The notes under the pieces: generated by a model | What the model was told of the DNA's origin: nothing | The model's database searches: none | The model's input: only the letters and a program-made list of their open reading frames with translations | Part shown: one piece after another, positions 1 through 38,024 of the stretch | Numbering within the stretch: the first letter of the stretch is position 1 | Layout: each line of letters begins with the position of its first letter | Virus record (IMG/VR): IMGVR_UViG_2531839235_000024 | Reading direction: 5' to 3' (one strand) | From: a virus | Taxonomy: Duplodnaviria > Heunggongvirae > Uroviricota > Caudoviricetes | DNA length: 38,024 nucleotides | Translations under genes and position numbers: made by a program

Positions 1-262
1 ATGAACAGGCTTTTTTCAGGTCGTTCCGATATGCCCTTTGCGCTGTTGCTTCTCGCACCCAGCTTATTACTGCTGGGCGGTCTGGTTGCGTGGCCAATGG
101 TGTCGAATATCGAAATTAGTTTTTTACGTCTGCCGCTCAATCCCAACATCGAGTCAACGTTTGTTGGGGTAAGCAACTATGTGCGTATTCTCTCCGATCC
201 CGGCTTCTGGCACTCGCTGTGGATGACGGTCTGGTATACCGCGTATAGCGCGGCGATTTTTT
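1..262 (+). pseudogene. 5' fragment of a host sugar ABC transporter permease gene (MalF/UgpA-like; possibly ycjO) interrupted by the prophage insertion
   Basis: ORF 1..354 starts with a hydrophobic N-terminal TM segment and the permease-typical FVG..N(Y/F)V...W...W(Y)T motif, then loses permease character near 245-265 where repeated TTTGATAC end motifs begin. The ycjO identity is from memory and unverified. Confidence 0.5.
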
Positions 263-330
263 TGATACCGATTTGCATTTCATTTGATACCGCTGAAAAA
301 CGCCGATACGCAACTTATTTGATACTAAAT
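258..330. repeat. Putative transposase-binding end repeats (three direct TTTGATAC(C/T) motifs at 261-269, 283-291, 318-326)
   Basis: Seen directly in the sequence, between the mom stop (372) and the host gene fragment; one sub-motif (CTGAAAAACGCC, 292-303) resembles the CGAAAAACGCG of the Mu R1 site as I recall it. Confidence 0.4.
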
Positions 331-371
331 CGGCGCTTTTCTTTTGGGTTTTAGAATGAGTTTTTAAGCGT

Positions 372-1109
372 TCACTCACTCTCTTTTAAACCAGTTTTAA
401 CTGTTTGTGGTTTTGGGTAAGGCTGGACTTTGAATAGCTTTGTGTTGAGGCGTTTTCTGGCCCTCTTGTTCAGAAACCGGATGTAACGAAACTGACGGAA
501 TTTATGAACACTGGCTCTGTCGATATTAGCCCTCAGATGTTCACCTCGCTGTCCGCCTCGTTTAATGGCATTCCTGCAAATCTCGTGATACCACTCGCCA
601 TCAAGTTCATAGAATGTTGATTCGTGGCTGCCTACATAATCAAAATTGCTTGCCTGATACACGACACCAAGACAGCCACAACGCTCATCTGCAAACGACT
701 GAACCCACTGTACCTGCGGATAAAGCTGCCTGATTAGCTTGAGCGCGTAACTGATTGCCCTTGATTCGGAGTTTCTCGGCATACAGTCATGCAGCCATAA
801 CCGGTTAAGCTCCATATATTCACGGTTCCGCGTGCCCGTTACGACGCGTGCACCACTGTTTGGATTAAGGGCATAGCCCCATTGCATTACGCCAACCAGC
901 TCCCGTTCTGAAAATATGCCCAGATGAAGGTAGGAGTTATTTACGAAACGGTGGCTGTAATGTTTATTGACGATGACCAGTCTGGCCAGCCAGCAACTTA
1001 TTGTCTCAACCCGCAACTCACGGGAGCCATAACCAACGATATTGTCGTTATAGCGAATAAGTTCAGGCGTGCTGATGATACGGGATGTGACTTGCTTTCT
1101 GTTCCCCAC
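372..1109 (-). CDS. mom: Mom-like DNA modification protein (adenine hypermodification, anti-restriction)
   Basis: 245-aa ORF at the extreme right end of the prophage, immediately downstream of and overlapping a Com-type zinc-finger gene, as in Mu; GTG start inferred from the ORF track. Confidence 0.7.
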
Positions 1110-1263
1110 GACAGGATTTCCTTGTGTATGTGGGGTGCTCTGTGGCGCTCGGAGATGTGATTTGATTGAGGGTTTTACAGCGCGGACATTTTACTTCCAG
1201 ATAACTGAAACTGGCCCGTGCCAGTAGCTTATTGCAGTGTCGGCACCGTATGTTTCGATACAT
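1063..1263 (-). CDS. com: Com translational activator of mom (zinc finger)
   Basis: Internal ATG at 1263 preceded by AGGAGG; product [30 protein letters not shown]...EHPT matches the Mu Com CxxC-N16-CxxC zinc finger pattern as I recall it; 3' end overlaps the mom start. Confidence 0.8.
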
Positions 1264-1304
1264 GGCCGCATAACCTCCTGCTTTGTTGTTGATGCCTTTC
1301 TCAT

Positions 1305-1335
1305 GCAATCGATCGACAAAAACGATCGATTCGAT
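1305..1335. promoter_or_regulatory. GATC (Dam site) cluster upstream of com-mom; candidate methylation-sensitive regulatory region
   Basis: GATC at 1311-1314 and 1324-1327 within CAATCGATCGACAAAAACGATCGATTCGATT, about 50-65 bp upstream of the com ATG; Mu mom is known to be controlled through clustered Dam sites upstream of its promoter. Confidence 0.35.
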
Positions 1336-1663
1336 TTGTTTAATTGATACAACAAATAGATTGAAAAGTCATCAACAATGATTCAGGGCGGTGATTATTT
1401 ACTTAAAGAAAACGAAGACTTAGGTGGTGAAAACGATCATAAAATGATCATTTTATTGACTTTTTATACAGTGAAGGTAGGATCGCGCGTATATGTAGTA
1501 TGTTTCAAATCAACAGGATACTACATAAAGGGAGGTCCAGATAGTTACAGCTATCTGGACCTGGAACAAATTCGCATCAATGCTTTACTTCGAGCTCGTG
1601 TCGTATCCTATGATATTCCCCGGTCTCCTGTAAAGCAGAGATGCATAAAAAGGAGATCTTTAC

Positions 1664-1834
1664 ATGGATAAAGAGCCTGTTTGCCCTGCCTGTAAGACTC
1701 CCTTACAGCTCATCTATCGCCGTTCTCGATCTCAAAATGGCAAGACATACAAACCCCAAAATGCGTCCTGTTTCAGGATGCTGATATGTCCTGCCTGTTC
1801 TCCCCGGAGGGAAAGTACACAAAACGTGCATTAA
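1664..1834 (+). CDS. Small zinc-ribbon protein (56 aa; CPAC...CPAC), not in the supplied ORF track
   Basis: ATG at 1664 preceded by AAAAGGAGA with about 7 nt spacing; translation MDKEPVCPACKTPLQLIYRRSRSQNGKTYKPQNASCFRMLICPACSPRRESTQNVH; followed by a perfect hairpin at 1844-1863. Confidence 0.4.
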   Translation: MDKEPVCPACKTPLQLIYRRSRSQNGKTYKPQNASCFRMLICPACSPRRESTQNVH

Positions 1835-1843
1835 CAAATTCAC

Positions 1844-1863
1844 CCGGCAGGGAAACCTGCCGG
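1844..1863. terminator. Bidirectional stem-loop between convergent genes (CCGGCAGG-GAAA-CCTGCCGG)
   Basis: Perfect 8-bp stem with GAAA tetraloop sitting exactly in the 38-bp gap between the stop of the plus zinc-ribbon ORF (1834) and the stop of the minus 81-aa ORF (1873). Confidence 0.45.
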
Positions 1864-1872
1864 TCGGTATTG

Positions 1873-2118
1873 TTACATCATAGTACCGTCAGTTCCGGGC
1901 TGAACCGGCTCTGGTTGCTCTACGGCTTGAGGCTCATTCTCCGTGCTGTTTTCAGCCGGAGAATGGCCAACCATTCGGGCCAGCACTTCATCAACATATG
2001 CGTCGATTTGTGCCTCAAAATCCTTGCGAACCTGCGCCTTCAGCACGCGGTTCACTTCTTCAGAATAAAGTGCCTGTTTGACAAGCTCTTCAGTAACCGT
2101 GCCTTTAATCTCTGGCAT
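1873..2118 (-). CDS. Hypothetical acidic protein (81 aa)
   Basis: ATG at 2118 preceded by AAAAGGAG with 7 nt spacing; protein-like amphipathic composition; the overlapping plus ORF 1786..2247 looks like antisense junk. Confidence 0.5.
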   Translation of the reverse strand: MPEIKGTVTEELVKQALYSEEVNRVLKAQVRKDFEAQIDAYVDEVLARMVGHSPAENSTENEPQAVEQPEPVQPGTDGTMM

Positions 2119-2153
2119 GAATATTCTCCTTTTGCAGGTATATTGCCCCGTTA

Positions 2154-2336
2154 TCAGAGCGGGGTCGGGTCGTTTGGGGATGACGGTGCCTGTGCTGTTT
2201 TACTGAGTTTTTCAGCTGCCGCATCATCAATTTTACGGCGAATATAATTTCTGATGACCTTATAACCGCCGCTCACCAGATATAACGCACTGACCACTGC
2301 GCAGAAATAAAGCAGCATTGTATGAACGAATGTCAT
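2154..2336 (-). CDS. Hypothetical small membrane protein (60 aa, one N-terminal TM helix)
   Basis: Hydrophobic segment LLYFCAVVSALYLVSGG followed by a charged tail; AAGG-type RBS upstream; immediately upstream of the 81-aa gene on the same strand. Confidence 0.4.
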   Translation of the reverse strand: MTFVHTMLLYFCAVVSALYLVSGGYKVIRNYIRRKIDDAAAEKLSKTAQAPSSPNDPTPL

Positions 2337-2402
2337 ATAACCTTACCTTTGATATTGACTACATAATTCGTTATCGGGTAAAAACATCGAAGCGACTGAT
2401 AA

Positions 2403-2482
2403 CCACTCCTTCGGGAGTATTTTTATTTTCCTTTATGGGTTAGGTAGCTCCCGCCAGCCATATCATGACCGGCGGGATTTTT
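2403..2482 (+). terminator. Two tandem plus-oriented terminator-like hairpins (ACTCC-TTCG-GGAGT + T-run; CCCGCC...GGCGGG + T7)
   Basis: Stem-loops at about 2405-2428 and 2449-2482, each followed by a T-run on the plus strand; they abut or overlap the esterase stop codon (2483-2485). Confidence 0.3.
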
Positions 2483-4531
2483 TTATTCTGTTACCGCTTT
2501 TTTCACTTCCACCACAATGCTGTCAATCAGCACCGGGTAAGTTGCATTTTTTGTGATATCCGTTACGCGGAGTTTGTCCACCGGGAAAGTTCCTACTGGT
2601 GACTGCGTCAGGGTAAACGCGGCACCATCCTGACCATCAATAACCGGAATAACCTGAAGGCTGTTATTTCCTGCAAAACGGAAGGCCAGCGTATGCCATT
2701 CATTATCAAATGCACCAAAGGTTCCCAGTTTCTGGTTATTTGTTGCCACTTTTGCATTGTGGTACATCACATTCAGGTCTTTTGCGTCTGTCTGGATGTA
2801 GAACGATGCCAGCAGATTATTCCCTGCATCCCCTGTCAGGGTGACACCCTGCGGCAGAGAGGAAACCGGCCAGTAAAGCGCCATGACATACTGGTTTGCC
2901 ACCAGGTCGCCCGGTACTTTAAAACGACAACTGATTAAACCACCATTTTTCAGCAGTTCAGCACCAGTACCGGCATCATGATCCAGATACCAGGATGATT
3001 TACCTGTTTCCTTGGTCAGTTTCATTGCCTTACCACCTGTGCCTCCTGCATCACTGATAATTTCAGCTTTACCGCCAGCCGGCTCCCAGCCCTGGGCTTT
3101 CAGATTTCCTTCTGACTCACTGACACGGTAAGACAGCAGTGTTGTGGTTACTGCTTCAGTTTCTGAAGGTGACGGCACTGGTGCTTCAGTTTCAGAAGAT
3201 GGAACATCGGCTTTTACTGTGGTTCGCCCCGCATGAGTCAGAACTGCCGTGGCCAGACGGTCGGAAATAATCCCACGACGTGCCCATGAACTGAAATGGC
3301 TGGCCCGGTCCGTAGATGTCCAGGTGGCGGCACTGTTACGCCACGTTGAGCCGTAATAACCAATGGATTCAATATCCGGGTCTTCTGCCGGATTGTTGGT
3401 GGGTACATTCGCGCCATTTTCATCTGTCATTAATGGGACGAAATGAATGTTTTTATCTGTTTTATTTTTGTAGCCGTCATAGATTGCCTGGTATGCCTGT
3501 TCGTTTTTCTGTTTCCAGAAATACGTGGTATCACCACAAATCCACGGAACGCCAGCAGCACTGCCACCGGTACACTGTTCCGCCTGTTCAGCCAGGTCTG
3601 CGCGGAATTTTTCCACCATCGCCAGAAACAGCGCAGAATGCTCCGTCGGCTTCGCATCAATATCAAACTCGCCCTGCATCCACACCACAGCAAGCAGGCG
3701 GTTTTTCGGGTTCTTCGCCAGTGCCGCTTTTGTCCGGCTGATTAAGTCCTTATACAGCGGCTTATCCACACCCCAGCGGGCTGAGTCCTCTGAAGCACCC
3801 GTGCTGTCACTGTACGTGCCGTCAGCACCCGCCGTGAATGCAGAACCACCACGGCAGCAGGGAACCAGCAGAATCCCCGCATCTGCCGGAATAAACGGCA
3901 GCAGTTTTTTGGCAATGTGAAGCCCCTGACCCACGGTGCCATATTGCCCTTTAGCCACATCCGCTTTCGGGTGATTTTTTCCACTCATATCCTGCACATC
4001 ATGCAGACAGTGGTCGGCCAGAATGATGTCGTTATACTGACAGGCTTTACCTCCCGGCGTGACTGTACTGCGACGGGCTAACTGCATAATACGCGGTTCG
4101 GGGCGGTCATATGTCTCCGGCAGTGGCAGACCTTCACCGTAAGCCATACCGTTTGACTGACCAGCAAGAACCACCACGTAATACCAGGAAGGGGAGCTGG
4201 AAGCCGTTTCATTTCCTGCCGGACGGGTATGTGTTTCTGCATTATCCCAGTCTGACGGTTCAGTAGTACCGGCAACATCAGCACTTAACGGAATGACAGC
4301 ACCAATACCCGCTCCGGTAATTTCCACGTTCGGATCACCGGATACTGGCCTTACCCACAGGCAATCCTGTGTATTAAAACTGATGAGACAGTCAGCAAAT
4401 GTCATTCCTCCTTTCGTTTCAGCAGGAGGAAAGGGAGCCTCAAGAAATGCCGCTGTACCACCGGAAACTTTAACGGTAAAGTTTCCGGGCATTGATGATA
4501 GTTGAACCCATTTGGACGTCATAATATTCAT
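2483..4531 (-). CDS. Carbohydrate esterase, SASA/SGNH-hydrolase type (sialate O-acetylesterase-like, NanS-p-like) with a C-terminal lectin-like domain
   Basis: 682-aa ORF containing the esterase blocks VVLAGQSNGMAYGEG and VVWMQGEFD, a Ser/Thr/Pro/Glu-rich linker (SSETEAPVPSPSETEA) and a roughly 240-aa C-terminal domain; AGGA RBS before ATG at 4531. It has no counterpart at this position in Mu. Confidence 0.6.
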   Translation of the reverse strand: MNIMTSKWVQLSSMPGNFTVKVSGGTAAFLEAPFPPAETKGGMTFADCLISFNTQDCLWVRPVSGDPNVEITGAGIGAVIPLSADVAGTTEPSDWDNAETHTRPAGNETASSSPSWYYVVVLAGQSNGMAYGEGLPLPETYDRPEPRIMQLARRSTVTPGGKACQYNDIILADHCLHDVQDMSGKNHPKADVAKGQYGTVGQGLHIAKKLLPFIPADAGILLVPCCRGGSAFTAGADGTYSDSTGASEDSARWGVDKPLYKDLISRTKAALAKNPKNRLLAVVWMQGEFDIDAKPTEHSALFLAMVEKFRADLAEQAEQCTGGSAAGVPWICGDTTYFWKQKNEQAYQAIYDGYKNKTDKNIHFVPLMTDENGANVPTNNPAEDPDIESIGYYGSTWRNSAATWTSTDRASHFSSWARRGIISDRLATAVLTHAGRTTVKADVPSSETEAPVPSPSETEAVTTTLLSYRVSESEGNLKAQGWEPAGGKAEIISDAGGTGGKAMKLTKETGKSSWYLDHDAGTGAELLKNGGLISCRFKVPGDLVANQYVMALYWPVSSLPQGVTLTGDAGNNLLASFYIQTDAKDLNVMYHNAKVATNNQKLGTFGAFDNEWHTLAFRFAGNNSLQVIPVIDGQDGAAFTLTQSPVGTFPVDKLRVTDITKNATYPVLIDSIVVEVKKAVTE

Positions 4532-4621
4532 CCTGTTCCTGAATAAACAGAATTATCATATCCACAGACCGATAAACGCCATTTTGCGTTAATTCAGTAA
4601 AGGCCCAACAAAGGGAGCGTC

Positions 4622-5182
4622 TTATTTTTCCGAAACGCTCGCAGGATAATAACGATAAAGGGTTGAAAGGCCGATATCAAAAATAAGTGCCACCTGTCTT
4701 CGACTGACACCCCCGGCCAGTAAACGCCCGACCTGCTCGTATTGTTCCTGCGTGAGACGACGGGGTCTGCCGCCGGTTCGTCCCCTTTCACGGGCAGCTG
4801 CAAGACCAGCCCGTGTCCGTTCGACAATTAATTCACGCTCCATTTCTGCCAGCGCACCCATTATGTGAAAAAAGAAGCGCCCCATGGGGGTTGACGTATC
4901 AATGTTGTCAGTAAGACTACGAAAATTTATCCCCTGTTGCTGTAATTCATCTGTCAGCGCAACAAGGTGGCGCATACTGCGCCCCAGCCTGTCCAGTTTC
5001 CAGACCATCAGTGTGTCACCGGGTTTTAGTTTCTTCAGTGCCCGCTTCAGTCCCGGCCGCTGTGTCGTTTTACCACTCATTTTGTCTTCAAAAATCTGCT
5101 CACATCCTGCACATTCCAGCGCATTTCTTTGTAAACCGGTGTTCTGGTCATTTGTTGATACGCGTATATAGCCAATCAGCAT
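4622..5182 (-). CDS. gin: Gin/Hin/Pin-family serine DNA invertase
   Basis: 186 aa; N-terminal MLIGYIRVSTNDQNTGLQRNALECAGCEQIFEDK...TLMVWKLDRLGRS and C-terminal HTH GGRPRRLT match Mu Gin and serine invertases nearly residue for residue. Confidence 0.92.
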   Translation of the reverse strand: MLIGYIRVSTNDQNTGLQRNALECAGCEQIFEDKMSGKTTQRPGLKRALKKLKPGDTLMVWKLDRLGRSMRHLVALTDELQQQGINFRSLTDNIDTSTPMGRFFFHIMGALAEMERELIVERTRAGLAAARERGRTGGRPRRLTQEQYEQVGRLLAGGVSRRQVALIFDIGLSTLYRYYPASVSEK

Positions 5183-5236
5183 GTATTTACCTTCCTTAAA
5201 AAGAGGTGGAAAGGCCTTTTAAAGCAGATATACGGC

Positions 5237-5262
5237 ATCCCTGAAACCTCGGTTTACGGGAT
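5237..5262. repeat. gix/hix-like recombination site (ATCCCTGAAACC-TC-GGTTTACGGGAT), gin-proximal boundary of the invertible segment
   Basis: 26-bp near-perfect palindrome with a 2-bp core, half-sites ending in AAACC as in Hin/Gin crossover sites; lies 55 bp upstream of the gin ATG. Confidence 0.55.
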
Positions 5263-5607
5263 ACTGTAAACAGGGCCGCGAATGCCCTGCCATCGAACGG
5301 AACGGCTGTTGCAGCGAATAAACTCGCCACTCCAAGAAATATTAATGGTGTCCCATTTGACGGAACGCAGGATATAAATATTACATCGGGGATGACGCAG
5401 TCTGTGGCTGACTCACGTTATGTTCAAAGCATTCGAAGAGGTTCAAGGTCAACGATTGGAATGCAATATAATATTTTTGAAGTTCCTGACGGATGCGTAC
5501 TTACAGGGCTTGATGTCGCTGGTGATGGTAATGCAACGGTAACCGCATATTATCGACCTGTTCAGTTTCTGATAGATGGTTCGTGGAAAACAGCTTCCAG
5601 CGCATAA
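5251..5607 (+). CDS. Alternative tail-fibre C-terminal segment (Sv'-like; has no own start, expressed only after inversion)
   Basis: Plus-strand frame encodes GLRDTVNRAANALPSNGTAVAANKLATPRNINGVPFDGTQDINITSGMTQSVADSRYVQ..., about 80% identical to residues 178-236 of the minus-strand tail fibre and in frame with the crossover core. Confidence 0.6.
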   Translation, partial: GLRDTVNRAANALPSNGTAVAANKLATPRNINGVPFDGTQDINITSGMTQSVADSRYVQSIRRGSRSTIGMQYNIFEVPDGCVLTGLDVAGDGNATVTAYYRPVQFLIDGSWKTASSA

Positions 5608-5686
5608 AAGTGCAGTAGTTCAAAAAACAGATTATCTGAATAAATATATGATGATTTTGTCTTTTCAACAAAAACAAGGTGAAATA

Positions 5687-6208
5687 ATGGAGCTTATTAA
5701 CGTAAAACGATATTACCCGGAACACAAACCCTATGGTGAGGATGTTCAGTATTTCCAGAGTGAGGACGGAAGGGATTTTTATGAATCTATCCCGCTTTTC
5801 ACAAAGAAATACAAACTCTGTATTTCGCCTGTAACGGGTATTATCTGCTCTGTTGCTGAAGATGTCTCTGCTTTATATCCGGCAGGTTTTACTGTTGTTG
5901 AAGTGGACGAACTGCCGGAAGGTGTGAATATTGACGGTAACTGGCAGTGTTCTGATGGCCTGATATCAAAGGTGCCGGTAAACTGGAAGACGGTTGCTGA
6001 AAAGCGTCGCTCATCGCTGCTCCAGGAAGCCAACGAAACCGTGGATGACTGGAAAACAGAATTAAAACTGGACATGATTAGCGATGAAAATAAATTACAG
6101 CTGACGCGCTGGATGGCGTATATCCGACAGCTTAAAGAAATGCACTTTAATGATATTGCCAGTGAGGGGCATTACCAGGCGATTCCCTGGCCGGAAAAAC
6201 CGGAATAA
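5687..6208 (+). CDS. Tail fibre assembly chaperone (U'/Tfa-like)
   Basis: ATG at 5687 preceded by AAGGTG; 173 aa, typical size and position for the chaperone following the variable fibre segment inside the invertible region. Confidence 0.65.
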   Translation: MELINVKRYYPEHKPYGEDVQYFQSEDGRDFYESIPLFTKKYKLCISPVTGIICSVAEDVSALYPAGFTVVEVDELPEGVNIDGNWQCSDGLISKVPVNWKTVAEKRRSSLLQEANETVDDWKTELKLDMISDENKLQLTRWMAYIRQLKEMHFNDIASEGHYQAIPWPEKPE

Positions 6209-6213
6209 TTCAG

Positions 6214-6236
6214 AGGGTGCATTCAGCACCCTTTTC
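6214..6236. terminator. Stem-loop terminator between convergent U' and S (AGGGTGC-ATTCA-GCACCCT + TTTT)
   Basis: 7-bp stem followed by a T-run on the plus strand, between the U' stop (6208) and the S stop (6243). Confidence 0.5.
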
Positions 6237-6242
6237 TGTGGT

Positions 6243-7154
6243 TTACACTGAACTTACCGTTCTCCAGGCATTATTAATATAAATCTGAACCGGGCGATAA
6301 TAGACCCCACCGATATTGTCCGCAGACCGGGAGCCGGTTTCCTGCACGTTAATACCGGAAAGCATACAACCGGAAGGTGCGCTGTAATTCCATGATATTT
6401 CATTGCCTCCGGGTGAATGATAGCTCTGTGCTCCAAGCTGAACATTCTGTACATACCGGCCATCTGCGGTTGACTGCGTCATTCCTGACGTGATGTTGAT
6501 ATCCTGCGTTCCGTCAAAAGGAACGCCATTAATATTTCTTGGGGTGGCGAGTCTGTTTGCTGCCACGGCGGTTCCACCCGATGGCAGGGCATCAGCAGCC
6601 TTATTTACCGTTTCCCGTAAACCGACGTTATCGATAAAAGCGCCTTTATCCGGAATGTCTGCGCCGTTCTGCTCCCTGCGCAGGTAACGGTTATCACCTT
6701 CGCTTTTGCTGTAAACATCCAGATTATTACGGGCGGTTCCCGCATTCTCCAGGTCGGCAAGGTTCTGATCCTTCGCCAGAGCATTAACGTCACCGGGACC
6801 AAGACTGTTTTTTGTGGCAAGCGCCCCAAGACCAAGATAACCACGGGCAAGACGCTGGGCTTCCGCACCGGCATCAGCAATTTCTTTCAGGTTGTTTTTC
6901 CGGGAAAAGGCATTCGCAGCGATAATGGCTTTAATGGACAGCGTAAGCTGGTTTAACTGCGCCTTATCCGGCTGAATACTGGCTTCAGCCAGAATATTCA
7001 GCAGTTCGGCCTGGAGAATATTCAGCCAGTCCTGACCAATCCAGCTGATACCTTTTTGTCCGTCACCTTCGGTAAACCAGGTGGTGGTATTACTCTGCGC
7101 CGGTGCCAGCGCAGGCATATTCGCCACGCCGGAATTATTATCAACATGAAACAT
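6243..7154 (-). CDS. Tail fibre protein (S-like; constant N-terminal part fused to the currently expressed variable C-terminus)
   Basis: 303 aa, follows gp48 with a TAATG stop/start overlap; its C-terminal third is paralogous to the plus-strand Sv' segment; a gix-like site lies inside the coding frame at 6612-6637. Confidence 0.75.
   Translation of the reverse strand: MFHVDNNSGVANMPALAPAQSNTTTWFTEGDGQKGISWIGQDWLNILQAELLNILAEASIQPDKAQLNQLTLSIKAIIAANAFSRKNNLKEIADAGAEAQRLARGYLGLGALATKNSLGPGDVNALAKDQNLADLENAGTARNNLDVYSKSEGDNRYLRREQNGADIPDKGAFIDNVGLRETVNKAADALPSGGTAVAANRLATPRNINGVPFDGTQDINITSGMTQSTADGRYVQNVQLGAQSYHSPGGNEISWNYSAPSGCMLSGINVQETGSRSADNIGGVYYRPVQIYINNAWRTVSSV
6612..6637. repeat. Second gix/hix-like site (TTCCCGTAAACC-GA-CGTTATCGATAA) inside the tail-fibre gene, inverted relative to the site at 5237-5262
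   Basis: Inner half-site and core are the reverse complement of the inner half of the first site (11 of 12 plus core); the flanking roughly 170-bp arms (5251-5430 vs 6445-6623) are inverted repeats of about 80% identity. Confidence 0.5.
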
Positions 7155-7714
7155 TAAATAGTCTCCTCTTCATGGCTGTTTGCATACACGTAAATAAACG
7201 TCTGCCATGCAGGCTTATAACGGTTCAGAATACATTCCAGCGCACCGCCTTCATAAATACGCAGCGGCGTGAGAATATCATCCAGCACATTCATATTCCG
7301 GTAGCCGGTTTCACTGTTAATCGTGACAATACTGACCCACTGTGAATCCGGTGATGGCTGAATATCTATTTCATAACCAAACTCTGCCGCAAACCGGATA
7401 TAAAATTCACGGTTAAGAGAGGGTTTCATCCGGTATTTATTCCCGGCATAACGCTGACGCTCCTGAATTGTTGCGCCGGTCATATCACATTCCGGTAACC
7501 CCAGATAACGCTCCCAGTCTTCCAGCAGCAGACGGGATGAATCAGGAAAACGTTCTGCCAGCATCTGGTTACCGGTCCAGGAAACACGCTCCGTGGAATG
7601 ACTGAGGCCCAGGCACAAAGCCGCAAGAACGGATGACGGCCGCTTATCCCATGCCAGCCCGTCAGGCAGCAACTGCAACAGGGCACGCTGATGCGGGGTC
7701 AGGGTTACAGCCAT
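7154..7714 (-). CDS. Tail/baseplate protein, Mu gp48-like
   Basis: 186 aa, between the baseplate J-like gene and the tail fibre as in Mu; translationally coupled to S. Confidence 0.6.
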   Translation of the reverse strand: MAVTLTPHQRALLQLLPDGLAWDKRPSSVLAALCLGLSHSTERVSWTGNQMLAERFPDSSRLLLEDWERYLGLPECDMTGATIQERQRYAGNKYRMKPSLNREFYIRFAAEFGYEIDIQPSPDSQWVSIVTINSETGYRNMNVLDDILTPLRIYEGGALECILNRYKPAWQTFIYVYANSHEEETI

Positions 7715-8790
7715 GTGATTTCCCCCACGGTCAGCAACTCTGTATCTCCGGCCATCACGGACTTCAGCGGGCTGCGAACTTCAAAATCCTCCAGTCCTTT
7801 CACCCCTGCAACAGCCCGCCAGAATGATGAAGGCAATACAAGTCCACCCGGCCGCGATTCGTTATAAAGCAGGTCCGTTAATGCCTGTTTTACGGCAGCC
7901 TGATTTTCCGGCGTTTTGGGTACAATCCTGATCTCAAACGCCACCGGCTTATTGGTCAGCTTAAACACGCTGATTGTCGGCCCAAGTGGCTGACCAACGG
8001 GCTGGCCCGTCGCCGGATCATCATGACTGCGGATATAATCCGCCACCCGCTTCACATCACCTTCTCCGGGGAAAATGTCAGGGTTATTATCCTGAACAAA
8101 AGTCACACCAACACTACCCGCCTCAGGCCATTCAGGCTTACACCATGCCCGCGTCACGCCCGGTACTTCCCGTGCCCAGCGTTCAAAATCATACTGTGTT
8201 CCCCCTGATGGCGGGTTCTGTACCCGGAATACCAGCCTGGACAGCAACTCCGGCACCGTTTCCACATCCGCACCACCGGTGAGTCCCGTGCCGGTGACCG
8301 TGGCTGTCTGGTTGATGCCCGCCTGTGGCGTGATAAAGGACAGGCGGGTTCCGGTCGGGGTATTTCCAGCGCGCCCCGCACTTTCCGCCTCCACATTAAC
8401 ATTCAGTGTTCCGGCTTTTCCGGTCGCAGAGCCGGTGATGCGGTACACAACACCATCGCTTCGCTGAAGGAGTACGCCTTCCGTGATCCCTGCATCCGTG
8501 GTCAGCATCAGTTGTACCGGTCCGTCAGCGCGGGAAGCCGGTTTACGGATGACACCCCAGAATGCGCAGTGTTTCAGGAGTTCGGCTTCATCAGCTTCTG
8601 TCGGAATTATCTGCCGGGAGATCCAGGCCAGATGTTCATGCTCCTGTGCTGACAGACCCGCCAGTGCATACGCAATGGCATTCAGGGTGGTTTCATTCAC
8701 GCCCGGCTGCGAACCGGGCAGGCGCTGGCTGATATCCTGTTGTGTCTGTGTGATCAGTTGCGCCAGTGGTAAGGGCTGATAAGGCATCAT
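7705..8790 (-). CDS. Baseplate J-like protein (Mu gp47-like)
   Basis: 361 aa; size and position in the baseplate cluster. Confidence 0.7.
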   Translation of the reverse strand: MMPYQPLPLAQLITQTQQDISQRLPGSQPGVNETTLNAIAYALAGLSAQEHEHLAWISRQIIPTEADEAELLKHCAFWGVIRKPASRADGPVQLMLTTDAGITEGVLLQRSDGVVYRITGSATGKAGTLNVNVEAESAGRAGNTPTGTRLSFITPQAGINQTATVTGTGLTGGADVETVPELLSRLVFRVQNPPSGGTQYDFERWAREVPGVTRAWCKPEWPEAGSVGVTFVQDNNPDIFPGEGDVKRVADYIRSHDDPATGQPVGQPLGPTISVFKLTNKPVAFEIRIVPKTPENQAAVKQALTDLLYNESRPGGLVLPSSFWRAVAGVKGLEDFEVRSPLKSVMAGDTELLTVGEITWL

Positions 8791-9224
8791 TCCCCCTTCA
8801 TATCAGCATAAAAAATCATCGGATGTCTGCTTCCGTCCGGCAGGGTGATTTTCACGGAAAGCGAAAGGCGAGCATGCCCCACACGCATGGCATGACATAC
8901 CACGGATGTGGCAGCACCGCTTTTATGCAGCCACGCCAGCGCTTCATCAGCATAGGCCTGTGCACGGCTGACCACGGAGGACAGCGTCTTTTCACGGCTT
9001 AACAGCCAGAGACGGGAGCCAACGGGGCGCTCCCGGAAACTGTCTCCCCACCATCCCCGACGGTCACGGGTGCCGTCAGGGATTTCATCGGAATCCAGCG
9101 CCCGCCTGTCCGTAAACAGTGAAATAATGACCGCAGTCAGCAGGCTGTTATCCGTCAGAAGATCTGCGCCGTTCAGTTGCAGGGAACCGCAACCCTGATC
9201 CCAGACGACAGCAATATCAGCCAT
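8787..9224 (-). CDS. Baseplate protein, GP46 family (Mu gp46-like)
   Basis: Start trimmed to the internal Met (MADIAVVWDQG...) to remove a 220-nt overlap with the upstream gene; about 145 aa. Confidence 0.6.
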   Translation of the reverse strand: MADIAVVWDQGCGSLQLNGADLLTDNSLLTAVIISLFTDRRALDSDEIPDGTRDRRGWWGDSFRERPVGSRLWLLSREKTLSSVVSRAQAYADEALAWLHKSGAATSVVCHAMRVGHARLSLSVKITLPDGSRHPMIFYADMKGE

Positions 9225-9831
9225 TCTCTGGTCCTCCCGTTTTGCTGCCTTCACCGTTATCGTGATGCACATGACCTGAATAGGTGATCCCGGCAATAAC
9301 CGCTTCGGACATCGTGAACGTCCCCTGTGATCTTCCGGTGCCGTCAATGGACACATTGCCTTTGACATGCAGGTTCTTATCCACTGTGACATTACCGGTA
9401 AAGTGAGCCTCCGGTGTATCCACCTGAACACCTTCATCGGCGTAAATCTCCAGCGTCTTACAGGTCACAATGATCCGGCCGTTCTTTGTCAGACGTATAC
9501 GGTGCCCCTCATGGTGATACACGCCGGTATCTCCGGCGGTAAGTCCGGTCGGGCGACTGCGGCGGTCTTCCACCACAAGCACCACGGCCTGATCCCGTTG
9601 TCCGCCAGCACAGGCCAGAAAAACTTCCGCACCAGGCAGGGGGACGCTGATTTGCCCGTACTGCTGGGGGCGTTCAACGTCATCAAAGGTTTCACCATCC
9701 ATACCGGTGATTTGCACATTCTGGATTTTCATCGTGTCCGTTGTGCCGGTCAGTACACCACGCCCGAACAGCAGACGAACACCCCGCATCACGGGGGCCA
9801 GAAGGCGGCTGATGACTTCGTCATTCATCAT
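9217..9831 (-). CDS. Baseplate assembly/spike protein V-like (Mu gp45-like)
   Basis: 204 aa; position and size. Confidence 0.6.
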   Translation of the reverse strand: MMNDEVISRLLAPVMRGVRLLFGRGVLTGTTDTMKIQNVQITGMDGETFDDVERPQQYGQISVPLPGAEVFLACAGGQRDQAVVLVVEDRRSRPTGLTAGDTGVYHHEGHRIRLTKNGRIIVTCKTLEIYADEGVQVDTPEAHFTGNVTVDKNLHVKGNVSIDGTGRSQGTFTMSEAVIAGITYSGHVHHDNGEGSKTGGPENG

Positions 9832-10945
9832 TGAATTTAATCCCCTGTTTTTTCATCTGTGCCCGCACGAAGGCGTCCACGTCACCCGCATTTCCGCTTC
9901 CGCTGTTTCCCGGCTCTGCCGGAACAATAAAGCCGTCACGGGGTGCCAGAATCAGACGGGTGGTTTCGCCGTGATTTGCATCCAGCGAAAACTCCACCTG
10001 ACAGACAAGAAGATCACGCTCTTCCACTCCGGTGCGGGGAGCCGTGACAGCCGTCAGCAGGTTGATATCCCACAACTGGCCGTTCTCCCGAAACCAGTGC
10101 CGCACGGTGGCTGTCAGGCGCACAGAGCGGGCAACCGCCCGGCGCATTTCCCGGACAGCCCTCTGGCGTGCACCGTCTGCATCAACAGCATGATCCGCCA
10201 GCACAATTTTCGGTCTGTAACGGTGGATGGCACTGTCTGTCACCGTACCAACGGGTGCGGCCAGCGTTCCGGCTGTCAGTGCATCCCCGGCATGACCACC
10301 ACCACGCCCGTGCCCCCGTACACGGTATTCACTGTGGCGCAGACGGTGATCCACGTTGTGATCCAAATCCAGCAGATTTTCGCCCAGCGTCAGCGTGTCG
10401 CCACGCTGACTGCCGGCCTGAGTGAAAACCAGTTCACCGGCGGCATTACTGGTTACCAGGACGCCTCTGTGTCTCGCGGCCCGTGTCAGCGCATCTGCCA
10501 CGGTTTCTGAGTTTTCCAGTGTGAAGGTGGAAAAGGGCCGGGCTGCCGTTGCATCATTTACCTGCCAGCGCACCGTGACCCCGAACGGAGCACACAAATC
10601 TGAAGCAATGTGCTCCAGCGTGCGGTTCCTCCACTGGCTGCCCGGATGAATGGCTGAACAGTCCACCAGGTCACCGGTTTTATCCCGTCCGCTGAGCGTG
10701 ATCTGAAAACGCGTGGCGCTGATGCGCTGCCGGACCTGATCCAGCCAGCCAGTGATCACAGGCTGACCGTCAATGCGCAATTCCAGAGACTGACCGGCAC
10801 GGACGGATGACGGAAGGCGTACACCGGGCATCATTACCCCCAGTTCAAAGGAGCCCGCCAGATGTTCAAGAGAGCGACGAACACTCACCGTCAGCCAGCC
10901 GGAAAAAATCTCACCGCCCAGATACAGTTCAACCCTGCTGCTCAC
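9821..10945 (-). CDS. Baseplate hub protein (Mu P/gp44-like)
   Basis: 374 aa versus about 379 aa for Mu P; position. Confidence 0.65.
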   Translation of the reverse strand: MSSRVELYLGGEIFSGWLTVSVRRSLEHLAGSFELGVMMPGVRLPSSVRAGQSLELRIDGQPVITGWLDQVRQRISATRFQITLSGRDKTGDLVDCSAIHPGSQWRNRTLEHIASDLCAPFGVTVRWQVNDATAARPFSTFTLENSETVADALTRAARHRGVLVTSNAAGELVFTQAGSQRGDTLTLGENLLDLDHNVDHRLRHSEYRVRGHGRGGGHAGDALTAGTLAAPVGTVTDSAIHRYRPKIVLADHAVDADGARQRAVREMRRAVARSVRLTATVRHWFRENGQLWDINLLTAVTAPRTGVEERDLLVCQVEFSLDANHGETTRLILAPRDGFIVPAEPGNSGSGNAGDVDAFVRAQMKKQGIKFNDE

Positions 10946-12299
10946 TAATCACCTCCACTGAATGGCCTCCGGGAATGAACAGCGGATCAACAATACCGTT
11001 ACGGCGCACAAAACGTTGCCAGCCGGTACTGTTCCCGGTGGCACGGTACAGGGTCACCAGTGCAGGCTCGGTGGTACGTACAGTCACTACTGTTGCACCG
11101 GGTAGCTGAACTCCCCGTGTATTCAGATCCTCTGTCAGTGCCAGTCTGGCATCACGAAGCGTCAGCGCCGTGGCGGTATACCCCTGCCCGGACAGTGTCA
11201 TCACCTGCCGTTCGAGCGCTTCGCTTAAGTCACGGTTAATGCGCTGAAGATCAACTGAACTTTCCAGCCAGACAGGCCAGGTACGGTGGGCTGCGTCACT
11301 GTCCGGCAGGGTTTCCTGACTGAGAACCTGATCCAGCAGTTTTCCCACGGTCTGTGCCTGGGCCACCACGGCAGCACTCTGCATTACCGCCCGTATCAGA
11401 CGAATATTCTTTTGTGCTGCCGGTGTCAGACCGATGAGAGTCTGCGGATTATCCTGCTCATCCAGCACGTAACGCAGGGAAGATAATGTCCTGTACAGTT
11501 GCGGCATTCCCTGAGAGACGGCGGATGTCGTCCGGCCGATACTGCCACCGGGCCGGGTATTCAGGCCTCCTGAAGACAGTGACGGCAGCGATGGCAGGGT
11601 GATCAGGGCACTGAAAAGCCCCGCAAAAGATGAGGCCATGCGGGAAGGTGCTGTCAGTAATGCCGTGGCATTCCCTTTCAGCGCCGTGAACGTGGCAGTA
11701 AAGGCACTGATATCCTGTACAATCCCCATGCCGGAAACGGCATTTTCCAGGGCGGACACCTTATCGCTGATGGTTTCGGTCATTGCCTGGACATCGTGCA
11801 TTCCGTCAGAAATCACCGTCCAGCCCGCTTCCAGGGTTTCAAAAACCTTCCCGAGCGCGGTGGTACTCTTCTGCTCCAGAATGGCGGCCGTGTCCTGTGT
11901 GACAGCAGGTGCGGTATCATCACTTACCGGCGTGACATTAATGGTGAACTCAACCACGCCCTGTTCAGCAGCGTTATAACGACTTTCAAAGCTGTTTATC
12001 AGCACATTTAACGTGCCGTAATCCGGGTGAAGCAGCTCCCCGGCACCGGGTGCACGAAGGGCATCACGCAGACGATTTCGCTGTGTCTGAACATCATCCC
12101 CCATCACAAGTACACTGAACGTAAATTCAGCCAGTTTAGGTCCCAGATCGTCTGCACCACCGGTTTCCCGTAACGGATATTCCCGACGGACAATGTTTCG
12201 CCCGCCACGTTCGCGCTGCTCACGCCAGACGAGGAACGGCACACCACGGAACGCACCACGACCGTCACCAGAGGCCATAATTCCCTCCGTTCCAGACAT
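10929..12299 (-). CDS. DNA circularisation protein N-like (Mu gp43-like)
   Basis: 456 aa; sits between the tape measure and the baseplate hub as in Mu. Confidence 0.65.
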   Translation of the reverse strand: MSGTEGIMASGDGRGAFRGVPFLVWREQRERGGRNIVRREYPLRETGGADDLGPKLAEFTFSVLVMGDDVQTQRNRLRDALRAPGAGELLHPDYGTLNVLINSFESRYNAAEQGVVEFTINVTPVSDDTAPAVTQDTAAILEQKSTTALGKVFETLEAGWTVISDGMHDVQAMTETISDKVSALENAVSGMGIVQDISAFTATFTALKGNATALLTAPSRMASSFAGLFSALITLPSLPSLSSGGLNTRPGGSIGRTTSAVSQGMPQLYRTLSSLRYVLDEQDNPQTLIGLTPAAQKNIRLIRAVMQSAAVVAQAQTVGKLLDQVLSQETLPDSDAAHRTWPVWLESSVDLQRINRDLSEALERQVMTLSGQGYTATALTLRDARLALTEDLNTRGVQLPGATVVTVRTTEPALVTLYRATGNSTGWQRFVRRNGIVDPLFIPGGHSVEVISEQQG

Positions 12300-14340
12300 T
12301 CACATCCAGTCCGTGACCGGACGTGTCATCAATATTAATACTGCGAGCCTGCCACCCTTCCGGGGCAACCAGCTCCACACGGGCAGAGGCTTTTTGTACC
12401 GCCTGTCCACTGCTTTCATCATCACTGCCCCGTAATTTCTGCCAGGCTTCAGTCAGCCATCCCCCCAGATAGTTACCGAGATAGCTGCCCACCGTAGAAC
12501 CAATGGCAATCCCCACAGGTCCGGCTGCCGCCCCCAGCGCACCACCGGCAATACTGCCTGCAAGAGAGCCGACCGCTTCTCCCTTGTCTGTGGCACTGGC
12601 GCTGCCATCCAGCAGAACCGGGGCTGCCATCGCGCCAGCCCACAGGGCACCTCCACCCAGCCGGCCGGCCAGTCCACCGGCACTGCGGAAAAAGCCGGAG
12701 AAACGCCCCAGCCCCATGCGGCTACCGACAGACGAAAGTAACCCACCGGCGCGCCCCATCATGCGCCCCCAGAACCCTGCCCCACCAGAAGAGGGAGACG
12801 GTGGCACTGGGGACGGTGGCAGGGGAGGCGTGACCGGTCTTCCGCGCCCCGGTCCGCGTTTCCTGCGGCCCCGCCCCTGACGTCCGCCTGAGGATGTATC
12901 GGTCGCGCCGGTGCCGGACAGTCCTCCTGTGGGCCAGTTTGTTACAAGTACTGGCTGAACGGCTGCCGGATTTACCCCGGTAAGAAAGTTTATAAAACGT
13001 TGCCCTCGTCCCTGAGATGTGCCTGGTGGTGTTCCGGCCGGAGGAGAGCGCCGGAAAGGTGAAGTCAGGAAGGCCGCCGCTGATAATCCGTATCCCAGCA
13101 ATGCAGCACCCGGACGTATAATCCCCGTTCCGACAGCCCGCGCCATTTTCAGGGCACGGGTGGCGAGATACATGTACAGCAGGTATTTCGCGGCGGTCTG
13201 TGCCCCCTGACCAATGCGATTCAGCGCATCACCATAGCCCGCATCCCGCAGAGCCTGAAGCGTGTCGCGTACCTTTCTGATCGCCTGATAAAACCCTGTC
13301 ACTGCATCACGGGCATACTCAAAGCCCTGGTTCATGGCTGATGCCGTGCTTTCCGCCAGGGAATGGTAACTGCCATCAGATTTGGCACTGTCAACCCATG
13401 AAAGAAATCCCCTGAGATTACCCTTCAGTTTTTCAAATGGCCCACTGTCCATCACATCCCGGGCAAACTGGTCCCAGACGTCACCCATCATGGCCGTCAG
13501 GCCACTCCAGGAATTCATTGCGTCCTTTTGTGCTCCCCTGGCCTGTTCCGCCAGCGTCTGAAATAACAGGCGAATACTGTCCGGCCCAAGCAGCCCTTTT
13601 TCACCAAGTTTTCTGACCACTTTCTGGTCCACACCCAGACGATCAGCCAGCACGCGGTAGGCATTAATGCCGTAGGTGGCAAGAATATTTGCATCCGCCG
13701 CCTGAATACTGCCTCTTGCATACATCTGTTTCAGTTGCAGGGATGCCCCCTGTGCATCGGACAGTGACCAGCCGCCCACGGCCCCCTGATCCTGAAGCAT
13801 GGTGACAAAATTTCGGGCCTCCCTGTCACTCATACCAAAGCCCAGACTGGACGTATATTCCTGCATGACGCCAGCCAGCCCCCAGGTGGTTTCCTTCGCA
13901 TTCTGTATTGCCCACCTGCGGACATCATCCGTTTTCGCCCGATCCCCTTTGTAAAGGGAGTTCAGGCGAATCATATAGGTTTCCATCTCCGCTGCCGGGC
14001 GAATAAATCCCCGGTTAAAGCCATATACAGCAGCACCACCGGCCAGCATTCCGTAAAGATTGCTGATCCGCCCGATGGTGCCGGTAATACTGCCCTGAAG
14101 ACGGTCAAAATCAGAAGTGACATGGCGGATACTGCCCCGCACCCCGGCCAGCGTGCGCTGCATCCTGCTTCCGAGTACATCTGTTTCCTGCCCGGCACGG
14201 CGGGCAGCATTTCCCAGGCCACCCAGCCCCGCCTGGCCGGAGCGTGAGAATGCCCCCAGCTCCTGTGACCACTGGCGGGATTTGGCTGAGATATTGCCGA
14301 GCAAATCAACTATCAGAGATGCTCTGAGATTTCGGGCCAT
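12265..14340 (-). CDS. Tail tape measure protein
   Basis: 691 aa with a long Gly/Ala-rich, glycine-zipper-like C-terminal region and a Pro/Arg/Gly-rich low-complexity stretch; position after the tube and chaperone. Confidence 0.7.
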   Translation of the reverse strand: MARNLRASLIVDLLGNISAKSRQWSQELGAFSRSGQAGLGGLGNAARRAGQETDVLGSRMQRTLAGVRGSIRHVTSDFDRLQGSITGTIGRISNLYGMLAGGAAVYGFNRGFIRPAAEMETYMIRLNSLYKGDRAKTDDVRRWAIQNAKETTWGLAGVMQEYTSSLGFGMSDREARNFVTMLQDQGAVGGWSLSDAQGASLQLKQMYARGSIQAADANILATYGINAYRVLADRLGVDQKVVRKLGEKGLLGPDSIRLLFQTLAEQARGAQKDAMNSWSGLTAMMGDVWDQFARDVMDSGPFEKLKGNLRGFLSWVDSAKSDGSYHSLAESTASAMNQGFEYARDAVTGFYQAIRKVRDTLQALRDAGYGDALNRIGQGAQTAAKYLLYMYLATRALKMARAVGTGIIRPGAALLGYGLSAAAFLTSPFRRSPPAGTPPGTSQGRGQRFINFLTGVNPAAVQPVLVTNWPTGGLSGTGATDTSSGGRQGRGRRKRGPGRGRPVTPPLPPSPVPPSPSSGGAGFWGRMMGRAGGLLSSVGSRMGLGRFSGFFRSAGGLAGRLGGGALWAGAMAAPVLLDGSASATDKGEAVGSLAGSIAGGALGAAAGPVGIAIGSTVGSYLGNYLGGWLTEAWQKLRGSDDESSGQAVQKASARVELVAPEGWQARSINIDDTSGHGLDVNVWNGGNYGLW

Positions 14341-14466
14341 ACTTACTGCTTCGTTCTGATGATTTTTTCTGTCTGTCGGCAGTGCCGGTAAAGTTGCGAC
14401 AGGGGGAGGTTAAGCGCCCATTCCGGACCGCTTTTTGTCACCATCCCCAGGATAATTGCCGCTTCT

Positions 14467-14961
14467 TCAATCTGATCCCGACACTGCGCCTGATCGCCCC
14501 CGGTCAGCTGCCAGCTTTCCGGCAAGCGCGGTATCCAGCAGGCTGACCGCTGCCATCAGGCGGGAGAGATCGCGCTCGCTTAACTGTCCAATCTGACGGG
14601 GTGACAACGGACCTTCAATGTCTCCCACTGCGGCAATCTGACGGCGCAGCAGTGCAACACCGCGTAACGACGGAGACGCTATCAGCATCGGGCCATTGTT
14701 TGTCTCCACCACGCGCTCGGCTTCTGCTTCTGCGTCAATACTGTCTTTCGCTGTCAGTTCCCGGAACGTGACACGATATTCACGGGTCTCACCAAACGGC
14801 AGACCATCAAGCAGATCCACATATCCCTTTGCCAGTTGCTCTGTCAGCCCGGCAGTGCGTGGATCAGCCCCCTCAAGTGCTTCCCGGATTGCCTCCATCA
14901 CGGCTGCCTCGGAAACTGCCGTTTTTTTCTTACGTGTGGTCATTTTATTTTTCCTGATCAC
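14467..14961 (-). CDS. Tail assembly chaperone (Mu gp41-like)
   Basis: 164 aa; between the tail tube and tape measure. Confidence 0.55.
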   Translation of the reverse strand: MIRKNKMTTRKKKTAVSEAAVMEAIREALEGADPRTAGLTEQLAKGYVDLLDGLPFGETREYRVTFRELTAKDSIDAEAEAERVVETNNGPMLIASPSLRGVALLRRQIAAVGDIEGPLSPRQIGQLSERDLSRLMAAVSLLDTALAGKLAADRGRSGAVSGSD

Positions 14962-15323
14962 TGAACACGGGTACTGGTGGCGCTGGCGAACTTCACGGAG
15001 ATCTCCCCGCCACCGTCAAGCGAGGCCGGTTCACTGCTCCAGGCCTTCGTCATCATGTGGACTTCGCCGGTATCCGCCACAAACTCGATAGTGACCGCAG
15101 TCCAGTTGTTGATTTCATCAGCGGCTGGTGAGCCTTCTCCGCCTGCCGGAAATTTGCAGTCCAGCGTCGCTTCACGTGGTTTCTGGCGGTAACCATAGAC
15201 TTTCGCGCCTTTCACCACTTCACGTTCAAAACCTGACGGAGAAAATGTAGCCCCCTCAAGCGTCTCGTATTCCTGACCGTTCACACGGATAGTGGCCGTG
15301 CCCTGATACTGTTTTCCGCTCAT
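14958..15323 (-). CDS. Tail tube protein (Mu M-like)
   Basis: 121 aa versus about 118 aa in Mu; directly downstream of the sheath gene. Confidence 0.65.
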   Translation of the reverse strand: MSGKQYQGTATIRVNGQEYETLEGATFSPSGFEREVVKGAKVYGYRQKPREATLDCKFPAGGEGSPAADEINNWTAVTIEFVADTGEVHMMTKAWSSEPASLDGGGEISVKFASATSTRVQ

Positions 15324-15331
15324 GCCTTACC

Positions 15332-16834
15332 TCACAAAATGAAACGGATCTGTGCTGCCAGGAAGCGGAACTGGTTAACCAGATCCGGCGTGCATAACAC
15401 GTCAAGACGGTTTCGATCTGACGCATTACGCTCCACAAGCAGATTCTTTTTAAAGGTGTCCAGATTTTCGACCAGCCCGAGTTCCACCCACTCTTCACCC
15501 AGCGAAATTAACTGAAGCTTCATGATCTCCGGCGTCACGATATTCTGACCGGCACGAACGGGCGTCCCGTCATCAGCCAGTTTATGGCGCGGAAAACGTT
15601 GTGTGATAAAAGTACGCAGGGAATAACGCAGCCAGGAGAGGGTGTAGATGGTTTCCACATCCAGATAGCTGGGATCACTTTCGCCGTACACGTTCTGGCG
15701 ATACATGGTCACCTGACGTTCGATCTGAACCACATCACCGGCAGCCACACTGACCGTGGCAATCCCTCCCCACAGCAGACTGTTACGCTCTTCACGCGTC
15801 AGACGATCGGCCGGGGCCGGGGCCATGCGTGACGGAAGCGCCAGCGTCTGAAGCGGACGCGCAGGATCTGCCCCCAGAGACGGCGCACAGGTGGCACAGA
15901 CCGCCGCTGCCCAGAGGTAATCCGGTTCAGGGGCTTTGGGAATGGATGTGCAGGTCGCCAGAAAATCATTGCGTTTTGCCCCGAATGCCTGCACCTCACC
16001 AAACGTGCCGGTATGTGCCAGCCACAGCACGCCGTCAGACATTTTGGCCGGTCCCCAGCGTTTCAGAAGCTCATCACTGATGATTTTCAGGTTTGCATCA
16101 TCCTTATAGGGCATGACGACATAGTTGTACTGGCGATCGCCCATCCCCGCCACGCTTCGGGTGATATCCGGGTTAGCCGCTTTTTGTTTCGGATAGGCTA
16201 TAGCGACCTGTATTCCTTCCGGGGTTGCTTCCCCGTCGTGATAGTTCAGGCGCACATCATGAACGGAGCATTCACCGGTAAAGCGGGCGGTGATCCCCAG
16301 AGACCCTTTCAGACCTGCGCCATTATCACCACTTCCTGCACCAGAGGAGGCCGTGAAGGGCGCGTCAGGATCGGCATTGATCAGCGCGGCCAGCTCGTCG
16401 GTCAGTTCTTTGCCTTTCTTACCTTTTGGTGCCGGGAGTGTATAACGCCGCCCCCCCACGCAGGCATAAACAATCCCGTCACGGGTGACCGTTCCGGTCA
16501 GATTCATGGCCGCAGCCGTTGCCTGTCCGGTGCCGTTCCCCTGAGCAATGGCATACAGTTCAGCATCAGGATTGATGGCGATAAATTCCGCCACCATCAG
16601 GGCAATCATGGAACCGCGCCCCCAGAGTTCTGTTGCCTGAGACGCACGGGTGATCCTGACCGGAACATCCAGAACACCGGCACCGTCCACGGCATTCTCT
16701 TTCATTCTCGCCTGACCAAACAGCAGCACACACTGACGCTGTGCCGGAGTGCCGGTGACAGCCATGGAGTTATTAAACTCAACCTCAATCAGCGGTATAC
16801 GGCGGTCATTACCGATCCCGTCAAAATTAATCAT
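15332..16834 (-). CDS. Contractile tail sheath protein (Mu L-like)
   Basis: 500 aa versus about 495 aa in Mu; position. Confidence 0.75.
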   Translation of the reverse strand: MINFDGIGNDRRIPLIEVEFNNSMAVTGTPAQRQCVLLFGQARMKENAVDGAGVLDVPVRITRASQATELWGRGSMIALMVAEFIAINPDAELYAIAQGNGTGQATAAAMNLTGTVTRDGIVYACVGGRRYTLPAPKGKKGKELTDELAALINADPDAPFTASSGAGSGDNGAGLKGSLGITARFTGECSVHDVRLNYHDGEATPEGIQVAIAYPKQKAANPDITRSVAGMGDRQYNYVVMPYKDDANLKIISDELLKRWGPAKMSDGVLWLAHTGTFGEVQAFGAKRNDFLATCTSIPKAPEPDYLWAAAVCATCAPSLGADPARPLQTLALPSRMAPAPADRLTREERNSLLWGGIATVSVAAGDVVQIERQVTMYRQNVYGESDPSYLDVETIYTLSWLRYSLRTFITQRFPRHKLADDGTPVRAGQNIVTPEIMKLQLISLGEEWVELGLVENLDTFKKNLLVERNASDRNRLDVLCTPDLVNQFRFLAAQIRFIL

Positions 16835-17076
16835 TGCGGTTTCTCCTTATCGGATGCCGGTTGGGCGACCGGTTTTTCTGTCGCAGTCGTTGCATCCGCA
16901 GATACAGCCGGAGCCTCTTCAGCTGCTTTTTCAGCCTGAATGACATCGCCGTCATCAAGACGCCGACACCAGAACGGCGTAAAGGGCTTTTCCTCCCCCT
17001 CCTGTGCCAGCGGGCGCATTGTGTCGGGATCACGAATCAGGCGTCCCGGCGCGGGTTTGATAAAGATGGTTTTCAT
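16831..17076 (-). CDS. Mu gp38-like small protein
   Basis: 81 aa, overlapping start/stop with neighbours in the head-tail joining cluster. Confidence 0.5.
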   Translation of the reverse strand: MKTIFIKPAPGRLIRDPDTMRPLAQEGEEKPFTPFWCRRLDDGDVIQAEKAAEEAPAVSADATTATEKPVAQPASDKEKPQ

Positions 17077-17637
17077 TTACAGTTCCTCCGGCGGTTCGAC
17101 CGCCGTTGTCGTGTTCCCCGGCAAATCAATATGTGCCTCAAACGGCGGCGTACCGGGCGGCTCCACAAAGGTTTCGTAATGACGCAGGAAGTCGTCCAGC
17201 GAGCTGGTATCGGTCAGCGGTGCGATCATTTCCTCGCAGGAGAAATAAAGCGCATACATCACCGCACCACTGTCCGCCTGGGTTTCGGTGTAACCGTTGA
17301 CCGCCTTTTCAAAGTAAAGCGGTGAGGTTTTTTCTGTTCTGAAGCCGTTAAGCACGGCAATCAGCCGGGCCACAATCTGATACAGTCCGGGACGGCTGGC
17401 CTCACGCCCGTTGAGCATGTCGCCGATGACGTAGAACACCCAGTGACTGACCAGGCGACCACGGGTACGGCCTTCACCGGCACCCAGCCAGGCAACGTAG
17501 ATCGCCGGGGCGTTAATCAACATGGTGCGCAGTACGCTGTCGCTCCAGTCGCCGGGATGCGTGTCAACAGACACCAGTTCATTCCCGAAATACTCACGGA
17601 TACGGGCGATGTATGCCTGTTCGGTTTCCGTAATCAT
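17077..17637 (-). CDS. Mu gp37-like head-tail joining protein
   Basis: 186 aa; position. Confidence 0.55.
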   Translation of the reverse strand: MITETEQAYIARIREYFGNELVSVDTHPGDWSDSVLRTMLINAPAIYVAWLGAGEGRTRGRLVSHWVFYVIGDMLNGREASRPGLYQIVARLIAVLNGFRTEKTSPLYFEKAVNGYTETQADSGAVMYALYFSCEEMIAPLTDTSSLDDFLRHYETFVEPPGTPPFEAHIDLPGNTTTAVEPPEEL

Positions 17638-18053
17638 ATGAAGCCCTTCTGGTTGCGCCCGAATACCGCTGCATCAGACTGAACCTGTGGTAAATCCCCG
17701 GATTCAGGGGCCGCACCGTTCGTATCCACACCGACCGGCACATTGCCGTTCATGACATCTTTCAGCCAGGCCAGCGCTTCACGGTAACGGTCACGCGCCT
17801 GATCGGAGGCTCGCTGATCGCACAGGTAATAAAAGGCAATCGCGCAACAGTGCTGAACAAGAACGGCCGGAATAACCTCCAGCGGCAACGTGTAACGGGC
17901 GGACAGATAGCTGTCGATAAGGGCTGACGCATCTGTCAGCGCCCGGTTCAGCTTGCGCGTGTCCGGCTCATCCGAACGGGGCACAGCCAGTAACGGCCTG
18001 AGCAAATCCTCGCGGTAACGCGCCCGCATATCGGTTTCAGTGGCGTAATTCAT
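17634..18053 (-). CDS. Mu gp36-like head-tail joining protein
   Basis: 139 aa; position. Confidence 0.55.
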   Translation of the reverse strand: MNYATETDMRARYREDLLRPLLAVPRSDEPDTRKLNRALTDASALIDSYLSARYTLPLEVIPAVLVQHCCAIAFYYLCDQRASDQARDRYREALAWLKDVMNGNVPVGVDTNGAAPESGDLPQVQSDAAVFGRNQKGFI

Positions 18054-18403
18054 GCGCGGGCCTTTTTCGCCTGTTTCGCTTTGTTACCGGTCTTTTTCCG
18101 GGGAGTATCCTGTCCGGCTTCGGCTAAATCTGTACCGGCCACTGCATGAACCACACCCGCCACGCTCCCCGCATCATCAGCAGGCGTCTGTAGTATTCGC
18201 ACAGTGAGGCATGGCTCCGCCTCCAGTCGGGCAAGCTGCTCCGGGGAGACCTCAACCTGCTGACGTCCACGCGTGAACAGGAACCCCGCACGACGAAACG
18301 CCGAACGACTGCAACGCACTTCTGCCAGCACTGTGACAGAATTGTCACCACTGACCTGAAGACCTGAATCATCTGTTGCTGCCACAGTGTGATGTTCATT
18401 CAT
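18050..18403 (-). CDS. Mu gp35-like hypothetical protein
   Basis: 117 aa, directly downstream of the major head gene. Confidence 0.45.
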   Translation of the reverse strand: MNEHHTVAATDDSGLQVSGDNSVTVLAEVRCSRSAFRRAGFLFTRGRQQVEVSPEQLARLEAEPCLTVRILQTPADDAGSVAGVVHAVAGTDLAEAGQDTPRKKTGNKAKQAKKARA

Positions 18404-18446
18404 ATTTGCCCTCCGCAGGGGCCGGGCCGTAAGCCCGGCTCACCGT

Positions 18447-19394
18447 TTACAGATAATCCGCGACAACCAGCTCCAGCTTGCCCTTCATCTCGTTAGAGAC
18501 GGTTGCGTTTCCGTCTGCGAACAGTTCACGCTCCAGCAGCTGCACCGCCTGTTTTTCCAGCGAGGTGGGGACAACAATATGGGTGGGTTTGATGCCGAGT
18601 TTGCGGCCACCGTCAGCGGTAAATTCGCGCATGGCTGACCAGCCGTGCCACAGTGCATCCAGCGTCAGCGGTGACTGCATCATGTAGGCCATCTGCCAGA
18701 AGCCGTAGCCCACATTGCGACGGGCGGATGCACCAAACACAAATTCGTTATCGGTGAATGCGCGACCTTCATCGACTTTGGTCTGGGCAACCAGTTCAGC
18801 CTTACGGCGATCCTGATAAATCAGCGGTTTGATTGCGCGTGAACAGTCGAGCAGATACCAGGCAGGACCGCTGTAATCCGCTTGTGCACCGACAGAGCCG
18901 GTTTTTGCCACAAACATATTGCTGACCATCTGCGCATCCCCGGAGCCATCCACTTTGGGGTAAACAGGATGTTCGGTATCAAAGAAGTTCTGGCCGTCAT
19001 AGCAGGCCGCATTAATCCCGTCACGAAGAGCAGCAAAGACCAGTTCATCCGGTTGTGCCGCAGCAGCGCGCCCCATCTCCTGGAACAACGGGGAATAAAT
19101 ACCGAGGTTATCGTCTTCGAAGTCATCGCGGTTAATGGCGACGGTGCCTTCAAAGGTTTTGTTCACGATGGCATAGCCATAGGCCTTCATCTTCTCGATG
19201 ACGCGGGAGCCGATCCACTCACGGAACTGCGGGAACTGCCCCAGCCAGCCGTAGGTGTTGGATTTCGACGTGGACGGTACGGTCATCGCAATTTTTTTGT
19301 ACTGCGACGGGGCCATGGACATCCCGGCCTGAAAATCAGAACGGTAGCCCGTCATCAGGGCGGTGATCATCGCCGGTGTAATCGGGGTAGGCAT
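18447..19394 (-). CDS. Major head subunit (Mu T-like)
   Basis: 315 aa versus about 305 aa in Mu; follows the protease/scaffold gene. Confidence 0.75.
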   Translation of the reverse strand: MPTPITPAMITALMTGYRSDFQAGMSMAPSQYKKIAMTVPSTSKSNTYGWLGQFPQFREWIGSRVIEKMKAYGYAIVNKTFEGTVAINRDDFEDDNLGIYSPLFQEMGRAAAAQPDELVFAALRDGINAACYDGQNFFDTEHPVYPKVDGSGDAQMVSNMFVAKTGSVGAQADYSGPAWYLLDCSRAIKPLIYQDRRKAELVAQTKVDEGRAFTDNEFVFGASARRNVGYGFWQMAYMMQSPLTLDALWHGWSAMREFTADGGRKLGIKPTHIVVPTSLEKQAVQLLERELFADGNATVSNEMKGKLELVVADYL

Positions 19395-20518
19395 TATTGC
19401 ATTTCCTCTTTCATTTTCAGGAACTCGGCTTCGGTTTTACCCAGCAGTTTGGCGGCCGCGATATCTTCAGCCGACAGCACAGCGGTGGCAGTCTTTTTAT
19501 CCGGCACGGTCACGGTGTCGGTCTGAAGGCCGGTCAGGGCCGCAACCGGCTGGCGGGCGTCAAGCTGTGCAGAAAGTGCCGCAACGCCAATCTGCCCGCC
19601 CAGTTGTTCCAGATAGCCGCGTTCGCTTTTGAAGATGCGCCCTTCGGATTCAGCCTTGTCCAGCACCTGCTCCAGCGTGGTGCTGCCGTGCTGCGCCGAC
19701 AGCGCAACGTATTCGGTACGCAGGGCGTTATACGTTTCAACGGGCACGTATTTCGTCAGATCAATACTGCCGCCAGCCGGTGTGCCTTTTGCGGTTTCCA
19801 GCTCTGCCGACAGACTGGCGACCTGTGTTTTCAGGTTGTCGTGTGCATCCGCACGGGTTTTGATCCCGGTGAGGGCAGACAGCGCCGCCGTGCCCAGCTC
19901 CGGCGTAAATTCGTCACCGTCAGCCACGGTCAGACCGAGCGCCGTCAGCAACTGGCGTAATTGCTCATTCATGGAGGTATCCTTTAAAGGAGGGTTTAAG
20001 GCGTTATAAAGGTCATCCGCCGACAGTGCGGCGACAGGATTCATGCCGGTCAGACCGGGGTCACCGGTAATAGCCAGCATCCGAAGTTCGACAGGTTCGC
20101 CGGTGCTCTCGTCATAGCCAATCACCGGTGAAAACCAGGGGAATTCGTTATTACGCAGATGTTCAAGGGCCGGAGGGTTCCACTTCGGGCGCACCTCGAA
20201 ACCTCGCTCTTCACTGAAGCGAAAATTCTCCGGTGAGGCCATCACAAAACCGGCAGCCGGTGCCGGATGTCCCTCAATCAGGGTCTGGTGGTTGTAGTCA
20301 ATTTTCACCGGCTGATTGAGCGCCACAACACGGGAGACCATGCGCTCAACGGTCGCACGGTTAATCAGCCAGCCTTCAGCCGGTTTTTCCGGGCGACCGT
20401 CACGGGCCTTTACCCGACCGGCTGGCATGATCTGACACCAGTCACCGTCCCCGTCTGCGGACAGGCTGATGGCATTCAGAATGGCATAAGCAAGTTTGGG
20501 CGTGTTTTTCGTCTTCAT
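19394..20518 (-). CDS. Head maturation protease / scaffold (Mu I-like; nested Z-type scaffold likely)
   Basis: 374 aa; position between G and T; Ala/Leu-rich coiled-coil C-terminal half typical of a scaffold. Confidence 0.7.
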   Translation of the reverse strand: MKTKNTPKLAYAILNAISLSADGDGDWCQIMPAGRVKARDGRPEKPAEGWLINRATVERMVSRVVALNQPVKIDYNHQTLIEGHPAPAAGFVMASPENFRFSEERGFEVRPKWNPPALEHLRNNEFPWFSPVIGYDESTGEPVELRMLAITGDPGLTGMNPVAALSADDLYNALNPPLKDTSMNEQLRQLLTALGLTVADGDEFTPELGTAALSALTGIKTRADAHDNLKTQVASLSAELETAKGTPAGGSIDLTKYVPVETYNALRTEYVALSAQHGSTTLEQVLDKAESEGRIFKSERGYLEQLGGQIGVAALSAQLDARQPVAALTGLQTDTVTVPDKKTATAVLSAEDIAAAKLLGKTEAEFLKMKEEMQ

Positions 20519-20694
20519 TCCGGCAGCATAAGCCGGGAATTTTCAGGACGGGTTTTGCGGGATTTCAGGAAGTGCTTTCAGGGGAAAAATACAAAGGCGC
20601 TTCACGCAGATTTTAAAGCCCGTTAAATACAGGTTAGAAAATCACGACACGCGCCTGAAGGGGGTAAGGTAATGCATTTGCATACCTTAAACAA

Positions 20695-21168
20695 TTAAGG
20701 CGTTTCTGTGGCCTTTTTAAAGCGTTTTCTGATTTCGTCCATGATCTCCTGCTCTGCCACCTGATCAAAGCCCATATACGGACGTGCACCAATGGCCGCC
20801 GGTCCAGGCGGCATACCTGGCAGGCCACCCCACTGATGAATGGCCGCATAAGGCTCATTTGATCCAATCAGCGCCCAGGTATCGCCATAATCCGTGGTCA
20901 GGCGTCGGGCCAGATCGCCGTTCAGCGTCAGGATTTTGCCGGGCATGTATCCCTTACGGGTACGCCACTTGCGGTAAGGATCTGACCAGTCATGCCAGCG
21001 TTCGCCGTCCGGCTCTTTTTCCTGTTCAAACGCCATTTCTGACGATGACAGAAGGCTGGACGCCACACTGCGGGCCAGGTCTTTTCCGCCACCCACAAAC
21101 TGAAGCCGGGCAAAGACCCGCTGGAGACGCGTAACGTCAACAACGACGGCGGCATCAATGGATGACAT
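20695..21168 (-). CDS. Virion morphogenesis protein (Mu G-like)
   Basis: 157 aa; position. Confidence 0.6.
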   Translation of the reverse strand: MSSIDAAVVVDVTRLQRVFARLQFVGGGKDLARSVASSLLSSSEMAFEQEKEPDGERWHDWSDPYRKWRTRKGYMPGKILTLNGDLARRLTTDYGDTWALIGSNEPYAAIHQWGGLPGMPPGPAAIGARPYMGFDQVAEQEIMDEIRKRFKKATETP

Positions 21169-21289
21169 ATTGCCTCCGTATAAAATATGAATATAAAATA
21201 AGCAGGCGGTCAGTGTACGCTTAACTGGTAAAGTCGGTGCCTGCCTCCGGGTGGATCATGTATGCGGGTTCGACCCCCGCCACTGACCG

Positions 21290-22621
21290 TTAATCAATAT
21301 CTCCTTCCAGTACCTCAAGCATTCCGCCCCGGATATCCGATTTCAGCTTATCCATATTGATAACCCGGTAAGCATTAACAATCACATCCAGTTTATCCGG
21401 CTGACGCTTCAGGCTGTACGGTGCATTAACGGCAATCTGCACACTGCCATCCTGATTTTCCACGATATACATCAGATTGTTGTGCCGTTTGTCCCACAGT
21501 ACCGCTTTTGGCCTTGCCAGCATTGCCGGTAAGCGCCCGAAATCCTCCGGTGTCAGGGCGATACCGTCATTCTGATGTTTCATGCTGTCCGCATGGAGCA
21601 CATTTTTACCGCTCATCGCCAGCAGGCGGGCCGGTGGCGTTCCCGTCCGGCTTTCCACCGCCTGCGCAATGCTTTCGGTCATAAAGCCCAGCGTGCGGAT
21701 ATCGTTACCGCCTCGCCGGGTTTTCATGATGTTTTTTGCCCAGATGCGGAACGCCAGCTGCCGCTCCGGGCTGTTGTTCATCTCCTGAACCACCATTTCC
21801 CGTAACGCCGGGCTTTTCACCTCGATCAGTTTACGGATCAGCGCCTGGTCTGTGCCGAACGCCGCCGAACCGGGGTTATATGACCAGCCCACATCCGGTG
21901 TCATGGTTCTGGTGCCATCTGAATATGTGGTCACCGGCATTTCTCTGACTTCCCCGGTCTGCTTATCCACGCCAGCCTCAACATTGCGGGTGGAGAGATG
22001 ATCCTGACCGGATGAAACGGATAACCCCATTGCATCCAGACGGGCCTGAGACAATGGCCGGACACGGCAGCGACAGTTCCAGCCATTGGGTGGGTAGTGT
22101 GTATTCCAGAACGGATCGTCATAGCGGAATACCAGACCGTTAAGAGCGGAATGCGCCGGGCGGGTGCGGCTGTCCATCACCGCCACATACTGCCAGAACG
22201 GATGCGTGTCCGTGTTGTTCATCATCTGCGTGTAACGCCCGGCATTGTAAGCCACACGGGTGTTCACGTTGTAAATCAGCGCCAGACGGCGGGGACTGCC
22301 CAGCTGCACTTCTTCCGCGTTACCGGCACTGTCCACCACAATCTGTTTTCCCCACCATCCCAGCTTTTGCAGGCGGGGCGTCAGTGTGCGGATAAATGCT
22401 TTCTGTGAAATCCCCTCATCAACAGCACGCTGCACTTCCGCCTGTAGTGTGGTCAGTACGTCCAGGCGTGCCACTCTTGCCGCCGTGAATGAACGGGCAT
22501 GAACATCCGCGTCTGTTTCGAACCAGTTCCAGCTGATATGCGCCCCTTTGGCGCGGAAGTATGCCACCGCCTCTTTTGAGGGAAGGGTGGCGGCATAACC
22601 TAAATCAATCCCCTGTGCCAT
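21290..22621 (-). CDS. Head morphogenesis protein (Mu F / SPP1 gp7 family)
   Basis: 443 aa with the conserved motif YPPNGWNCRCRV; directly downstream of the portal. Confidence 0.75.
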   Translation of the reverse strand: MAQGIDLGYAATLPSKEAVAYFRAKGAHISWNWFETDADVHARSFTAARVARLDVLTTLQAEVQRAVDEGISQKAFIRTLTPRLQKLGWWGKQIVVDSAGNAEEVQLGSPRRLALIYNVNTRVAYNAGRYTQMMNNTDTHPFWQYVAVMDSRTRPAHSALNGLVFRYDDPFWNTHYPPNGWNCRCRVRPLSQARLDAMGLSVSSGQDHLSTRNVEAGVDKQTGEVREMPVTTYSDGTRTMTPDVGWSYNPGSAAFGTDQALIRKLIEVKSPALREMVVQEMNNSPERQLAFRIWAKNIMKTRRGGNDIRTLGFMTESIAQAVESRTGTPPARLLAMSGKNVLHADSMKHQNDGIALTPEDFGRLPAMLARPKAVLWDKRHNNLMYIVENQDGSVQIAVNAPYSLKRQPDKLDVIVNAYRVINMDKLKSDIRGGMLEVLEGDID

Positions 22622-24203
22622 CCAGCATCCCCTTCATTTCCGCAGCAAACATGGCATCACTGAGCAGCGTCATCAGGCGGGAATCATCCATTTCACGGTA
22701 AAGGGCAGGCAGGTCTGCCAGCGCATCCGCCAGCCCCCGCGTTCTGATGGCATCAATGACCGGCTCCAGCAGCAGGTCGATAGCGTCCTGTAACCGGCGG
22801 GCAGGCACCGCATCCCCCATATCGTCCAGTTCATCACGGGGGCTGCTTTTCGCTTCCGGCAGTCGGGCTGACAGCGCCGTCTGCTCTGTCTTTTCCTGTT
22901 TTTCCGGTGGCATCTCTTTGTCTGTCTGAGCAGGTTCATTGCCACTCTGACGGACACGGAAGATGGCTTCACCGGGGGCAGGCTGTGGAATACCGGTCTG
23001 GTCCCGTACCCAGGGATCAGGAATATCCATCCCCGTACTGAGCTGCATCACCGCACTGGTGATTTTGGTGATATCCCCCGGCTCTTTTGTCTGGAAACAG
23101 ATACGCGGCAGGCGACGGATATCAATGGCGTGGGCGGTGTTCAGGGCATACAGCGGATACACCAGATCGCGGTTCAGCGTGGCGGCCAGCTGGCGTAAAT
23201 CAGAATCCCTGATTTCCCGGCGCACCTCGTTATGCACTTCACCCAGCGAGCGCGCGCCTTTGTCTCCGGCTTCCGTGGTCAGCGTGCCGCCGAGTATTGC
23301 TTTGGAGATGGAACGCTCCCCCCACGAAATCATGGTTTCAAACGGATCGGCCTGACCGTTCGCGGCTGCCTGAAACTCCAGAGACATCCCGGCCGGGATG
23401 ATCCCGCCTGTACGTCGCCCGATATCCATCACCGCCCGCATCAGGGCGCTTTTCTGCTCCGGCGTTGCCCCGGACGGGTATTTACCGACCTTCATCGGCA
23501 GGCCGTACACCTCCAGAAATTCAGCCAGATCGCGCACGGAATAGTTTTTGAAAATGAACGGCCAGATAAGCGTTCTGACAAGCCCTGTTGCGCCGCCGTA
23601 ACCGGTGCGTGAACGTGACTGATGCACTATCCAGCCAAAGGGCTGAAACGCCACCCCGGCATGGCTGCCGTCACGCAGCCGCAGTTCGCTCAAATCATCC
23701 GGGTTAAGGCAGAAATGCCCGCTGTCACGCCAGCGGATGGCGCGGATGATGTGCATTTTACCGAGCATCCCGTGCTCAATCTCCATGCAGGAATAGCCTT
23801 TCAGGATGGCATCGGTGGCATCAAACAGCATGGCATCAAACCAGTCGGCGGAATGCAGATATTCGTCGAGCATTTCCGCGTCCTTTTTCTCATTCGCGCT
23901 GGCGTTCGGTGGCGGCTCAATACTCCAGGGCACCCCCTGAATGGCAAGGCGTCGCTTGCCCAGCTCTGCAAAAAGGTGGGTATCCTTTTCTTCAATGTCA
24001 GCGGCCAGATCGGACTGGGCAATCAGATCGCCACGTTCAGCCCCGCGAAGGCACTGTGCCGCCCGGTTCGGGGTGATACCCGAGGCCGGATGTTCAATAT
24101 AACGGCTGGCAATCTGCGGAATATCCAGCGCGGCGCTCTGCATCTCCGGGTCAAAGGAGAAAGGTTTTCCGTCAAGATCAATTATACGTCCCACTACCAG
24201 CAC
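22605..24203 (-). CDS. Portal protein (Mu H/gp29-like)
   Basis: 532 aa; downstream of the large terminase. Confidence 0.75.
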   Translation of the reverse strand: MLVVGRIIDLDGKPFSFDPEMQSAALDIPQIASRYIEHPASGITPNRAAQCLRGAERGDLIAQSDLAADIEEKDTHLFAELGKRRLAIQGVPWSIEPPPNASANEKKDAEMLDEYLHSADWFDAMLFDATDAILKGYSCMEIEHGMLGKMHIIRAIRWRDSGHFCLNPDDLSELRLRDGSHAGVAFQPFGWIVHQSRSRTGYGGATGLVRTLIWPFIFKNYSVRDLAEFLEVYGLPMKVGKYPSGATPEQKSALMRAVMDIGRRTGGIIPAGMSLEFQAAANGQADPFETMISWGERSISKAILGGTLTTEAGDKGARSLGEVHNEVRREIRDSDLRQLAATLNRDLVYPLYALNTAHAIDIRRLPRICFQTKEPGDITKITSAVMQLSTGMDIPDPWVRDQTGIPQPAPGEAIFRVRQSGNEPAQTDKEMPPEKQEKTEQTALSARLPEAKSSPRDELDDMGDAVPARRLQDAIDLLLEPVIDAIRTRGLADALADLPALYREMDDSRLMTLLSDAMFAAEMKGMLDGTGD

Positions 24204-25858
24204 CCCCGATCAAATTCATGATATGCCTCATCGTCATCACGATAACCGCCCTCCATGGCCCGCGACCGCTCCGGCAGCGCCTGACAGGCTGATTCATCCA
24301 GGATGAAGCCCTCCATGTATGACGCCCGGTTTGCCATACAGAGCGCCACGGCAAAATCGCCATGGCGGCGGGCGTTCACAGCCGTTGCGTTCTGGTCCTT
24401 CGTACGCCCCTTGTCAATTTGCGGGATACCGTTCACCACCTTCACATGGCGCAAATCATCAAGCGTGGTCTGATGGCGGGCGACGAGGATATTCTGATCC
24501 TCAAACTCGGCCTTCAGTTTTGGCATCCACTCGCCGTACCACTTCGGCGATAACATCACGCAGTCGATGATGTCCGGGCCAAAGGCCAGCAGCGCGGCTT
24601 CGGCCAGATAGCCGCCGTTACCGGTGGCGTCGAACGCCGCACCGACCAGCGCCGGAACGCGGGTCAGGATGTACATCATCACCTGCTCCTGCTGGGCATA
24701 CGGCAGGTTGCGCAGCTCCACGCGAAACACCTCGCGTTTTGCCAGGGATTCGGTGATTTCCAGCAGCACAAAGCAGGAGAGGTCACCGGTGCGGGCAAAG
24801 TCTTCCCCGAAGCTGAAGCGGGAACGGGGATTTAACGCCTCTAAAAGCGGTTTTAAATGTTCTTCACACCAGGTTAAAACCTCCGATTCACGCAGCCATG
24901 CGGCACGGCTGATGAAGTCGTCCGGGGCTTCAAACGTCAGAATCGGGATGTCGCGGAGCATCGCCATTTCAATAAGCGCGTGAGGAATATAGGCACCGCC
25001 GGATTTTTTCGGGATACAGCCGTATTCCTCGTCGGCATCCTCACGGGTCGGGGCGTTTTTGTAGAGATCATCACGCCACTTCTGCTCGCTTTCCGGTGAC
25101 CATTCGCGGCCGGTGACATAACAGATACGACGGTACAGCCCGTCCGCAATGGCATCATCCAGGGTAATGCGGTGGACGCTGTAATCCTTGCGCCCCTCGC
25201 GGGCTTCCTGAATGTACTGATTAAACAGATTATCGACGCCGTTATGCGTGGAGATAATACGCACGCGCGCGCCCCACATGGTGAGCGCCATTGCCGCCTT
25301 GAGAAGCTCATCCAGTGACTCGTGGAACGCGGCTTCATCAATCACCACATCCCCCTGAAGGCCGCGCAGGTTTGACGGACGGGAAGACAGTGCCTGAATT
25401 TTGAATCCACTGTTCGGAAAGCGGATCATGTAGGTCAGAATTTCTTCTTTTTTATCCCGATCCCAGAAGGTCTGCTCATACACATCAGCATCTGCCAGCT
25501 GGTTAAAGGCACGGGAGAACAGTGCACAGGCAGAAATATATTCCAGCGCCATCTCCTGCTTTGACCCCACATAAAACACATTGCGGCCACCGCGCCGCTT
25601 CGGTTTTGCAGCGGTAATGACGTTACGCCCGGCTTCCGCCCAGGTAAGCCCGGTGCGGCGGGATTTTTCCGCGATGCAGACCTCGCTTTCATCCTCAAAC
25701 CAGCGGGCCTGATAATCCAGAAATACCGGCATATCACCGGGCAAATCAAGGCTGTCCGGCACATCCACGCCCAGCAGGGCTTTTTCACCGGCCAGATCAA
25801 TTTTGCGGGTGGAGACGGTATTCGTCAGTAAGGGGGAGAGTTCTTCGGCGTTATTCAT
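24194..25858 (-). CDS. Terminase large subunit (Mu gp28-like)
   Basis: 554 aa; position between the small terminase-like gene and the portal. Confidence 0.75.
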   Translation of the reverse strand: MNNAEELSPLLTNTVSTRKIDLAGEKALLGVDVPDSLDLPGDMPVFLDYQARWFEDESEVCIAEKSRRTGLTWAEAGRNVITAAKPKRRGGRNVFYVGSKQEMALEYISACALFSRAFNQLADADVYEQTFWDRDKKEEILTYMIRFPNSGFKIQALSSRPSNLRGLQGDVVIDEAAFHESLDELLKAAMALTMWGARVRIISTHNGVDNLFNQYIQEAREGRKDYSVHRITLDDAIADGLYRRICYVTGREWSPESEQKWRDDLYKNAPTREDADEEYGCIPKKSGGAYIPHALIEMAMLRDIPILTFEAPDDFISRAAWLRESEVLTWCEEHLKPLLEALNPRSRFSFGEDFARTGDLSCFVLLEITESLAKREVFRVELRNLPYAQQEQVMMYILTRVPALVGAAFDATGNGGYLAEAALLAFGPDIIDCVMLSPKWYGEWMPKLKAEFEDQNILVARHQTTLDDLRHVKVVNGIPQIDKGRTKDQNATAVNARRHGDFAVALCMANRASYMEGFILDESACQALPERSRAMEGGYRDDDEAYHEFDRGCW

Positions 25859-26439
25859 CAGACTTTACCCAACAGAATCCCCTTAATACGGGACTCAAGC
25901 TGTTCACTCATCCCGTCCACGCCGCGCAGCTCGTCGGTGACGGCGTTTGCCATCTCTTCAGCAAATGCAGCCCTGATTTCTTTTTCACGCTTAATGCTGC
26001 GCTCGGCGGCACTTTCCGCACGCTGTGCTGACAGGAGGATGTCCTTAATAAGACGCATATCCACGTCGCTGTCACTGTTCAGGGATTCGGTCGCGGCACG
26101 CAGACGGCGGTACATCAGGGCGCGGGACATCTCCAGGATCAATGCAGTGGTTTCACCGGTTGGCTTGTCCCCCAGTTCGGCCATCATGGCTTTTGTCTGC
26201 TCGCGTAAATCACGCAGGTTACGGGCAATCAGCTCATTACGGGAGGCTTCCCGGCTGATGGCCGCCGGTGAAAGCTGCTGCTCTTCCGGCAGGCCCGCCT
26301 TACGGATCAGACGGTTGATTTCCTCGCGTATCTGGACCTGCGTCAGACGTTTTTCACGCAGCATTTCCAGCAGTGGCTTACGGATGCTGTCGGGGAGCAA
26401 GTCCACCTTGCGTACACGGCCACGCGTTGGCTTATCCAT
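25858..26439 (-). CDS. Terminase small subunit-like protein (Mu gp27-like)
   Basis: 193 aa with a basic N-terminal region and helical body; immediately upstream of the large subunit. Confidence 0.6.
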   Translation of the reverse strand: MDKPTRGRVRKVDLLPDSIRKPLLEMLREKRLTQVQIREEINRLIRKAGLPEEQQLSPAAISREASRNELIARNLRDLREQTKAMMAELGDKPTGETTALILEMSRALMYRRLRAATESLNSDSDVDMRLIKDILLSAQRAESAAERSIKREKEIRAAFAEEMANAVTDELRGVDGMSEQLESRIKGILLGKV

Positions 26440-26441
26440 CG

Positions 26442-26732
26442 TTACCCCCTTGCGCGTGGTTTCTTCACACCCGGAACGGTGGCGCGGCCTTCCGCCACAT
26501 CCTGACCCCGGCCGGTCAGTTCAGCGATGAAATAACCATTAACGAGCGTGCGCTTACGCACCAGCCCCTGCTCGGCAAGCCAGGCAATATGAGTATGAAC
26601 GGTGTCGCGGGACACGCGGTGACCGTAATCATCCAGACAGTCCTGGAGCACGGATTCACCCAGTTCGCCGTTGTAATCCGCCAGCGACCGCAGAATGACA
26701 AGACGCTGATCTTCAGTAATGAAATCACTCAT
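26442..26732 (-). CDS. Mu gp26-like hypothetical protein (possible winged-helix)
   Basis: 96 aa; position. Confidence 0.45.
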   Translation of the reverse strand: MSDFITEDQRLVILRSLADYNGELGESVLQDCLDDYGHRVSRDTVHTHIAWLAEQGLVRKRTLVNGYFIAELTGRGQDVAEGRATVPGVKKPRARG

Positions 26733-27037
26733 TGTGTTTTTTTCCTTACCGCCTGCTCCAGCAGCAGTTCGTTCTGATAGGAGACAGAGCGGAGCGTGGC
26801 GTTCGTGGTTTTCAGTTCACCCCGCAGGGTCACGATTTCCACATTCAGACGGTTGACCTCGGCTTCTGTCGGCAGTGACGACAGGCGGGTTTCCACCTTC
26901 TCAACGCGGTCGGAGAGTTTTTCAAAGGCCTCGCGGGGGACAAACGTTTTGCGCATCAGCGCCATGAATATCCCGCCAGCGGTTGCCGTCGCCGAAAGGA
27001 TCGGCACAACATAATCTTTAACGATGCTGACCCACAT
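26729..27037 (-). CDS. Membrane-anchored coiled-coil protein (Mu gp25-like, lysis-associated)
   Basis: 102 aa with an N-terminal TM helix (VVPILSATATAGGIFMALM) followed by a coiled-coil. Confidence 0.5.
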   Translation of the reverse strand: MWVSIVKDYVVPILSATATAGGIFMALMRKTFVPREAFEKLSDRVEKVETRLSSLPTEAEVNRLNVEIVTLRGELKTTNATLRSVSYQNELLLEQAVRKKTQ

Positions 27038-27245
27038 GACGGGCCTCCATGATGTTCTGGCAGTTCACACAACGGATGGCATCCGGCACAGCAACAAGAC
27101 GTGCGGCGGGGATCTCTCCGCCACAGTCCGCGCAGACACGTCTGCCCGGAGCATCCATTGCCCGGCGCTTACGTGTCAGCCGGTTACAAAGGGCGCGTTC
27201 TGATCCCCGCTCCATCACAGCCTGAGCACGATCTGAATCATCCAT
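27018..27245 (-). CDS. TraR/DksA-family C4 zinc-finger protein
   Basis: Start taken at the internal ATG at 27245 with an AAGGAAAAAGG RBS; C-terminal CADCGGEIP...IRCVNCQ four-cysteine motif. Confidence 0.6.
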   Translation of the reverse strand: MDDSDRAQAVMERGSERALCNRLTRKRRAMDAPGRRVCADCGGEIPAARLVAVPDAIRCVNCQNIMEARHVGQHR

Positions 27246-27255
27246 ACCTTTTTCC

Positions 27256-27627
27256 TTACTTCGTCTTTCCTGCCGGAACAGCAGGCGTTCCGGCCATATC
27301 AGTAAATTCATGTTGTCGCCGCGCCTCCAGACGACGAATACTGGCCTTGTCCACGTTGCAGTTCTTGATCACCGCCAGCAGTTGCAGGTTGTAAGTGACC
27401 GATGCCCCAAACGTGAACGGCTCCGGCGCAGGAGGGACCAGGCAGTCAGCCAGCCATTCAGCGGGGATCGGCACCGGCTTCACAGGCACGTATTTCACAG
27501 ACGGCCCGGCGCACCCGATCAGCCACATCATCAGGAACAGGGGCAGAGGCCGCAGGCACTGCCGCCAGCGACCGGCGGACAACGCTCTGCTGCCCCTCGC
27601 TGTGCTGAATGTTCTGTTGTTTTTCAT
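27256..27627 (-). CDS. o-spanin (Rz1-like outer-membrane lipoprotein), overlapping the i-spanin in another frame
   Basis: Lipobox LIGC then a proline-rich mature region (PVKPVPIPAEW...PPAPEP); start at the ATG at 27627 is a guess; ORF extends past the i-spanin stop. Confidence 0.5.
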   Translation of the reverse strand: MKNNRTFSTARGSRALSAGRWRQCLRPLPLFLMMWLIGCAGPSVKYVPVKPVPIPAEWLADCLVPPAPEPFTFGASVTYNLQLLAVIKNCNVDKASIRRLEARRQHEFTDMAGTPAVPAGKTK

Positions 27628-27808
27628 TCGTGGCCGCCTCACTGATTTGTGAAATGAGTTGCAGGGTGTGCTGCTGATTTGCCAGCACCTGACGCGCCTC
27701 ATCCCGCTCACGCACAAGCACCTGATTATTGTCTTCAAGGCGCTGCGTCTTCTGGTGCATTCCCCATATAGCGGCAACCAGTACAGCGATAATCCCCAGC
27801 GCCGCCAT
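27458..27808 (-). CDS. i-spanin (Rz-like inner-membrane protein)
   Basis: N-terminal TM (AALGIIAVLVAAIWG) followed by a Gln/Glu-rich coiled-coil; start uncertain (ATG at 27808 chosen; ORF is open to 27979). Confidence 0.5.
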   Translation of the reverse strand: MAALGIIAVLVAAIWGMHQKTQRLEDNNQVLVRERDEARQVLANQQHTLQLISQISEAATNEKQQNIQHSEGQQSVVRRSLAAVPAASAPVPDDVADRVRRAVCEIRACEAGADPR

Positions 27809-27920
27809 GCACGCCCCGGCAATCAGGGCCGGTAAGGCATTATTCACCGCAGCCACAGGACACCCCGTAACAGCAGTACCGCACACAGCAGCGCTATCAT
27901 GAGCGGTCGCCAGAAGCGGT

Positions 27921-28421
27921 TCAGACTTTCGGCAAGTCGTAGCGACATAACCATTCATCCGCCGAACGGCGGGCCTCAAGGCCGGGGAGTTTCACCCCCT
28001 TTGAATAAATCCAGCGGATATACTGCTTACAGGACGCGGGCATCTGCCCGGCATTGATCAGGCGCAGAAGCGTGGAGTTGCGAAAGTTCGTTTCACCGGC
28101 CCAGAAGATCCACGAAGCCAGCGCCACCGTCTGACCACGGGTAAGCGGCACCTGAACACGCCGATCAATGGCCGCAAAGGCCCATTTCATGTCCTTTTCC
28201 AGTAGTTCCAGGCATTCTTCATCTGTCAGGGTCATACCCGGTTTCACATCCGGGCCGGTATGGCCGTAACAGATGGTGGGTGTACCGGTGGGATCGATAT
28301 ACGTGGAGTTTTCTTTCCCTTCCCAGTAACCGGTGTAATGCGTGGCAATCGTGAACGTCCCGGCACCGGCCAGAACAAGGGCAATCAGCTTTTTACGCAG
28401 TGGTGCGGGGAGTTTTGGCAT
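27921..28421 (-). CDS. lys: SAR endolysin (phage lysozyme with N-terminal signal-anchor-release domain)
   Basis: N-terminal KKLIALVLAGAGTFTIATHY hydrophobic segment followed by the lysozyme catalytic region YWEGKENSTYIDPTGTPTICYGHTG; Mu lys is a SAR endolysin. Confidence 0.7.
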   Translation of the reverse strand: MPKLPAPLRKKLIALVLAGAGTFTIATHYTGYWEGKENSTYIDPTGTPTICYGHTGPDVKPGMTLTDEECLELLEKDMKWAFAAIDRRVQVPLTRGQTVALASWIFWAGETNFRNSTLLRLINAGQMPASCKQYIRWIYSKGVKLPGLEARRSADEWLCRYDLPKV

Positions 28422-28422
28422 T

Positions 28423-28460
28423 GTTACGCTGTCTCATGATGTTCTCTGAGTCAGCGTAAC
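28423..28460. promoter_or_regulatory. Interrupted inverted repeat GTTACGCTG-N20-CAGCGTAAC immediately upstream of the lys start codon
   Basis: 9-bp perfect arms seen directly; lies in the 71-bp gap between the Mor/C-family gene and lys, where Mu carries its C-dependent lys promoter. Confidence 0.35.
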
Positions 28461-28492
28461 GGTGAAGGAGAGGCGGCAGGCTTTGCGGAATA

Positions 28493-28918
28493 TCAGAAAA
28501 GTGGCGGTTGCGTTCTTGCCAGATGCAGACGGCGCTGTTCGCGTATGACGGTATAAATCTGGGTTTCTGACATCCGGTAATGGCGGCGAAGGGATTCAAT
28601 TTTCTCGCCCCGGTCCCAGCGCGAAAATATCTCATTGTTTCGCAGCTCGGCAAAGAGAGATTCCCCGACCGGCAGGTAATAACCCCGTCCGCCCATATAG
28701 GCTGCCTGAGCCGCAGCCACCTTGCGTGCCAGTTTACCGGCCAGTACCGGCTCAATCCCCTGACGCTGAAGTTCTGCGCCGGTGACTTCAACCAGTTCTG
28801 ACAGGGTCCGCGGCCAGTTCTTTTTGAGAACATCATCAGGGATGTCATCAAGGCGGTCGATAAGGGCGTGCAGTTGCTCACTGTCACCACCAAACATGCT
28901 CATCTGAGTTTCTGCCAT
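28493..28918 (-). CDS. Mor/C-family transcriptional activator (probable late-gene activator C analogue)
   Basis: 141 aa with the C-terminal HTH pattern LRRHYRMSETQIYTVIREQRR resembling Mu Mor/C; immediately upstream of the lysis genes. Confidence 0.65.
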   Translation of the reverse strand: MAETQMSMFGGDSEQLHALIDRLDDIPDDVLKKNWPRTLSELVEVTGAELQRQGIEPVLAGKLARKVAAAQAAYMGGRGYYLPVGESLFAELRNNEIFSRWDRGEKIESLRRHYRMSETQIYTVIREQRRLHLARTQPPLF

Positions 28919-28987
28919 ATCAGCCTCCGGTTCTCGCGTTCCCGGTAAGTTTAAAATAAAAATCCCGCGTTGTGGCGGGATTTGGGG

Positions 28988-29497
28988 TTAACGGGGAAGT
29001 GATTTTTCATACTGCCTGCAAACGGCGTCATACCCCATCAGCGTGCGTTCGGGCATTCCCATCGCGGCCAGCATTTTGCGGCGGTGCCATCGCTTGAGAC
29101 GCTCCAGCACATCTGAGGCCAGGGCGGGGTGTTGCTCCAGCCACTGCCAGTTTGCCACACCTTCGCCGCCGTTCTGCGCGGCCGTCTGCGATTTCACCCA
29201 GCGGTTAAGAGCGGTTTCCGCACCATCAGAGATAAAGCCCTGCCGGTGCATCACTTTCCAGATGGCGCGAATTTTGGCGGTCACCGTACCCGGTTTTAAG
29301 GCCCGGTTAACCGGTTTCTGACGCACTTTAAAACCGCGTTTTTTGAAAACATCCAGCACGCGGGATAACTCACCGGGTGACATATCCCGGCAGCTGGTTT
29401 TGCCGGTGGCTGCCAGTAGTACGAATGTGTAGGTCTCATCATCTAGGGCAAGCTCGCGCTTTGCCACATGAATAGCGGATATCAGTTTCCCTCTCAT
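28988..29497 (-). CDS. gemA: GemA-like protein (Mu gp16)
   Basis: N-terminus ...ISAIHVAKRELALDDETYTFVLLAATGKTSCRDMSPGELSRVLDVFKKRGFKVR matches Mu GemA as I recall it. Confidence 0.7.
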   Translation of the reverse strand: MRGKLISAIHVAKRELALDDETYTFVLLAATGKTSCRDMSPGELSRVLDVFKKRGFKVRQKPVNRALKPGTVTAKIRAIWKVMHRQGFISDGAETALNRWVKSQTAAQNGGEGVANWQWLEQHPALASDVLERLKRWHRRKMLAAMGMPERTLMGYDAVCRQYEKSLPR

Positions 29498-29790
29498 GCT
29501 GTATCAACACTCCTGCTGATATGATAGATATTACTTTCCCGATCGAGCTGAACCCGATACTCCGGAGGAATCACAAAAATATTAAAACCATCATCAGTTT
29601 TTATTCTTGAGTAGTATTCCCCCTTATGATATCTGGCAAGTGCATTAATCAGAGAAGTCGCCGCCAGCCCAATCAGGTATTTTTTATGAAAAATACTGAT
29701 AACTTTCCGGCACAGCCATCGTGTAATGACGAATGCACCGAAAAACGATGTGATATATAAACACCAGAACAACTGCGAACTACTGTCCAT
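29494..29790 (-). CDS. Hypothetical membrane protein (98 aa, N-terminal TM)
   Basis: Part of an AT-rich run of four small genes with overlapping stop/start codons; hydrophobic segment LFWCLYITSFFGAFVITRWL. Confidence 0.4.
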   Translation of the reverse strand: MDSSSQLFWCLYITSFFGAFVITRWLCRKVISIFHKKYLIGLAATSLINALARYHKGEYYSRIKTDDGFNIFVIPPEYRVQLDRESNIYHISRSVDTA

Positions 29791-29977
29791 TATCTTTCTC
29801 CTTATTCAGTCTTCTGCGACATTCGGCACAGTCATCAGGGCTTTCAAATGTATCCGGCTCGCGATTATGAGCCAGATATAACCACCGCCTACATATACTG
29901 ATATTATCGCCAGTTTTAAAAAAATGATGCTTCTTAGCCATCAGAGGGCGCGCCCATCCAGCGGGTAGACTATTCAT
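29780..29977 (-). CDS. Hypothetical small protein (65 aa, Cys-containing)
   Basis: Translationally coupled within the AT-rich cassette. Confidence 0.35.
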   Translation of the reverse strand: MNSLPAGWARPLMAKKHHFFKTGDNISICRRWLYLAHNREPDTFESPDDCAECRRRLNKEKDNGQ

Positions 29978-30344
29978 TTGCTTTATCCTCCATACTGGAC
30001 AAAATCATCTGTATTAATGTCGGGCGTGGAGATATACGCATTTCATTAAGCGTCTGAAGGGCAGCAACAGCTGCCTGTTTATCGGTGCCTTTGGCAATTT
30101 CCGCAAGAGAATGCACAATCCATAACGGACTTAACGCCACGACTGAATCCAGAATCATGTCATCCATAATAATTTCTGACACATCCCGCTTATCACATTC
30201 CTTATCCATAAAAGAAACGATTTTTTCCACATCTTCCGGTTTCATGCCTCCGGCGATAAGAAATTTGCGATACTCATAAGACGATCTTAATTCAATACTC
30301 ATATTCATCTCCTGTAACTCTGACAAGGACGTGATTTTTCTCAT
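29970..30344 (-). CDS. Hypothetical acidic protein (124 aa)
   Basis: Translationally coupled within the AT-rich cassette. Confidence 0.4.
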   Translation of the reverse strand: MRKITSLSELQEMNMSIELRSSYEYRKFLIAGGMKPEDVEKIVSFMDKECDKRDVSEIIMDDMILDSVVALSPLWIVHSLAEIAKGTDKQAAVAALQTLNEMRISPRPTLIQMILSSMEDKANE

Positions 30345-30526
30345 TTATGTTTTCCAGTAATACGGATATATATGTCGATAAGAAGATTCATAATAAACAG
30401 GAAGAGCGACATCCTGATAAAGAACCAAATATCTGGCATCATGGACAGGTTTCCTGTAATCGCAAATATAAAACCAACCCCCAACACCGGAACGAAAATT
30501 GCGAAAAATACAAGTCTCTTTATCAT
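30341..30526 (-). CDS. Hypothetical small membrane protein (61 aa, two TM helices)
   Basis: Two hydrophobic helices (LVFFAIFVPVLGVGFIFAI and FFIRMSLFLFIMNLLIDIYI); ATGA overlap with the upstream gene. Confidence 0.4.
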   Translation of the reverse strand: MIKRLVFFAIFVPVLGVGFIFAITGNLSMMPDIWFFIRMSLFLFIMNLLIDIYIRITGKHK

Positions 30527-31074
30527 GGCGTTAACTCCCGTAATACAGCGTCCTCGGCAGTCCGGCGATGGTGATAAATAAAATTCACCGTACTCTCGGA
30601 TAATTCAAATTTCTCGCCTATTTCCCGGAAGGTAAGACGTCGTGGTGATTCAGCATCCCGTAATTCACGAATAAGATGAACATCATCGTCAGGTATACGG
30701 GTGAAGGGCAGCAATTCTCCGTATTTTTTCATGCTTACGCCAATATATCGCGCCCGATTGTGGACAGAATCCCGGTCTCGCCCCAGATATTCTCCTATTT
30801 GCTTACCGGTCATCGTTCTGGCATTTTTTCGGATAAATTTATCTTCATCATGTTTAAATCTTGGACGTTTGCATTTGAGCAACTCCGGGTAAGTACCGCG
30901 TAATAAAACAATCCGGTTATGTACACCCCAGAAACTTCTTTTTACCCTGACAGCAATATCCTTAACCGGGGTGGATGGATAAAGCGCAATCAGCAGCGCA
31001 TCTTCTTCAGGTGTCCACGCACGGACATGAGCAGGTGCCTGACCTTTTCGCCCCATGGGTTGTAAAATCATCAT
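30523..31074 (-). CDS. Putative HTH regulator with a Mor/C-like C-terminal helix-turn-helix
   Basis: 183 aa; C-terminal LTFREIGEKFELSESTVNFIYHHRR resembles the Mor/C DNA-binding helix; could be the Mor-equivalent middle-operon activator. Confidence 0.45.
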   Translation of the reverse strand: MMILQPMGRKGQAPAHVRAWTPEEDALLIALYPSTPVKDIAVRVKRSFWGVHNRIVLLRGTYPELLKCKRPRFKHDEDKFIRKNARTMTGKQIGEYLGRDRDSVHNRARYIGVSMKKYGELLPFTRIPDDDVHLIRELRDAESPRRLTFREIGEKFELSESTVNFIYHHRRTAEDAVLRELTP

Positions 31075-31077
31075 ACA

Positions 31078-31593
31078 TCACCCCCTGACTCGCTTTTCAG
31101 CAGCATAAAACTCATCAGACAGAATTTCGGTCATTTTCTGATTTGCGGGTTTTACGCCGCACTCAAGGTAAATCACATCGTCAACGCAGAACCACTTCAC
31201 AGGGCCAAACATGATTGCCGAGAAATCAATACCCAGCCAGAACAACAGTGCATCGGTTCTGGCATACGTGACGGGCGAATATTCACGCCACAGACTGTTA
31301 AGTTCGTCAGAGGCAACGCGCAGGGCTTTGGGAATACGTGATGTGCGCGGTGTGCAGCTCCAGCCATTCGACGCAGTCGGTTTTCGCCATAAGTCGCGAT
31401 GAAAAGGATATTTGTCATCCATAAAGCGCAGCCCTTTAAAACAAAAGCCACTGATACCGGATACAAATACCGACCGGCACGCAACATTCAGCACGGCCTC
31501 AAGGCGTTTTGCCTCATCCTTAACTTTCTGGCAGTCCTGCTGATATTTTTGCCACGCGGCCAGCGCGGAAGGGTTTGATGTTTTAAAGAACAT
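31078..31593 (-). CDS. Hypothetical early-region protein (171 aa)
   Basis: ORF in the operonic early region; no recognisable motif. Confidence 0.45.
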   Translation of the reverse strand: MFFKTSNPSALAAWQKYQQDCQKVKDEAKRLEAVLNVACRSVFVSGISGFCFKGLRFMDDKYPFHRDLWRKPTASNGWSCTPRTSRIPKALRVASDELNSLWREYSPVTYARTDALLFWLGIDFSAIMFGPVKWFCVDDVIYLECGVKPANQKMTEILSDEFYAAEKRVRG

Positions 31594-32126
31594 TACGCCA
31601 CCTCCGCAGATATCCCAGCAGGCGCGGCCGTCCGGTCAACAATCAGGTAACGCAGAACGCGCGAGGTGATATTCCAGCCGCTTAAACCGCAGATAATGAC
31701 ACCCAGGCGTATGTCGATATACGCCATCACAAACTGGGGCACGCCTTCTTTCATGGCCTGCTCATCAACTTCAGCCACCACATAAACGGTTTCACAGGTC
31801 AGAACGCCCTGAGCAAATTCCCACGCCATTGACGGAATATCATGCCCCTCAATCCACGGCAGGGATTTTCTGAAGCTGCACCACTGAACATCATCAGCCG
31901 CACCTTCCTGGCTGCATTTGCGACGAACCGGCTGCACCGGGCGGGGACGCGGAATATCATAAAAACCGTTACATTCCGTCAGCACCCCGGCATCGACCGC
32001 ATCACGCAGAAAATAAACCATCGAGGATGGCGGCATATTCATTTTTTCAGCCAGAATGCCGCAGGTCAGACGCCCGTAAATACTCAGCCAGTTTTTAACC
32101 CCTTCAAGCACTTTTGCATCAATCAT
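31593..32126 (-). CDS. Hypothetical early-region protein (177 aa)
   Basis: ORF in the operonic early region; no recognisable motif. Confidence 0.45.
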   Translation of the reverse strand: MIDAKVLEGVKNWLSIYGRLTCGILAEKMNMPPSSMVYFLRDAVDAGVLTECNGFYDIPRPRPVQPVRRKCSQEGAADDVQWCSFRKSLPWIEGHDIPSMAWEFAQGVLTCETVYVVAEVDEQAMKEGVPQFVMAYIDIRLGVIICGLSGWNITSRVLRYLIVDRTAAPAGISAEVA

Positions 32127-32129
32127 GAA

Positions 32130-32672
32130 TTATTCCTCCGTCAGCGCCACATATTCAGAATGTTTAATCTCCTGGCATTCTTCAGGAATACCCCCTTTTA
32201 TTTCCCTGCCATAAGCGCCTACTTTAAACACCACGCACAGGGCATCACGGGAGAGCGACGGGGTCCACCAGGAGTCCATGTTAAACATGGAGGGGATTCT
32301 CATTACCCCCAGCTTTTCACAGAGCCAGACAAGGAAATCAGGACGCTTTCTTAACTCGCGTTCAGCGGCTTCAATCATTGCGGCAATCGCCGGTCCTTCA
32401 GGGCATGACTCATCAGGTCTGGCAATAAAGCACGGTCCGTCCCCGACAAAAGCCACATCATCGCGCTTACGCCAGCCCGCAGGCAGAGCACCAGAAAAAT
32501 AAAACTCACTGATTACGTCCATGGCAAACGGCTTTAAGCGCAATCCGGCAGCGCCTGTATTTTTCAGTAATGCCCGAAGAATACTGTTGCGTAGCGGTAA
32601 AACAGTCTGTTGATATTTGGTGAAATATTTATTTGTCTGCACACGGTCTAATTTGAAATAAAAATATGCCAT
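32130..32672 (-). CDS. Hypothetical early-region protein (180 aa)
   Basis: ORF in the operonic early region; no recognisable motif. Confidence 0.45.
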   Translation of the reverse strand: MAYFYFKLDRVQTNKYFTKYQQTVLPLRNSILRALLKNTGAAGLRLKPFAMDVISEFYFSGALPAGWRKRDDVAFVGDGPCFIARPDESCPEGPAIAAMIEAAERELRKRPDFLVWLCEKLGVMRIPSMFNMDSWWTPSLSRDALCVVFKVGAYGREIKGGIPEECQEIKHSEYVALTEE

Positions 32673-32769
32673 ATATCCTGTTCCTTATTTTCAGTTTACA
32701 GGCGCAGGCAGTCCCCTGACGCGAGCGCCATAATTAAAACGAAGTGATATTTAATTGATTAATGCGGTG

Positions 32770-33300
32770 TTATTTATTCAGTCCGGCGTCCTGTTCAAAA
32801 GGCTCGACATAAAAACTTTCAGCGCCTTTATTCACCTTAATACCGGCAATCCCTTTCACCGCATCCGGCTCCGCCAGGACCGCTTCCTTGTTCACTTCCT
32901 CTTTCGTGCGGATAAAACGCTCAAGGCCCATACGGCGCAGCATTTCAATCACACCTTCCACATCACGACTGACGCTGCATGATGGATTCCCCAGTCGCCA
33001 TGACACCGTTCCGGTGGTCAGATTGGCAGTTTTGGTTTTGCCGCCGTTCGTCAGCTCATCACGGTTGGTTTTGCACCAGTCCTGAATCCCCTTAAAAAGC
33101 ACTTTGATTTCTTTTTTAAGGTTTTCAATCTGCGGCGTATAACGGGCGGTGATTTCTGCCACTTCATCATTCATCGCTGTTTCCAGGCGCAGCGCCTCTC
33201 GCTGAATATCGCCCAGGGTGCGGATATCGCGGCTGACCTCTTCACGGGTCTGCGGTGCCGCCTCTGCTGCGGCCTTTAATTTTGTAACGCGTTTTGCCAT
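32770..33300 (-). CDS. gam: Host-nuclease inhibitor Gam (Ku-like DNA-end binding protein)
   Basis: 176 aa; strings such as LRLETAMNDEVAEITARY, NRDELTNGGKTKTANLTTGTVSWR and LERFIRTKEEVNKEAVLAEP closely match Mu Gam as I recall it. Confidence 0.85.
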   Translation of the reverse strand: MAKRVTKLKAAAEAAPQTREEVSRDIRTLGDIQREALRLETAMNDEVAEITARYTPQIENLKKEIKVLFKGIQDWCKTNRDELTNGGKTKTANLTTGTVSWRLGNPSCSVSRDVEGVIEMLRRMGLERFIRTKEEVNKEAVLAEPDAVKGIAGIKVNKGAESFYVEPFEQDAGLNK

Positions 33301-33311
33301 TTTGTTTTTCC

Positions 33312-33605
33312 TTATTGCAGTGTGCCTGATGCTTTATGCACGCGGTGGCGTTTAATGATGGCATCCGCCCCAAAAGCCTGTACAGATGCCTGAAATTCCG
33401 CTGAGAGAAACTGAATAATTTCAGGACTGTGATACTGGAGAATACTTGCATAAACGTCACAGAGTGACGTCGGCCTGTTATTCGTATCACGTTCTGTTTT
33501 TACATCCACACCAATCTTTTCATGCACTTCAACACAGTCATTGCCTGCCGGTTTTTCGTCATGCGAAACATGCTTAAATTCAAAAATAACGCGTACTTTG
33601 CTCAT
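33312..33605 (-). CDS. Hypothetical small protein, paralogue of the adjacent gene
   Basis: Start set at the internal Met (MSKVRVIFEFKHV...) with a stop/start junction TAATTCCATG; N-terminus is paralogous to MSKVVRIIFEYKEHV of the upstream gene. Confidence 0.45.
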   Translation of the reverse strand: MSKVRVIFEFKHVSHDEKPAGNDCVEVHEKIGVDVKTERDTNNRPTSLCDVYASILQYHSPEIIQFLSAEFQASVQAFGADAIIKRHRVHKASGTLQ

Positions 33606-33609
33606 GGAA

Positions 33610-33882
33610 TTACCCCTGCTGATTAAATTCATTACCTTTAATAACCCCGGAACGCATGCTCATATCTTTCATGAGCGCACTGGCTTTCATTGCCACAAGT
33701 TCAGCAAAGTCTCTGCTTTCCGCGAGCATAACCACCCCAAAAATCATGGCGGGTCCATCACCTTTCTGCTTTATCCCGGTTGAACGTATGTCCAGACTTA
33801 CCCCCATGCGCACTGTTCCATCAGCGTTTTTATGGATAACGTGCTCCTTGTATTCGAAAATAATGCGTACGACTTTACTCAT
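33610..33882 (-). CDS. Hypothetical small protein (90 aa), tandem paralogue
   Basis: Shares its N-terminal motif with the downstream gene at 33312-33605. Confidence 0.45.
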   Translation of the reverse strand: MSKVVRIIFEYKEHVIHKNADGTVRMGVSLDIRSTGIKQKGDGPAMIFGVVMLAESRDFAELVAMKASALMKDMSMRSGVIKGNEFNQQG

Positions 33883-34160
33883 CCTCTGGTCCTCGTTCTG
33901 TTTGGATAACTGACCCGGCGTCTGACCTCACGGCAGAACCGAATCATGGCATTAAAGGCTTCTTCCTCCGTCACCGCTTCCGGTATCCCCGGAACCAGTA
34001 ACTGCTCCTGTTCATCACGTCCATGACGCGCCATAACCTCAATCACATGCCGTACCGTGGCAGGCTTTCCGGCAACTATCGGCAATGCACCTTCCGGCAG
34101 GACGTAACCAAACTCAATAAGACCACTCGACCACGCCCATGCAATGAGATTTTTTTTCAC
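33879..34160 (-). CDS. Hypothetical early-region protein (93 aa)
   Basis: ORF with a coupled stop/start in the semi-essential early region. Confidence 0.4.
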   Translation of the reverse strand: MKKNLIAWAWSSGLIEFGYVLPEGALPIVAGKPATVRHVIEVMARHGRDEQEQLLVPGIPEAVTEEEAFNAMIRFCREVRRRVSYPNRTRTRG

Positions 34161-34161
34161 C

Positions 34162-34428
34162 TCACACCTCCCAGTAAACCGTGCAGCCGCTGATGCGGGT
34201 GGCCTTCACACGGCGGCGCAGGCCGTTGGTCTGTATGGTGATTTCAATTTCACCGGTTCCCTGCACGTTGCCTACCGGCGGCGTGGTTTTCAGTGCAAAA
34301 CGTTGCGGATAGCGCTTACTGCGTTCCAGTACCGCACCGGCAAGTTCGGTCAGACGGCGCGCGCTGTTCAGGGAGTCGAATAAATTCATTTTGTTACCGC
34401 AGGATTGCATATTCATATAACACCTCAT
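34162..34428 (-). CDS. Hypothetical early-region protein (88 aa)
   Basis: ORF in the semi-essential early region. Confidence 0.35.
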   Translation of the reverse strand: MRCYMNMQSCGNKMNLFDSLNSARRLTELAGAVLERSKRYPQRFALKTTPPVGNVQGTGEIEITIQTNGLRRRVKATRISGCTVYWEV

Positions 34429-34656
34429 TTAGCTGACTTGTTTCGCACCAACAGAACGGCATATTCCGCTGTAAACGTCTGTCGCACCTTCTCGATCAAG
34501 TCCGGCAGATATCACCATTCGTGTGCGGTCATTAAATTCAAAAAGTAAATCGCCACATTCTTTATTTTCGGCCAGTGAAATCACCTTCACGTTATCGAAA
34601 TTAACCAGGTAAAAGCGTCCGTAAATATCAGGAATATTAAATACCGCCATAATCAC
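34429..34656 (-). CDS. Small protein at the Kil position (immediately downstream of B)
   Basis: 75 aa, similar in size and position to Mu Kil (74 aa); no sequence-level match claimed. Confidence 0.35.
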   Translation of the reverse strand: MIMAVFNIPDIYGRFYLVNFDNVKVISLAENKECGDLLFEFNDRTRMVISAGLDREGATDVYSGICRSVGAKQVS

Positions 34657-35585
34657 ACCTGTGAGAGTAATTCAGGGTTGGTATAAACCTCTTTAAAGGC
34701 CGCATTAATATGTTTTTCTGTCAGCGCCGCGCCTTCACCGCTGGCGGTGAGCCACGCCTGGTTAAGCGTATGTGTCAGAACGCGTAACGCTCCCGGCTTT
34801 TCAGCGATAGCCTGCATGACGGCCAGCTCGGCCTCACCACTGATCCCCCACGCCCTGGCAATGGCCAGCACATCCGCCTTTTTGGCCTTGCGAAGTTGTT
34901 TTGTACGGGCAAGACGGCTGAACAGGCGCGATAAATCATCAAAGGTGCGGCGTCCACCTTTAAACAATCCGCGCGGGTTACCAATAAGCACCATCCCGAT
35001 CCCCGTGGCGTCCTGAATTGCCCGGAGTTGCTCCAGACCGTCAATACCAAGATGATCCGCCTCATCCACAATAACCAGTCCACGCGTTCCCGTCAGGCGA
35101 CGGCGGATGGCGCGGGATAATGCCCCTTTGTTCGCGCGGGTGTAATCAATCCCCAGCGCATCGGCCAGCTCCAGCAGACACTCCGTGACGCTGGAGTGCG
35201 CGGGTGACAGGGTGATCATCCAGGTGTTTGGTTGCTCCTGGCAGTAATTACGGGCAGTGGCCGTTTTACCCACACCCGGTACGCCCACAATAACGTTAAT
35301 ACAGCCCATCAGACGAACCGCCTGAAACAGTGCGCGCAGCTCCTGGACTGTCTGCGTTTCCACAAACTGCGGCGGTTCCGGCAGTGCGCTTTGTTTATTC
35401 CAGTTCTCATACCAGGAACGCAGGGAAGCAGCCACAGCAGCGTTATCGCCTTTATATTTTCCCTTACGGAAAGCCGATAATGTGCCGTCGGAAATTCCCG
35501 CCTCTCTGGCGATGGCATACTGCGTCAGTACGCCGCCATCAATAAGTTCATCAATGGTCTTGATTACATCGTTAATATCAGTCAT
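34653..35585 (-). CDS. B: Transposition ATPase / target DNA activator B (MuB)
   Basis: 310 aa; N-terminal HTH, Walker A GVPGVGKT and Walker B LVIVDEADHLG, plus long colinear matches to Mu B (for example PEPPQFVETQTV, KKADV, QKPGALR). Confidence 0.9.
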   Translation of the reverse strand: MTDINDVIKTIDELIDGGVLTQYAIAREAGISDGTLSAFRKGKYKGDNAAVAASLRSWYENWNKQSALPEPPQFVETQTVQELRALFQAVRLMGCINVIVGVPGVGKTATARNYCQEQPNTWMITLSPAHSSVTECLLELADALGIDYTRANKGALSRAIRRRLTGTRGLVIVDEADHLGIDGLEQLRAIQDATGIGMVLIGNPRGLFKGGRRTFDDLSRLFSRLARTKQLRKAKKADVLAIARAWGISGEAELAVMQAIAEKPGALRVLTHTLNQAWLTASGEGAALTEKHINAAFKEVYTNPELLSQV

Positions 35586-35656
35586 ATTATTAACCTCTCA
35601 TTTGATACCTTGTTTAATCAAATAACCTGAGTCGCCGCTCGGGTTATTTTTTTATT

Positions 35657-37747
35657 TCAGGCCAGCGGGTCATTTTCTTTTAATTTCGCTTCCAGCAACT
35701 GCAATCCCCGCTGGAAATTACGCTCGTATTCTTCATCAGGTTCATCGTCAGCGACCGGTTGCTGAACGGTCACCGTATTACCCACAGGGCGGTATATGTT
35801 TTCCAGCCAGGGCTCCTGCGGCTTGTGCTCCAGCACGTTGACAACCTCATCCTCGGCATCACGGATTTTTTCCTCTGCGCGTTTACGCATGCCTTTAAGG
35901 CGTTGCTGCTGTTTGTAGTATTCCGCGCTAACCGGGAAGGCTTCGCGTTTATTACCGTCCCATACCGCCTCGCAAATCACGCTGCCATCCAGGCGACGTA
36001 CGGTAATTCGTTCGGCATCATGAATGTCATAGCTGATAAGCACCTTACGACCATGCTCGTCACGCAGCTCGGGCGCGTAGTAAATATTATTCAGCCAGCG
36101 TATTTCACAGCGTCTTACAGGGCGTTCCACCATCGGCCGGAACATATCCCGCAGCTCAACATCGGACAGCCATTCAATTTCCGTGTCCTCTTCCGCCAGG
36201 CGTTTTTTTCTGAACTCCGCCGGGCTGTAATGCTTGCCGTTCGGCTTCACCGGTAATTCATCGTGCGGCCGGTTGTTGTACCACTCAACACCGTCACGAA
36301 TGGCATCAATCAGTTCAGACCAGGACGGTAAATCACGCATCGCTGACTGCTGCCGGGCGTTCAGCCGTTTGCCCTGTTGCAGGGCAGTAAATGCCGAGCG
36401 TAAATCGCGGTTGGTTTTGCGTAACGTCTCGCGATCTGCACCTTTCCCGAAATAGGTGCGGTATTTACGGGCTATGCGCATCGGTAATGTGCGGTTAAGC
36501 CGTTCGATAATGCCTCGTCCCTGCGGATTACCGGCAATCCCGGTCGGGTGGTTAATCCCCAGTCGCGGCAGTATCCCCACAACCTCCTTATCCAGGATGT
36601 CGGCGGTTTCCCCGGAGCCGTTATCCGAGTAATACAGAAACGGTTTGCCGTGATGGCGAATGCCGTGCTGTATGGCACCGGCTACGGCGAAAACATTTTC
36701 AGCCAGGTCAAGGCTCCAGCCCACCACAAAGCGCGTGCCACCGTCGATAACAAAGGTCACTTCCGGTGCAAATGGCCGACCGTGAACCGGGTGTGCGCAT
36801 TTCAGCTTCATGCCGTGACCGTCACCAATCCAGACATAATTCACCGGCATTCTGGACCAGTCGCGGCGCGTGAATCCCTCAAGCTGGCGGTATTCACTGC
36901 CGGTCACCCGGCCTTTTTGTTTCACCACTTCCGGCAGTTTCTTCATTGCGCGGCGAATGGTGTCATAAGACGGCATGATATCGAGCATATAAGGCTCATC
37001 AGCGTGCCGGTGCTGCCATTCAGCGACAAAATCCTCGTAAGCCTCGGTCATTGGTCGGCCGTTTGACTGGCGATACTGCGCCAGAAATTCGGGCAGCCAG
37101 TTAATATCTTCGGCTTTTATTTCCTGGCGCTTACCCGGTGCCAGTAAAAGCAGGCGTTCAGCGGCGTTCTGCGCCTTGTTAAAGGCCGCAATCCAGCGTT
37201 TCAGCGTTATTTCACTCAACGCACGGCTGTTTCCCTTTTTGGCGTTCGCCGTCTCAACCATTGCCACAATGCGCTCGTCCAGTTGCGAACGTGCCAGGTT
37301 GTCAACGATAAACCGGATAGCTTTCGCACAGCTGAAACCGGGTTGTTGCGCGACTTTCATCACTTCGCTGACGATCGCGATTCGTGCATCAGCCACCTGG
37401 CGCTGGTTTTCAGTCAGGGCATTAAGGCGTTCAACCATCAGTTGTGGTGATCCGCGATATGCCTCCACCGCATCAACCACGGCAGGCGAGCGTCTGGCCT
37501 TTGTCACCACCGGAGCCGGTGATTCATCAGCTTTTTGCGTCATCAGTTGAAGGGCATAACGTTCACGCAATACTTGTTGCGCGCCAGAAGGCAAACAATC
37601 GATATTAAATTCGATTGCTTTTGTCCCCTTACGTTTGCGTAACATGGCTGCATTTCCCGCAGCTGCTTTTGTGAGTCGATGGCGAATGTTATGTTCCATC
37701 ATTGGTAAATCAGGAAGACCAACACATTCTTTTGCTGTTACCCACAT
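35657..37747 (-). CDS. A: DDE transposase A (MuA)
   Basis: 696 aa; N-terminus MWVTAKECVGLPDLP parallels Mu A MELWVSPKECANLPGLP; size and position (ner-A-B). Confidence 0.9.
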   Translation of the reverse strand: MWVTAKECVGLPDLPMMEHNIRHRLTKAAAGNAAMLRKRKGTKAIEFNIDCLPSGAQQVLRERYALQLMTQKADESPAPVVTKARRSPAVVDAVEAYRGSPQLMVERLNALTENQRQVADARIAIVSEVMKVAQQPGFSCAKAIRFIVDNLARSQLDERIVAMVETANAKKGNSRALSEITLKRWIAAFNKAQNAAERLLLLAPGKRQEIKAEDINWLPEFLAQYRQSNGRPMTEAYEDFVAEWQHRHADEPYMLDIMPSYDTIRRAMKKLPEVVKQKGRVTGSEYRQLEGFTRRDWSRMPVNYVWIGDGHGMKLKCAHPVHGRPFAPEVTFVIDGGTRFVVGWSLDLAENVFAVAGAIQHGIRHHGKPFLYYSDNGSGETADILDKEVVGILPRLGINHPTGIAGNPQGRGIIERLNRTLPMRIARKYRTYFGKGADRETLRKTNRDLRSAFTALQQGKRLNARQQSAMRDLPSWSELIDAIRDGVEWYNNRPHDELPVKPNGKHYSPAEFRKKRLAEEDTEIEWLSDVELRDMFRPMVERPVRRCEIRWLNNIYYAPELRDEHGRKVLISYDIHDAERITVRRLDGSVICEAVWDGNKREAFPVSAEYYKQQQRLKGMRKRAEEKIRDAEDEVVNVLEHKPQEPWLENIYRPVGNTVTVQQPVADDEPDEEYERNFQRGLQLLEAKLKENDPLA

Positions 37748-37757
37748 ACATCCCCCA

Positions 37758-38024
37758 TCAAGCCACTTCTCTGGCGTCCACCTGGTATCTGCTGGGCCAG
37801 ATTACAGCAGGTTCAACCCCTATTTTTTCGGCGATGGCGGCTTCGTATTTACGGCACTGGCGGTAAAACACATTGCGCATTGATCCGCTTTTTAATCCTA
37901 ACTCCCTTTCCAGTTCAGGGAGGTCTGTGCCTTTGTTTTCAAGGGCTGCATATACCGCTTTAGCAGACCAGTCACACCCCTCTCGAACAAACAAATTATT
38001 CGATGCTTGTCTGGATACCCTCAT
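37758..38024 (-). CDS. ner: Ner-like DNA-binding regulator (Nlp/Ner family); start coincides with the window edge
   Basis: C-terminal EPAVIWPSRYQ matches the Ner/Nlp signature (Mu Ner KPEVIWPSRYQ); immediately upstream of A. Confidence 0.8.
   Translation of the reverse strand: MRVSRQASNNLFVREGCDWSAKAVYAALENKGTDLPELERELGLKSGSMRNVFYRQCRKYEAAIAEKIGVEPAVIWPSRYQVDAREVA

Follow-up and report, generated by a model that had tools for sequence, protein, structure and literature searches.

At the start of this DNA a host gene appears to run into a phage, and the question is where exactly the one ends and the other begins, and what kind of phage end is found there. The window (the whole stretch of DNA that was analysed, 38,024 nt) opens with an ATG and a plus-strand open reading frame of 117 codons (1-354), and TTTGATAC motifs with the core TTTGATACY recur close to its beginning. 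A reading of the sequence without database searches had proposed that the right end of a transposable prophage lies here inside a host permease gene.

The interrupted permease gene

Bases 1-243 are the 5' end of E. coli O157 ycjO (100% identity in an alignment to many O157 genomes), and the first 81 codons of the reading frame are identical to YcjO, which is annotated as a carbohydrate ABC transporter permease. By identity to this annotated gene over 1-244, the frame that begins at base 1 starts as a binding-protein-dependent ABC permease of the MalF/UgpA type, as had been proposed. The match over the first 244 nt of ycjO, at 100% in many O157 genomes, includes T244, a coincidence with the next base of ycjO, T244 itself being phage DNA (see below). 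After gcgT the intact allele (L001 701-1582; 882 nt, 293 codons) reads TGGTGG and the window ATAGCG; in context, intact ycjO runs on as ...TATACCGCGTTGGTGGTGG and the window as ...TATACCGCGTATAGCGCGG. The host/phage junction is at 243/244, where the identity with the permease ends, i.e., at the lower edge of the range (245-265) in which the permease character had been seen to fade. The alignment to the intact gene stops at 244 and does not continue past 300, as it would in an uninterrupted gene, and a search of the whole window for the remainder of ycjO found none of it.

1-243, plus strand: 5' fragment of host gene ycjO, codons 1-81 of 293 (100% identity, O157 genomes; translation compared)
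1-354, plus strand: chimeric open reading frame, YcjO residues 1-81 followed by 36 phage-end codons (open reading frame list, translation)

The phage-derived tail of the chimeric frame reads YSAAIFLIPICISFDTAEKRRYATYLILNRRFSFGF* and is unrelated to YcjO; Pfam found no domain in this frame, the ycjO fragment being too short to hold the permease domain. The gene is disrupted, as the earlier reading had suspected for the host transporter, and because it is split after codon 81 of 293 a functional permease cannot be made. A polar effect of the insertion on the downstream gene ycjP is expected. The consequence for the host is the loss of one sugar-ABC permease gene. Its phenotypic cost may be slight, for ycjN, the gene upstream, has an internal stop and is already annotated as a pseudogene in at least one O157:H7 genome. 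Such an insertion, with a ycjO/phage junction, was not found in any of 5426 complete E. coli genomes. Separately, a terminator-like hairpin (239-253, CCGCGTATAGCGCGG) spans the host/phage junction, an accident of this insertion into ycjO.

Identity of the prophage, its termini and the target-site duplication

The DNA that adjoins the ycjO fragment is about 98% identical, over about 37 kb, to four complete copies (L002-L005) of a Mu-like prophage. The gene order of L002 is Mom, Com, a recombinase beside the tail-fibre genes, baseplate, tail and head genes, lysis, Mor, Gam, an AAA ATPase, a "Mu transposase C-terminal domain" protein, an HTH protein and a repressor-side gene.

244-38024, minus strand: Sp18-type Mu-like prophage, from the right terminus to the start of a ner-like gene, with about 1.1 kb more beyond the window (about 98% identity to L002-L005; L002 annotation)
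372-1109, minus strand: mom, Mom family adenine-modification protein, last gene before the right end (Pfam PF25680, E = 4.5e-77; L002 annotation)
1063-1263, minus strand: com, Com family regulator of mom (L002 annotation mapped onto the window)
34653-35585, minus strand: MuB-like AAA+ target-DNA activator, 310 aa (Pfam Phage-MuB_C and AAA_22; 49% identity to MuB)
35657-37747, minus strand: DDE transposase A, 696 aa, expected to bind R1-R3 (Pfam Mu-transpos_C and HTH_Tnp_Mu_1; 23% identity to MuA, 47% to that of VW-6B)

Several hallmarks of Mu-like phages are present: the gene pair of A and a MuB-like protein near the left end, many unrelated insertion sites (all junctions examined differ) and the accessory genes, of which Mom is identified by Pfam and Com, Mor, Gam and the recombinase through the 98%-identical L002. 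The tail-fibre segment is flanked by 158-nt inverted repeats, and a tRNA scan of the window found no tRNA. The window stops at the ner-like gene's start codon, and the repressor and the left end lie further on. The copy is a mosaic with an L003-type ner/immunity region, and from L003 the left terminus is predicted at the window equivalent of about 39159.

Near-identity to Sp18 of strain Sakai (NC_002695.2) places the prophage in a known type: the right end of Sp18 is 97.5% identical to the window over 244-640, its termini are identical to those of the window family (TATAGCGCGG...GGTTACA), and its gene order is the same (mom/com, invertase, tail, head, lysis, Mor, Gam, B, A, ner). Sp18 and its equivalents in Shiga-toxin-producing E. 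coli (STEC; e.g., Phi804-3 of FRIK804) are the same type of element as the window prophage, although Sp18 is inserted in sorM and the window copy in ycjO; Sp18 has been described as Mu-like and intact (PMC2669165), and the insertion sites of Mu-like prophages of STEC as strain-specific (PMC7430833). The annotation of Sp18 (5040971..5079729) differs from its conserved termini (5040970..5079724), the left border being 1 nt inside and the right border 5 nt outside. In all likelihood, then, 244-38024 is an Sp18-type Mu-like transposable prophage inserted at codon 81/82 of ycjO, of which 244-341 is attR; the proposal of a transposable-prophage right end in a host permease gene holds, with ycjO identity ending at the junction and a Mu-like prophage adjoining.

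The right terminus was located with a query (215-640) whose ycjO part is too short to seed a match to the host gene. It matched 284 places in 234 records (232 genomes of the 5426 complete E. coli genomes), and 60 records were sampled at even steps through the ranking of all 234. Every one of the 60 matches from position 244 or earlier, mostly from exactly 244, and the flanks are unrelated host genes (sorM, psiE, comR, torS, rihA, dprA, melA, garP/garL, tail genes and others). Because T244 is included in all 60 records beside differing flanks, it is phage DNA; if it belonged to the host, about three quarters of the insertions would be expected to start at 245, which is not seen. The phage thus extends to T244 as its last base pair.

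244-256, plus strand: terminal 13 nt of the phage, TATAGCGCGGCGA, with T244 as the last phage base pair and the terminal dinucleotide TA, not TG (60/60 sampled records, junctions)

The right end starts at T244 with 5'-TATAGCGCGGCG... and reads inward as 5'-TATAGCGCGGCGATTTTTTTGATACC; the left end of the complete copies reads 5'-TGTAACCAGGTGAATCATTTGATACC. Its dinucleotide is 5'-TA (T244 A245) in all copies sampled, with a transferred strand ending ...TATA-3', whereas the left end of the complete copies has TG (TGTAACC...). The termini are thus TG on the left and TA on the right, and not the TG...CA pair of Mu-like transposable phages.

Both junctions were extracted from ten related prophages. 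In two of them (L003; strain 2313) the genes on one side are unrelated to those on the other, which marks these copies as rearranged. The eight simple insertions all show an exact 4-bp direct repeat (AACG, AGTG, TTAT, TTTA, TACT, CTAT, AACA and CTTT) that abuts TATAGCG... and ...GGTTACA, with TG...TA termini, and five of the eight exclude a 5-bp repeat in either register. Predicted empty sites, with the 4-mer present once, were built for Sakai (sorM) and YB14-1 (psiE), and both match uninterrupted genomes over 136/136 nt without a gap. As a control, the same procedure applied to the canonical Mu prophage of E. coli W recovered TG...CA termini and a 5-bp repeat, GCGGC. The Sp18-type family makes 4-bp target duplications, and not the 5-bp ones that had been expected for this locus. 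Target duplication, which is of 5 bp in Mu and of 6 bp in the B3 types, is thus found in the family at 4 bp, one flank being visible in the window copy.

240-243, no strand: CGCG, predicted right-hand copy of the 4-bp target duplication, the second copy lying beyond the window (from the 8/8 related insertions and intact ycjO ...ACCGCGTTGG)

Other registers were considered. A terminus at A245 with a 5-bp duplication could be entertained, as T244 is also found in intact ycjO and as L002, L005 and ERL06 have a T at the fifth position; it is ruled out by T244 in 60/60 records and by the five insertions that exclude any 5-bp register. Models with a 5-bp stagger, in which a flap nucleotide is retained or cleavage falls one nt inside or outside the terminus, predict either that the base at 244 varies or that a base of the target is fixed, neither of which is observed. 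A larger shift was implied by the original prediction, in which the TG at 263-264 is the terminus, the repeats begin at or inside it and the duplication is of the 5-bp Mu type. The TG is indeed present, and TG/CA termini with 5-bp duplications are the rule for Mu (E. coli W control; PMC8705779). However, this TG sits inside the core of the first repeat (R1), some 20 nt downstream of the terminus; the sequence 244-262 is conserved beside dozens of unrelated host flanks and is not ycjO sequence; and the 4-bp duplications of all eight insertions abut termini equivalent to T244. We give this reading practically no chance, and T244 with its TA dinucleotide is retained as the right terminus.

Repeats at the right end and a proposed transposition pathway

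The motif is found exactly where three direct copies had been noticed (starting at 261, 283 and 318): TTTGATACC at 261-269 and 283-291, and TTTGATACT at 318-326. There are five matches to TTTGATACY in the 38-kb window (0.47 expected; none of 100 shuffles reaches five), three of them within 66 nt, and these three extend to direct repeats of 16-23 nt spaced by 22 and 35 nt. The motif is absent at the intact ycjO locus, i.e., the repeats do not occur in the uninterrupted allele, where their presence would have spoken against a phage origin. The internal 9-mer copies, at 18975 and 35601, have a weak extended match and are probably due to chance. With a weight matrix built from six sites (the three below and their three counterparts at the left end) those sites score 20-28 bits and the best internal site at most 14 bits, a test which is circular for the six sites and which finds no comparable internal site.

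249-270, plus strand: R1, putative 22-bp transposase-binding site (CGCGGCGATTTTTTTGATACCG), nt 6-27 from the terminus (repeats; same position as Mu R1)
271-292, plus strand: R2, putative transposase-binding site (ATTTGCATTTCATTTGATACCG), nt 28-49 (repeats; same position as Mu R2)
306-327, plus strand: R3, putative transposase-binding site (ATACGCAACTTATTTGATACTA), nt 63-84, direct orientation (repeats; motif kept in L014 while flanks changed)

The 22-bp sites were defined with the 9-mer core at their inner edge. Counted inward from the terminus, the cores of the right end occupy nt 18-26, 40-48 and 75-83; at the left end of complete relatives they are inverted with respect to the right end and occupy nt 18-26, 113-121 and 165-173, which places the 22-bp sites L1, L2 and L3 at 6-27, 101-122 and 153-174. 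The apparent arrangement is one of multiple inverted end sites, three per end, in a Mu-like layout. A different Mu-like phage (L014, in E. coli 90-3040) has only the first ~100 nt of the right end in common with the window phage, and its seven substitutions in the first 100 nt all spare the three cores. In a relative with a 74%-identical transposase (S. flexneri SFBU1023 and E. coli ECMA0423) the left end carries CAAGATAAM at nt 18-26, 89-97 and 141-149, with an L2-L3 spacing of 52 nt, the same as in the Sp18-type left end; the TG terminus of this relative was placed by the 18-26 register and not by independent junctions. That the motif differs among relatives and the positions stay supports a protein-binding role of the repeats, which would co-evolve with the transposase. 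Judged by architecture and comparison, 249-270, 271-292 and 306-327 are very probably the transposase sites R1-R3, as which the repeats had been proposed. We found no binding or transposition experiment for an Sp18-type phage in the openly searchable literature.

The third site overlaps a further structure.

295-341, minus strand: 13-bp inverted repeat (295-307/329-341) between an A-run and a T-run, probably the intrinsic terminator of mom; its loop contains the R3 core (repeat search; RNA fold -23.2 kcal/mol, z = -3.75)

This hairpin most likely terminates mom transcription, and because the R3 core sits in its loop, the R3 copy could be constrained for a reason other than transposase binding.

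The following course of transposition is proposed. The phage DDE transposase (35657-37747, minus strand) would bind R1-R3 and L1-L3 through its N-terminal region and pair both ends into a transpososome, probably helped by the MuB-like ATPase (34653-35585). It would nick after the terminal A opposite T244 (transferred strand ...GCGCTATA-3'), and both 3' ends would be joined to target phosphates staggered by 4 bp, with duplication of CGCG (240-243). On the far side we predict ...CACCTGGTTACA followed by CGCGTTGGTGGTGG (the rest of ycjO), i.e., a left junction of the form ...GGTATCAAATGATTCACCTGGTTACA/CGCG/TTGGTGGTGGCGGGCAGC, in short ...GGTTACA/CGCG/TTGGTGG. The insertion would place about 38.9 kb between the first 81 codons of ycjO and the other 212 and inactivate the permease.

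Two other explanations touch the repeats and the fate of this copy. The TTTGATACY repeats may belong to the mom 3' region as regulatory or structural elements (a terminator, or a determinant of RNA stability), or they may be sites for another phage or host protein; the position of the R3 core in the loop of a strong hairpin resembling a mom terminator is in keeping with this, the link between motif and transposase being one of architecture and sequence comparison. However, three inverted copies of the motif are also present at the opposite phage end, which lies 39 kb away from mom, and the first of them has the same distance from the terminus (nt 18-26); the R1-R2 register of 22 nt equals that of Mu and L3 lies within 2 nt of Mu's; in relatives the motif changes together with the transposase at unchanged positions; and the internal 9-mers are without an extended match. 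We regard an origin of the repeats in mom or in another protein's sites as quite improbable. A copy that has the same structure and is immobile or fixed, or is truncated or rearranged at its left end, so that the sites are relics and the far side does not adjoin the rest of ycjO, is somewhat less improbable, although still unlikely: its left end lies beyond the window, the two rearranged cases among the ten related prophages tell of rearrangements between copies, no genome in the collections has the same insertion in ycjO, and the predicted left junction, searched as a gapped pattern, gave 0 matches in the genome and metagenome contig collections. Against this, copies at many loci agree with that of the window at about 98% identity, the A (696 aa) and B (310 aa) reading frames of the window copy are full length, Sp18 has been judged intact in silico (PMC2669165), and the family is evidently mobile, given its many insertion sites. 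A transposable Sp18-type prophage, with R1-R3 as putative sites of its transposase, remains the preferred reading.

Significance and comparison with known systems

Sp18-type Mu-like prophages are already known, and there is nothing unusual in a further insertion site or in the confirmation of an attR. The facts at the sequence level, the TG...TA ends and the 4-bp duplication, are well supported, and the TA end and the 4-bp stagger may be mechanistically linked. In relatives within the DDE/retroviral-integrase superfamily the stagger ranges from 4 to 6 bp. We found no report of the ends of Sp18, of the length of its duplication or of a 4-bp duplication by a Mu-like phage in the openly searchable literature. 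Tentatively, and with slightly less than even confidence, we suggest that Sp18-type phages, which about 4% of complete E. coli genomes carry, use asymmetric TG...TA termini and a stagger of 4 bp in transposition, unlike Mu (5 bp, CA) and B3 (6 bp, CA), and that this has apparently not been described.

For annotation, the result provides base-exact borders (TGTAACC...GCGCTATA) and a 4-bp duplication for a family of prophages common among Shiga-toxin-producing E. coli, which moves between strains, inactivates genes and seeds rearrangements. The family represents a natural variant of the Mu paradigm, in which the sites keep their layout while the transposase shares only 23% identity with MuA, one end has T and not the "invariant" C as its penultimate nucleotide, and the stagger is 4 bp. 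It may be a convenient system for studying what determines the length of the stagger and the specificity for the terminal nucleotides in DDE transpososomes.

The sites of Mu were located on the Mu genome with a published 22-bp MuA-binding consensus, reportedly described by Craigie et al. in 1984, and lie at 6-27 (R1), 28-49 (R2), 56-77 (R3, inverted), 6-27 (L1) and 151-172 (L3). R1, R2 and L1 have the same coordinates in Mu and in the window family and L3 is within 2 nt; both have three sites per end, a large gap between L1 and L2 and mom as the last gene before attR, and MuB is 49% identical to the B protein of the window. The sequences of the sites are unrelated (...CGAAAA in Mu, the core TTTGATACY in the window phage): of the comparison to the MuA consensus that had been suggested, the architecture agrees and the sequence does not, the best match in 244-443 having 7/22 mismatches and Mu's own sites 0-5. 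R3 is inverted in Mu and direct in the window phage, and Mu has a right terminus of TG and 5-bp duplications whereas the window family has TA and 4 bp. The transposase aligns end to end with MuA at only 23% identity (E = 1e-13); phmmer against the PDB recovered retroviral integrase cores only and not MuA, and on this protein Pfam detected, among the Mu DNA-binding domains, only the enhancer-type domain and not the end-binding domains. With 23% identity to MuA and no MuA consensus, the prophage falls outside phage Mu proper (the Muvirus mu/D108/SfMu group). A strongly diverged transposase fits a different sequence of the sites and, plausibly, a different stagger.

Among isolated phages, the closest transposase (47% identical; D3112-like phages about 29%) is that of Pseudomonas phage VW-6B (MF975721.1), the record of which starts 53 nt from the repressor gene and lacks the left end. 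Its right end (TGTAGCGCGGCGA) shares 12/13 terminal nt with the window phage, and its repeat, TTYTGGACW, lies at nt 18-26, 40-48 and 73-81 (18-26, 40-48 and 75-83 in the window phage). VW-6B differs in having the canonical TG at the position homologous to the TA of the window, and in its host and the rest of its genome.

According to a recent survey (PMC8705779), TG-CA ends are conserved in all described Mu- and B3-like phages except for TA-TA prophages of Leptospira, and the duplications are of 5 or 6 bp. The Leptospira prophages are the only described case of non-TG/CA termini that we found, and because they set a precedent, the TA right end, which departs from the usual rule, does not disqualify the window prophage as a Mu-like phage. 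Both of their ends are TA, their transposase is of the B3/Tn552 type and their duplications are of 6 bp (PMC8705779), whereas the window family has TA at the right end only, TG at the left and 4-bp duplications.

Host junction and further copies of the repeat core

Insertion of the prophage created a perfect 6-bp hairpin (CCGCG-TAT-AGCGCGG, window 239-253) that spans the host/phage junction, is followed by a T-run and was scored as terminator-like by the terminator scan. This terminator-like hairpin is a by-product of a CGCG target meeting a CGCG-containing phage end. In the O157:H7 locus in which ycjO is intact (L001, NZ_AP018488.1), the annotation gives the substrate-binding-protein gene upstream of it, ycjN (L001 1-680), as a pseudogene interrupted by an internal stop; the transporter may already have been defective in this lineage.

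Exact copies of the repeat core also occur away from the right end:

35601-35609, plus strand: exact TTTGATACC copy in the 71-nt gap that separates the transposase gene from the B gene
18975-18983, minus strand: exact TTTGATACC copy

Both are probably due to chance, because they match poorly when extended to 22 nt (13-14 bits vs 20-28).

Apparent cargo genes and mosaic regions

The different Mu-like prophage of E. coli 90-3040 (L014, NZ_CP027459.1) matches the window prophage across the outermost ~100 nt of the right end only (93% identity) and carries a DNA cytosine methyltransferase gene at the place of mom, which looks like cargo exchange beside a conserved attR. Between com and the invertase lies a gene for a DUF6645 protein (ORF 2483-4531, minus strand, 682 aa), and window 2251-3945 shows 78-81% nucleotide identity to Stx-converting lambdoid phage genes, a few of them annotated as yjhS / 9-O-acetyl-N-acetylneuraminic acid deacetylase. 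The DUF6645 gene appears to be cargo common to unrelated phage types.

Inverted 158-nt repeats (82% identity; window 5245-5402 and about 6472-6629) bound a segment that contains a tail-fibre-assembly gene and is adjoined by the following gene:

4622-5182, minus strand: Gin-like recombinase gene

The segment between these repeats is a G-segment-like invertible region; of four related prophages, three have window 5394-5687 replaced or match it at only 84% identity. The early/immunity region is mosaic among prophages that are otherwise 98% identical, the ner-like region (37581-38024) matching the L003-type copy only and not L002, L004 or L005. RefSeq lists a 'tRNA-OTHER' within two of these relatives (L002 21483-21563; L005 18622-18702), and ARAGORN predicted no tRNA across the whole window.

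Prophage copies, borders and target duplication

Many genomes hold 2-4 prophage copies. In two of the ten copies examined, the host genes to the left and right were unrelated to each other, and no flanking repeat was present:

L003, NZ_CP034806.1: flanks Ig-like protein / DUF5682
L012/L013 (strain 2313), NZ_AP027159.1: flanks torS / hyaE

Such mismatched flanks imply inversions or deletions between phage copies. For Sakai Sp18, the reference annotation (NC_002695.2 5040971..5079729) sets the left border 1 nt inward, and the right border 5 nt outward, of the conserved termini; defined by its conserved ends (junctions L006 and L007), Sp18 occupies 5040970..5079724 with TAAA on its flanks.

Junction comparison showed that all eight simple insertions of the Sp18-type family (L002, L004, L005, L006/L007, L008/L009, L010/L011, L020/L021 and L022/L023; corresponding window positions 240-245) have the termini TG...TA and are flanked by an exact 4-bp duplication of the target. 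In E. coli W, the Mu prophage examined as a control had a 5-bp target duplication. The Sp18-type family, with TG...TA and 4 bp, differs from Mu, which has TG...CA and 5 bp.

Follow-up and report, generated by a model that had tools for sequence, protein, structure and literature searches.

The com-mom operon of phage Mu, in which Com controls translation of the DNA-modification gene mom, is the closest described counterpart of the locus treated here. The chemistry of Mom was solved recently as a Gly-tRNA-dependent modification of adenine, and a survey of viromes recovered over 8,000 homologues of Mom (PMC13219725). Mutagenesis of Mu Mom identified R111, S124, D149, R151, H58, Y59, Y159 and W181 as essential or important and W48 as a dimer residue (PMC13219725), and a Mom-specific HTH-like insertion is also needed for the activity of the Mu enzyme. 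Expression of Mom is toxic (PMC3378877). The +1 position of Mu mom is derived from a fragment spanning -58 to +20 (PMC3378877, PMC4461284), and the C site at the mom promoter (Pmom) differs from the C sites of the other Mu late promoters (PMC4461284). As for OxyR at Mu Pmom, our statements follow secondary citations in PMC3378877 and PMC2909390. In the gtr operon of P22, the OxyR(C) half-site, which holds GATC3 and GATC4, overlaps the promoter, and methylation blocks the binding of OxyR (PMC2909390). A Com homologue probably also gates the DNA-modification gene in the modules of FluMu (Hin1523), Pnme1 (Nme1821), Hia5 and B3 (ORF47/48) (PMC3299994), and Sp18, a Mu-like prophage of O157, carries Mom with its regulators at corresponding positions (PMC3299994).

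We analysed one stretch of 38,024 nucleotides of a tailed-phage record (IMG/VR IMGVR_UViG_2531839235_000024; hereafter, the window; all coordinates refer to it). With a probability of roughly 0.9, the locus at 372-1340 is a com-mom operon that belongs to a family of Mu-like transposable prophages, common among Shiga-toxin-producing E. coli (STEC), with the enzyme and the controls described below. The com-mom system, as well as this copy of it, is already known, and the promoter region, which is rearranged, is the one unusual feature of an otherwise ordinary locus.

Prophage setting and the two genes

The prophage lies within ycjO, a host gene that is interrupted at 243/244. Its right end (attR side; 244-371) contains three copies of GCNNTTTNTTTGATAC; matches to independent insertions start at 242-244, and the annotated end of the Mu-like phage inserted in LC727881 falls on the equivalent base. 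The left end of the prophage lies outside the window. The com-mom operon is the last transcription unit before the right end. In the annotation of a near-identical copy (NZ_CP034806), the neighbours are Mu-like, namely a MuA-like transposase, an AAA ATPase (MuB-type), Gam, a Mor/C-family activator, Mu-type head and tail genes and a gin-like invertase, and the gene set is contiguous from mom through the transposase. Insertions are found at many different sites, and a genome can hold up to four copies of the prophage, which indicates recent transposition. Of 5,426 complete E. coli genomes, 226-233, with many O157:H7 strains among them, carry the com-mom segment at 95-100% identity; RefSeq names the products there, Com as 'Com family' and Mom as 'Mom family adenine methylcarbamoylation protein', and annotates mom at coordinates identical to ours. 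An earlier note, which was made from the letters of the window, had called Mom-type modification an uncommon system and an intact divergent copy therefore notable; this description does not survive the prevalence and the existing annotation.

The mom gene (372-1109, minus strand) encodes a Mom-family enzyme of the GNAT fold (245 aa) and starts with GUG (GTG) at 1109, the earliest usable start after the in-frame upstream stop. The protein matched the Pfam family Mom (PF25680) with an E-value of 4.5e-77 (258.7 bits; cut-off, 27.1) over the full length of the profile (positions 1-202 of 202), phrog_1384 of the PHROGs collection with an E-value of 9.5e-84, and the sequence of the solved Mu Mom structure (PDB 8bv8) with an E-value of 1.3e-124. 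The alignment to Mu, proposed in the earlier note as a check, gave 80% identity over 229 aa for Mom, and the HTH-like insertion (Mu residues about 175-209) was aligned without gaps to both Mu Mom and 8bv8. All ten tested residues of Mu Mom (Y28, W48, H58, Y59, R111, S124, D149, R151, Y159 and W181) are kept, with a numbering offset of -8 in the protein of the window. Identity to Mu mom at third codon positions is only 43%, against 80% for the protein, and the dN/dS ratio between the mom allele of the window and 13 other distinct alleles is 0.03-0.07; the reading frame is intact in 14 of 14 distinct alleles. Thus, mom is under strong purifying selection, and the copy is intact as had been noted, with both ORFs complete. 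By homology, the product would be a Gly-tRNA(Gly)-dependent enzyme for hypermodification of adenine at N6: it would use Gly-tRNA(Gly) as the donor of glycine for adenine N6 in double-stranded DNA, a rearrangement of the adduct would give N6-carbamoylmethyl-adenine (6-NcmdA), and the modified base would shield the DNA of the progeny phage from many restriction enzymes.

The com gene (1063-1263, minus strand; ATG at 1263) encodes a zinc ribbon of the Com type (66 aa) with four cysteines, Cys7, Cys10, Cys26 and Cys29, in the pattern CxxC-N15-CxxC. It matched Zn_ribbon_Com (PF10122) in Pfam with an E-value of 3.3e-12 (46.1 bits; cut-off, 22.9) and phrog_13819 ('gpCom control of modification') in PHROGs with an E-value of 5e-13, and is 47% identical to Mu Com over 58 aa. 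C7, C10, C26 and C29 align with C6, C9, C26 and C29 of Mu Com, the zinc role of which is given in PMC3299994 as a citation of Witkowski 1995. A search of the PDB with Com gave, at best, a weak and non-significant zinc-ribbon resemblance to eS27. On the basis of the homology, we take Com to be an RNA-binding translational activator of mom. A Shine-Dalgarno sequence, AGGAGG (1274-1279, minus strand), is readable 10 nt before the ATG of com and is kept in all alleles. The Com-type ORF overlaps the start of the 245-aa Mom-like ORF, as the earlier note had observed; the overlap comprises 47 nt in different frames (1063-1109, minus strand). It is 50 nt long in Mu, and among the other com lineages it ranges from 17 to 56 nt. 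The two genes are presumably expressed from a single mRNA, with com first and mom second.

Hairpins at the com/mom junction

The folding of the junction, which had also been proposed as a check, revealed a hairpin that occludes the start of mom and is conserved among the relatives. This translation-inhibition hairpin (1104-1135, minus strand) has the arms CCCCAC (1135-1130) and GUGGGG (1109-1104); the GUG of mom (1109-1107) is inside the 3' arm, as in Mu, and a Shine-Dalgarno-like AAGGA (1123-1119) is in the loop. The hairpin was present in both the minimum-free-energy (MFE) fold and the centroid fold, and an equivalent was predicted in Mu. The folding energies were not significantly different from those of shuffled sequences (z = -1.27; -1.3 to +0.9 across the tests), and therefore conservation and covariation were used as the evidence for the hairpins. 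The core of the inhibition hairpin, CCCAC/GUGGG, is unchanged in 13 of 13 distinct junctions, while its sixth pair covaries (U-A in seven, C-G in six and unpaired in none).

Directly 5' of the inhibition hairpin, a small hairpin (1135-1148, minus strand; GCGC-CACAGA-GCAC) is the putative operator for Com; its counterpart in Mu is AUGC-CUGCGA-GCAU. It was absent from the MFE fold of the window. Among the relatives, 94% of the cells of this hairpin are paired, and for each of its four pairs, one lineage or more has both partners changed. The second pair is a C·A mismatch in the lineage of the window and U-A in the close allele L025. When the two hairpins were considered jointly, 97% of the cells were paired, compared with 23-60% with slid partners, and four pairs changed on both sides; both hairpins are thus backed by covariation among the relatives. 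A scan of 1-5000 against Rfam gave no meaningful matches. The control that we propose is that the GUG of mom would be locked in the 3' arm of the CCCCAC/GUGGGG hairpin, and that Com would bind the small hairpin on its 5' side and thereby open it. Since Com would open the hairpin that locks the start, Mom would be made only after Com has built up.

The GATC palindrome and the promoter region

The earlier note had placed two GATCs and a near-GATC within 30 bp just upstream of com and had read them as a sign of control by Dam methylation. The sites were found as described: GATC at 1311-1314 and 1324-1327 and, with one mismatch, GATT at 1328-1331 and 1333-1336, all within 1311-1340. The two GATCs, 51 and 64 nt upstream of the ATG of com, are part of a perfect 25-bp palindrome (1307-1331; AATCGATCG-N7-CGATCGATT), a putative OxyR/Dam control element. 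The Dam reading also gained support, as the palindrome aligns with AATCGATC-N9-GATCGATT, the part of the Mu Dam/OxyR element that holds GATC2 and GATC3. A tight GATC pair (13-19 bp apart) was present upstream of com in 12 of the 16 com lineages examined, and the palindrome is invariant in nine alleles of the prophage family, in which the adjoining 16 nt are hypervariable. The counts behaved otherwise. GATC pairs at most 14 bp apart numbered five in the window (5.3 expected), a 180-bp stretch with at least five GATCs appeared in 23% of random placements, and GATC is, if anything, under-represented in the whole window (121 observed; 149 ± 12 expected). Because the GATC-free stretch across com-mom, the pair spacing and the local density were not, or only marginally, beyond chance, the counts were not used as evidence; on the alignments, it is homology and conservation, and not counts, that raise the cluster above chance. 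The palindrome matches the OxyR half-site consensus (PMC2909390) at 7 of 10 positions by manual count, and a good second half-site was not identified. OxyR would bind the palindrome when the Dam sites are not fully methylated and would thereby block the promoter directly.

The core promoter is predicted at 1289-1319 (minus strand), with a -35-like TTGTCG (1319-1314), a 19-nt spacer and a -10-like CATCAA (1294-1289). It would be a weak promoter, and transcription would start near 1282, about 20 nt upstream of com. With this start, the GATCs are at about -45 and -32, and the palindrome appears to overlap the -35 region. The distance from the -10-like block (YATCAW in the family) to the ATG of com is 25 nt, close to the 28 nt between the mapped -10 of Mu (TAAGAT) and its com. 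The 16 nt between the palindrome and this block, although hypervariable, are of constant length in the nine alleles; three of these carry TATCAT or TATCAA, and the CATCAA of the window is the poorest -10 in the prophage family. A generic sigma-70 scan returned no minus-strand promoter in 1264-1532, the proposed one included.

With respect to the late activator, the window contains one Mor/C-family gene (28493-28918, minus strand), the product of which is 36% identical to Mu C and matched phrog_532 ('late transcriptional activator') with an E-value of 3e-45. The late promoters of this phage bear a signature, CTGAWATYCCGCAAA followed 23 nt later by TAYGCT, which coincides exactly with the lysozyme and protease promoters. 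It does not occur in 1264-1532 upstream of com; the motif was, however, defined from these two promoters only. The segment of the Mu C site, ATTATGCCCCAATAACCACACTC, has no counterpart upstream of com, and ATAAYC at a Mu-like spacing before a credible -10 was not found in the intergenic region. A search for motifs shared by the upstream region of com and five other minus-strand intergenic regions gave none above the shuffled controls. The motif common to the lysozyme and protease promoters came to light in the same search. When the 61-bp regulatory segment was compared with phages by BLAST, only the same prophage and chance matches were obtained. One candidate C site, ATAATC at 1398-1393, was considered and rejected: it is within the coding start of the divergent gene, it is absent from the late promoters of the phage, and part of the site (CCTG) is not conserved in close alleles. 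As ATAAYC is missing from the other late promoters of this phage, it is probably not the site of its activator.

These observations bear on how the operon is switched on, and here a tentative alternative to the main reading, doubtful but worth weighing, leaves the enzyme and the Com switch as they are and changes the control of the promoter: the site for the C activator would have been lost, and the promoter would be mainly under Dam/OxyR acting at the -35 region, as in the phase-variable gtr and agn43, with expression that is not strictly late-lytic. The shorter distance of the GATC element to com than in Mu, together with the failure to find the Mu C-site segment, the late-promoter signature or a suitably spaced ATAAYC, points in this direction, as do the predicted positions and the form of the GATC pair, which match GATC3/4 of P22 gtr (PMC2909390), and lineages L031-L033, in which a good -10 (TATACT or TATAGT) follows the GATC pair by 7-10 nt. 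However, the position of the promoter is predicted and not mapped, the motif taken as C-like comes from just the two promoters, and the C site of Mu Pmom itself deviates from the others (PMC4461284). Moreover, a weak -10 with a 19-nt spacer is the signature of an activator-dependent promoter, and loose control of a toxic protein (PMC3378877) would be costly, yet mom is under strong purifying selection. A stronger form, in which com-mom may be switched ON and OFF epigenetically and heritably via Dam/OxyR rather than strictly by a late activator, we regard as improbable.

We also consider it rather unlikely that no promoter lies beside the palindrome, which would then be in the 5' leader and act as a roadblock site or as an RNA hairpin. 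Transcripts would in that case come by read-through from upstream genes, all of which from 5182 down to 1873 are on the minus strand (including those for DUF6645, DUF1378 and DUF826), or from a promoter at about 1398-1360 in the start of the divergent gene. The OxyR/GATC site of agn43 is downstream of the transcription start. That site is a repressor site (PMC2909390). A copy of the late-promoter motif with three mismatches is present at 4583-4597, and 22 nt beyond the ATAATC at 1398-1393 there is a GACTTT, a spacing that is Mu-like according to the Mu oligonucleotides (PMC4461284). Against this reading, the stretch between the upstream genes and com has a perfect 12-bp hairpin with a T-containing tract after it (1562-1533, minus strand), which was scored as terminator-like, and the 610-bp gap holds a real opposite-strand gene (phrog_26524; E-value, 6e-65); the absence of ATAAYC from the other late promoters and the unconserved CCTG also stand against it. 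The hypervariable spacer of constant length rather fits a promoter downstream of the palindrome. Finally, the locus could be a silent relic in a defective prophage, with ORFs intact by chance and Mom not made or inactive. A neighbouring gene (1378-1835) is indeed frameshifted in the window, the -10 is the poorest of the family, and the putative operator for Com has a mismatch, but such a relic is very improbable in view of the intact frames and low dN/dS of the 14 alleles, the retention of every functionally tested Mom residue, the many insertion sites and multiple copies left by recent transposition, and the contiguous gene set from mom to the transposase.

Comparison with related systems

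The module itself adds nothing new: the system is a textbook one, and hundreds of E. coli genomes already have this copy annotated. The value of the module is comparative and modest: the relatives provide covariation support for both hairpins of the Com switch, and the GATC palindrome emerges as the conserved core of mom regulation across lineages, which differ in how far it lies from the promoter and in whether a C site is present. Should control by C really be lacking in the STEC family, Mom might be made outside the late lytic phase in widespread pathogens; if the switch were epigenetic, Mom expression and hypermodification of host DNA might occur in a subpopulation of lysogens.

The Mu arrangement, which the earlier note had ascribed to the locus, holds for the genes, the overlap and the hairpin, and does not hold for the regulatory region. 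Shared with Mu are the order of the genes, their location at the right end of a transposable phage, the GUG in the 3' arm of CCCAC/GUGGG with a 4-bp hairpin directly 5' of it, the palindromic GATC pair upstream, and a Mor/C-family gene just before the lysis genes. By contrast, Mu has three GATCs and the window two, the position of Mu GATC1 reading AATC; the palindrome is 51-64 nt from the ATG of com in the window and 78-109 nt in Mu; the GATC element as a whole is about 25 bp closer to com than in Mu (51 nt from the ATG, against 76 nt); and the C-binding segment and the T6 run of Mu are missing. The loop of the inhibition hairpin comprises 20 nt in the window and 11 nt in Mu, a C·A mismatch sets the putative operator apart from that of Mu, and Mom has a C-terminal extension of 12 aa relative to Mu Mom. 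Between the gin-like invertase gene and com lie about 3.3 kb of additional genes, whereas Mu gin ends inside the mom regulatory region, and the phage has one Mor/C-family gene where Mu has two.

With P22 gtr, the palindrome shares the form GATCG-N7-CGATC with the same 13-bp spacing, and GATC3/4 of gtr are at -46/-33 (PMC2909390), compared with -45/-32 as predicted from the inferred promoter of the window. The gtr operon has two GATC pairs and a central consensus half-site, whereas the window has a single pair, and the two regions have no sequence similarity beyond this short element. Among the Mu-like prophages of STEC, the locus can be likened to Sp18 of O157:H7 Sakai (by its published description) and to Mu_JNE082796, which is in an Stx2c phage; the alignment to the Mu-like insert of LC727881 covers 47% of the query, with 94.8% identity in the parts that align. 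Other Mu-like prophages of STEC are inserted in genes other than ycjO and carry several alleles of the promoter spacer and the -10. The com-linked modules of FluMu, Pnme1, Hia5 and B3 resemble the locus in having a Com homologue upstream and in their position at the right end (PMC3299994), but the enzyme in those modules is an AdoMet-dependent m6A methyltransferase, and in the window it is instead a true member of the Mom family.

Identification and conservation of com and mom

Both genes lie on the minus strand, mom from a GTG at 1109 to 372 (245 aa) and com from an ATG at 1263 to 1063 (66 aa), with an overlap of 47 nt; the earlier note had described such an overlap at the start of mom. The Mom ORF matched the Pfam family Mom (PF25680) end to end (E 4.5e-77, 258.7 bits; cut-off 27.1), the Com ORF matched Zn_ribbon_Com (PF10122; E 3.3e-12, 46.1 bits; cut-off 22.9), and the PHROGs search assigned both ORFs in the same way. 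The alignment with the Mu proteins proposed in that note gave 80% identity over 229 aa without gaps for Mom and 47% identity over 58 aa for Com, in which the four cysteines align; Mom also matched, at the sequence level, 8bv8, the crystal structure of Mu Mom (E 1.3e-124). Therefore, the earlier observation of a Mom-like and a Com-type ORF was confirmed at these coordinates.

Mu Mom uses Gly-tRNA(Gly) as the donor of a glycine that it attaches to adenine N6 in double-stranded DNA, and the adduct is rearranged on the base to 6-NcmdA; R111, S124, and R151 are essential, H58, Y59, W48, Y159, W181, and D149 are important, and a Mom-specific HTH-like insertion is needed for function (PMC13219725). 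All of these residues were kept in the window Mom (offset, -8), and the HTH-like insertion was aligned without gaps (Mu Mom, 8bv8). The third codon positions of mom were 43% identical to those of Mu, versus 80% for the protein. The reading frame was intact in all 14 distinct alleles of the prophage family, and dN/dS between the window allele (reference) and the other 13 was 0.03-0.07; mom is thus under strong purifying selection, and its description as an intact copy holds. The module could instead be a relic, but the selection data on mom and the many insertion sites of the prophage both argue against this. As judged from its sequence, the window Mom would be enzymatically active.

RNA structure at the com-mom junction

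GTG 1109 is the earliest possible start in the mom frame after the upstream stop; the Mu GUG corresponds to the Δ10 N-terminus of Mom, which is fully active (PMC13219725). When the junction was folded, a check that the earlier note had also proposed, a start-occluding hairpin was predicted in both the MFE and centroid folds, with the mom GUG in GUGGGG (1109-1104) paired with CCCCAC (1135-1130) and an SD-like AAGGA in the loop. Mu folds alike (UCCCAC...GUGGGA around the mom GUG). Folding energies of the junction hairpins were no better than those of shuffled sequence. Eighty related loci were gathered from IMG/VR, in most of which a com ORF overlaps mom, and the 13 distinct junction sequences that could be aligned were used for the covariation analysis. 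The hairpin core (CCCAC/GUGGG) was invariant among them, and it is uninformative on pairing because both reading frames constrain it; the sixth pair was U-A in seven, C-G in six, and unpaired in none.

Directly 5' of this hairpin is a second one of 4 bp (GCGC-CACAGA-GCAC; 1148-1135, minus strand; AUGC-CUGCGA-GCAU in Mu), which, by its position, would be the Com operator. Each of the four pairs shows a two-sided change in at least one lineage, and 94% of the cells were paired, compared with 23-60% in a control with the partners slid. Note that the window lineage has C·A, a mismatch, at the second pair, where one close allele has U-A. C1135 can pair alternatively with G1148 (putative operator) or with G1104 (start-occluding hairpin), and these alternatives covary among the relatives (G-C, G-U, or A-U with 1148; U-A or C-G with 1104), a pattern that hints, speculatively, that the two hairpins might compete and be mutually exclusive.

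The GATC element and the putative com-mom promoter

The GATC sites are at 1311 and 1324, with GATT (one mismatch) at 1328 and 1333, so that the two GATCs and near-GATC reported just upstream of com are present. Their number is at chance level: the window holds five close GATC pairs (expected, 5.3), and 23% of random placements gave a 180-bp stretch with five or more GATCs. However, both GATCs lie within a perfect palindrome, AATCGATCG-N7-CGATCGATT (1307-1331), which aligns with AATCGATC-N9-GATCGATT, the holder of GATC2 and GATC3 in Mu; Dam/OxyR control of Mu Pmom acts through these sites (PMC3378877; PMC2909390). The earlier suggestion of a Dam-control cluster would draw its significance from the palindromic form and the homology with Mu, and not from clustering. 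In 12 of 16 lineages, com is preceded by a close-spaced GATC pair, the flanks of which differ in sequence; across com-mom lineages the pair is the conserved element, and the surrounding promoter architecture varies. In other lineages from IMG/VR (loci L031-L033, L035, and L037), the pair lies anywhere from -15 to -120 of com, and in L031-L033 it is just 7-10 nt ahead of a strong -10 (TATACT or TATAGT).

In Mu, GATCs are at -87, -68, and -54 relative to the mapped start (positions derived from the -58 to +20 fragment (PMC3378877, PMC4461284) and the Mu sequence), with the C-activator site downstream of them and ahead of the -35. The window differs in that the palindrome and the com ATG are 51-64 nt apart (78-109 nt in Mu) and nothing corresponds to the C-site segment. 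In nine alleles of the prophage family, an invariant palindrome is followed by 16 nt that are hypervariable with constant length, as likely fits a promoter spacer, then by a conserved YATCAW (CATCAA in the window; TATCAT or TATCAA in other alleles), a leader, and an SD. YATCAW is as far from the com ATG (25 nt) as the -10 is in Mu (28 nt). We infer a promoter in which -35 TTGTCG (1319-1314) and -10 CATCAA (1294-1289) are separated by 19 nt, as in Mu, and transcription starts at about 1282; the GATC sites would then lie near -45 and -32. [quoted passage not shown]

The promoter could also be located further upstream, or com-mom could be transcribed by read-through from upstream genes on the same strand, but between those genes and com there are a terminator-like perfect hairpin (1562-1533) and, on the opposite strand, a real gene (phrog_26524). 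Two phage promoters share a candidate late-promoter signature, CTGAWATYCCGCAAA followed by TAYGCT 23 nt on, which occurs on the minus strand exactly before the lysozyme (28482-28496) and protease (20554-20568) genes; a 3-mismatch copy precedes the DUF6645 gene (4583-4597, minus strand). The motif with up to three mismatches was found 13 times in the window (expected, 3.7 ± 1.9). The signature is absent from the region directly upstream of com (1264-1532). The phage has one Mor/C-family gene (28493-28918, minus strand; 36% identical to Mu C), whereas Mu has two (Mor and C), which suggests a shorter regulatory cascade than that of Mu.

Prophage context and relation to known systems

Window 1-243 holds the beginning of ycjO, an E. 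coli gene (present in 4,992 of 5,426 complete genomes), and a Mu-like transposable prophage occupies the window from 243/244 onward. Where the same element is inserted independently elsewhere, in other genomes, the match begins at window 242-244, and in one GenBank record an inserted 'Bacteriophage Mu-like phage' is annotated as ending at the equivalent of 243/244. In a near-identical prophage copy, the annotated order from the right end is mom, com, a small-gene block, a gin-like invertase, Mu-type tail and head genes, lysis genes, the Mor/C-family activator, Gam, an AAA ATPase, and the Mu-type transposase, inside which the window stops. From this order and the junction, no further transcription unit lies between com-mom and the right end, as in Mu. 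The prophage in NZ_CP034806 (L004) was 100% identical to window 243-2500, and is shifted relative to the window by 1 nt beyond about 1835 and by a net 54 nt at about 28.4 kb; therefore, the copies are not identical along their length.

At the right end, three copies of GCNNTTTNTTTGATAC (253-268, 275-290, and 310-325), probably transposase-binding sites, and a 13-nt inverted repeat (295-307/329-341) were observed. The element appears to start with TATAGCG... at 244, as opposed to the TG typical of Mu ends, and a terminator-like hairpin (239-253) spans the junction.

About 3.3 kb of extra genes (1378-4531) separate the gin-like invertase (4622-5182, minus strand) from com: the genes for a 682-aa DUF6645/phrog_143 protein (2483-4531), DUF1378 (2154-2336), and DUF826 (1873-2118), all on the minus strand, and the divergent phrog_26524 gene (1378-1835, plus strand). 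The last matched profile positions 1-95 of 135 (E 6e-65) and then stops; RefSeq treats it as a frameshifted pseudogene. A 56-aa CxxC...CxxC ORF with a good SD (1664-1834), in another frame, may be its shifted 3' part. Also within this gene are two further GATCs (1435 and 1446) in an 18-nt imperfect palindrome, an adjoining plus-strand sigma-70-like promoter (TTGACT-16-TAGGAT, 1456-1483) whose -10 overlaps GATC 1481, and perfect inverted repeats of 10 bp (1492-1501/1518-1527) and 12 bp (1533-1544/1551-1562), all in 1430-1562. Mu gin ends within the mom regulatory region, and the window keeps a gin 3'-end remnant, ATCAATTAA, at 1346-1338 (minus strand).

Among 5,426 complete E. coli genomes, 226-233 carry the 1.1-kb com-mom segment at 95% identity or more, in as many as four copies each; many of these genomes belong to O157:H7 or other STEC. 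RefSeq names mom 'Mom family adenine methylcarbamoylation protein' or 'protein mom' and com 'Com family DNA-binding transcriptional regulator', the latter in conflict with the literature, in which Com is a translational activator (PMC3378877). Mom and its regulators are encoded at corresponding positions in the O157 Mu-like prophage Sp18 (PMC3299994), and more than 8,000 homologues of Mom are known from a recent survey of viromes (PMC13219725); with such an occurrence, the copy is not notable. The com-mom module here is a correctly identified, known, and widely annotated system, and its sole departure from the textbook would be a compacted regulatory region, apparently without the C site of Mu and resembling the gtr promoter.

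Follow-up and report, generated by a model that had tools for sequence, protein, structure and literature searches.

The interval analysed here (1264-2482) is part of a Mu-like E. coli prophage and extends from an esterase gene to com within a window of 38,024 nucleotides, by which we mean the whole stretch of DNA under analysis. Its left boundary is com (1063-1263, minus strand; 66 aa), which starts the com-mom operon, matches Pfam Zn_ribbon_Com (2e-12, 46.8 bits) and is annotated as 'Com family' by PGAP; mom lies at 372-1109 (Pfam Mom, 4.5e-77). Its right boundary is the gene for a 682-aa NanS-p-type esterase (2483-4531, minus strand; SASA 5.6e-12, DUF6645 4e-70, phrog_143). Between them, the three short ORFs with ribosome-binding sites claimed in the original prediction were found where it had placed them: a gene for a 56-aa four-Cys zinc-ribbon protein (1664-1834, plus strand; AAGGAG 8 nt before the ATG), one for an 81-aa acidic protein (1873-2118, minus strand; AAGGAG 7 nt before the ATG) and one for a 60-aa single-pass membrane protein (2154-2336, minus strand; AAGGTAAGG before the ATG). 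The GC content of the interval is 44.4% as compared to 53.6% for the window, and its description as AT-rich holds for 1264-1663 (38.3%) but not for 1650-2100 (ca. 50%).

The interval was found in 233 of 5426 complete E. coli genomes (ca. 4%), many of them STEC/EHEC. The suggested conservation check across related prophages showed all three ORFs to be under frame-specific purifying selection, with the zinc-ribbon frame open in 17 of 17 variants. Since the interval recurs in these genomes and such selection acts on each ORF, the three are not chance ORFs. Searches of phage records with blastn in near and distant modes returned just two Stx-phage records carrying an inserted Mu-like phage, and two scans of genome contigs in a collection with one genome per species gave no match, the E. 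coli representative evidently being without the prophage. In the literature, the three peptide sequences were absent, NanS-p was not linked with Mu-like phages, and papers on Sp18 were silent on the region. Comparison of the relatives indicates that the interval holds two unrelated modules meeting tail to tail at a hairpin (1844-1863), and not the single small-gene cassette first proposed: the zinc-ribbon unit and the esterase-DUF1378-DUF826 block each occur without the other and are thus independent.

The suggested profile searches of the three peptides identified both minus-strand products and gave nothing above threshold for the zinc-ribbon peptide. The 60-aa protein belongs to DUF1378 (PF07125; 1.2e-38, 131.5 bits, match residues 1-59 of 59) and phrog_494 (3.5e-34), and the 81-aa protein to DUF826 (PF05696; 2.1e-15, 57.1 bits, match residues 1-54) and phrog_311 (2.6e-30, full length), the Pfam gathering cutoff being 25 bits for both. 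Purifying selection was detected in the correct frame only (dN/dS 0.37, P 1e-6 for the DUF1378 protein; 0.27, P 2e-7 for the DUF826 protein). The former has a single hydrophobic stretch (residues 3-21, mean Kyte-Doolittle 2.02), a basic juxtamembrane helix and the conserved pattern LYFC...SGGY...R...R..I..A.EK. The latter (pI 4.36, net charge -9.4) has a helical N-half, of which the N-terminal ca. 50 residues are conserved with lambdoid homologues, and a variable, acidic, Pro-rich tail.

The esterase-DUF1378-DUF826 block is already known from Shiga-toxin phages. Homologues of DUF1378 were found by tblastn in 309 phage records, mostly Stx-converting, and VT2-Sakai, ArgO145 and PhiR5_2 share the order esterase-DUF1378-DUF826-(terminator)-holin. 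This order before the holin has been stated for Stx2a phages, in which nanS-p is upregulated by 1-2.4 log with mitomycin C (PMC10462455). The block in the window resembles that of 933W, VT2-Sakai and ArgO145 (stx - nanS-p - DUF1378 - DUF826 - S holin) in its three families, their order and orientation, and in being followed by a terminator, in the window a plausible one; its genes are co-directional on the minus strand from 4531 down to 1873, the Stx-phage DUF1378 proteins are 52-54% identical to that of the window, and the DUF826 N-half is conserved. In contrast to the lambdoid block, it is found between the gin and com genes of a Mu-like prophage, with neither holin nor endolysin genes adjacent, its esterase has a different N-terminus without a match to DUF1737, and the DNA similarity of the lambdoid DUF genes to its own is below blastn detection. 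The block was intact in every inspected Mu-like relative, including ones only ca. 84% identical over the interval. From synteny, which is the sole basis of the link between the esterase and the DUF pair, we infer that both small products act late as accessory proteins, either together with the esterase or without involvement of the holin. The idea that this membrane/acidic pair forms a toxin-antitoxin or exclusion module was not supported. The two proteins are DUF1378 and DUF826, whose genes in Stx/lambdoid phages are always located behind that of a NanS-p-type esterase, within the Q-dependent late operon; such operons are induced in the lytic cycle, the wrong timing for a system protecting the lysogen. 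The pair matched no toxin, antitoxin or defence family in the Pfam, NCBIfam and PADLOC models, and the literature mentions both DUFs together only as ORFs of unknown function.

The predicted perfect hairpin between the convergent stops, CCGGCAGG-GAAA-CCTGCCGG (1844-1863), was confirmed by repeat search and folding. It has a GAAA tetraloop and an 8-bp stem (6 GC), begins 10 nt after the stops on the plus and minus strands, and in its 60-nt context folds with z = -4.06 (none of 200 shuffles folded as well). Its U-tracts in the window are weak in either direction (UCGGUAUUGUU and GUGAAUUUGUU), which is why the terminator scan passed over it. In L007, the same place after DUF826 is occupied by a related hairpin that does have a T-run, and ArgO145 has a terminator with a T-run directly after DUF826. 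The hairpin is thus a plausible terminator of the esterase-DUF1378-DUF826 transcript, and it probably terminates the zinc-ribbon transcript as well. Two further terminator-like hairpins, found by terminator scan and repeat search on the plus strand in the esterase-DUF1378 spacer (2405-2487), face against the genes: 2405-2428 consists of ACTCC-TTCG-GGAGT and a T-run, and 2449-2487 of a 13-bp stem and T7. This spacer is shorter in the L004 type, and in ArgO145 an A-tract and a GC hairpin follow the esterase stop.

The zinc-ribbon ORF was correctly described as unannotated: RefSeq/PGAP instead lists 1378-1834 as one 'hypothetical protein, frameshifted' pseudogene. The substitution pattern marks it as a genuine gene, and its product represents an orphan family. 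Its dN/dS in E. coli was 0.20 in its own frame (7 synonymous to 5 nonsynonymous, P 0.007) as compared to 0.6-1.0 in the other five frames, and 0.21 (P 0.024) in the Salmonella-type clade, values that derive from few SNPs (12 and 9 sites) in closely related sequences. The protein (pI 9.66) carries CPAC at residues 7-10 and 42-45. Its homologue P0033, found by an exhaustive phmmer scan when a word-indexed protein search gave just near-identical E. coli copies, is 47% identical, keeps C7, C10, C42 and C45 but not C36, and occupies the same position divergent from com. It belongs to Mu-like prophages of the Salmonella type, in which gin, the esterase and the DUF pair are all missing and the gene has a terminator of its own. 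In an AlphaFold2 single-sequence model (pLDDT 69), strands lie at residues 15-20, after the first knuckle, and 36-41, before the second. Two conserved CxxC knuckles, each beside a modelled beta strand, are consistent with a generic zinc ribbon with putative metal binding. A Foldseek comparison of the model with the PDB gave nothing below E 2, and no family in Pfam, PHROGs, NCBIfam or PADLOC exceeded its threshold, Trm112p coming closest at 18.2 bits (cutoff 22). A PDB sequence match to thioredoxin (E 1.1) was dismissed as a chance CxxC. Since some copies are damaged (C7Y, with loss of the first Cys, in three variants; L16P in one; a frameshift in L054; a remnant in L055), the gene is dispensable.

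As originally noted, the zinc-ribbon gene is divergent from com-mom, with a 400-nt spacer between them. Close to com, a repeat search revealed a perfect 9-bp inverted repeat, AATCGATCG-N7-CGATCGATT, with two GATC sites (1307-1331), which was identical in 7 of 7 aligned E. coli loci, including the L006 type without the leader described below. Mu has a GATC-rich sequence at the equivalent position, and by analogy with its Dam/OxyR-controlled mom promoter region, where a GATC-rich palindromic sequence likewise lies upstream of com, the repeat is probably part of a Dam-sensitive mom control region. Unlike in Mu, the region in the present phage family is shared with a predicted divergent promoter, and binding of OxyR or C to it is putative.

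Sequence comparison and folding indicate that 1484-1663 is a structured leader of ca. 175 nt for the zinc-ribbon gene, comprising three stem-loops and better conserved than the protein. With 80% identity between the two clades, the leader exceeds the zinc-ribbon ORF (63%), com (73%) and the com-proximal spacer (56%), and the RNA fold of 1488-1670 has z = -5.85. Rfam at a permissive E-value gave no match to the leader below E 0.27 and none near a gathering score. In sister prophages, the same leader carries an unrelated gene for a 68-76-aa protein, the cargo being swapped exactly at the 3' end of stem-loop 3 (SL3), and the leader may thus act as an expression-control platform. This conserved structured leader was the most informative feature overlooked in the original prediction. 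A candidate sigma-70-like promoter of the zinc-ribbon unit, TTGACT-16-TAGGAT (1456-1483, plus strand), precedes it; the motif is present in 24 of 28 unique leader segments and in L007, and the L050 version is TTGACT-16-TAAGAT. There are GATC sites at 1435, 1446 and 1481, of which the one at 1481 overlaps the -10 of this predicted promoter. Because the GATC in the -10 is lost in three unique leader variants (seven loci), an essential Dam switch was rejected.

Stem-loop 1 (SL1; 1492-1527, plus strand), TATGTAGTAT-N16-ATACTACATA, was identified by repeat search and folding; its stem is conserved and its loop differs between the clades. No compensatory changes occur in it among the compared leaders, so that the case for SL1 is one of conservation. 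Stem-loop 2 (SL2; 1533-1562, plus strand) is a perfect 12-bp hairpin of hypervariable sequence. Eight sequence types (A-H) occupy the homologous position, and all fold as a hairpin. Since indels misaligned the SL2 arms in a MAFFT alignment of the whole leader, covariation was assessed by folding each type and by ungapped alignment of the stems: over five ungapped types, with hairpins excised with the structure in mind and three bulged types excluded, 100% of cells paired and 6 of 9 pairs had changed on both sides, which none of 500 shuffles equalled. SL2 is tandemly duplicated in L005, L052, L053 and L058. SL3 (1574-1644, plus strand) is a long hairpin; 17 E. coli variants differ at just 2 sites over 88 nt, and identity to the Salmonella-type clade is 85%. 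Its basal stem is retained via G.U wobbles in type E and new pairs in type H; most of SL3 is conserved without compensatory changes, and two substitutions weaken it.

The 3' strand of SL3 carries an anti-Shine-Dalgarno (anti-SD) sequence, GGUCUCCU (1622-1629, plus strand), complementary to AGGAGAUC (1651-1658, plus strand), the SD region that serves the zinc-ribbon gene. The anti-SD reads GGTCTCCT in 23 of 28 segments, differs by one base in the others and is invariant in zinc-ribbon-type leaders; the SD reads AAGGAGATC in 20 of 20 unique zinc-ribbon-type segments of both clades. When SL2 and the SL3 5' strand were blocked, the helix between GGUCUCCU and AGGAGAUC was the minimum-energy fold in three zinc-ribbon-type leaders from both clades. 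Folding of the full leader without constraints already engaged the SD in partial pairing with the coding sequence, so that the contrast between the two states is not clean. On the minus strand, the promoter-like motif TTTACA-18-TAGGAT (1605-1634) could drive a cis-antisense RNA of ca. 70 nt from ca. 1598 to ca. 1525. It was present in 28 of 28 unique leader segments, including type H leaders, where the pairing partner on the plus strand has changed and the spacer differs in sequence but is still 18 nt long. Both predicted promoters are consensus matches, and the number of promoter motifs in the region is not above the shuffled expectation. SL2 scored as terminator-like on the minus strand in the window and L007, with a weak U-tract (CCCUUUAUGU) as the predicted tail, and is likely also the terminator or recognition hairpin of the predicted antisense RNA.

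Based on these results, the leader may be a translational switch for the zinc-ribbon gene. In the ON state, the anti-SD would be held within SL3 and the SD would be free; in the OFF state, the anti-SD would pair with the SD region and hide it. The predicted antisense RNA would start at TTTACA-18-TAGGAT in SL3, end at SL2, and pair with SL2 and the SL3 5' strand, releasing the anti-SD and turning translation off. The compensated versions and duplications of SL2 would then be specificity variants. Module 2 as a whole (plus strand, ca. 1456-1863) would thus comprise the sigma-70-like promoter, the leader, a strong SD, the zinc-ribbon gene and the shared hairpin as terminator.

The explanation that we favour, with moderate confidence, is that a late accessory block (module 1; minus strand, 1844-4531) adjoins a riboregulated zinc-ribbon unit (module 2). 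It builds on the observed gene families, synteny, selection, conservation and SL2 covariation, and adds to them predicted promoters, a predicted antisense RNA, a putative switch and putative functions for all the proteins. Our best guess is that the zinc-ribbon protein binds nucleic acid and has an accessory role at the com/DNA-modification end of these phages. A more far-reaching proposal, which is tentative and on balance unlikely, is that the unit is an undescribed riboregulated module of Mu-like prophages, in which a cis-antisense sRNA would govern the anti-SD/SD switch, the hypervariable, duplicating hairpin would set specificity between co-resident prophages, and interchangeable small effectors (the zinc-ribbon or the 68-76-aa protein) would be type I-like toxins or DNA-modification/anti-restriction accessories.

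Type I toxin-antitoxin loci with leader-controlled small genes and antisense RNA include hok/sok, tisB/istR-1 and RalR/RalA, and RalR of the rac prophage is a small non-membrane toxin. The zinc-ribbon protein could likewise be a type I toxin that the predicted cis-antisense RNA keeps from being translated and that stabilises the prophage or aborts infection, a reading that we regard as doubtful. The architecture fits in that the small ORF follows a long 5' UTR, highly conserved and structured, with an anti-SD, a conserved antisense promoter motif and a terminator-like hairpin, and the hypervariable, duplicated SL2 resembles the specificity diversification of cis-antisense regulators. As in the known loci, the 5' UTR is better conserved than the ORF and has, by prediction, mutually exclusive pairings that would hide or expose the SD; a short antisense RNA that has a 5' tail and ends in a hairpin is here likewise a prediction. 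RalR/RalA would be the precedent for the product, which is not hydrophobic (maximum 19-residue hydropathy 0.10), has a pI of 9.66 and is unlike the hydrophobic membrane peptides that type I toxins usually are. The leader also differs from these loci in carrying alternative cargo, since an unrelated protein lies behind it in sister prophages, and in having no Rfam match; PADLOC and toxin families were unmatched. Copies with C7Y or the frameshift retain the antisense promoter motif, which is compatible with loss of the toxin and retention of the antitoxin, yet lends this reading no support.

It is improbable that the zinc-ribbon protein acts on mom translation as a further Com-like activator and that the membrane/acidic pair is a toxin-antitoxin or exclusion module, as in the original interpretation. 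Like Com of Mu, which activates translation of mom by binding a stem-loop in its mRNA, the zinc-ribbon protein is small and basic, has two CxxC knuckles and is encoded at the com-mom end of a Mu-like phage. Its gene is divergent from com in two clades, and at one locus of the second clade, a C5 DNA methylase replaces mom while com and the zinc-ribbon gene stay; this conserved position is compatible with some functional link. BLASTP against the window's own Com aligned only one CPxCKT knuckle, Com's second (E 0.015 in a single comparison). Family-level similarity to Com was absent, however: the 56-aa protein had no match to Pfam Zn_ribbon_Com (PF10122) at E <= 1 or to the PHROG Com families, and its knuckles are 31 residues apart as compared to 16 in Com. 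The gene is transcribed divergently from its own predicted promoter and is absent from Mu itself, where gin abuts com. Control of mom does not need the zinc-ribbon gene, since com-mom persists in its absence in the L006 and L007 prophage types.

Unregulated mom expression is harmful in Mu, and the hairpins at 1533-1562 and 1844-1863 could instead be tandem terminators that insulate the toxic com-mom from read-through of the esterase operon, the leader having no RNA-regulatory role. This alternative, to which we give little credence, draws on that harm, on the minus-strand terminator scores of SL2 in the window and L007, and on the presence of two hairpins in series upstream of Pmom. The G.U wobbles in SL2 types D and H form pairs on the plus strand only; on the minus strand, they and the wobbles in the basal part of SL3 would become A.C mismatches. 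Besides, conservation covers the whole 175 nt beyond the hairpins, and the second clade keeps the leader and SL2 although its downstream neighbours are on the plus strand, leaving no convergent operon to stop.

The RefSeq/PGAP entry draws on a mechanical 97-aa ORF (1378-1671, plus strand), which overlaps the mom control region and the leader. It is interrupted by a frameshift or stop in 10 of 17 unique variants, has no frame-specific selection (dN/dS 0.42 in frame 0, P 0.086; 0.38 in frame 2) and has no equivalent in the Salmonella-type clade. These comparisons indicate that it is not a gene but the leader read as protein, fused by RefSeq to the zinc-ribbon ORF; the 154-aa fusion that serves as PGAP's reference protein arises through a 1-nt G insertion. 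Since type C shifts the frame and brings in stops, the hypervariable patch was likewise rejected as coding variation in this ORF. That 1378-1834 is a single decayed gene, with the zinc-ribbon ORF as the functionless C-terminal remnant of a protein of ca. 154 aa, would explain why PGAP labels it 'frameshifted' in every inspected relative, why an intact 154-aa fusion is known (L014; P0005, 205 member sequences) and why phrog_26524 covers the upstream part, but is highly improbable: the fusion depends on a specific pair of 1-nt insertions at CTTTA[T]CATGGAT[G]AAAGAG, and with other indel states the product has 97, 135 or 137 aa and is in a different frame; those 10 variants have lost the upstream frame at two further places, while the zinc-ribbon frame stays open in all 17 and is the only frame of 1378-1834 under purifying selection; the second clade retains the leader nucleotides and the zinc-ribbon ORF without a matching upstream ORF; and the upstream part has no homologue beyond these near-identical E. 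coli prophages.

Thus, a small gene in 233 of 5426 E. coli genomes, and also in Salmonella-type prophages, has been labelled a dead pseudogene on the strength of an accidental fusion used as reference. A corrected annotation would extend the prophage inventory of these pathogens by one genuine small protein and one conserved regulatory RNA. The leader would be a compact, testable example of translational control: its anti-SD measures 8 nt, an antisense RNA is predicted for it, and compensatory variants that could serve as controls occur naturally. In the Mu-like context, DUF1378 and DUF826 are seen apart from the lysis cassette for the first time, and their role may therefore be tied to the NanS-p esterase, a colonisation factor of EHEC, or at least be independent of the holin. 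This narrows the experiments toward a function for both DUFs.

The Mu-like prophage of the window resides in E. coli O157:H7 and lies in reverse orientation. A ycjO fragment forms the left edge of the window, and the minus strand carries mom (372-1109), com (1063-1263), a gene for a 682-aa esterase with SASA and DUF6645 domains (2483-4531) and gin (4622-5182), followed by tail genes. Since gin directly abuts com in phage Mu, all of the sequence between these two genes in the window is extra. The ORFs and the hairpin assigned to the interval 1264-2482 by the original prediction were all correctly placed, and the three small ORFs indeed have good ribosome-binding sites (AAGGAG-type, 7-8 nt spacing); the interval had also been described as AT-rich, which holds for the com-proximal 400 nt (38% GC) and not for the rest. 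The interval was 100% identical to that of NZ_CP038328. Of 5426 complete E. coli genomes, 233 carried it, mostly with 95-99% identity and some of them in up to four copies. For comparison, 60 loci were gathered from complete genomes, IMG/VR and metagenomes. In NZ_CP038328 (locus L001, strain NE 1092-2), the first 29 nt of ycjO are fused directly to window position 1059, and ca. 1029 bp (window 30-1058) are deleted, which removes the prophage end, most of mom and what is left of the ycjO fragment; PGAP therefore annotates no mom in this strain.

In RefSeq, 1378-1834 is a single frameshifted pseudogene, in which a 97-aa ORF (1378-1671, plus strand) is joined to the 56-aa zinc-ribbon ORF (1664-1834, plus strand). 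The reference behind this call is a 154-aa fusion of some strains (locus L014, protein P0005), and the junction, CTTTA[T]CATGGAT[G]AAAGAG, occurs in three indel states, only one of which gives rise to the fusion. The frame of the 97-aa ORF was broken at two further places in 10 of 17 unique variants, among which no frame-specific selection on it was found. The zinc-ribbon ORF, predicted from one sequence, was kept open in its relatives (17/17 unique variants), with 7 synonymous and 5 non-synonymous polymorphisms and a dN/dS of 0.20 (P = 0.007), while the other five frames across it gave values of 0.6-1.0. Exhaustive scanning of 1.84 billion representatives with phmmer yielded a single distant relative, P0033, a 53-aa protein with 47% identity and all four knuckle cysteines retained. 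It is encoded in Mu-like prophages with Salmonella-looking flanks (phs, sbmC, dacD), at the same position as in the window, divergent from com and ca. 390 nt distant, and is followed by its own strong terminator; gin, the esterase and the DUF1378/DUF826 gene pair were not found in these prophages, nor was a long upstream ORF in this Salmonella-type clade. The zinc-ribbon dN/dS in the clade was 0.21 (P = 0.024), only in that frame. Because its frame is under selection in two clades, a homologue exists and the upstream ORF is broken or absent, the zinc-ribbon ORF is a genuine small gene in its own right, belonging to an unnamed family, and the RefSeq pseudogene annotation is therefore wrong. One frameshifted gene spanning 1378-1834 was rejected on the grounds that its upstream frame is interrupted, unselected and missing from the second clade. 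The gene is nevertheless dispensable, since C7Y was present in three variants, one further copy was frameshifted, another was a remnant, and sister prophages have the gene replaced entirely.

In 16 of 17 E. coli variants, and likewise in the Salmonella-type clade, an upstream ATG at 1641 shares the reading frame of the zinc-ribbon ORF. A longer form starting there may exist and would have eight additional residues (M-H/C-KKEIFI); in the window, a 1-nt deletion at 1662 breaks the frame from this ATG. Since the ATG at 1641 is without a good SD sequence, 1664 was taken as the start.

The proposal that the zinc-ribbon protein (pI 9.66) is a second Com-like regulator was not borne out, as by sequence it is not a member of the Com family. 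No significant structural neighbours were found with its AlphaFold2 model (pLDDT 69; best Foldseek E-value 2.4). Among the Salmonella-type loci, L049 (4398-5610) has a gene for a C5 cytosine DNA methylase (PF00145) behind com in place of mom, and mom is present in the sister locus L050; the modification enzyme appears to have been swapped, with the Com regulator staying the same. Located 3' of the zinc-ribbon gene and co-directional with it, 6362-7274 of these loci holds further ORFs (100, 81 and 122 aa in L049; 100 and 122 aa in L050) with no Pfam match on record, in the place of gin and the esterase block of the E. coli phages.

The 60-aa (2154-2336) and 81-aa (1873-2118) proteins of the minus strand are ordinary members of DUF1378 (Pfam, 131.5 bits; phrog_494) and DUF826 (Pfam, 57.1 bits; phrog_311), respectively. 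As predicted, the former has a single hydrophobic stretch suited to one transmembrane segment (residues 3-21) and the latter is acidic (pI 4.36). DUF1378 homologues were found by tblastn in 309 phage records, mostly Stx-converting. The order esterase, DUF1378, DUF826, holin S and endolysin occurs in VT2-Sakai, ArgO145 and the non-Stx lambdoid phage PhiR5_2, and ORFs with both DUFs are located between nanS-p and S in Stx2a phages, where mitomycin C raises nanS-p by 1-2.4 log, fitting a Q-dependent late gene (PMC10462455). A terminator lies immediately 3' of DUF826 in ArgO145. The corresponding hairpin of the window (1844-1863) has, as described, a perfect 8-bp stem and a GAAA loop, its context folds at z = -4.06, and in locus L007 its place is taken by a related hairpin that has a T-run. 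Given the same gene order in lambdoid and Stx phages, the DUF pair therefore belongs to a known three-gene block plus terminator. The lambdoid NanS-p block and that of the window are alike in content and order but differ in genomic setting, lysis genes being absent beside the latter; the families are thus already known, and the Mu-like setting is new.

Reading the DUF pair as a toxin-antitoxin or exclusion module is unsupported, as it matched none of the toxin-antitoxin or defence models searched. Both genes were intact in all Mu-like relatives examined, and among 17 variants the dN/dS was 0.27 for DUF826 (P = 2e-7) and 0.37 for DUF1378 (P = 1e-6), a signal confined to the correct frame. Since synteny is kept in two unrelated phage types, it points to a role that may be linked with that of the esterase, or that at least does not depend on the holin.

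The first ca. 110 residues of the esterase have no DUF1737 match, unlike Stx-phage NanS-p proteins, and its gene adjoins gin and tail-fibre genes, raising the question of whether the enzyme is virion-associated in this prophage. In the esterase-DUF1378 spacer, terminator-like hairpins lie on the plus strand at 2405-2428 (UUCG loop and T-run) and 2449-2487 (13-bp stem and T7), oriented against the direction of these genes. They could mark an antisense transcript opposite DUF1378 and DUF826, for which no convincing plus-strand promoter was found. ArgO145 likewise has an A-tract and GC hairpin directly 3' of the stop codon of its esterase gene. L004-type relatives have a much shorter spacer.

The zinc-ribbon ORF is preceded in both clades by a sigma-70-like promoter (TTGACT-16-TAGGAT, 1456-1483, plus strand) and a leader, and it is this leader that has been read as the 97-aa ORF. 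Between-clade nucleotide identity was 80% for the leader (-10 to ATG; 82-85% without the variable hairpin), 73% for com, 63% for the zinc-ribbon ORF and 56% for the com-proximal spacer. The 183 nt from 1488 have three predicted stem-loops (fold z = -5.85) and matched no Rfam family. In the window, SL2 (1533-1562, plus strand) forms a perfect 12-bp hairpin, and its position is occupied by eight different sequences (types A-H), all of which fold; four lineages carry SL2 as a tandem duplication. When five types were aligned without gaps, all cells were paired and both sides had changed in 6 of 9 pairs, a level of covariation reached in 0 of 500 shuffles, with the stems excised with the structure already in mind. 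G.U wobbles in SL2 of types D and H and at the SL3 base of type E are valid in plus-strand RNA only. SL3 (1574-1644, plus strand) is near-invariant, with 2 variable sites per 88 nt among E. coli variants.

GATC sites cluster around the divergent promoters: two in a perfect palindrome (1307-1331) upstream of com, two just upstream of the -35 (1435-1449) and one overlapping the -10 (1481) on the plus-strand side; another at 1655 falls inside the SD. Dam/OxyR-type control is known for Mu mom, and by analogy the cluster suggests that such control may be common to both promoters. The GATC in the -10 was lost in three unique leader variants (seven loci) and is therefore not essential.

Prophages of the L005, L007 and L058 types have the same promoter and leader fused, precisely at the SL3 3' end, to an unrelated gene for a 68-76-aa protein (MDKLTTD...; MDKLTTDQKLQAARIAADITIAAMTST... 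in L005, L007, L020, L024 and L058), equivalent to window ~1645-1870. A convergent gene for a 66-78-aa protein (MDKNKKQPDTKGLE..., same five loci) follows in this slot. Both the zinc-ribbon and the 68-76-aa types share the start ATGGATAAA. A leaderless version in L006 and L027-L035 types has a plus-strand 97-aa ORF (MDNHVTTRNRKMIENAEIYNDYF..., equivalent to window ~1360-1870), annotated by PGAP as an intact 86-aa gene. None of these three proteins had a Pfam or PADLOC match. The region bounded by com and the esterase block thus serves as a small cargo site, and because the same promoter and leader carry an unrelated gene, the leader is an expression platform and not zinc-ribbon-specific.

An anti-SD, GGUCUCCU (1622-1629), is complementary to the SD region AGGAGAUC (1651-1658), and AAGGAGATC was found in 20/20 zinc-ribbon-type leaders. 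A minus-strand promoter-like motif, TTTACA-18-TAGGAT (1634-1605), was found in 28/28 unique leaders; type H leaders keep it despite a changed plus-strand partner, with a spacer of different sequence and the same length. This motif and the plus-strand promoter are consensus matches at a frequency not above that in shuffles. Both the anti-SD and the minus-strand motif are invariant beyond what SL3 pairing accounts for. We infer a leader switch in which a candidate antisense RNA would start at the minus-strand motif and end after ca. 70 nt at SL2, scored as a terminator on the minus strand, with a weak U-tract as the RNA tail; this RNA would be complementary to SL2 and the SL3 5' strand. With SL3 intact, the SD would be free; binding of the antisense RNA would release the anti-SD and hide the SD. 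When the antisense footprint was blocked in silico, the minimum-energy fold paired the anti-SD with the SD in leaders of both clades; in the unconstrained full-length fold, the SD was already partly paired. The compensated diversity and duplications of SL2 would then represent specificity variants. Functionally, the unit is presumably most like leader-controlled small genes with cis-antisense RNA (type I toxin-antitoxin loci), although its product is not hydrophobic.

The zinc-ribbon unit constitutes a new family of small genes, equipped with a conserved, predicted riboregulatory leader. Hundreds of genomes have it wrongly annotated as a pseudogene, and these findings bear on the biology of EHEC prophages.

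Follow-up and report, generated by a model that had tools for sequence, protein, structure and literature searches.

Phage Mu carries a spacer of 94 bp (35674-35767) between its DNA invertase gene gin and its com-mom operon. In the window, the whole 38,024-nucleotide stretch of caudoviricete record IMGVR_UViG_2531839235_000024 that we analyzed, the same spacer measures ~3.3 kb and is filled mainly by a long open reading frame (ORF), which a preliminary description had taken for a SASA/SGNH carbohydrate esterase of the NanS-p kind. The insertion where Mu has only a short spacer, as described there, is confirmed by this comparison. What is an esterase of a type known from lambdoid prophages of enteric bacteria doing at this site, and how might it act from there? 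Our preferred answer, to which we give a probability of roughly 0.55, is that a NanS-p esterase occupies a right-end accessory slot of an Sp18-type prophage and carries a swapped docking module. The esterase type and the Sp18-type Mu-like prophage, an element of pathogenic Escherichia coli, are known; what is new is that the DUF1737 head domain of NanS-p has been swapped for an uncharacterized module that sits next to tail-fiber genes elsewhere.

The esterase gene and its carrier prophage

The minus-strand reading frame from 2483 to 4531 is unbroken in its translation and encodes 682 amino acids from the ATG at 4531; RefSeq places the start three codons downstream, at the ATG at 4522, which gives a protein of 679 amino acids. 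In E. coli O157:H7 Sakai, its ortholog is ECs_4993 of prophage Sp18, with 96 to 100% nucleotide identity. The 5' segment of the esterase gene, which encodes the N-terminal module (N-module), was present in 205 of 5,426 complete E. coli genomes. The ORF was uninterrupted in all sampled genomes, and pN/pS ranged from 0.16 to 0.24 across all three protein parts, with 0.16 for the N-terminal part. The esterase ORF is real and intact, and the gene, which is not rare, is fixed in the Sp18 lineage. The expectation that it would be an unusual cargo gene holds relative to Mu itself but not within the Sp18 lineage.

Pfam matches among the carrier genes include MuA, MuB, the gpT head protein, a contractile sheath, gin, com, and mom, and inverted repeats at 5245-5426 and 6448-6629 mark an invertible G segment. 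The carrier is collinear with Sakai Sp18 at 97 to 99.5%; in Sakai Sp18, gpT is ECs_4974, the baseplate genes are ECs_4984-4988, and the fiber and its assembly protein are ECs_4989 and ECs_4990. An Sp18-type phage transposes in CC119 strains. It is a Mu-like transposable prophage of the Sp18 type, in agreement with its first reading as Mu-like.

The gin-type invertase gene (4622 to 5182, minus strand) is the upstream neighbor of the esterase gene. Downstream, also on the minus strand, lie a gene for a DUF1378 small hydrophobic protein (2154 to 2336), a Stx-phage-like neighbor, and a DUF826 gene (1873 to 2118), also a common neighbor of nanS-p in Stx phages. These are followed by a frameshifted homolog of ECs_4996 on the plus strand (1378 to 1834), which is low in G+C and has no family match and whose Sakai counterpart is intact at 154 amino acids. 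A palindrome with two GATC sites (1307-1331) lies upstream of the com-mom operon (372 to 1308, minus strand), in which com spans 1063 to 1308 (to 1263 in RefSeq) and mom spans 372 to 1109. No part of the interval aligns with Mu, in contrast to gin and mom, which both do so at 71%. We rejected a recent en bloc transfer from a Stx phage, because no lambdoid phage matched the DUF1378/DUF826 segment at the nucleotide level and the DUF1378 proteins are only ~53% identical. When prophages of the Sp18 lineage were surveyed for occupancy of the gin-com interval, as had been suggested, every sampled mom/com-positive locus held the cassette, and no empty interval was found among them. The mom/com genes were present in 233 genomes and the N-module segment in 205, figures that compare totals only.

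Catalytic and lectin-like domains

The protein is made of three modules, the N-module, an SGNH/SASA esterase domain, and a DUF6645 lectin-like domain, with a linker at each junction. The esterase domain (amino acids 116 to 432; 3236 to 4186, minus strand) matches the Pfam SASA family (PF03629) with 46.2 bits against a cutoff of 24.8, the protein matches PHROG 143 with 1,026 bits, and the sequence of the NanS structure 3PT5 aligns with residues 108 to 431 (E 5.9e-118). The domain has the SGNH blocks GQSNG at residue 124, with the nucleophile Ser126, CCRGGSAF at residue 225 (the Gly block), WMQGEFD at residue 284, and RASH at residue 409, with His412. The signature blocks of NanS and NanS-p are GQSN, a Gly block, QGExD, and RASH or RSSH (PMC10462455). 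The preliminary description had picked out GQSNG and WMQGEFD in the 682-amino-acid ORF and named the protein from them; both motifs are present, the catalytic Ser (GQSN) and His (RASH) are conserved in the 3PT5 alignment, and on these matches the protein is almost certainly a carbohydrate O-acetylesterase of the NanS-p family. By the same homology, its substrate is probably O-acetylated sialic acid.

The C-terminal domain (about residues 462 to 677; 2486 to 3148, minus strand) is a predicted lectin-like jelly roll that matches DUF6645 (E 4e-70) and PDB entry 6YP6, the lectin-like domain of NanS-p (E 3e-112), as the first description had supposed. Tyr548, Tyr553, Tyr578, and Phe649 are conserved with the NanS-p of phage 1717 and correspond to Tyr510, Tyr515, Tyr540, and Phe611 in vb_24B_21 numbering; these four aromatics are the proposed sugar-binding residues of the domain. 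Linker 1 (residues 86 to 115; 4187 to 4276, minus strand) is rich in Thr, Pro, Ser, and Asp, is predicted to be disordered, and forms the junction of the phage-type-specific N-module with the NanS-p body. Linker 2 (residues 433 to 461; 3149 to 3235, minus strand), defined by its composition, is rich in Ser, Thr, Pro, and Glu and is the Ser/Thr/Pro-rich linker noticed earlier. Linker 1 ends in SSSPS (ASSSPS at residues 110 to 115) and linker 2 contains VPSPSE; an SSP linker motif is the proposed self-processing site of phi24B gp84-type esterases, although it is a short motif in linkers that are rich in Ser and Pro.

The lambdoid NanS-p proteins (933W L0105/z1466 and phi24B vb_24B_21, which is gp84) share with the window protein an esterase domain at 82% and a DUF6645 domain at 79% identity (phage 1717), the four SGNH blocks, the four aromatics, and the S/T/P-rich linkers. 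Their genes also have DUF1378 and DUF826 downstream, and neither type of protein has a signal peptide. They differ in location, with lambdoid nanS-p in the late region between stx/Q and the lysis genes and the window gene flanked by gin and com-mom in a transposable Mu-like myovirus, and in the N terminus, which is DUF1737 (~54 amino acids, one helix and three strands) in the lambdoid proteins and an unrelated all-beta module of ~85 amino acids in the window protein. The chromosomal NanS (YjhS), the 9-O-acetyl-N-acetylneuraminate esterase of 3PT5, has the same catalytic fold and motifs as the window esterase. However, NanS consists of one domain only and belongs to the nan regulon, whereas the window protein is prophage borne and its esterase is flanked by the N-module and the lectin-like domain.

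The N-terminal module

The N-module (~80 to 85 amino acids; 4277 to 4531, minus strand), a predicted beta-sandwich, belongs to no Pfam family and matches PHROG 4772 weakly. There was no Pfam match to DUF1737 (PF08410) in the esterase protein, residues 1 to 107 gave no alignment with phage 1717 NanS-p, and the first ~115 residues are not related to lambdoid NanS-p; DNA likeness to Stx phages ends at 4177-4184 of the window. The kinship with lambdoid prophages claimed at the outset holds for the esterase and lectin body but not for the N-terminal module, which differs and is native to myovirus tail-fiber regions.

An exhaustive HMMER search (phmmer) matched the N-module to P0008 (E 4.6e-7), a Salmonella protein that consists of the N-module, a linker, and the start of a SASA domain, and a profile search found more than 40 N-module homologs, mostly Salmonella proteins of 77 to 80 amino acids. 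The window N-module is tied to the free-standing proteins transitively, via P0008 and locus L005; the PHROG 4772 match has an E value of 0.0016 for the window protein, 2.5e-5 for P0008, and 2e-18 for the free-standing P0011. Homologs range down to 20 to 37% identity, and every family member in the alignment has W8, P36, W59, and R61. AF2 run with this alignment gave an all-beta fold (pLDDT 78.7, pTM 0.70); from the single sequence of residues 1 to 118, the pLDDT was 41 and the model unusable. The homology and the model together indicate that the N-module is a genuine domain of a small uncharacterized family. We rejected P0006, a 1,445-amino-acid repeat protein, as a homolog, its match being of low complexity and rich in A, G, T, and V.

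The family is narrow, being confined to E. coli and Salmonella and missing from isolated-phage records. A profile scan of genome contigs with the N-module alignment gave no match, and tblastn searches of a phage collection with the N-module and with P0011 either gave no hit or hit only the two Mu-like insertions carried by Stx phages. The esterase and C-terminal domains of the window protein are 70 and 73% identical to those of another E. coli Mu-like allele and are therefore closer to the lambdoid proteins, while the N-module is common only to Mu-like alleles (59 and 37% identity). This pattern indicates that the N-module tracks the phage type and that the body has been exchanged.

Genomic neighborhoods of N-module homologs

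At the loci examined, which were Mu-like, P2-like, and in one case podovirus-like, N-module homologs, whether fused or free-standing, lie directly after tail-fiber, tail-fiber assembly (Tfa), or invertase genes, and the genes that follow encode variable soluble glycan-related cargo. The Mu-like loci have a fiber gene, Tfa, and a fused esterase (L005 and L030), an invertase and a fused esterase (L036), or an invertase, the N-module, small proteins, and DUF1353 (L034). In P2-like prophages, the order is H, G, N-module, esterase, and FI sheath, which places the pair between G and FI (L035), or invertase, N-module, an ILEI protein, and DUF1353 (L009). The podovirus-like locus (L033) has a fiber, DUF4376, the N-module, and, after further genes, DUF1353 and internal virion proteins. 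Loci L006 and L012 also fit this position between fiber, Tfa, or invertase genes and variable soluble cargo. At L033 and L035, the N-module gene is embedded among structural genes. Genes of the family begin before the Tfa or invertase gene in front of them has ended, with an overlap at its stop codon. No hydrophobic segment was found in any protein of the N-module cassettes. Tail fibers next to N-module genes come from three or more distinct families and therefore do not point to one conserved docking partner.

PHROG 4772 and the Salmonella prophage proteins of 77 to 86 amino acids (P0009-P0049) are homologous to residues 1 to 80 of the window protein, with the W/P/W/R residues invariant, and their genes have the same position after fiber, Tfa, or invertase genes. 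They differ in being free-standing with separate cargo next, usually accompanied by DUF1353, whereas in the window the module is fused and DUF1353 is absent. The cargo after these free-standing modules is an ILEI-domain protein, a DUF6645-like protein of 332 amino acids, proteins of 119 to 135 amino acids, or a module-less esterase; the N-module is also accompanied by cargo that is not enzymatic. The esterase is paired with a free-standing N-module in L006 and L035 and fused to it in L005 and in the window, and the occurrence of the same esterase with a free or a fused N-module constitutes a Rosetta stone pattern. Related esterases occur in Mu-like and P2-like prophages of Salmonella. The position after tail-fiber genes is a classic moron hot spot, so context alone cannot tell a structural gene from cargo. 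One such site in P2 is the Z/fun slot, which lies between genes G and FI.

Proposed function and alternative explanations

We propose that the esterase would act on mucin-type glycans and strip 9-O-acetylated sialic acids of their O-acetyl groups, the activity demonstrated for lambdoid NanS-p. No signal peptide or membrane segment was found in the protein, so that it would reach its substrate only once the phage lyses the cell. Through the N-module, the esterase-lectin body would be held on the Mu-type particle, with the tail-fiber region as the likeliest site. The gene is probably transcribed by polymerase that reads through from gin or from the late tail operon; a consensus scan upstream of the esterase gene gave nothing convincing as a promoter, and the 90-bp spacer between gin and the esterase gene has no terminator-like site. 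The N-module replaces exactly the part where lambdoid NanS-p has its capsid anchor, DUF1737 of phi24B gp84 being a capsid-hexon anchor (bioRxiv 10.64898/2026.04.10.717836). By analogy, the N-module could be a phage-type-specific docking piece, a claim that we place slightly short of even odds. More tentatively, it may be a portable adaptor that moves with tail-fiber modules and attaches exchangeable cargo that binds or modifies glycans (an esterase-lectin, a lectin by itself, an ILEI domain, or small knob-like proteins) to Mu-like, P2-like, and some podovirus-like particles. NanS-p would then be a virion-displayed mucus or sialoglycan enzyme whose anchor differs by particle, with DUF1737 for the phi24B capsid and the N-module for myovirus tails.

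The same gene could instead be a plain lysogen-fitness moron that serves host nutrition only, by supplying the nan pathway with Neu5Ac made from Neu5,9Ac2, a role already suggested for lambdoid NanS-p. The esterase would be made in the lysogen or freed by lysis of some cells, and the N-module would have no virion role, being perhaps an oligomerization piece or an extra carbohydrate-binding module, with which a small beta-sandwich with conserved Trp is compatible. NanS-p enzymes of EDL933 and O104:H4 do support growth on Neu5,9Ac2 (review PMC8065619). The gene is also located downstream of gin at the end of the prophage, with nothing terminator-like between them, and the post-tail-fiber slot in which L035 sits is a known moron site in P2-like phages. 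In Mu, gin is constitutively expressed. However, a living lysogen could not expose an esterase that has neither signal peptide nor membrane segment, and the precise swap at the position of the lambdoid capsid anchor, the place of the N-module family among structural genes (L033 and L035) with overlap of Tfa or invertase stop codons, and the nonenzymatic cargo all speak against a purely nutritional role and a module without a virion function, a reading that we regard as less likely.

We consider it improbable that the protein is a virion-borne receptor-modifying enzyme that removes O-acetyl groups from O-antigen, capsule, or colanic acid at adsorption and does not act on host sialoglycans. Like every N-module cassette, the gene adjoins the host-range (G-segment) module; a review has raised this possibility for NanS-p (PMC8065619), and esterase tailspikes are established. 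One of them, G7C gp63.1, is an SGNH-type enzyme borne on the particle via its N-terminal part (PMC10743462) and offers a functional analogy only; it acts on host O-antigen and is an essential receptor-binding protein, whereas the window protein is a putative virion component. The catalytic domain, however, matches the sialate-specific NanS and is closely similar to lambdoid NanS-p with demonstrated activity on Neu5,9Ac2 and mucin, and a trimeric beta-helix or fiber-like shaft is absent. E. coli O157 is not known to have an O-antigen that is O-acetylated. A decaying remnant, in which illegitimate recombination joined lambdoid nanS-p to Mu-like DNA in a nonfunctional chimera with 115 junk residues at its N terminus, is highly implausible and already refuted by conservation. 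Although the adjacent plus-strand ORF is frameshifted and defective prophage mosaics abound in EHEC genomes, Sp18 has been predicted to be an intact prophage (PMC2669165). The intact ORF in all sampled genomes and the low pN/pS of the N-terminal part also contradict decay, as does the retention of four invariant residues and a confident fold among distant N-module homologs.

Implications for NanS-p and enteric phages

NanS-p is usually regarded as a prophage gift that allows EHEC to use the O-acetylated sialic acids of mucin as food; the phi24B preprint instead presents the protein as a capsid decoration held by DUF1737. If the N-module is an alternative anchor, it would be a new reusable display adaptor, and sialoglycan de-acetylation would be a particle function that was selected independently in unrelated phage architectures, with mucus adherence or penetration as a possible benefit. 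If the N-module is moreover a portable adaptor, esterase display would be a general trait that enteric temperate phages have maintained convergently, and not a host-nutrition moron. A search of the accessible literature found no paper that names ECs4993, ECs4994, or ECs4996 and none that ties nanS-p to Mu-like phages. Even without an anchor role, a putative function can be assigned from homology to ECs_4993, currently annotated as "hypothetical protein" or "DUF6645 domain-containing protein," and many STEC genomes gain one more nanS-p copy with an intact active site, on an element that is still transposing.

Gene content of the gin-com interval

The esterase ORF (2483..4531, minus strand) is uninterrupted and encodes 682 aa from an ATG at 4531; RefSeq records of near-identical prophages start it three codons later, at 4522, giving 679 aa. 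It has the same orientation as gin (4622..5182, minus strand; Resolvase and HTH_7 matches), com (1063..1308, minus strand), and mom (372..1109, minus strand). The gin-com interval measures ~3.3 kb in the window versus 94 bp in phage Mu (gin end, 35673; com start, 35768), which bears out the preliminary description of an esterase gene where Mu has a short spacer. When the Mu right end was compared with the window by BLASTN, gin and mom aligned (71% each) and nothing between them did.

We found no terminator-like site in the 90-bp spacer from gin to the esterase gene. Just beyond the stop codon of the esterase are two G+C-rich hairpins (2405-2418 and ~2441-2469), and only on the plus strand does a T-run follow each of them (ACTCCTTCGGGAGT-ATTTTTATTTT; CTCCCGCCAGCCATATCATGACCGGCGGGA-TTTTTTT). 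They resemble terminators of plus-strand transcription, but no plus-strand gene ends at them; on the minus strand they stand between the esterase gene and DUF1378. Directly upstream of com is a palindrome with two GATC sites (AATCGATCGACAAAAACGATCGATT, 1307-1331). Because the GATC-bearing palindrome of the mom control region is kept beside com, mom may still be under Dam- or OxyR-type control, as it is in Mu, in spite of the 3.3-kb insertion upstream. Two overlapping plus-strand ORFs at 1378-1834 (97 and 56 aa) are a frameshifted copy of ECs_4996, which is intact (154 aa) in the Sakai prophage Sp18. This region has a low G+C content (about 39 to 41%), converges on the DUF826 gene, and matched no Pfam or PHROG family. 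In several genomes the ORF carries a frameshift and in others it is intact; in L015, a divergent E. coli Mu-like locus, a shorter 86-aa CDS is annotated there.

The enzyme body is of NanS-p type

Pfam placed SASA (PF03629) at aa 119-316 (46.2 bits versus a cut-off of 24.8) and DUF6645 at aa 527-645 (E 4e-70), and the protein matched PHROG 143 with 1026 bits. Against PDB sequences, aa 108-431 aligned to NanS/YjhS (3PT5; E 5.9e-118) and aa 462-677 to the NanS-p C-terminal domain (6YP6; E 3e-112). The motifs quoted in the preliminary description, GQSNG (aa 124) and WMQGEFD (aa 284), are present, as is RASH at aa 409, and all four SGNH blocks, described for NanS and NanS-p in PMC10462455, are intact. 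Four proposed sugar-binding aromatics (Y548, Y553, Y578, and F649) are also conserved, so that both the SASA/SGNH, NanS-p-like assignment and the C-terminal lectin-like domain held. Between the window and Sakai alleles, pN/pS was 0.24 in the esterase part, 0.17 in the C-terminal part, and 0.16 in the N-terminal module. Since related enzymes de-O-acetylate Neu5,9Ac2 and mucin glycans (reviewed in PMC8065619), homology indicates that it is most probably active as a sialate O-acetylesterase.

The shared catalytic and lectin domains make the protein a NanS-p family member, but two family features are missing: it does not start with DUF1737, and it does not lie in a lambdoid late region. Its gene entered the databases with the Sakai genome, and current records call it "DUF6645 domain-containing protein" or "sialate O-acetylesterase." As an esterase it is unremarkable. 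As far as the literature could be checked, we found no publication naming ECs4993 or a Mu-borne nanS-p.

The gene is fixed in the Sp18 lineage

Among the products of the window are MuA (Mu-transpos_C), MuB (Phage-MuB_C), a gpT-type major head protein, and a contractile sheath. Positions 244-37581 are collinear with Sp18 of E. coli O157:H7 Sakai (97 to 99.5% identity), annotated "Mu-like phage," in which ECs_4993 ("hypothetical protein") is the ortholog of the esterase ORF; the two share 96 to 100% nucleotide identity throughout. Asadulghani et al. (PMC2669165) considered Sp18 intact, and Sp18-like phages occupy variable sites across STEC lineages (PMC10132054). The prophage right end lies at ~244, and window 1-243 belongs to the host, containing the 5' portion of a gene for an ABC-transporter permease (weak UgpA-family match, E 4.7e-4). 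In Sakai the adjoining host gene is a different one (sorM), and the remaining genomes inspected differ as well, a pattern that fits transposition.

Of 5426 complete E. coli genomes, 205 contained the 5'-terminal 444 nt of the esterase gene plus the upstream spacer, at 246 places, and 233 contained this lineage's com-mom segment. Every locus opened carried the esterase cassette in a Mu-like context, including gin-less variants (L015 and L030) and L016, where a C5 cytosine methyltransferase replaces mom. For these reasons, the gene is a fixed feature of a known prophage lineage and not a one-off insertion. The earlier view of it as unusual cargo stands with respect to Mu, which has only the 94-bp spacer, but not for the Sp18 lineage.

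The invertible G-like segment is very short, with 182-nt inverted repeats (5245-5426 and 6448-6629; 79% complementary) separated by 1021 nt. It holds a single tail-fibre assembly (Tfa) gene (5687..6208, plus strand) and an alternative 71-aa fibre C terminus (5392..5607, plus strand). As the segment now lies, no assembly gene is co-oriented with the 303-aa fibre gene (6243..7154, minus strand).

An N-terminal module replaces DUF1737

Lambdoid NanS-p proteins begin with DUF1737 (aa 3-53 in 933W; PMC10462455). A 2026 preprint reports that gp84, the NanS-p homolog of phi24B, decorates the capsid, its DUF1737 domain binding as a hexamer to the central hexons of the T=9 shell (bioRxiv 10.64898/2026.04.10.717836), and the absence of this capsid-binding domain here matters for that reason. 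By alignment, aa 1-107 of the esterase have no counterpart in NanS-p of phage 1717, DNA similarity to ~300 Stx-phage records ends at window 4177-4184, and Pfam gave no match in the N-terminal part. The preliminary description had overlooked this unrelated N terminus (N-module, 4277..4531).

With aa 1-110 as the query, HMMER searched exhaustively through 1.84 billion representatives and returned very few relatives. The informative hit, a Salmonella enterica protein (P0008; 27% identity), combines the module, a T/P-rich linker, and the beginning of a SASA domain, and two others, P0004 and P0005, are fragments with frameshifts. A viral-contig scan added an esterase of 784 aa whose module is homologous (L005; 37% identity over the module) and a locus in which a separate 78-aa module ORF precedes the esterase by 15 nt (L006). 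Profile searches then gave >40 clusters of free-standing 75- to 86-aa module proteins, nearly all from Salmonella enterica. W8, P36, W59, and R61 are invariant in the family. PHROG 4772 (unknown function) is matched by the free-standing proteins with E values down to 2e-18 and, weakly, by the window module (E 0.0016). The N-module is a real domain: AlphaFold2 with the family alignment gave a confident all-beta sandwich at aa 5-82 (pLDDT, 78.7; pTM, 0.70), with a disordered linker after it.

Gene neighbourhoods of the module

In the Mu-like loci L005 and L030, a tail fibre gene and Tfa precede the fused esterase, and in L036 (Mu-like, Salmonella) an invertase and two small ORFs do so. In the Mu-like L034, the module start overlaps the invertase stop, followed by 135-aa and 123-aa proteins, DUF1353, and a C5 methyltransferase. 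P2-like loci have either fibre H, Tfa, the module (overlapping start), a SASA+DUF6645 esterase, and sheath FI (L035, Salmonella) or fibre genes, an invertase, the module, an ILEI-domain protein, and DUF1353 (L009-L011). L012-L014, with Baseplate_J present and phage type not assigned, have a fibre, Tfa, the module, a 332-aa protein, and a DUF4376 Tfa-like protein; the 332-aa protein aligns to DUF6645 plus the C-terminal extension of the L005 esterase (E 7e-8). The podovirus-like L033 has an adaptor, a fibre, DUF4376, the module, two 119-aa proteins, DUF1353, and internal virion proteins. Across these loci, the module always follows host-range genes and always precedes soluble variable cargo, which is glycan related where annotatable. 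It is either fused to the cargo or separate, a Rosetta-stone pattern, and the cassette proteins contain no hydrophobic segment.

Most of these cassettes end with a highly conserved DUF1353 protein of ~120 aa, which belongs to PHROG 1158 ("tail assembly chaperone") (L009, 8802-9179; L005, 10467-10859; L033, 5980-6339; L034, 6054-6413). The E. coli Sp18-type cassette is without it and has DUF1378 and DUF826 in its place.

Mosaicism and a possible role in the virion

Amino acid identity to the window protein varied by domain. Lambdoid NanS-p of Stx2 phage 1717 gave no alignment in the N-module, 82% in the esterase domain, and 79% in the C-terminal domain; the corresponding values were 59, 70, and 73% for L015 and 37, 65, and 35% for L005. 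The window esterase and lectin parts thus resemble lambdoid NanS-p more than they do the L015 allele, and among these three the N-module is common only to the Mu-like alleles. The L030 esterase (3303-5345; strain RM9245) is 95 to 99% identical to the window in its 5' half and patchy in its 3' lectin-domain half (76 to 91% nucleotide identity, in segments), indicating recombination inside the gene. Downstream, DUF1378 is syntenic with a Stx-phage gene but has only ~53% protein identity, with no nucleotide-level match to lambdoid phages. From these comparisons, the body recombines among prophage types with a breakpoint in linker 1 (aa 86-115), and the N-module stays with the phage type. Such constancy is as expected if the module must fit the particle, although it is not proof.

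The protein is an intact NanS-p-type esterase-lectin with a swapped N-terminal module and no signal peptide. We propose that its expression would depend on read-through from gin or, like that of gin-less relatives, on the late tail operon, and that the protein would leave the cell at lysis and de-O-acetylate sialoglycans. The N-module may dock it onto a Mu-type particle near the tail fibres, a tentative reading to which we give a probability of about 0.4. A decaying chimera is very improbable, being contradicted by the conservation of the gene. The slot after the tail-fibre genes is also a classic moron site and so fits a pure lysogen-nutrition moron in which the N-module has another role, an explanation we consider less likely. 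It is still less probable that the enzyme modifies a receptor on bacterial polysaccharide, like G7C gp63.1 (PMC10743462). As far as could be checked, neither the module swap nor the family of tail-fibre-linked modules has been described before, and they make virion display a testable hypothesis.

In L029 (strain 2014C-3011; 1-1003 and 4869-5345), a second Mu-like copy is split, with the esterase 5' and 3' parts ~3.9 kb apart in opposite orientation and the host genes dusA and pspG between them, which suggests an inversion between two Mu-like copies via the esterase gene. A C5 DNA cytosine methyltransferase replaces mom in several Mu-like relatives (L016, 4963-6015, directly downstream of a com-like gene; L034, 7053-8102; L005, 11785-12837), which would exchange one anti-restriction DNA modification module for another.

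What the first reader, a model, noticed from the sequence alone, without database searches (positions are those of the whole stretch)
5183..6640. Compact Gin-invertible tail-fibre switch carrying only one chaperone gene
Two gix/hix-like sites (5237-5262 and 6612-6637) in inverted orientation flank about 1.38 kb, extended by roughly 170-bp imperfect inverted repeats. The second site lies inside the tail-fibre reading frame (codons 173-181). Inversion at the 2-bp core would replace the current C-terminal tip (6243-6623, minus) with the plus-strand Sv' tip (5251-5607) in frame and bring the single chaperone gene (5687-6208) downstream of it. In the present orientation the fibre gene has no chaperone on its own strand, unlike the Mu G segment with two S/U pairs. 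This suggests one fibre variant folds without a dedicated chaperone, or that this orientation yields a non-functional fibre (a phase-off state).
Basis: partly seen in the sequence, partly recalled or inferred. Interest (0 to 1): 0.75.

Follow-up and report, generated by a model that had tools for sequence, protein, structure and literature searches.

The report
One-chaperone invertible phage tail-fibre switch
This is the flip-flop host-range switch of the Mu-like prophage Sp18 of E. coli O157:H7, which really inverts in nature and is unusual in keeping one fibre-folding chaperone gene, apparently separately transcribed and shared by both alternative fibre tips, where Mu, SfMu and e14 keep two.

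Summary
A Gin-like invertase (75% identical to Mu Gin), two gix sites and 182-nt imperfect inverted repeats flank about 1.37 kb. Flipping at the 2-bp cores swaps the last 126 aa of the fibre for a 118-aa alternative, in frame. Both orientations exist in complete E. coli genomes, joined as predicted (182 present, 23 flipped). The window is prophage Sp18, whose invertible region was noted in 2009.

The one-chaperone layout is real and family-wide: the window holds a single tfa, and relatives with other tip and Tfa alleles share the layout.

- Sv belongs to a tip class that is followed by a tfa everywhere else examined.
- Sv is under strong purifying selection (dN/dS 0.06-0.11).
- The Tfa's fibre-binding half is closest to the partner of Sv-like tips, not of Sv'-like tips.
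- Relatives that lost gin and tip' are frozen in this convergent arrangement with tfa intact.
- Published array data show tip'-tfa co-transcribed independently of the fibre operon.

Best reading: one separately transcribed chaperone serves both tips. This is inferred, not shown. It is a new variant of a known kind, of moderate interest.

The parts
4622..5182 (-). Gin-family DNA invertase (186 aa; ECs_4992 in Sakai)
   Evidence: Pfam Resolvase 1.4e-51 and HTH_7 1.7e-14. It is 75% identical to Mu Gin over 181 aa. The catalytic-serine motif GYIRVSTNDQ is visible in the translation.
5237..5262 (.). gix-like crossover site, gin-proximal (core TC at 5249-5250)
   Evidence: Its reverse complement matches Mu gix at 19/26 positions. 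It is one of only two matches to the shared core pattern in the window, with 0.03 expected by chance. It forms the junction in the flipped genomes.
6612..6637 (.). gix-like crossover site inside the fibre ORF (core GA at 6624-6625; codons 173-181)
   Evidence: It matches Mu gix at 22/26 positions. It sits at the same position in the fibre protein as the Mu G-segment boundary: FIDNVGLRETVN here and FIQNLGLQETVN in Mu.
5245..5426 (.). Left arm of the 182-nt imperfect inverted repeat (5' part of the silent tip Sv')
   Evidence: the repeat finder pair I1, 79% complementary to 6448-6629. It encodes the shared GLR(D/E)TVN...NINGVPFDGTQDINITSGMTQS stretch.
6448..6629 (.). Right arm of the inverted repeat (5' part of the expressed tip Sv)
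5251..5607 (+). Sv', the silent alternative fibre tip (118 aa; its 3' part is annotated as ECs_4991)
   Evidence: It is in frame with Sc after the flip and gives a 295-aa fibre. It is 58% identical to Sv overall and 40% in the distal 80 aa. Its closest reference is the Hafnia phage yong1 fibre tip at 59%. dN/dS is 0.14.
5608..5686 (+). 79-nt AT-rich spacer between the Sv' stop and the tfa start, with the RBS AAGGTG
   Evidence: The gap is 51-121 nt in every cassette type of this family, against 4-17 nt in ordinary fibre-tfa pairs where the frame was read correctly. In the T2-type and locked relatives the 50 nt upstream of the tfa ATG are the most conserved stretch: pi 0.038, against 0.15 further upstream and 0.17-0.24 at tfa third positions. 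No sigma-70 consensus was found here.
5687..6208 (+). tfa, the only tail-fibre assembly chaperone gene (173 aa; ECs_4990)
   Evidence: PF02413 at 5.1e-18. It matches Mu U, PDB 5YVQ_B, at 3.5e-14. It is the sole hit of a Tfa HMM in six-frame ORFs of the whole window. Its N-terminal half is 69% identical to Rac-SA53 tail2.
6212..6234 (.). Hairpin between the convergent stops of tfa and the fibre gene; probable bidirectional terminator
   Evidence: It is terminator-like on the + strand. Free energy is -14.2 and -14.7 kcal/mol on the two strands, with z-scores -3.6 and -4.6. A hairpin is kept in other alleles with a different stem sequence and is flagged on the minus strand there.
6243..6623 (-). 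Sv, the fibre tip currently fused to the constant part (126 aa)
   Evidence: The distal 75 aa match the Mu S tip (5YVQ_A residues 434-503). It is 70% identical to the Rac-SA53 tail1 tip, 60% to SfMu_52 and 56% to fiAA91-ss H. dN/dS is 0.06-0.11.
6624..7154 (-). Sc, the constant N-terminal part of fibre S (177 aa; whole gene is ECs_4989)
   Evidence: It matches Mu S residues 1-191 at 3e-43. It directly follows the gp48-like gene at 7154-7714, as in Mu.

Best explanation
This is the host-range switch of the Sp18 family of Mu-like prophages. It is a G-segment-type invertible cassette cut down to about 1.37 kb.

The switch itself. A Gin-family serine invertase recombines two inverted gix sites, one of them inside the fibre gene. 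The constant 177-aa fibre base is thereby fused either to tip Sv (126 aa, the present state) or to tip Sv' (118 aa).

How it differs from Mu, SfMu and e14. The segment holds one tfa gene, not two. I propose that this one chaperone serves both tips because it is its own transcription unit:
- it is separated from Sv' by a 51-121-nt spacer rather than being tightly coupled;
- it has its own ribosome-binding site;
- a bidirectional hairpin terminator insulates it from the convergent fibre gene;
- in the lysogen it is transcribed together with the silent tip' fragment, independently of the late fibre operon.

Consequence. In the flipped state tfa would also be read through from the fibre operon. 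On this reading the present orientation is a working state, not an off state.

Shown: the switch, its inversion in nature, the in-frame tip exchange, the single tfa, conservation of the layout across the family, purifying selection on all three coding parts, and a tip'-tfa expression profile separate from the neighbouring late genes in published array data.

Inferred: that the Tfa folds both tips, where its promoter lies, and that it is expressed during lytic growth.
For: Switch.
- Invertase domains, and 75% identity to Mu Gin.
- Two gix sites, with 0.03 expected by chance.
- Same gene order as Mu: gp46-gp47-gp48-S-segment-gin.
- The predicted flipped junction is present in 23 complete genomes against 182 in the present orientation. 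Some strains carry two copies in opposite orientations.

Single tfa, family-wide.
- Only one Tfa-like ORF exists in the window.
- The layout Gin | tip' | tfa | tip | Sc recurs with four cassette types. Tips are 27-92% identical and Tfa 60-64% identical to the window's, and both orientations occur.

The chaperone is needed and is matched to Sv.
- Sv-like tips are followed by a tfa in SfMu, fiAA91-ss and Rac-SA53, as is the Sv'-like tip of Hafnia yong1.
- In 49 of 49 other loci the tip upstream of the Tfa homologue is closer to Sv than to Sv'.
- In TfaMu the variable N-terminal domain is the part that binds the fibre (PMC9608196).
- The Tfa N-half is closest to Rac-SA53 tail2 (57-69%) in all cassettes. 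The convergent tip is closest to Rac tail1 (63-70%).
- The co-oriented tips resemble yong1 or Mu S (58-61%), but the Tfa N-half is only 31-39% identical to the partners of those fibres.
- One Tfa allele (TfaB) is shared by cassettes with very different tips.

Autonomous unit.
- The spacer is 51-121 nt, against 4-17 nt in ordinary pairs.
- The 50 nt upstream of tfa form a bounded conservation footprint.
- The hairpin is conserved as a structure although its sequence differs.
- Sakai has the same orientation as the window.
- In the Sakai array time series, ECs4990 (tfa) and ECs4991 (tip') rise together from about -1 to about +1.3 log2. Fibre ECs4989 changes little, gp46 ECs4986 falls and ECs4993 is flat.

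Functionality of the present state.
- dN/dS is 0.06-0.11 on Sv.
- Seven IMG/VR loci and 7 of 5426 complete genomes have gin and tip' deleted and are frozen with tfa convergent to the fibre. Their tfa is intact, with dN/dS 0.10-0.23.
- Sp18 is reported as predicted intact, and its DNA is efficiently packaged (PMC2669165).
Against: - No promoter was identified. Consensus sigma-70 scans found nothing upstream of tfa in the window or in L022, and only a 9/12 match in L018.
- The Mu C-dependent late-promoter box is absent upstream of tfa.
- No element distinguishes the two arms of the repeat.
- The three spacer types share no clear motif.
- The array signal comes from lysogens entering stationary phase, not from lytic development, and the change is about five-fold at most.
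- tfa sits next to and co-oriented with Sv', which is the classical position of a partner gene. Simple loss of the other chaperone gene would give the same geometry.
- The conservation footprint rests on one spacer type. The replicate on T3 cassettes had no diversity to test.
- Divergence among the locked loci may have been imported by recombination rather than accumulated after the deletion.
- No binding or folding data exist for either tip.
Confidence: 0.55

Rival explanations
1. Chaperone-independent tip. Sv folds and trimerises without any Tfa, and the single tfa serves only Sv', its co-oriented neighbour. The partner gene of Sv was lost because it was dispensable.
For: tfa is adjacent to and co-oriented with Sv'. 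The Sv stop sits where the stop of a lost chaperone gene would be, 34 nt from the tfa stop, compared with 28 nt between the U and U' stops in Mu. No promoter was found for tfa.
Against: Every homologous tip examined is followed by a tfa. The Tfa N-half tracks the Sv class and not the co-oriented tip. The locked relatives have no tip' at all yet keep tfa intact under purifying selection.
Confidence: 0.13
2. Phase-off state. In the present orientation the fibre cannot mature, so particles are non-infective. Only the flipped orientation gives working phage.
For: There is no tfa on the fibre strand in this orientation. Asadulghani et al. scored Sp18 host specificity as 'atypical'.
Against: dN/dS on Sv is 0.06-0.11, with several diverged but intact alleles. 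This orientation predominates, 182 to 23 and 17 to 6. Locked derivatives are fixed in it and carry two different convergent-tip alleles. tfa is transcribed in this orientation.
Confidence: 0.07
3. Chaperone supplied in trans. Sv is folded by Tfa proteins of other resident prophages, since O157 carries many lambdoid tfa genes. The Sp18 tfa is therefore needed only for Sv'.
For: From general knowledge rather than a test made here, Tfa proteins can cross-complement between phages; lambda Tfa substitutes for T4 gp38. Rac-type Tfa genes with a 64-69% identical N-half are common in E. coli prophages.
Against: This would make infectivity depend on the host's prophage content. It does not explain why tfa is kept in locked relatives that lack tip', nor the spacer, footprint and independent transcription.
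Confidence: 0.1
4. Host-level function of the 'silent' cassette. The stationary-phase tip'-tfa transcript makes Tfa, and perhaps a free distal tip domain, that acts in the lysogen, for example by masking a receptor against superinfecting phage as reported for StfE2 of e14.
For: ECs4990 and ECs4991 are induced at entry to stationary phase in the lysogen, in the cluster that holds RpoS-regulated genes. In e14 the silent-end chimeric protein StfE2 blocks T2 adsorption (PMC12529663). An in-frame ATG at 5392 would give a 71-aa distal tip domain.
Against: There is no good ribosome-binding site before that ATG, as read from the sequence. There is no phenotype or protein evidence. The locked relatives lack the tip' coding region.
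Confidence: 0.07

Closest known systems
Phage Mu G segment with Gin (also SfMu)
   Same: The gene order is the same: gp46-gp47-gp48-S-invertible segment-gin. The invertase is 75% identical to Mu Gin. The gix sites match at 19-22 of 26 positions with the same core. The crossover falls at the same point in the fibre protein. Sc is 45% identical to Mu S over 187 aa. Both tips are about 40% identical to the Mu S distal tip, and the Tfa is 28-30% identical to U and U'.
   Different: The segment is about 1.37 kb rather than about 3 kb. It has one tfa rather than U plus U'. That tfa is convergent with the fibre gene in the commoner orientation. A 79-nt spacer replaces the 2-nt S-U junction. The fibre is 303 or 295 aa rather than 504 aa. 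An esterase gene lies between gin and com/mom.
e14 P segment with PinE (E. coli K-12)
   Same: It is a compact invertible fibre segment directly after a YmfQ/gp48-like gene, with the invertase immediately downstream. Both orientations are common in sequenced genomes (PMC12529663).
   Different: e14 keeps two convergent tfa genes (stfP-tfaP and tfaE-stfE) in 1797 bp. e14 is a defective element, whereas Sp18 is predicted intact and its DNA is packaged.
Ordinary fibre-tfa operons (P2-like H-G, Rac-SA53 tail1-tail2)
   Same: The Sv tip is 56-70% identical to these tips. The Tfa is 53% identical overall to Rac-SA53 tail2, and 69% in the N-terminal half.
   Different: In those operons tfa follows its fibre on the same strand within 2-17 nt and nothing inverts. 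Here the matching tip lies on the opposite strand.

Membership tests
Gin/Hin/Cin/Pin DNA-invertase system | Small serine recombinase with an N-terminal resolvase catalytic domain and a C-terminal HTH | tested here: met
   PF00239 at 1.4e-51 and PF02796 at 1.7e-14. It is 75% identical to Mu Gin. The motif GYIRVSTNDQ places a serine at position 9.
Gin/Hin/Cin/Pin DNA-invertase system | Two 26-bp crossover sites in inverted orientation sharing a 2-bp core | tested here: met
   Sites at 5237-5262 and 6612-6637 with cores TC and GA. They match Mu gix at 19 and 22 of 26 positions. There are two matches in the window against 0.03 expected.
Gin/Hin/Cin/Pin DNA-invertase system | Fis-dependent recombinational enhancer in cis, inside the 5' part of the invertase gene | tested here: inconclusive
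   The 5' 200 nt of gin align with Mu gin and are highly conserved. That conservation cannot be separated from coding constraint, and no Fis-site test was run.
Gin/Hin/Cin/Pin DNA-invertase system | The segment is actually found in both orientations | tested here: met
   182 complete genomes are in the present orientation and 23 match the predicted flipped sequence, at 80% coverage or more. The best flipped matches are single pieces at 99.4% identity. IMG/VR relatives split 17 to 6.
Mu G-segment-type host-range switch | Constant fibre N-terminus outside the segment, with the crossover in frame | tested here: met
   Sc is 177 aa. Both fusions are open: 303 aa and 295 aa.
Mu G-segment-type host-range switch | Two alternative fibre C-termini encoded on opposite strands | tested here: met
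   Sv at 6243-6623 (-) and Sv' at 5251-5607 (+). They are 58% identical overall and 40% in the distal 80 aa.
Mu G-segment-type host-range switch | Each tip is followed by its own chaperone gene (S-U and S'-U') | tested here: not met
   There is one Tfa-like ORF in the segment and in the whole window. Mu, SfMu and e14 each have two.
Caudo_TAP tail-fibre assembly protein (Tfa, Mu U, P2 G) | Sequence membership of PF02413 and homology to TfaMu | tested here: met
   65.9 bits against a cut-off of 22.1. It matches 5YVQ_B at 3.5e-14.
Caudo_TAP tail-fibre assembly protein (Tfa, Mu U, P2 G) | Encoded immediately downstream of its client fibre gene on the same strand | tested here: not met
   In the present and commoner orientation it is convergent with the fibre gene. 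Even relative to Sv' it is 79 nt away, against 4-17 nt in ordinary pairs.
Caudo_TAP tail-fibre assembly protein (Tfa, Mu U, P2 G) | Binds the fibre tip and promotes its trimerisation | not testable with these tools
   This needs co-expression or binding assays, or a multimer structure prediction.

The most novel reading that the evidence does not exclude
The cassette next to gin is not silent. A promoter active in the lysogen at entry to stationary phase transcribes tip'-tfa. The products (Tfa, possibly with a free 71-aa distal tip domain) would act for the host, for example by masking a surface receptor against superinfecting phages as reported for StfE2 of e14. Gin inversion would then switch a lysogen phenotype as well as virion host range.
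Probability: 0.07. Interest if true: 0.75.

Novelty: new variant of a known kind. Interest (0 to 1): 0.45.

Why it matters
Invertible fibre segments are the textbook case of a phage hedging its host range, and the fibre-plus-own-chaperone pair is treated as the unit that is swapped. Here the unit is broken: two tips share one chaperone, and that chaperone looks evolutionarily matched to the tip on the opposite strand.

If one separately transcribed Tfa folds two tips that are only 40% identical in their distal part, three things follow:
- It gives a natural measure of how promiscuous Tfa proteins are, which matters for engineering phage or tailocin host range by tip swapping.
- It shows that chaperone expression can be uncoupled from the fibre operon.
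- Annotation pipelines and prophage-intactness scoring should not read a fibre gene without a downstream tfa as defective. Sp18 was scored 'atypical' for host specificity.

The element is common in Shiga-toxin-producing E. coli, where host range of a transposing Mu-like phage bears on gene flow.

Tried and rejected
1. Sigma-70 consensus scans for a tfa promoter found nothing in the window spacer or in L022. L018 gave only a 9/12 match at the deletion junction.
2. I derived the Mu C-dependent late-promoter box, (C/G)CATAACCCC, from the four annotated Mu late promoters. TAACCCC- and TTACCCCC-like boxes appear upstream of two presumed late operons of the window, but none appears upstream of tfa.
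3. Comparing the two repeat arms for a promoter kept only on the tfa-strand side gave one candidate, TTGACG...TATAAA/TATTAC. Its spacing is wrong and it follows from the coding sequence, so I make no claim.
4. In-frame upstream extensions of tfa (210 aa from 5576 in the window; 190 aa with a hydrophobic leader in the T2-type and locked alleles) are not conserved between alleles and are probably not coding.
5. The conservation footprint could not be replicated on T3 cassettes because they have almost no diversity.
6. A scan of one genome per species with a Tfa alignment returned only two distant, ordinary loci, so it says nothing further about spread.
7. An Rfam scan of 4400-7300 found nothing.
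8. My ORF heuristic picked wrong frames for many non-invertible loci. For those loci I relied on the tblastn table.
9. Two O157 transcriptome papers that mention Sp18 held nothing on this locus.
10. I did not run a census of single-tfa segments among all Gin-like invertase loci.
Full report
WHAT IS THERE. The window is the Mu-like prophage of E. coli O157:H7. The stretch 4600-7200 is 100% identical to several complete genomes. The Sakai reference, where the element is called Sp18, carries the same genes in the same order and orientation: fibre ECs_4989, tfa ECs_4990, tip fragment ECs_4991, invertase ECs_4992.

On the minus strand the order is gp46-like, Baseplate_J/gp47, Mu gp48-like (7154-7714), a 303-aa fibre (6243-7154), then the segment, then a Resolvase+HTH_7 invertase (4622-5182). 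This is the order in phage Mu. The invertase is 75% identical to Mu Gin. The fibre base matches Mu S residues 1-191 (E 3e-43) and its distal 75 aa match the Mu S tip. The chaperone matches Mu U.

CHECK OF THE OBSERVATION. The two 26-bp sites (5237-5262 and 6612-6637) are inverted and share a 2-bp core. They match the gix sequence read from the Mu genome at 19 and 22 of 26 positions. Their common core pattern occurs twice in 38 kb, against 0.03 expected. The 182-nt, 79% inverted repeat is the homologous 5' coding part of the two tips. Recombining at the cores replaces the last 126 aa (Sv) with 118 aa (Sv', 5251-5607) in frame.

I built that predicted sequence and searched 5426 complete E. coli genomes. 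At 80% coverage or more, 23 genomes carry the flipped form and 182 the present form. The best flipped matches are single pieces at 99.4% identity. Some strains hold two copies in opposite orientations. The switch is therefore real and active. A Tfa profile finds one ORF in all six frames of the window, so the one-chaperone statement is also correct.

THE LAYOUT IS A FAMILY TRAIT. A scan of viral contigs with the Tfa returned 80 loci. Thirty-one of them belong to this prophage family.

- Twenty-four are invertible, with the layout Gin | tip' | tfa | tip | Sc | gp48. Seventeen have the present orientation, six are flipped and one is cut off upstream.
- They fall into four cassette types whose tips are only 27-92% identical to the window's. 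They carry two Tfa alleles, 60-64% identical overall, that is 72-76% in the N-terminal half and 47-51% in the C-terminal half.
- None has a second tfa.
- By contrast Mu, SfMu, e14 of K-12 and three G-like loci in the same scan all have two convergent tfa genes.

IS THE PRESENT-ORIENTATION TIP CHAPERONE-FREE OR DEAD? Neither fits the evidence.

- Sv is 56-70% identical to the tips of fiAA91-ss H, SfMu_52 and Rac-SA53 tail1, each followed within a few bases by a tfa.
- In all 49 non-family loci the tip just upstream of the Tfa homologue is closer to Sv than to Sv'. In 34 of them the identity to Sv is 53-76%.
- Sv alleles differ at saturating synonymous distance but give dN/dS of 0.06-0.11. The other convergent tip type gives 0.08-0.14 and the co-oriented tips 0.14-0.24. 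A tip that never yields a working fibre should not be held like this.

WHOSE PARTNER IS THE CHAPERONE? In TfaMu the variable N-terminal domain binds the fibre tip and the conserved C-terminal domain drives trimerisation (PMC9608196, summarising the 5YVQ work). I compared each cassette with reference operons in which the fibre-chaperone pairing is unambiguous.

- The Tfa N-half is always closest to Rac-SA53 tail2 (57-69%).
- The convergent tip of the Sv type is closest to Rac tail1 (63-70%).
- The co-oriented tip is closest to the Hafnia yong1 fibre (59%, window) or to Mu S (58-61%, T2 cassettes). The Tfa N-half is only 31-39% identical to the partners of those fibres.
- One Tfa allele is shared by cassettes whose tips are quite different.

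So the chaperone tracks the tip on the opposite strand, or else it is broadly promiscuous. It does not track its co-oriented neighbour.

LOCKED RELATIVES. Seven loci (L016-L021 and L027) have no invertase and no tip'. Their order is esterase (-), about 300 nt, tfa (+), then the fibre (-). They retain the last ~55 nt of gin (window 4622-4676) and a frame-broken remnant of the tip' 3' end, so they arose by a deletion from an invertible ancestor. They are frozen in the arrangement seen in the window. They carry two different convergent-tip alleles and have intact tfa with dN/dS 0.10-0.23. The same junction occurs in 7 of 5426 complete genomes.

SIGNS OF AN AUTONOMOUS tfa UNIT.

- The gap between the tip' stop and the tfa start is 79, 120-121 or 51 nt in the three spacer types. 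In ordinary pairs it is 4-17 nt.
- In nine T2-type and locked loci, the 50 nt before the tfa ATG have pi of 0.038. The values are 0.15 further upstream, 0.17-0.24 at tfa third positions and 0.094 at first and second positions. This is a bounded footprint. The T3 replicate lacked diversity.
- Between the convergent stops, 30-34 nt apart, every allele has a strong hairpin flanked by A and T runs. The stem sequence differs between alleles. Free energies are -14 to -16 kcal/mol with z-scores of -3.6 to -5.1 on both strands, and the terminator scan flags it on one strand or the other.
- Published 70-mer array data for Sakai (PMC2241611) list ECs4990 and ECs4991 together. Their log2 indices run -1.08...+1.31 and -0.93...+1.06 over ten time points, with the same shape. 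Fibre ECs4989 drifts from -0.45 to +0.46, gp46 ECs4986 falls from 1.52 to -0.59, ECs4993 is flat, and ECs4984, 4985, 4987, 4988 and 4992 are not among the significant genes.

Spontaneous induction of a flipped subpopulation would raise the whole late operon, which is not seen. A separate transcript therefore covers tip' and tfa.

WHAT REMAINS INFERRED. I could not locate the promoter. The array reports lysogens entering stationary phase, not lytic growth. No folding data exist. The simplest structural history, which is loss of the chaperone gene that followed Sv, fits the geometry and would make tfa formally the partner of tip'.

I therefore put about 0.55 on the full model: a Gin switch plus one separately transcribed chaperone serving both tips. 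The switch itself is near certain. The rivals are a chaperone-independent Sv (0.13), Tfa supplied in trans by other prophages (0.10), a phase-off state (0.07) and a host-level role for the lysogen-expressed cassette (0.07). The last is suggested by the e14 StfE2 result (PMC12529663).

COMPARISON AND NOVELTY. The element meets the tested criteria of a Gin-family inversion system; the Fis enhancer could not be judged. It works like the Mu G segment but fails one defining feature of that architecture, the paired S-U and S'-U' genes.

[quoted passage not shown] In the papers I searched I found no description of the single chaperone, its convergent placement, its match to the opposite-strand tip, or the locked derivatives.

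I rate it a new variant of a known kind, with interest about 0.45. It would surprise a fibre or inversion specialist moderately, and it makes the question of Tfa promiscuity directly testable.

Noticed in passing
window 2483-4531 (-): A 682-aa protein with a SASA sialate O-acetylesterase-type domain and a C-terminal DUF6645 lies directly downstream of gin, between gin and the com/mom-like genes. Mu has no such gene there. In the gin-deleted relatives it sits divergently next to tfa. It may be a virion-associated or surface-glycan-modifying enzyme.
   Followed up: partly
L016-L021 and L027 (for example L018 4697-5000); same junction in NZ_CP145714, NZ_AP022815, NZ_CP010219 and others: A sublineage has a deletion of roughly 0.9 kb that removes almost all of gin, one gix site and most of tip'. 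This locks the fibre region. A frame-broken remnant of the tip' 3' end is left upstream of tfa, and two different fibre-tip alleles occur on this deleted background.
   Followed up: yes
E. coli strains 8479 (NZ_CP074994 and NZ_CP074995), SMN197SH3 (NZ_CP024056) and Z869 (NZ_CP062782): Some genomes carry two or more copies of this Mu-like prophage with the segment in opposite orientations within one strain. One copy lies on a 167-kb record separate from the chromosome.
   Followed up: no
LC727881.1 40396-42996 and LC727895.1 38110-40710: Two Stx-converting phage records contain an inserted Mu-like phage carrying this same segment at 94% identity. A transposing phage has therefore landed inside a Shiga-toxin phage.
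   Followed up: no
window 5196-5381 (-) and 6490-6687 (+): Open frames antisense to the conserved 5' part of both tips run across the gix sites. RefSeq annotates the left one as a 61-aa hypothetical protein ending 14 nt before gin. It is probably an artefact of the repeat's codon composition.
   Followed up: no
window about 28894-28990 (-) and 20519-20700 (-): TAACCCC and TTACCCCC boxes lie about 27-29 nt upstream of -10-like hexamers, ahead of presumed late operons. They resemble the box shared by the four C-dependent late promoters of Mu, so late control here is probably Mu-like.
   Followed up: partly
T2-type cassettes, for example L014 4507-4879 and L026 4508-4880: Some family members carry, as the co-oriented tip, a distal domain 58-61% identical to the Mu S tip. 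It is followed by a Tfa whose N-terminal half is only 32-39% identical to Mu U. L014 combines this tip with the window's Tfa allele (98%) and the window's Sv (100%), which shows module shuffling inside the segment.
   Followed up: partly

Follow-up and report, generated by a model that had tools for sequence, protein, structure and literature searches.

A near-perfect 26-bp palindrome lies just upstream of a gin-like invertase gene in a 38,024-nt viral sequence (hereafter, the window), raising the question of whether it is a crossover site of a Gin/Hin-type DNA inversion system, a signal for the neighboring gene, or an incidental symmetry. The window is the reverse complement of an Sp18-type Mu-like prophage of Shiga-toxigenic E. 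coli and is 97–99% identical to Sp18 of E. coli O157:H7 Sakai over almost its full length; a 2,601-bp query (positions 4600–7200) was 100% identical to O157:H7 strain NE 1092-2. We conclude, with a probability of about 0.93, that positions 5237–5262 are the gin-proximal site (the equivalent of gixR) of a Gin/Hin-family serine invertase system, with its partner at 6612–6637 inside the tail-fibre gene S.

The 26-bp site, its partner, and the segment between them

The elements at issue, in window coordinates, are as follows:
5237–5262, no strand: ATCCCTGAAACC-TC-GGTTTACGGGAT, probable gin-proximal crossover site, equivalent to Mu gixR; outer half 5237–5248, proposed core 5249–5250, inner half 5251–5262
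6612–6637, no strand: TTCCCGTAAACC-GA-CGTTATCGATAA, probable fibre-gene crossover site, equivalent to Mu gixL; inner half 6612–6623, proposed core 6624–6625, degenerate outer half 6626–6637
5249–6625: invertible segment, ~1.375 kb between core centres, carrying S'v, a single tfa, and Sv
5245–5426: left arm of an inverted repeat, beginning at the crossover site and encoding the homologous N-terminal part of S'v
6448–6629: right arm of the inverted repeat, encoding the homologous N-terminal part of Sv
4622–5182, minus strand: gin-like serine DNA invertase, 186 aa, with Pfam Resolvase PF00239 (1.4e-51) and HTH_7 PF02796

The palindrome picked out by an earlier reading of the sequence alone (hereafter, the sequence-only reading) is real: 10 of 12 positions pair between its 12-bp arms, and a 2-bp TC core is flanked on each side by a half-site ending in AAACC. 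It had been placed 55 bp upstream of the gin start, which is correct (5237 − 5182 = 55; the ATG begins at 5182, with 54 nt between), and the claimed inverted recurrence of its inner half-site at 6612–6623 was borne out, given that TTCCCGTAAACC is identical to the reverse complement of 5251–5262 at 11 of 12 positions and is then followed by GA. GA complements TC, so the two sites are mutually inverted, as the cores had been taken to indicate, and these cores are identical and asymmetric (TC at 5249–5250, GA at 6624–6625). The proposed likeness to Hin/Gin architecture holds for 5237–5262, which consists of two imperfectly symmetric 12-bp halves around a 2-bp core, but not fully for the second site, which falls short of near-perfect symmetry and has a degenerate outer half, CGTTATCGATAA (TTATCGATAACG versus the ...AAACC consensus), that is a poor half-site match. 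The minus strand of 6612–6637 encodes F-I-D-N-V-G-L-R-E, and this site is conserved in diverged relatives with differing flanks.

Palindromy alone was not significant, with four 12-2-12 palindromes (≥10/12 complementary) in the window versus ~1.6 expected. The exact motif AAACCNNGGTTT occurs once in the window (0.04 expected); when up to two mismatches were allowed, 25 matches were found (17 expected), which makes the motif uninformative beyond the exact match and its partner. The significance of 5237–5262 therefore derives from the unique AAACCNNGGTTT, the position corresponding to Mu gixR, and the inverted partner at the end of a 182-nt repeat. This imperfect inverted repeat (5245–5426 / 6448–6629) is 79% complementary, and the crossover sites mark its outer ends. 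Two other 26-bp palindromes, both with arms complementary at 11 of 12 positions and both unlike gix sites, are present at 1535–1560 (GTCCAGATAGTT-AC-AGCTATCTGGAC) and at 4462–4487 (CGGAAACTTTAA-CG-GTAAAGTTTCCG), the latter within the esterase ORF, close to its 5' end.

Alignment to known sites, the check that had been suggested for the palindrome, was done using the phage Mu reference AF083977, in which the annotated G-segment boundaries define gixL and gixR. These boundaries fall in TTATCCAAAACC-TC-GGTTTACAGGAA (gixL) and TTCCTGTAAACC-GA-GGTTTTGGATAA (gixR). Written in the Mu orientation, the gin-side site (ATCCCGTAAACC-GA-GGTTTCAGGGAT) agrees with Mu gixR in 19 of its 26 bases and the fibre-side site (TTATCGATAACG-TC-GGTTTACGGGAA) with Mu gixL in 22 of 26; the cores do not differ. 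Aligned with Mu gixR and the adjoining 5' end of gin, the window shows zero gaps in 321 columns (mean column identity of 83% for the gin 5' region), and, because site and start codon occupy the same columns, the distance from site to gin start is identical in the two. The encoded invertase shares 76% identity with Mu Gin in a gapless 181-aa alignment, retains Ser9 and Met114, and has the Gin structures 3uj3 (2.3e-91) and 4m6f as its best PDB matches; in Sakai Sp18, the gene is annotated as DNA-invertase (ECs_4992). The locus combines a match to known sites, inverted sites with matched cores, and an adjoining serine invertase with its serine and helix-turn-helix.

The genes within and around the segment are the following:
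7705–8790, minus strand: baseplate J
7154–7714, minus strand: Mu gp48-like / YmfQ
6243–7154, minus strand: tail-fibre gene S in the window orientation, 303 aa (Sc, 6626–7154; Sv, 6243–6623)
6212–6234, plus strand: terminator-like hairpin between the 3' ends of tfa and S, from a consensus scan only
5687–6208, plus strand: tail-fibre assembly (chaperone) gene tfa, Pfam Caudo_TAP PF02413 (5.1e-18), equivalent to Mu U'
5251–5607, plus strand: silent alternative C-terminal cassette S'v, 118 codons plus stop, without its own start codon
2483–4531, minus strand: SASA/DUF6645 protein, 682 aa, sialate O-acetylesterase domain

On the minus strand, the order is baseplate J, gp48-like/YmfQ, S, invertible segment, invertase, and SASA/DUF6645 gene; S, which follows the Mu gp48-like and baseplate J genes, is annotated in Sakai as phage tail fiber (ECs_4989). 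Both an in-silico flip and natural inverted genomes show that inversion fuses S'v in frame to Sc, producing a 295-aa fibre that is annotated in the inverted genomes as an 888-nt CDS. The 303-aa and 295-aa ORFs have 177 N-terminal codons in common, and the frame is intact in the window, the flip, and the natural isomers. The crossover site is located inside a fibre ORF that has a constant N-terminus and alternative C-termini. The variable parts Sv and S'v had no Pfam match.

The gene tfa, annotated as tail fiber assembly protein, is the segment's sole PF02413 gene and points the same way as S'v, opposite to Sv; its stop codon is 34 bp from that of S. The Mu-type layout, with a co-oriented assembly gene behind each of the alternative fibre ends (S–U, S'–U'), was not found here. 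In the inverted state, the 295-aa fibre is followed by tfa in the same direction. Because the single tfa faces with S'v, the majority orientation (182 of 205 genomes, including the window) is without a co-oriented chaperone, and a single tfa leaves the biology of this orientation not fully explained.

Automated annotation of this region reflects the switch. A RefSeq 61-aa 'hypothetical protein' (5196–5381, minus strand) runs antisense over the crossover site, a RefSeq 67-aa 'tail fiber protein' (5404–5607, plus strand) is merely the tail of silent S'v, and in inverted genomes the silent cassette is labelled a pseudogene 'missing N-terminus'. These three calls are annotation artefacts of the switch, which explains the 'partial' fibre pseudogenes and the spurious 61-aa ORF across the site. 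Other variable cassettes lie between the same sites in several related loci (L012, L023, and L024–L028; fetched loci are designated by L numbers), with segments ~51 bp longer and a 298-aa fibre in L012. The module between the crossover sites is mosaic and exchangeable.

Natural inversion isomers and the position of exchange

An inverted isomer was built in silico with cuts at 5248/5249 and 6625/6626 and was searched for in 5,426 complete E. coli genomes. The window orientation was matched over ≥80% of its length in 182 genomes and the inverted construct in 23, of which 14 had ≥99% identity. Only two sites and two isomers were found. The evidence for inversion consists of differences between assemblies and is comparative. 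On this evidence, inversion in vivo appears to be conservative, with its junctions at the sites.

In five inverted loci (L001, L005, L006, L009, and L012), the gin-side junction reads ...ATCCCTGAAACC-TC-GGTTTACGGGA-A-ACGG... and the other junction ...CAGT-A-TCCCGTAAACC-GA-CGTTATCGATAA, exactly as predicted from cuts at the cores. Two pairs of diagnostic bases bound the exchange: the T/A at 5262/6612 moves with the inner DNA, whereas the C/G at 5248/6626 stays outside. This places the exchange in the 13 bp TCGGTTTACGGGA (5249–5261), an interval that is the resolution limit of sequence comparison and includes the proposed core dinucleotide; this mapping covers the examined inverted genomes whose arms carry the diagnostic bases.

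Re-inversion of natural isomers gave concordant results. When the chromosomal copy in strain 8479 (L007) was re-inverted at the cores, it had 0 differences over 2,802 bp from the copy on plasmid p8479-1 (L008). Likewise, re-inverted O157:H7 2-6-2 (L005) had 0 differences from O157 FDAARGOS_293 (L016), and re-inverted Z1323MEC0002 (L021) differed from Sakai Sp18 at 1 of 2,601 positions. An identical invertase protein, WP_000904930.1, appears in the annotation of loci in both orientations: inverted loci carry it, and so does L003, a 100% match to the window across the 2,601-bp query. Junctions elsewhere, the outcome that the sequence-only reading had named as fatal to it, are excluded by the junction mapping together with the zero-difference re-inversions, and as far as these assemblies record it, exchange of the segment is conservative and confined to 5249–5261.

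These results fix the exact boundaries of a host-range segment in a prophage carried by ~200 of the 5,426 complete E. coli genomes, many of them O157:H7 or other Shiga-toxigenic strains. Differences in orientation between assemblies at this locus are programmed and are not assembly errors.

Core alleles and competing explanations

Polymorphism in the junction regions concentrates on the core, with TC, TT, and TTC on the gin side and GA and AA on the Sc side. Sakai Sp18 has TT on the gin side and AA on the fibre side. When the inverted, TC/GA locus of FORC_044 was re-inverted and compared with Sakai (TT/AA), 5 of 5,601 positions differed, and two of these were the two core positions. The core allele combinations, read only from fetched loci, were as follows:
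TC/GA, matched: native in the window, L003, L008, L010, L015, L016, and L017; inverted in L001, L002, L005, L006, L007, L009, L011, and L012
TT/AA, matched: native in L013 and L020; inverted in L021 and L022
TC/AA, mismatched: native in L014 and L019; none seen inverted
TTC/AA, with a 1-bp insertion giving a 3-bp spacer: native in L018; none seen inverted

Six more diverged relatives were all TC/GA, and the cores were matched in 16 of 16 loci in which the Sv arm adjoins gin. Exact 63–64-nt junction queries returned approximately 77 records with TC, 26 with TT, and ~36 with TTC on the gin side and ~90 with AA on the fibre side, counts that are confounded by clonal isolate sets and by cross-aligning palindromic junctions and that are approximate because the palindromic sites let the opposite junction align at 89% coverage (63-nt queries). 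FRIK2069 appears to pair TTC with a non-AA partner (H293 versus H164). One lineage (L002, L007, L008, and L017), which occurs in both orientations, has a 1-bp insertion in the gin-side outer half-site (CCCTGAAAACC), and its S'v arm has been converted to Sv sequence for ~28 bp beside the core, which lengthens the perfect inverted repeat there.

The distribution of matched and mismatched cores fits a rule known from Cin, Gin, and Hin, under which religation requires the two crossover dinucleotides to be the same. Iida and Hiestand-Nauer, in works of 1986 and 1987 whose titles are cited by Forde et al., reportedly dealt with core matching and crossover-site conversion. Co-variation of the core bases between the two sites provides indirect support, at the level of sequence, for 5249–5250 and 6624–6625 as the functional core.

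These alleles bear on the possibility that the sites are relics, i.e., that the system is inactive in this prophage and the differences in orientation are ancient. A sizeable share of related prophages have cores that are mismatched (TC/AA) or 3 bp long (TTC/AA), which should impair inversion, and 182 of 205 genomes have one orientation. However, the window has matched TC/GA cores and an intact gin, and the identical invertase WP_000904930.1 is present on the window-identical L003 and on inverted loci. Given that two copies in one strain, as well as two O157 strains, differ solely by inversion, switching is recent, and we regard the relic explanation as very unlikely.

A tentative idea, to which we give slightly less than even odds, is that natural core alleles act as a heritable on/off setting, in which prophages with matched cores would flip and those with TC/AA or TTC would be locked, and TT/AA would have arisen from TC/GA through a mismatched intermediate ('localized conversion'). 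If true, these prophages would document, in nature and at the scale of populations, both the core-matching rule and crossover-site conversion, which to our knowledge are otherwise known mainly from in-vitro and plasmid work with Cin, Gin, and Hin. The core polymorphism also leads to a testable prediction of which lysogens still switch fibre type.

Could the palindrome instead be mainly an operator or transcription signal for gin, such as an autoregulation site or an insulating terminator? It lies within the 54-nt gap upstream of gin, where a bound invertase dimer could plausibly affect transcription of the gene. However, a promoter and terminator scan of 4500–7300, in which the totals equalled the shuffled expectation, called no sigma-70-like promoter or intrinsic terminator at the palindrome, no T-run follows it on either strand, and natural recombinant junctions map to it. 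Regulation cannot be its sole function, although a regulatory side-role is possible, and as an alternative to a crossover site this explanation is highly improbable.

Scarcely credible is inversion by RecA-dependent homologous recombination between the 182-nt repeats with an incidental palindrome, which we reject on the junction mapping: long inverted arms are present (5245–5426 / 6448–6629, 79% complementary) and their homogenization over ~28 bp beside the site in L002, L007, L008, and L017 suggests some inter-arm exchange, but the longest unbroken identities are ~20 bp or less (read from the aligned arms), exchange in the inverted loci with diagnostic bases is always in the 13 bp abutting the outer non-homologous flank and is not scattered along the arms, the core bases co-vary between sites, which homologous exchange in the arms does not predict, and an intact Gin orthologue adjoins.

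Proposed mechanism and comparison with known inversion systems

With 5237–5262 and 6612–6637 as crossover sites, the system is a Mu-type host-range switch, and its mechanism can be proposed by analogy to the biochemistry of the family. In Gin, Ser9 is the residue that links covalently to DNA. One invertase dimer would bind each site, and the site-bound dimers would come together in a synapse, probably assembled on an enhancer that is occupied by Fis and lies near the 5' end of the gin coding sequence. Ser9 would then cut four strands with a 2-nt stagger at the core, and one dimer pair would turn 180 degrees before the ends are religated. The predicted outcome is a switch of the receptor-binding end of the fibre and hence of host range. 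The change M114V renders Gin Fis-independent (PMC3575834), and residue 114 of the window invertase is the wild-type Met.

Going by position homology with Mu and Hin, a putative enhancer would lie here:
5085–5150, early in the gin coding sequence: putative recombinational enhancer with its Fis sites

In Mu, three Fis sites are located within the coding sequence of gin (PMC3378877), and the Hin enhancer is 65 bp in length and ~100 bp from hix (PMC3798978). A scan of the gin 5' region using a loose degenerate Fis motif (GNNYRNNWNNYRNNC) found no convincing pair of sites; the sole site common with Mu at the same position was GTGCAGGATGTGA[G/A]C, 144.5 bp from the core centre. Conservation at synonymous sites between gin and Mu gin showed no clear local excess that would mark an embedded enhancer. 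A half-site-like sequence at 5126–5151 (gin codons 11–19; TCTTTGTAAACC-GG-TGTTCTGGTCAT), ~110 bp from the core, is conserved in relatives, and Mu has no GTAAACC at the matching position. This sequence is probably coincidental coding sequence, though it lies where the enhancer would be expected.

Copies of the prophage were found in several genomic settings. One Mu-like copy (L008) resides on plasmid p8479-1 (166,865 bp), two others are inside Stx-converting prophage records (LC727881 and LC727895, 'region of the inserted Bacteriophage Mu-like phage'), and several genomes carry at least two copies. The plasmid, Stx-prophage, and multiple copies are consistent with active transposition.

The invertible host-specificity region of Sp18 is already in the literature (Asadulghani et al.). 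Given that this region and the ECs_4992 annotation are on record, as are equivalent 26-bp sites in other E. coli prophages, our finding reads a known system correctly. What it adds, namely precise site coordinates and the natural variation of the cores, is detail and not a new element type.

Compared to Mu, the window has 26-bp sites with the same TC/GA cores (Mu gixL, TTATCCAAAACCTCGGTTTACAGGAA; gixR, TTCCTGTAAACCGAGGTTTTGGATAA), the same order of S, invertible segment, and gin on one strand, and, in Sp18, a mom-like gene for DNA modification at the equivalent end of the prophage. The gixL-type site is located in the same frame of a homologous fibre peptide (Mu S, FIQNLGLQETVNRA; window, FIDNVGLRETVNKA; both translated by eye, the latter in agreement with the translation of window S). 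The two differ in that the segment is 1.375 kb in the window versus ~3.06 kb in Mu (AF083977 boundaries), the variable fibre parts of the window are short (~120 aa), the outer half of its gixL-type site is degenerate, and it has one tail-fibre assembly gene, whereas Mu has U and U'. The genes encoded in the Sp18 invertible region have been called distinct from those of Mu (PMC2669165). The window also has the 682-aa SASA/DUF6645 esterase gene, which looks like a cargo ('moron') gene, in the interval from gin to the mom end; in Mu, this interval contains com and mom alone.

Among the better-known enteric systems, the two 12-bp half-sites around a 2-bp crossover dinucleotide resemble those of Cin/cix, Pin/pix, Min, and Hin/hix. 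The recombinase gene is outside the segment and adjoins it in Gin, Cin, and Pin; Hin switches a promoter and hin is inside its own segment; and the Min system of p15B has six sites. The window is like Gin, Cin, and Pin, with its invertase outside and adjoining the segment and a switch of the fibre C-terminus as output, and differs from Min in having only two sites and two isomers. A 26-bp crossover consensus has been described, along with comparable sites in E. coli prophages whose cores are TC or TT (Forde et al. 2014, PMC4134206), and the Sc-side inner half TTCCCGTAAACC fits its TTCCC.TAAAC (PMC4134206). The closest parallels in that study are Phi1, Phi2, and Phi4 of EC958, in which 26-bp sites (e.g., TTATCGAATACC-TC-GGTTTACGAGAA) are located at the ends of imperfect inverted repeats; the EC958 prophage segments have TC or TT cores, and both orientations were seen in the sequence data (PMC4134206). 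The EC958 segments are 2–3 kb in size and carry mirror-image pairs of fibre and minor-fibre genes (PMC4134206), whereas the host of the window segment is a Mu-like transposable prophage and the segment carries a single tfa.

Follow-up and report, generated by a model that had tools for sequence, protein, structure and literature searches.

A long inverted repeat stands immediately before the start codon of an endolysin gene, lys, within a lysis cassette that has no holin, and the question raised by this locus is what such a repeat does for the gene behind it. The DNA analysed here (IMGVR_UViG_2531839235_000024; 38,024 nucleotides, hereafter the window) is a Mu-like transposable prophage of Shiga-toxigenic E. 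coli, and the genes and elements of the cassette described below lie on its minus strand.

The gene order in this region, running from a C-type activator through a late promoter, a SAR endolysin, an overlapped spanin pair and a zinc-finger protein to a DUF2730 releasin homologue, matches exactly the C-Plys-22-23-23.1-24-25-26-27 order of phage Mu by synteny. Judged from its sequence, the region is almost certainly a Mu-type, holin-less lysis cassette that works like that of Mu. Lysis by Mu proceeds without a holin and is releasin-dependent (Chamblee et al, 2022, PMC9239132), and the absence of a holin is therefore expected here; as the initial annotation had stated, the ORFs of the window include no holin-like ORF upstream of the endolysin. 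A Mu-type releasin gene downstream accounts for the missing holin (PMC9239132). This gene (27037-26729) sits outside the coordinates considered in the initial annotation and was missed there. In such a cassette, the single C-type activator would switch on a Plys-type late promoter, and the SAR endolysin encoded by the first gene would be exported by Sec and then held tethered in the membrane. A holin would play no part, release of the endolysin being expected via the downstream DUF2730 releasin homologue, and the outer membrane would be broken afterwards by the overlapped i-spanin/o-spanin pair.

The product of lys (27921..28421) is assigned as an R21/Mu gp22-type GH24 muramidase. It matches PF00959 at E = 6e-37 in a Pfam profile search, and a catalytic triad, E34-X8-D43-X5-T49, can be read from its sequence, with all three columns invariant when aligned with Mu gp22. 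Its closest solved relatives are R21 of phage 21 (3HDE, 3HDF) and RrrD (E = 1e-24), and the alignment with R21 starts at residue 5 and spans the N-terminal SAR segment. The 19-residue N-terminal stretch LIALVLAGAGTFTIATHYT (residues 12-30) has a mean Kyte-Doolittle hydropathy of 1.39 with 53% Gly/Ala/Ser/Thr, and the same measure gives 1.09 and 42% for Mu gp22 and 2.11 and 63% for R21; the segment is weakly hydrophobic and falls within the range set by these two enzymes. The family match, the triad, the R21 homology through the SAR segment and the hydropathy together bear out the earlier assignment to the SAR type, for which export, tethering and release without signal cleavage are predicted. 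Four basic residues (K3, R9, K10, K11) occur in the cytoplasmic N-terminus, MPKLPAPLRKK; in Mu gp22, basic residues K6 and K7 confer releasin dependence (PMC9239132).

Both spanins are identified downstream of lys. The i-spanin (27458..27856) is recognised by PHROG 214 alone (E = 1e-32), with no Pfam match in the Pfam and PHROG searches, and combines an N-terminal transmembrane segment (mean Kyte-Doolittle 2.64) with a helical periplasmic domain; its likeliest start is the GTG at 27856, a position at which ATG or GTG is kept in divergent relatives. The o-spanin lipoprotein (27256..27627) matches PF23793 LysC (E = 2e-16) and PHROGs 3001 and 456. The lipobox search proposed with the initial annotation finds an L-I-G-C pattern, PLFLMMWLIGC fitting a PS51257-type core with Cys39 counted from the ATG at 27627, and the mature part of 85 aa contains 11 Pro. 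The two genes lie in different frames with a 170-nt overlap, and the o-spanin runs 202 nt past the i-spanin stop, in line with the overlapped, not embedded, architecture described before. In RefSeq, lysC starts at 27498, downstream of the lipobox, so that the annotated o-spanin is too short and devoid of it.

Beyond the spanins lie a TraR/DksA-type C4 zinc-finger protein (27018..27245; PF01258, PHROG 54), at the position of Mu gp24, and the DUF2730 protein (26729..27037), homologous to the Mu gp25 releasin. The latter matches PF10805 over its full length (E = 7e-20; profile positions 3-101 of 102), is 34% identical to Mu gp25, has an N-terminal transmembrane window, VVPILSATATAGGIFMALM, by hydropathy, and is encoded in the late lysis operon at the place taken in Mu by gene 25. 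Membership of DUF2730 is no proof of releasin function, because proteins of this family accompany cytoplasmic endolysins as well (PMC9239132); by analogy with Mu, the homologue is expected to govern endolysin release.

Between lys and the spanins we found a conserved small ORF of 36 codons (27844..27954; 34 codons from a conserved ATG at 27948), whose product is a predicted single-pass membrane peptide. Group B, L141 and L146 also have it, the RGVLWL motif being invariant and the stop falling at the same position, and its frame has a pN/pS of 0.52, against 1.11 and 1.55 for the other two frames. An exhaustive database search returned one true homologue, of 34 aa, plus two false repetitive matches. 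The ORF is absent from the RefSeq annotation, where it has been overlooked, and was also missed in the initial one.

The inverted repeat itself (28423..28460) has arms at 28460-28447 and 28436-28423 separated by a 10-nt loop, and ends one base before the lys ATG at 28421. Its location abutting the ATG is as initially annotated; its arms, given there as 9 bp, are 14 nt each, with one mismatch (93% complementary). No other repeat of equal quality occurs in the 38-kb window, where 0.05 are expected from Markov-1 simulations.

The gene directly upstream, a Mor/C-family activator (28493..28918; PF08765, E = 2.8e-32), is closer to Mu C (39% identity, 105 bits) than to Mu Mor (27%, 52 bits), and tblastn detected no second Mor/C copy in the window, leaving it as the sole family member. 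No terminator was found between it and lys in the window, the space from its stop codon to the activator box being too small for any terminator in this lineage. This predicted activator (C) box, CCGCAAAGCC (28479..28488), aligns with the AATCC(C) box of Mu Plys and lies 20 nt upstream of a predicted -10 hexamer, TACGCT (28453..28458), which is homologous to TAGACT of Mu Plys. The box-to-hexamer spacing is 20-21 nt in 17 of the 17 Mu-like sequences inspected, Mu included, the hexamer form TAnnCT is common to them, and the distance from hexamer to start codon is 27-33 nt across all lineages. The hexamer lies within the left arm of the repeat, which had escaped the initial annotation, and +1 is predicted at about 28447/28446, inside the same arm, so that the repeat would span about -14 to +25 relative to the start. 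The late promoters of Mu were reportedly mapped by Margolin et al in 1989. For Mu, the +1 used here was deduced from an alignment of Plys to Pmom together with information given in PMC2582627. The dyad to which Mu C binds is 16 bp long with its centre at -43.5, and the minimal Mu promoter extends from -60 to +8 (PMC2582627), C sites being imperfect 16-bp dyads with the consensus TTAT-N5-6-ATAA (PMC2582627, PMC12867686); our Mu register agrees with both the published dyad and the minimal promoter. An imperfect dyad, CTTTTCTGATATTCCGCAAAG, was also considered as the activator site and dropped, the conserved part being the CCGCAAAGCC box only.

The pattern CCGCAAARCC-20 nt-TAnGCT (28488-28453) has exactly two matches in the window, the second of which precedes a 374-aa ORF with its ATG at 20518. 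We call this ORF I-like on position and size alone.

This promoter layout bears on two other readings of the repeat. As an alternative to a hairpin, the initial annotation had offered binding of the repeat by the adjacent Mor/C-family activator, a protein whose gene does lie next to the repeat and whose family binds dyad-symmetric DNA as dimers (PMC2582627). However, C dyads are 16 bp long and centred at -43.5, whereas the repeat is 38 bp long and abuts the start codon, so that a promoter would not fit downstream of it; moreover, the two predicted late promoters of the window share the CCGCAAARCC box and not the repeat, and Mu Plys likewise aligns with the box. The activator site is predicted upstream, at 28488-28479, and we regard its placement on the repeat as scarcely credible. 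According to the second reading, transcription would start upstream of the repeat, and the hairpin would belong to the late lys mRNA as a 5' stem-loop, either making the message more stable or throttling its translation. The start is predicted by homology; one near 28462 would put the hairpin at the extreme 5' end, and a weak Shine-Dalgarno combined with a hairpin would give low and delayed endolysin, a possible lysis timer without a holin. However, the sole conserved promoter architecture sets the -10 hexamer within the left arm, no other sigma-70-like promoter was found in 26600-29600, and the Mu register fits both the dyad at -43.5 and a minimal promoter running from -60 to +8 (PMC2582627), which together make this arrangement improbable.

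We then considered the repeat as RNA. The fold has a z of -3.9 relative to shuffles, and the minimum-free-energy structure pairs 28460-28423, in support of the hairpin abutting the lys AUG that was first proposed. Opening the lys initiation region is predicted to take 14.5 kcal/mol in read-through RNA, against 3.75 kcal/mol in RNA beginning at the predicted start; when the left-arm region alone is scrambled, the cost falls to 5.8 +/- 0.6, with the native value reached in 0 of 60 scrambles. No good Shine-Dalgarno was found for lys of the window, even with the RNA unfolded, which counts against the hairpin as a gate on its translation. An Rfam search of 27800-29100 gave no match above chance. 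The window copy contains no G-U pairs, and because it is a near-perfect DNA palindrome, it cannot by itself separate an RNA from a DNA function.

Relatives were compared next. A scan of genome contigs with the endolysin yielded one relative only, from Citrobacter braakii, and the useful diversity was drawn from IMG/VR via endolysin and activator alignments. The initial annotation had tied its reading of the repeat to conservation in related phages, and such conservation is found: the arms do not vary among about 60 close loci, and 13 divergent lineages show equivalent pairing. In each of these 13 Mu-like lineages, of which Mu is one, the -10/+1 region shows complementarity to the lineage's own lys ribosome-binding region even though the sequences differ, with stems such as GTTACGCTGACTCA in the window, TTTATCCTGAGTCGA in L049, CGGTTTA in L103 and GCCATCA in Mu. 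Column-wise covariation was replaced by a swap test, the window group and group B being offset by a one-base register shift in an ungapped MAFFT alignment and the leaders of more distant lineages being impossible to align. Cognate duplex energies average -12.7 kcal/mol over the 13 lineages, against -7.4 +/- 0.6 kcal/mol for non-cognate pairs, and none of 36,825 derangements reaches the cognate value; the result holds with other windows for the calculation and without the two strongest lineages. A comparison by hand shows one double change, G-C to U-A, between the window group and group B. The pairing thus appears, on comparative grounds, to be kept by co-variation in relatives. Two pairs are disrupted in L039, a close relative, and in Mu and L045 a scramble control detects no specific contribution of the left-arm region. 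The strongest hairpin is that of the window lineage, in which no terminator fits between the activator stop and the box.

The same comparison weighs on two further explanations. The palindrome could be a DNA operator, on which a dimeric protein of the phage or the host, other than the activator, would sit over -10/+1 and shut the lys promoter. It is a near-perfect 38-bp palindrome at the classic operator position over the core promoter, lacks G-U pairs in the window copy, and could have become lineage-specific through co-evolution with a binding protein; in addition, sense and antisense strands show only a weak asymmetry when the lineages are compared (p = 0.03 for folds, not significant for duplexes). 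However, the arms are bulged across the lineages and the predicted loops vary in length between about 4 and about 23 nt, a poor fit to a conserved protein dimer. Several lineages have G-U wobbles on the sense strand, and the right arm always tracks the lys Shine-Dalgarno/start codon, its end lying anywhere from 6 nt upstream of the start codon to 6 nt inside the coding sequence. With no evident candidate protein either, we consider an operator unlikely, if the most serious of the competing readings. Alternatively, the hairpin could serve to end or process the activator transcript, whether by termination, as a site for RNase III or by protecting the 3' end, with no bearing on lys translation; it does follow the activator gene, and a GC-rich hairpin stands there in other lineages. 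No U-tract follows it, the next bases being AAUGCCAAAACUCC, its stem is short for RNase III, and L007 and Mu have a canonical activator terminator yet retain the pairing between -10 and the lys initiation region. A role confined to the activator transcript is very improbable.

We are left with a promoter-embedded anti-ribosome-site element, a description of the repeat to which we give somewhat better than an even chance. Most likely, the hairpin hides the lysozyme start only in RNA reading in from the upstream gene. The late promoter would contribute its -10 hexamer and start region as the left arm, and the last 14 nt ahead of the lys AUG would form the right arm. RNA entering from the activator gene would carry both arms, form the hairpin and occlude the lys initiation region, whereas RNA from the late promoter would begin at the end of the left arm, form no hairpin and be translatable. 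The hairpin would be confined to read-through RNA because the predicted -10 and start sit inside the left arm. Endolysin synthesis would in this way be prevented during the first expression of the activator, an early block that matters because no holin restrains the enzyme. Whereas the sequences establish the gene identities, the repeat, the promoter homology and the lineage-specific complementarity, we infer the read-through, the start site and the effect on translation, which together would make a gate, like that of T4 gene e, against premature endolysin translation. Overall, a Mu-type cassette plus a read-through-specific hairpin gate on lys is the best explanation of the locus, and probably the correct one.

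The cassette is an ordinary Mu-type holin-less module, and the prophage that carries it is a common one in Shiga-toxigenic E. coli; what may be new is the regulatory logic. Because there is no holin, the time of lysis hinges on the timing and amount of SAR endolysin and releasin. If the gate exists, the early block on endolysin translation is a genuine part of the lysis clock. More tentatively, and with the balance leaning against it, an unrecognised layer of lysis control might extend across Mu-like phages including Mu, in which a promoter-embedded hairpin would silence endolysin translation from middle or read-through transcripts and partly substitute for a holin, with the small peptide as a further lysis component in the window lineage. 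The pairing recurs in 13 lineages, and with Mu among them the idea lends itself to direct testing in a well-developed genetic system.

Compared with Mu, the cassette has the same families, a C-type activator gene directly upstream, a homologous promoter layout, overlapped spanins and a DUF2730 protein two genes past them. The proteins are only 34-39% identical to those of Mu. Unlike in Mu, the window has a single Mor/C gene where Mu has two, gp18-20 are absent, no terminator separates the activator gene from the promoter, and the hairpin is far stronger; the i-spanin start overlaps the end of lys in Mu, whereas an extra membrane ORF intervenes in the window. With R21 and RrrD (3HDE, 3HDF, 4ZPU), the endolysin shares the spacing of the E-D-T triad and a SAR segment without Cys, but R21 has a pinholin partner where the window enzyme has a releasin homologue, and two basic residues before the SAR segment (R6 and K7, from the alignment) where there are four here. 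As in P2 LysB/LysC and other overlapped spanins, the o-spanin matches the Pfam LysC family, begins within the i-spanin gene and finishes past its end; unlike in P2, the i-spanin has no Pfam match, PHROG 214 being its only one.

Two systems of translational control are closest to the proposed gate. The start site of the Mu mom gene is held within a stem-loop, which the zinc-finger protein Com opens. Like the gate, com/mom concerns a Mu late gene, there with Com as its dedicated translational regulator (GenBank annotation), but the lys hairpin would be avoided by the choice of transcription start, not opened by a protein. In T4, transcript-specific hairpins gate e, soc, gene 49 and I-TevI (McPheeters et al, 1986, reviewed in PMC3014915). 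As predicted here, the hairpin of gene e hides the Shine-Dalgarno/AUG of a lysis enzyme in read-in transcripts, and a late promoter in or near its 5' strand yields late RNA without that strand. The two phages are unrelated, T4 using a gp55 late promoter where the window would use sigma-70 with a C-type activator, and the effect has been measured in T4 and is predicted only here. If the proposed gate is real, the principle of T4 gene e extends to an unrelated, temperate and sigma-70-dependent group of phages.

Over the 2.3 kb around the lysis cassette, the DNA matches E. coli O157:H7 and other Shiga-toxigenic chromosomes at 100% identity. It occurs in 231 of the 5,426 complete E. coli genomes, and two Stx-phage records label this DNA 'inserted Bacteriophage Mu-like phage'. 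The gene order, drawn from Pfam and PHROG scans and RefSeq annotation, runs on the minus strand from GemA through an intrinsic terminator (28983-28960), the Mor/C-family activator (28918-28493), the lysozyme (endolysin) gene lys (28421-27921), an Rz-like i-spanin, a LysC-like o-spanin (27627-27256, from ATG 27627), a TraR/DksA zinc-finger protein and a DUF2730 protein (27037-26729) to a gp26-like winged-helix protein and then gp27. The order is that of the re-annotated Mu genome (C-Plys-22-23-23.1-24-25-26-27, Plys being the late promoter ahead of lys), and the lysis cassette is of a known kind.

The endolysin displays the catalytic triad E34-X8-D43-X5-T49 and, as the initial annotation proposed, a SAR segment: its N-terminal segment is weakly hydrophobic (53% Gly/Ala/Ser/Thr), comparable to those of Mu gp22 and R21, and the alignment with its closest solved relatives, the phage 21 SAR endolysin R21 and RrrD, spans residue 5 through this segment. 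The overlapped spanins with a lipoprotein o-spanin were also recovered. In the o-spanin, whose mature part is rich in Pro, the lipobox is LIGC (Cys39). The two spanin genes share 170 nt, and the o-spanin runs 202 nt past the i-spanin, an overlapped arrangement also seen in Mu. The RefSeq lysC start (27498; annotated 27498-27256) lies 3' of the lipobox Cys, so that the annotated 80-aa product lacks signal peptide and lipobox. RefSeq also assigns the i-spanin (27886-27458, compared with locus L001) three different starts among nearly identical prophages, for products of 142, 132 and 116 aa, and purifying selection was not seen in the frame of the 142-aa extension.

Mu is holin-less, and gp22 release requires gp25 (releasin, DUF2730), a dependence created by basic residues at gp22 positions 6 and 7 (Chamblee et al., PMC9239132). 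Given this precedent, release of the window endolysin is likely to be releasin-dependent as well, because the DUF2730 protein is full-length, no homologue of Mu gp19 or gp20 was found in the window, and four basic residues precede the SAR segment. In one relative (L172, from about 2501), the 5' end of lys holds a 9-nt unit repeated in tandem, (CCCCAAAAG)n. It would lengthen the cytoplasmic tail of the SAR endolysin by a run of Pro-Lys-Ser units and so supply many additional basic residues; in Mu, releasin dependence is set in this part of the protein (PMC9239132).

Between lys and the spanins lies an unannotated small ORF of 34-36 codons (27954-27844, minus strand; conserved ATG 27948; MVMSLRLAESLNRFWRPLMIALLCAVLLLRGVLWLR), which shares sequence with the end of lys and with the beginning of the i-spanin gene and encodes one transmembrane segment. 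It is kept in divergent relatives (the related group B, L141 and L146) with an invariant RGVLWL motif whose Leu codons change only synonymously, and its pN/pS is 0.52 versus 1.11 and 1.55 in the other frames. Absent from Mu-type lineages, it may encode a further lysis component.

The inverted repeat noted ahead of lys indeed occupies 28423-28460 and ends one base before the ATG; its arms, GTTACGCTGACTCA and TGAGACAGCGTAAC, described as 9 bp, are in fact 14 nt each with one mismatch and a 10-nt loop. It is the sole repeat of such quality in the window (0.05 expected). As the initial annotation suggested, it folds as RNA (z = -3.9). It is also conserved: across about 60 related loci, taken from E. 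coli genomes and IMG/VR, the arms do not vary, even in a subgroup with a flanking activator gene of only about 83-88% identity, and variation is confined to the bulge base and one base of the loop. In the window lineage, lys lacks a good Shine-Dalgarno sequence. A 14-codon upstream ORF (28437-28393, minus strand; MRQRNNAKTPRTTA), for which a GAGA is better placed than for lys, begins within the loop of the hairpin and runs over the lys start in another frame; close-relative substitutions are synonymous in lys and non-synonymous in this ORF, which is not kept in group B.

By sequence identity (39% to Mu C versus 27% to Mu Mor), the activator is classed as a C orthologue, and its gene is the only Mor/C-family member in the window. 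The activator-to-lys intergenic regions of 99 loci, Mu included, fall into 35 distinct sequences, and the promoter layout is alike in 17/17 representatives inspected: a box ending in AATCC(C) (in the window, AAGCC) is separated by 20-21 nt from a TAnnCT hexamer (TAGACT in Mu Plys), which lies 27-33 nt ahead of the lys start. When Mu Plys is aligned with Pmom (-35 element ACCACA, 19-bp spacer; PMC2582627), the ATAA half-site falls in equal register and the GenBank promoter features, both 67 bp, would span -53 to +14 in that register, consistent with the 16-bp dyad reported at -43.5 and with a minimal promoter from -60 to +8 (PMC2582627). In the window, the hexamer is TACGCT (28458-28453) with a predicted +1 at about 28447/28446, relative to which the repeat covers about -14 to +25. 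The motif CCGCAAANCC-N20-TANNCT has two exact matches in the window, at the lys promoter and at 20560-20525, the latter preceding a 374-aa ORF (ATG 20518) called I-like on size and position only. The layout conserved in 17 sequences and the recurrence of the motif argue that the activator site is the upstream box, and not the repeat, as had been offered as one option.

The second predicted late promoter (20560-20518, minus strand) consists of CCGCAAAACC, 20 nt and TATGCT; its predicted +1 is the A of ATG 20518, which suggests a leaderless mRNA or a misplaced start codon. Upstream of the activator gene, the gemA/activator intergenic region (28983-28919, minus strand) holds a strong intrinsic terminator with a stem (AAATCCCGC...GCGGGATTT) similar to the activator box, and the activator ATG is preceded, 29 nt upstream, by a TAAACT hexamer; transcription of this gene could come from read-through, auto-activation or, as in Mu, a Pm-like promoter overlapping the terminator.

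The left arm of the repeat (28460-28447) takes in the -10 hexamer and reaches as far as the predicted start, so late transcripts should be without it. Because the box directly follows the activator stop codon (28495-28493), no terminator fits between the two, and activator-gene transcripts would have to traverse the left arm. To open the lys initiation region (-15 to +12), such read-through RNA would need a predicted 14.5 kcal/mol, versus 3.75 kcal/mol for RNA begun at the predicted start; scrambling just the 18 nt around the hexamer reduces the read-through cost to 5.8 +/- 0.6, the native value being reached in 0/60 scrambles. Most other Mu-like lineages carry a GC-rich hairpin between activator stop and box (conserved about 10-55 nt past the stop, with no U-tract, in L101, L103, L150, L164, L049 and L181; e.g. 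CAACCGGCTGCGCTCGAGAGCGCGGGTTG), and a canonical terminator is found there only in Mu and Citrobacter-type relatives; both elements are missing from the window lineage.

Leaders from the other lineages cannot be aligned with the window leader, but each displays its own pairing of hexamer/+1 with Shine-Dalgarno/start: TTTATCCTGAGTCGA/TCGACTGAGCGATAAA in L049, CGGTTTA/TAAACCG in L103, TATCCTGTTCG/CGAACGGATA in L146 and GCCATCA/TGATGGC in Mu. When these regions were swapped among 13 lineages, the mean duplex energy was -12.7 kcal/mol for cognate versus -7.4 +/- 0.6 for non-cognate pairs, with 0/36,825 derangements equalling the cognate value, a result stable over five choices of region boundaries and without the two strongest lineages. 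The effect was lost on moving either region, save at one coding-region offset: with the ribosome-site region 60 nt downstream (lys +40 to +66, 13 lineages), the mean was -10.1 kcal/mol (others -5.8 to -7.3), possibly owing to the GC-rich coding sequence of the SAR segment. Opening cost was greater in the long than in the short RNA in 16/16 sequences, and the scramble control was significant overall (11/13 lineages, Wilcoxon p = 0.0007), not for Mu alone or L045 alone. One stem pair is G-C in the window group and U-A in group B; two pairs are broken in a relative, L039. The main rival reading, a DNA operator, would account for the perfect-looking palindrome of the window copy and the weak sense-versus-antisense asymmetry, but it fits poorly with bulged arms, with loops of about 4 to about 23 nt depending on the lineage, and with a right arm that tracks the start codon in every case.

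The initial observation thus stands and its interpretation was right in part. The hairpin is best read as a fresh example of a known regulatory trick, with both the late lys start site and the effect on translation being predicted. In a phage without a holin, small amounts of SAR endolysin made early would do harm, which provides a rationale for such a gate. No Rfam family matches the hairpin region, and our literature search found no description of such a hairpin gate for Mu or Mu-like phages. In T4 gene e, the lysozyme ribosome-binding site is hidden by folding of early read-through transcripts, and late promoters lie within the 5' strand of the structure (PMC3014915), the same arrangement as that predicted here for the window hairpin.
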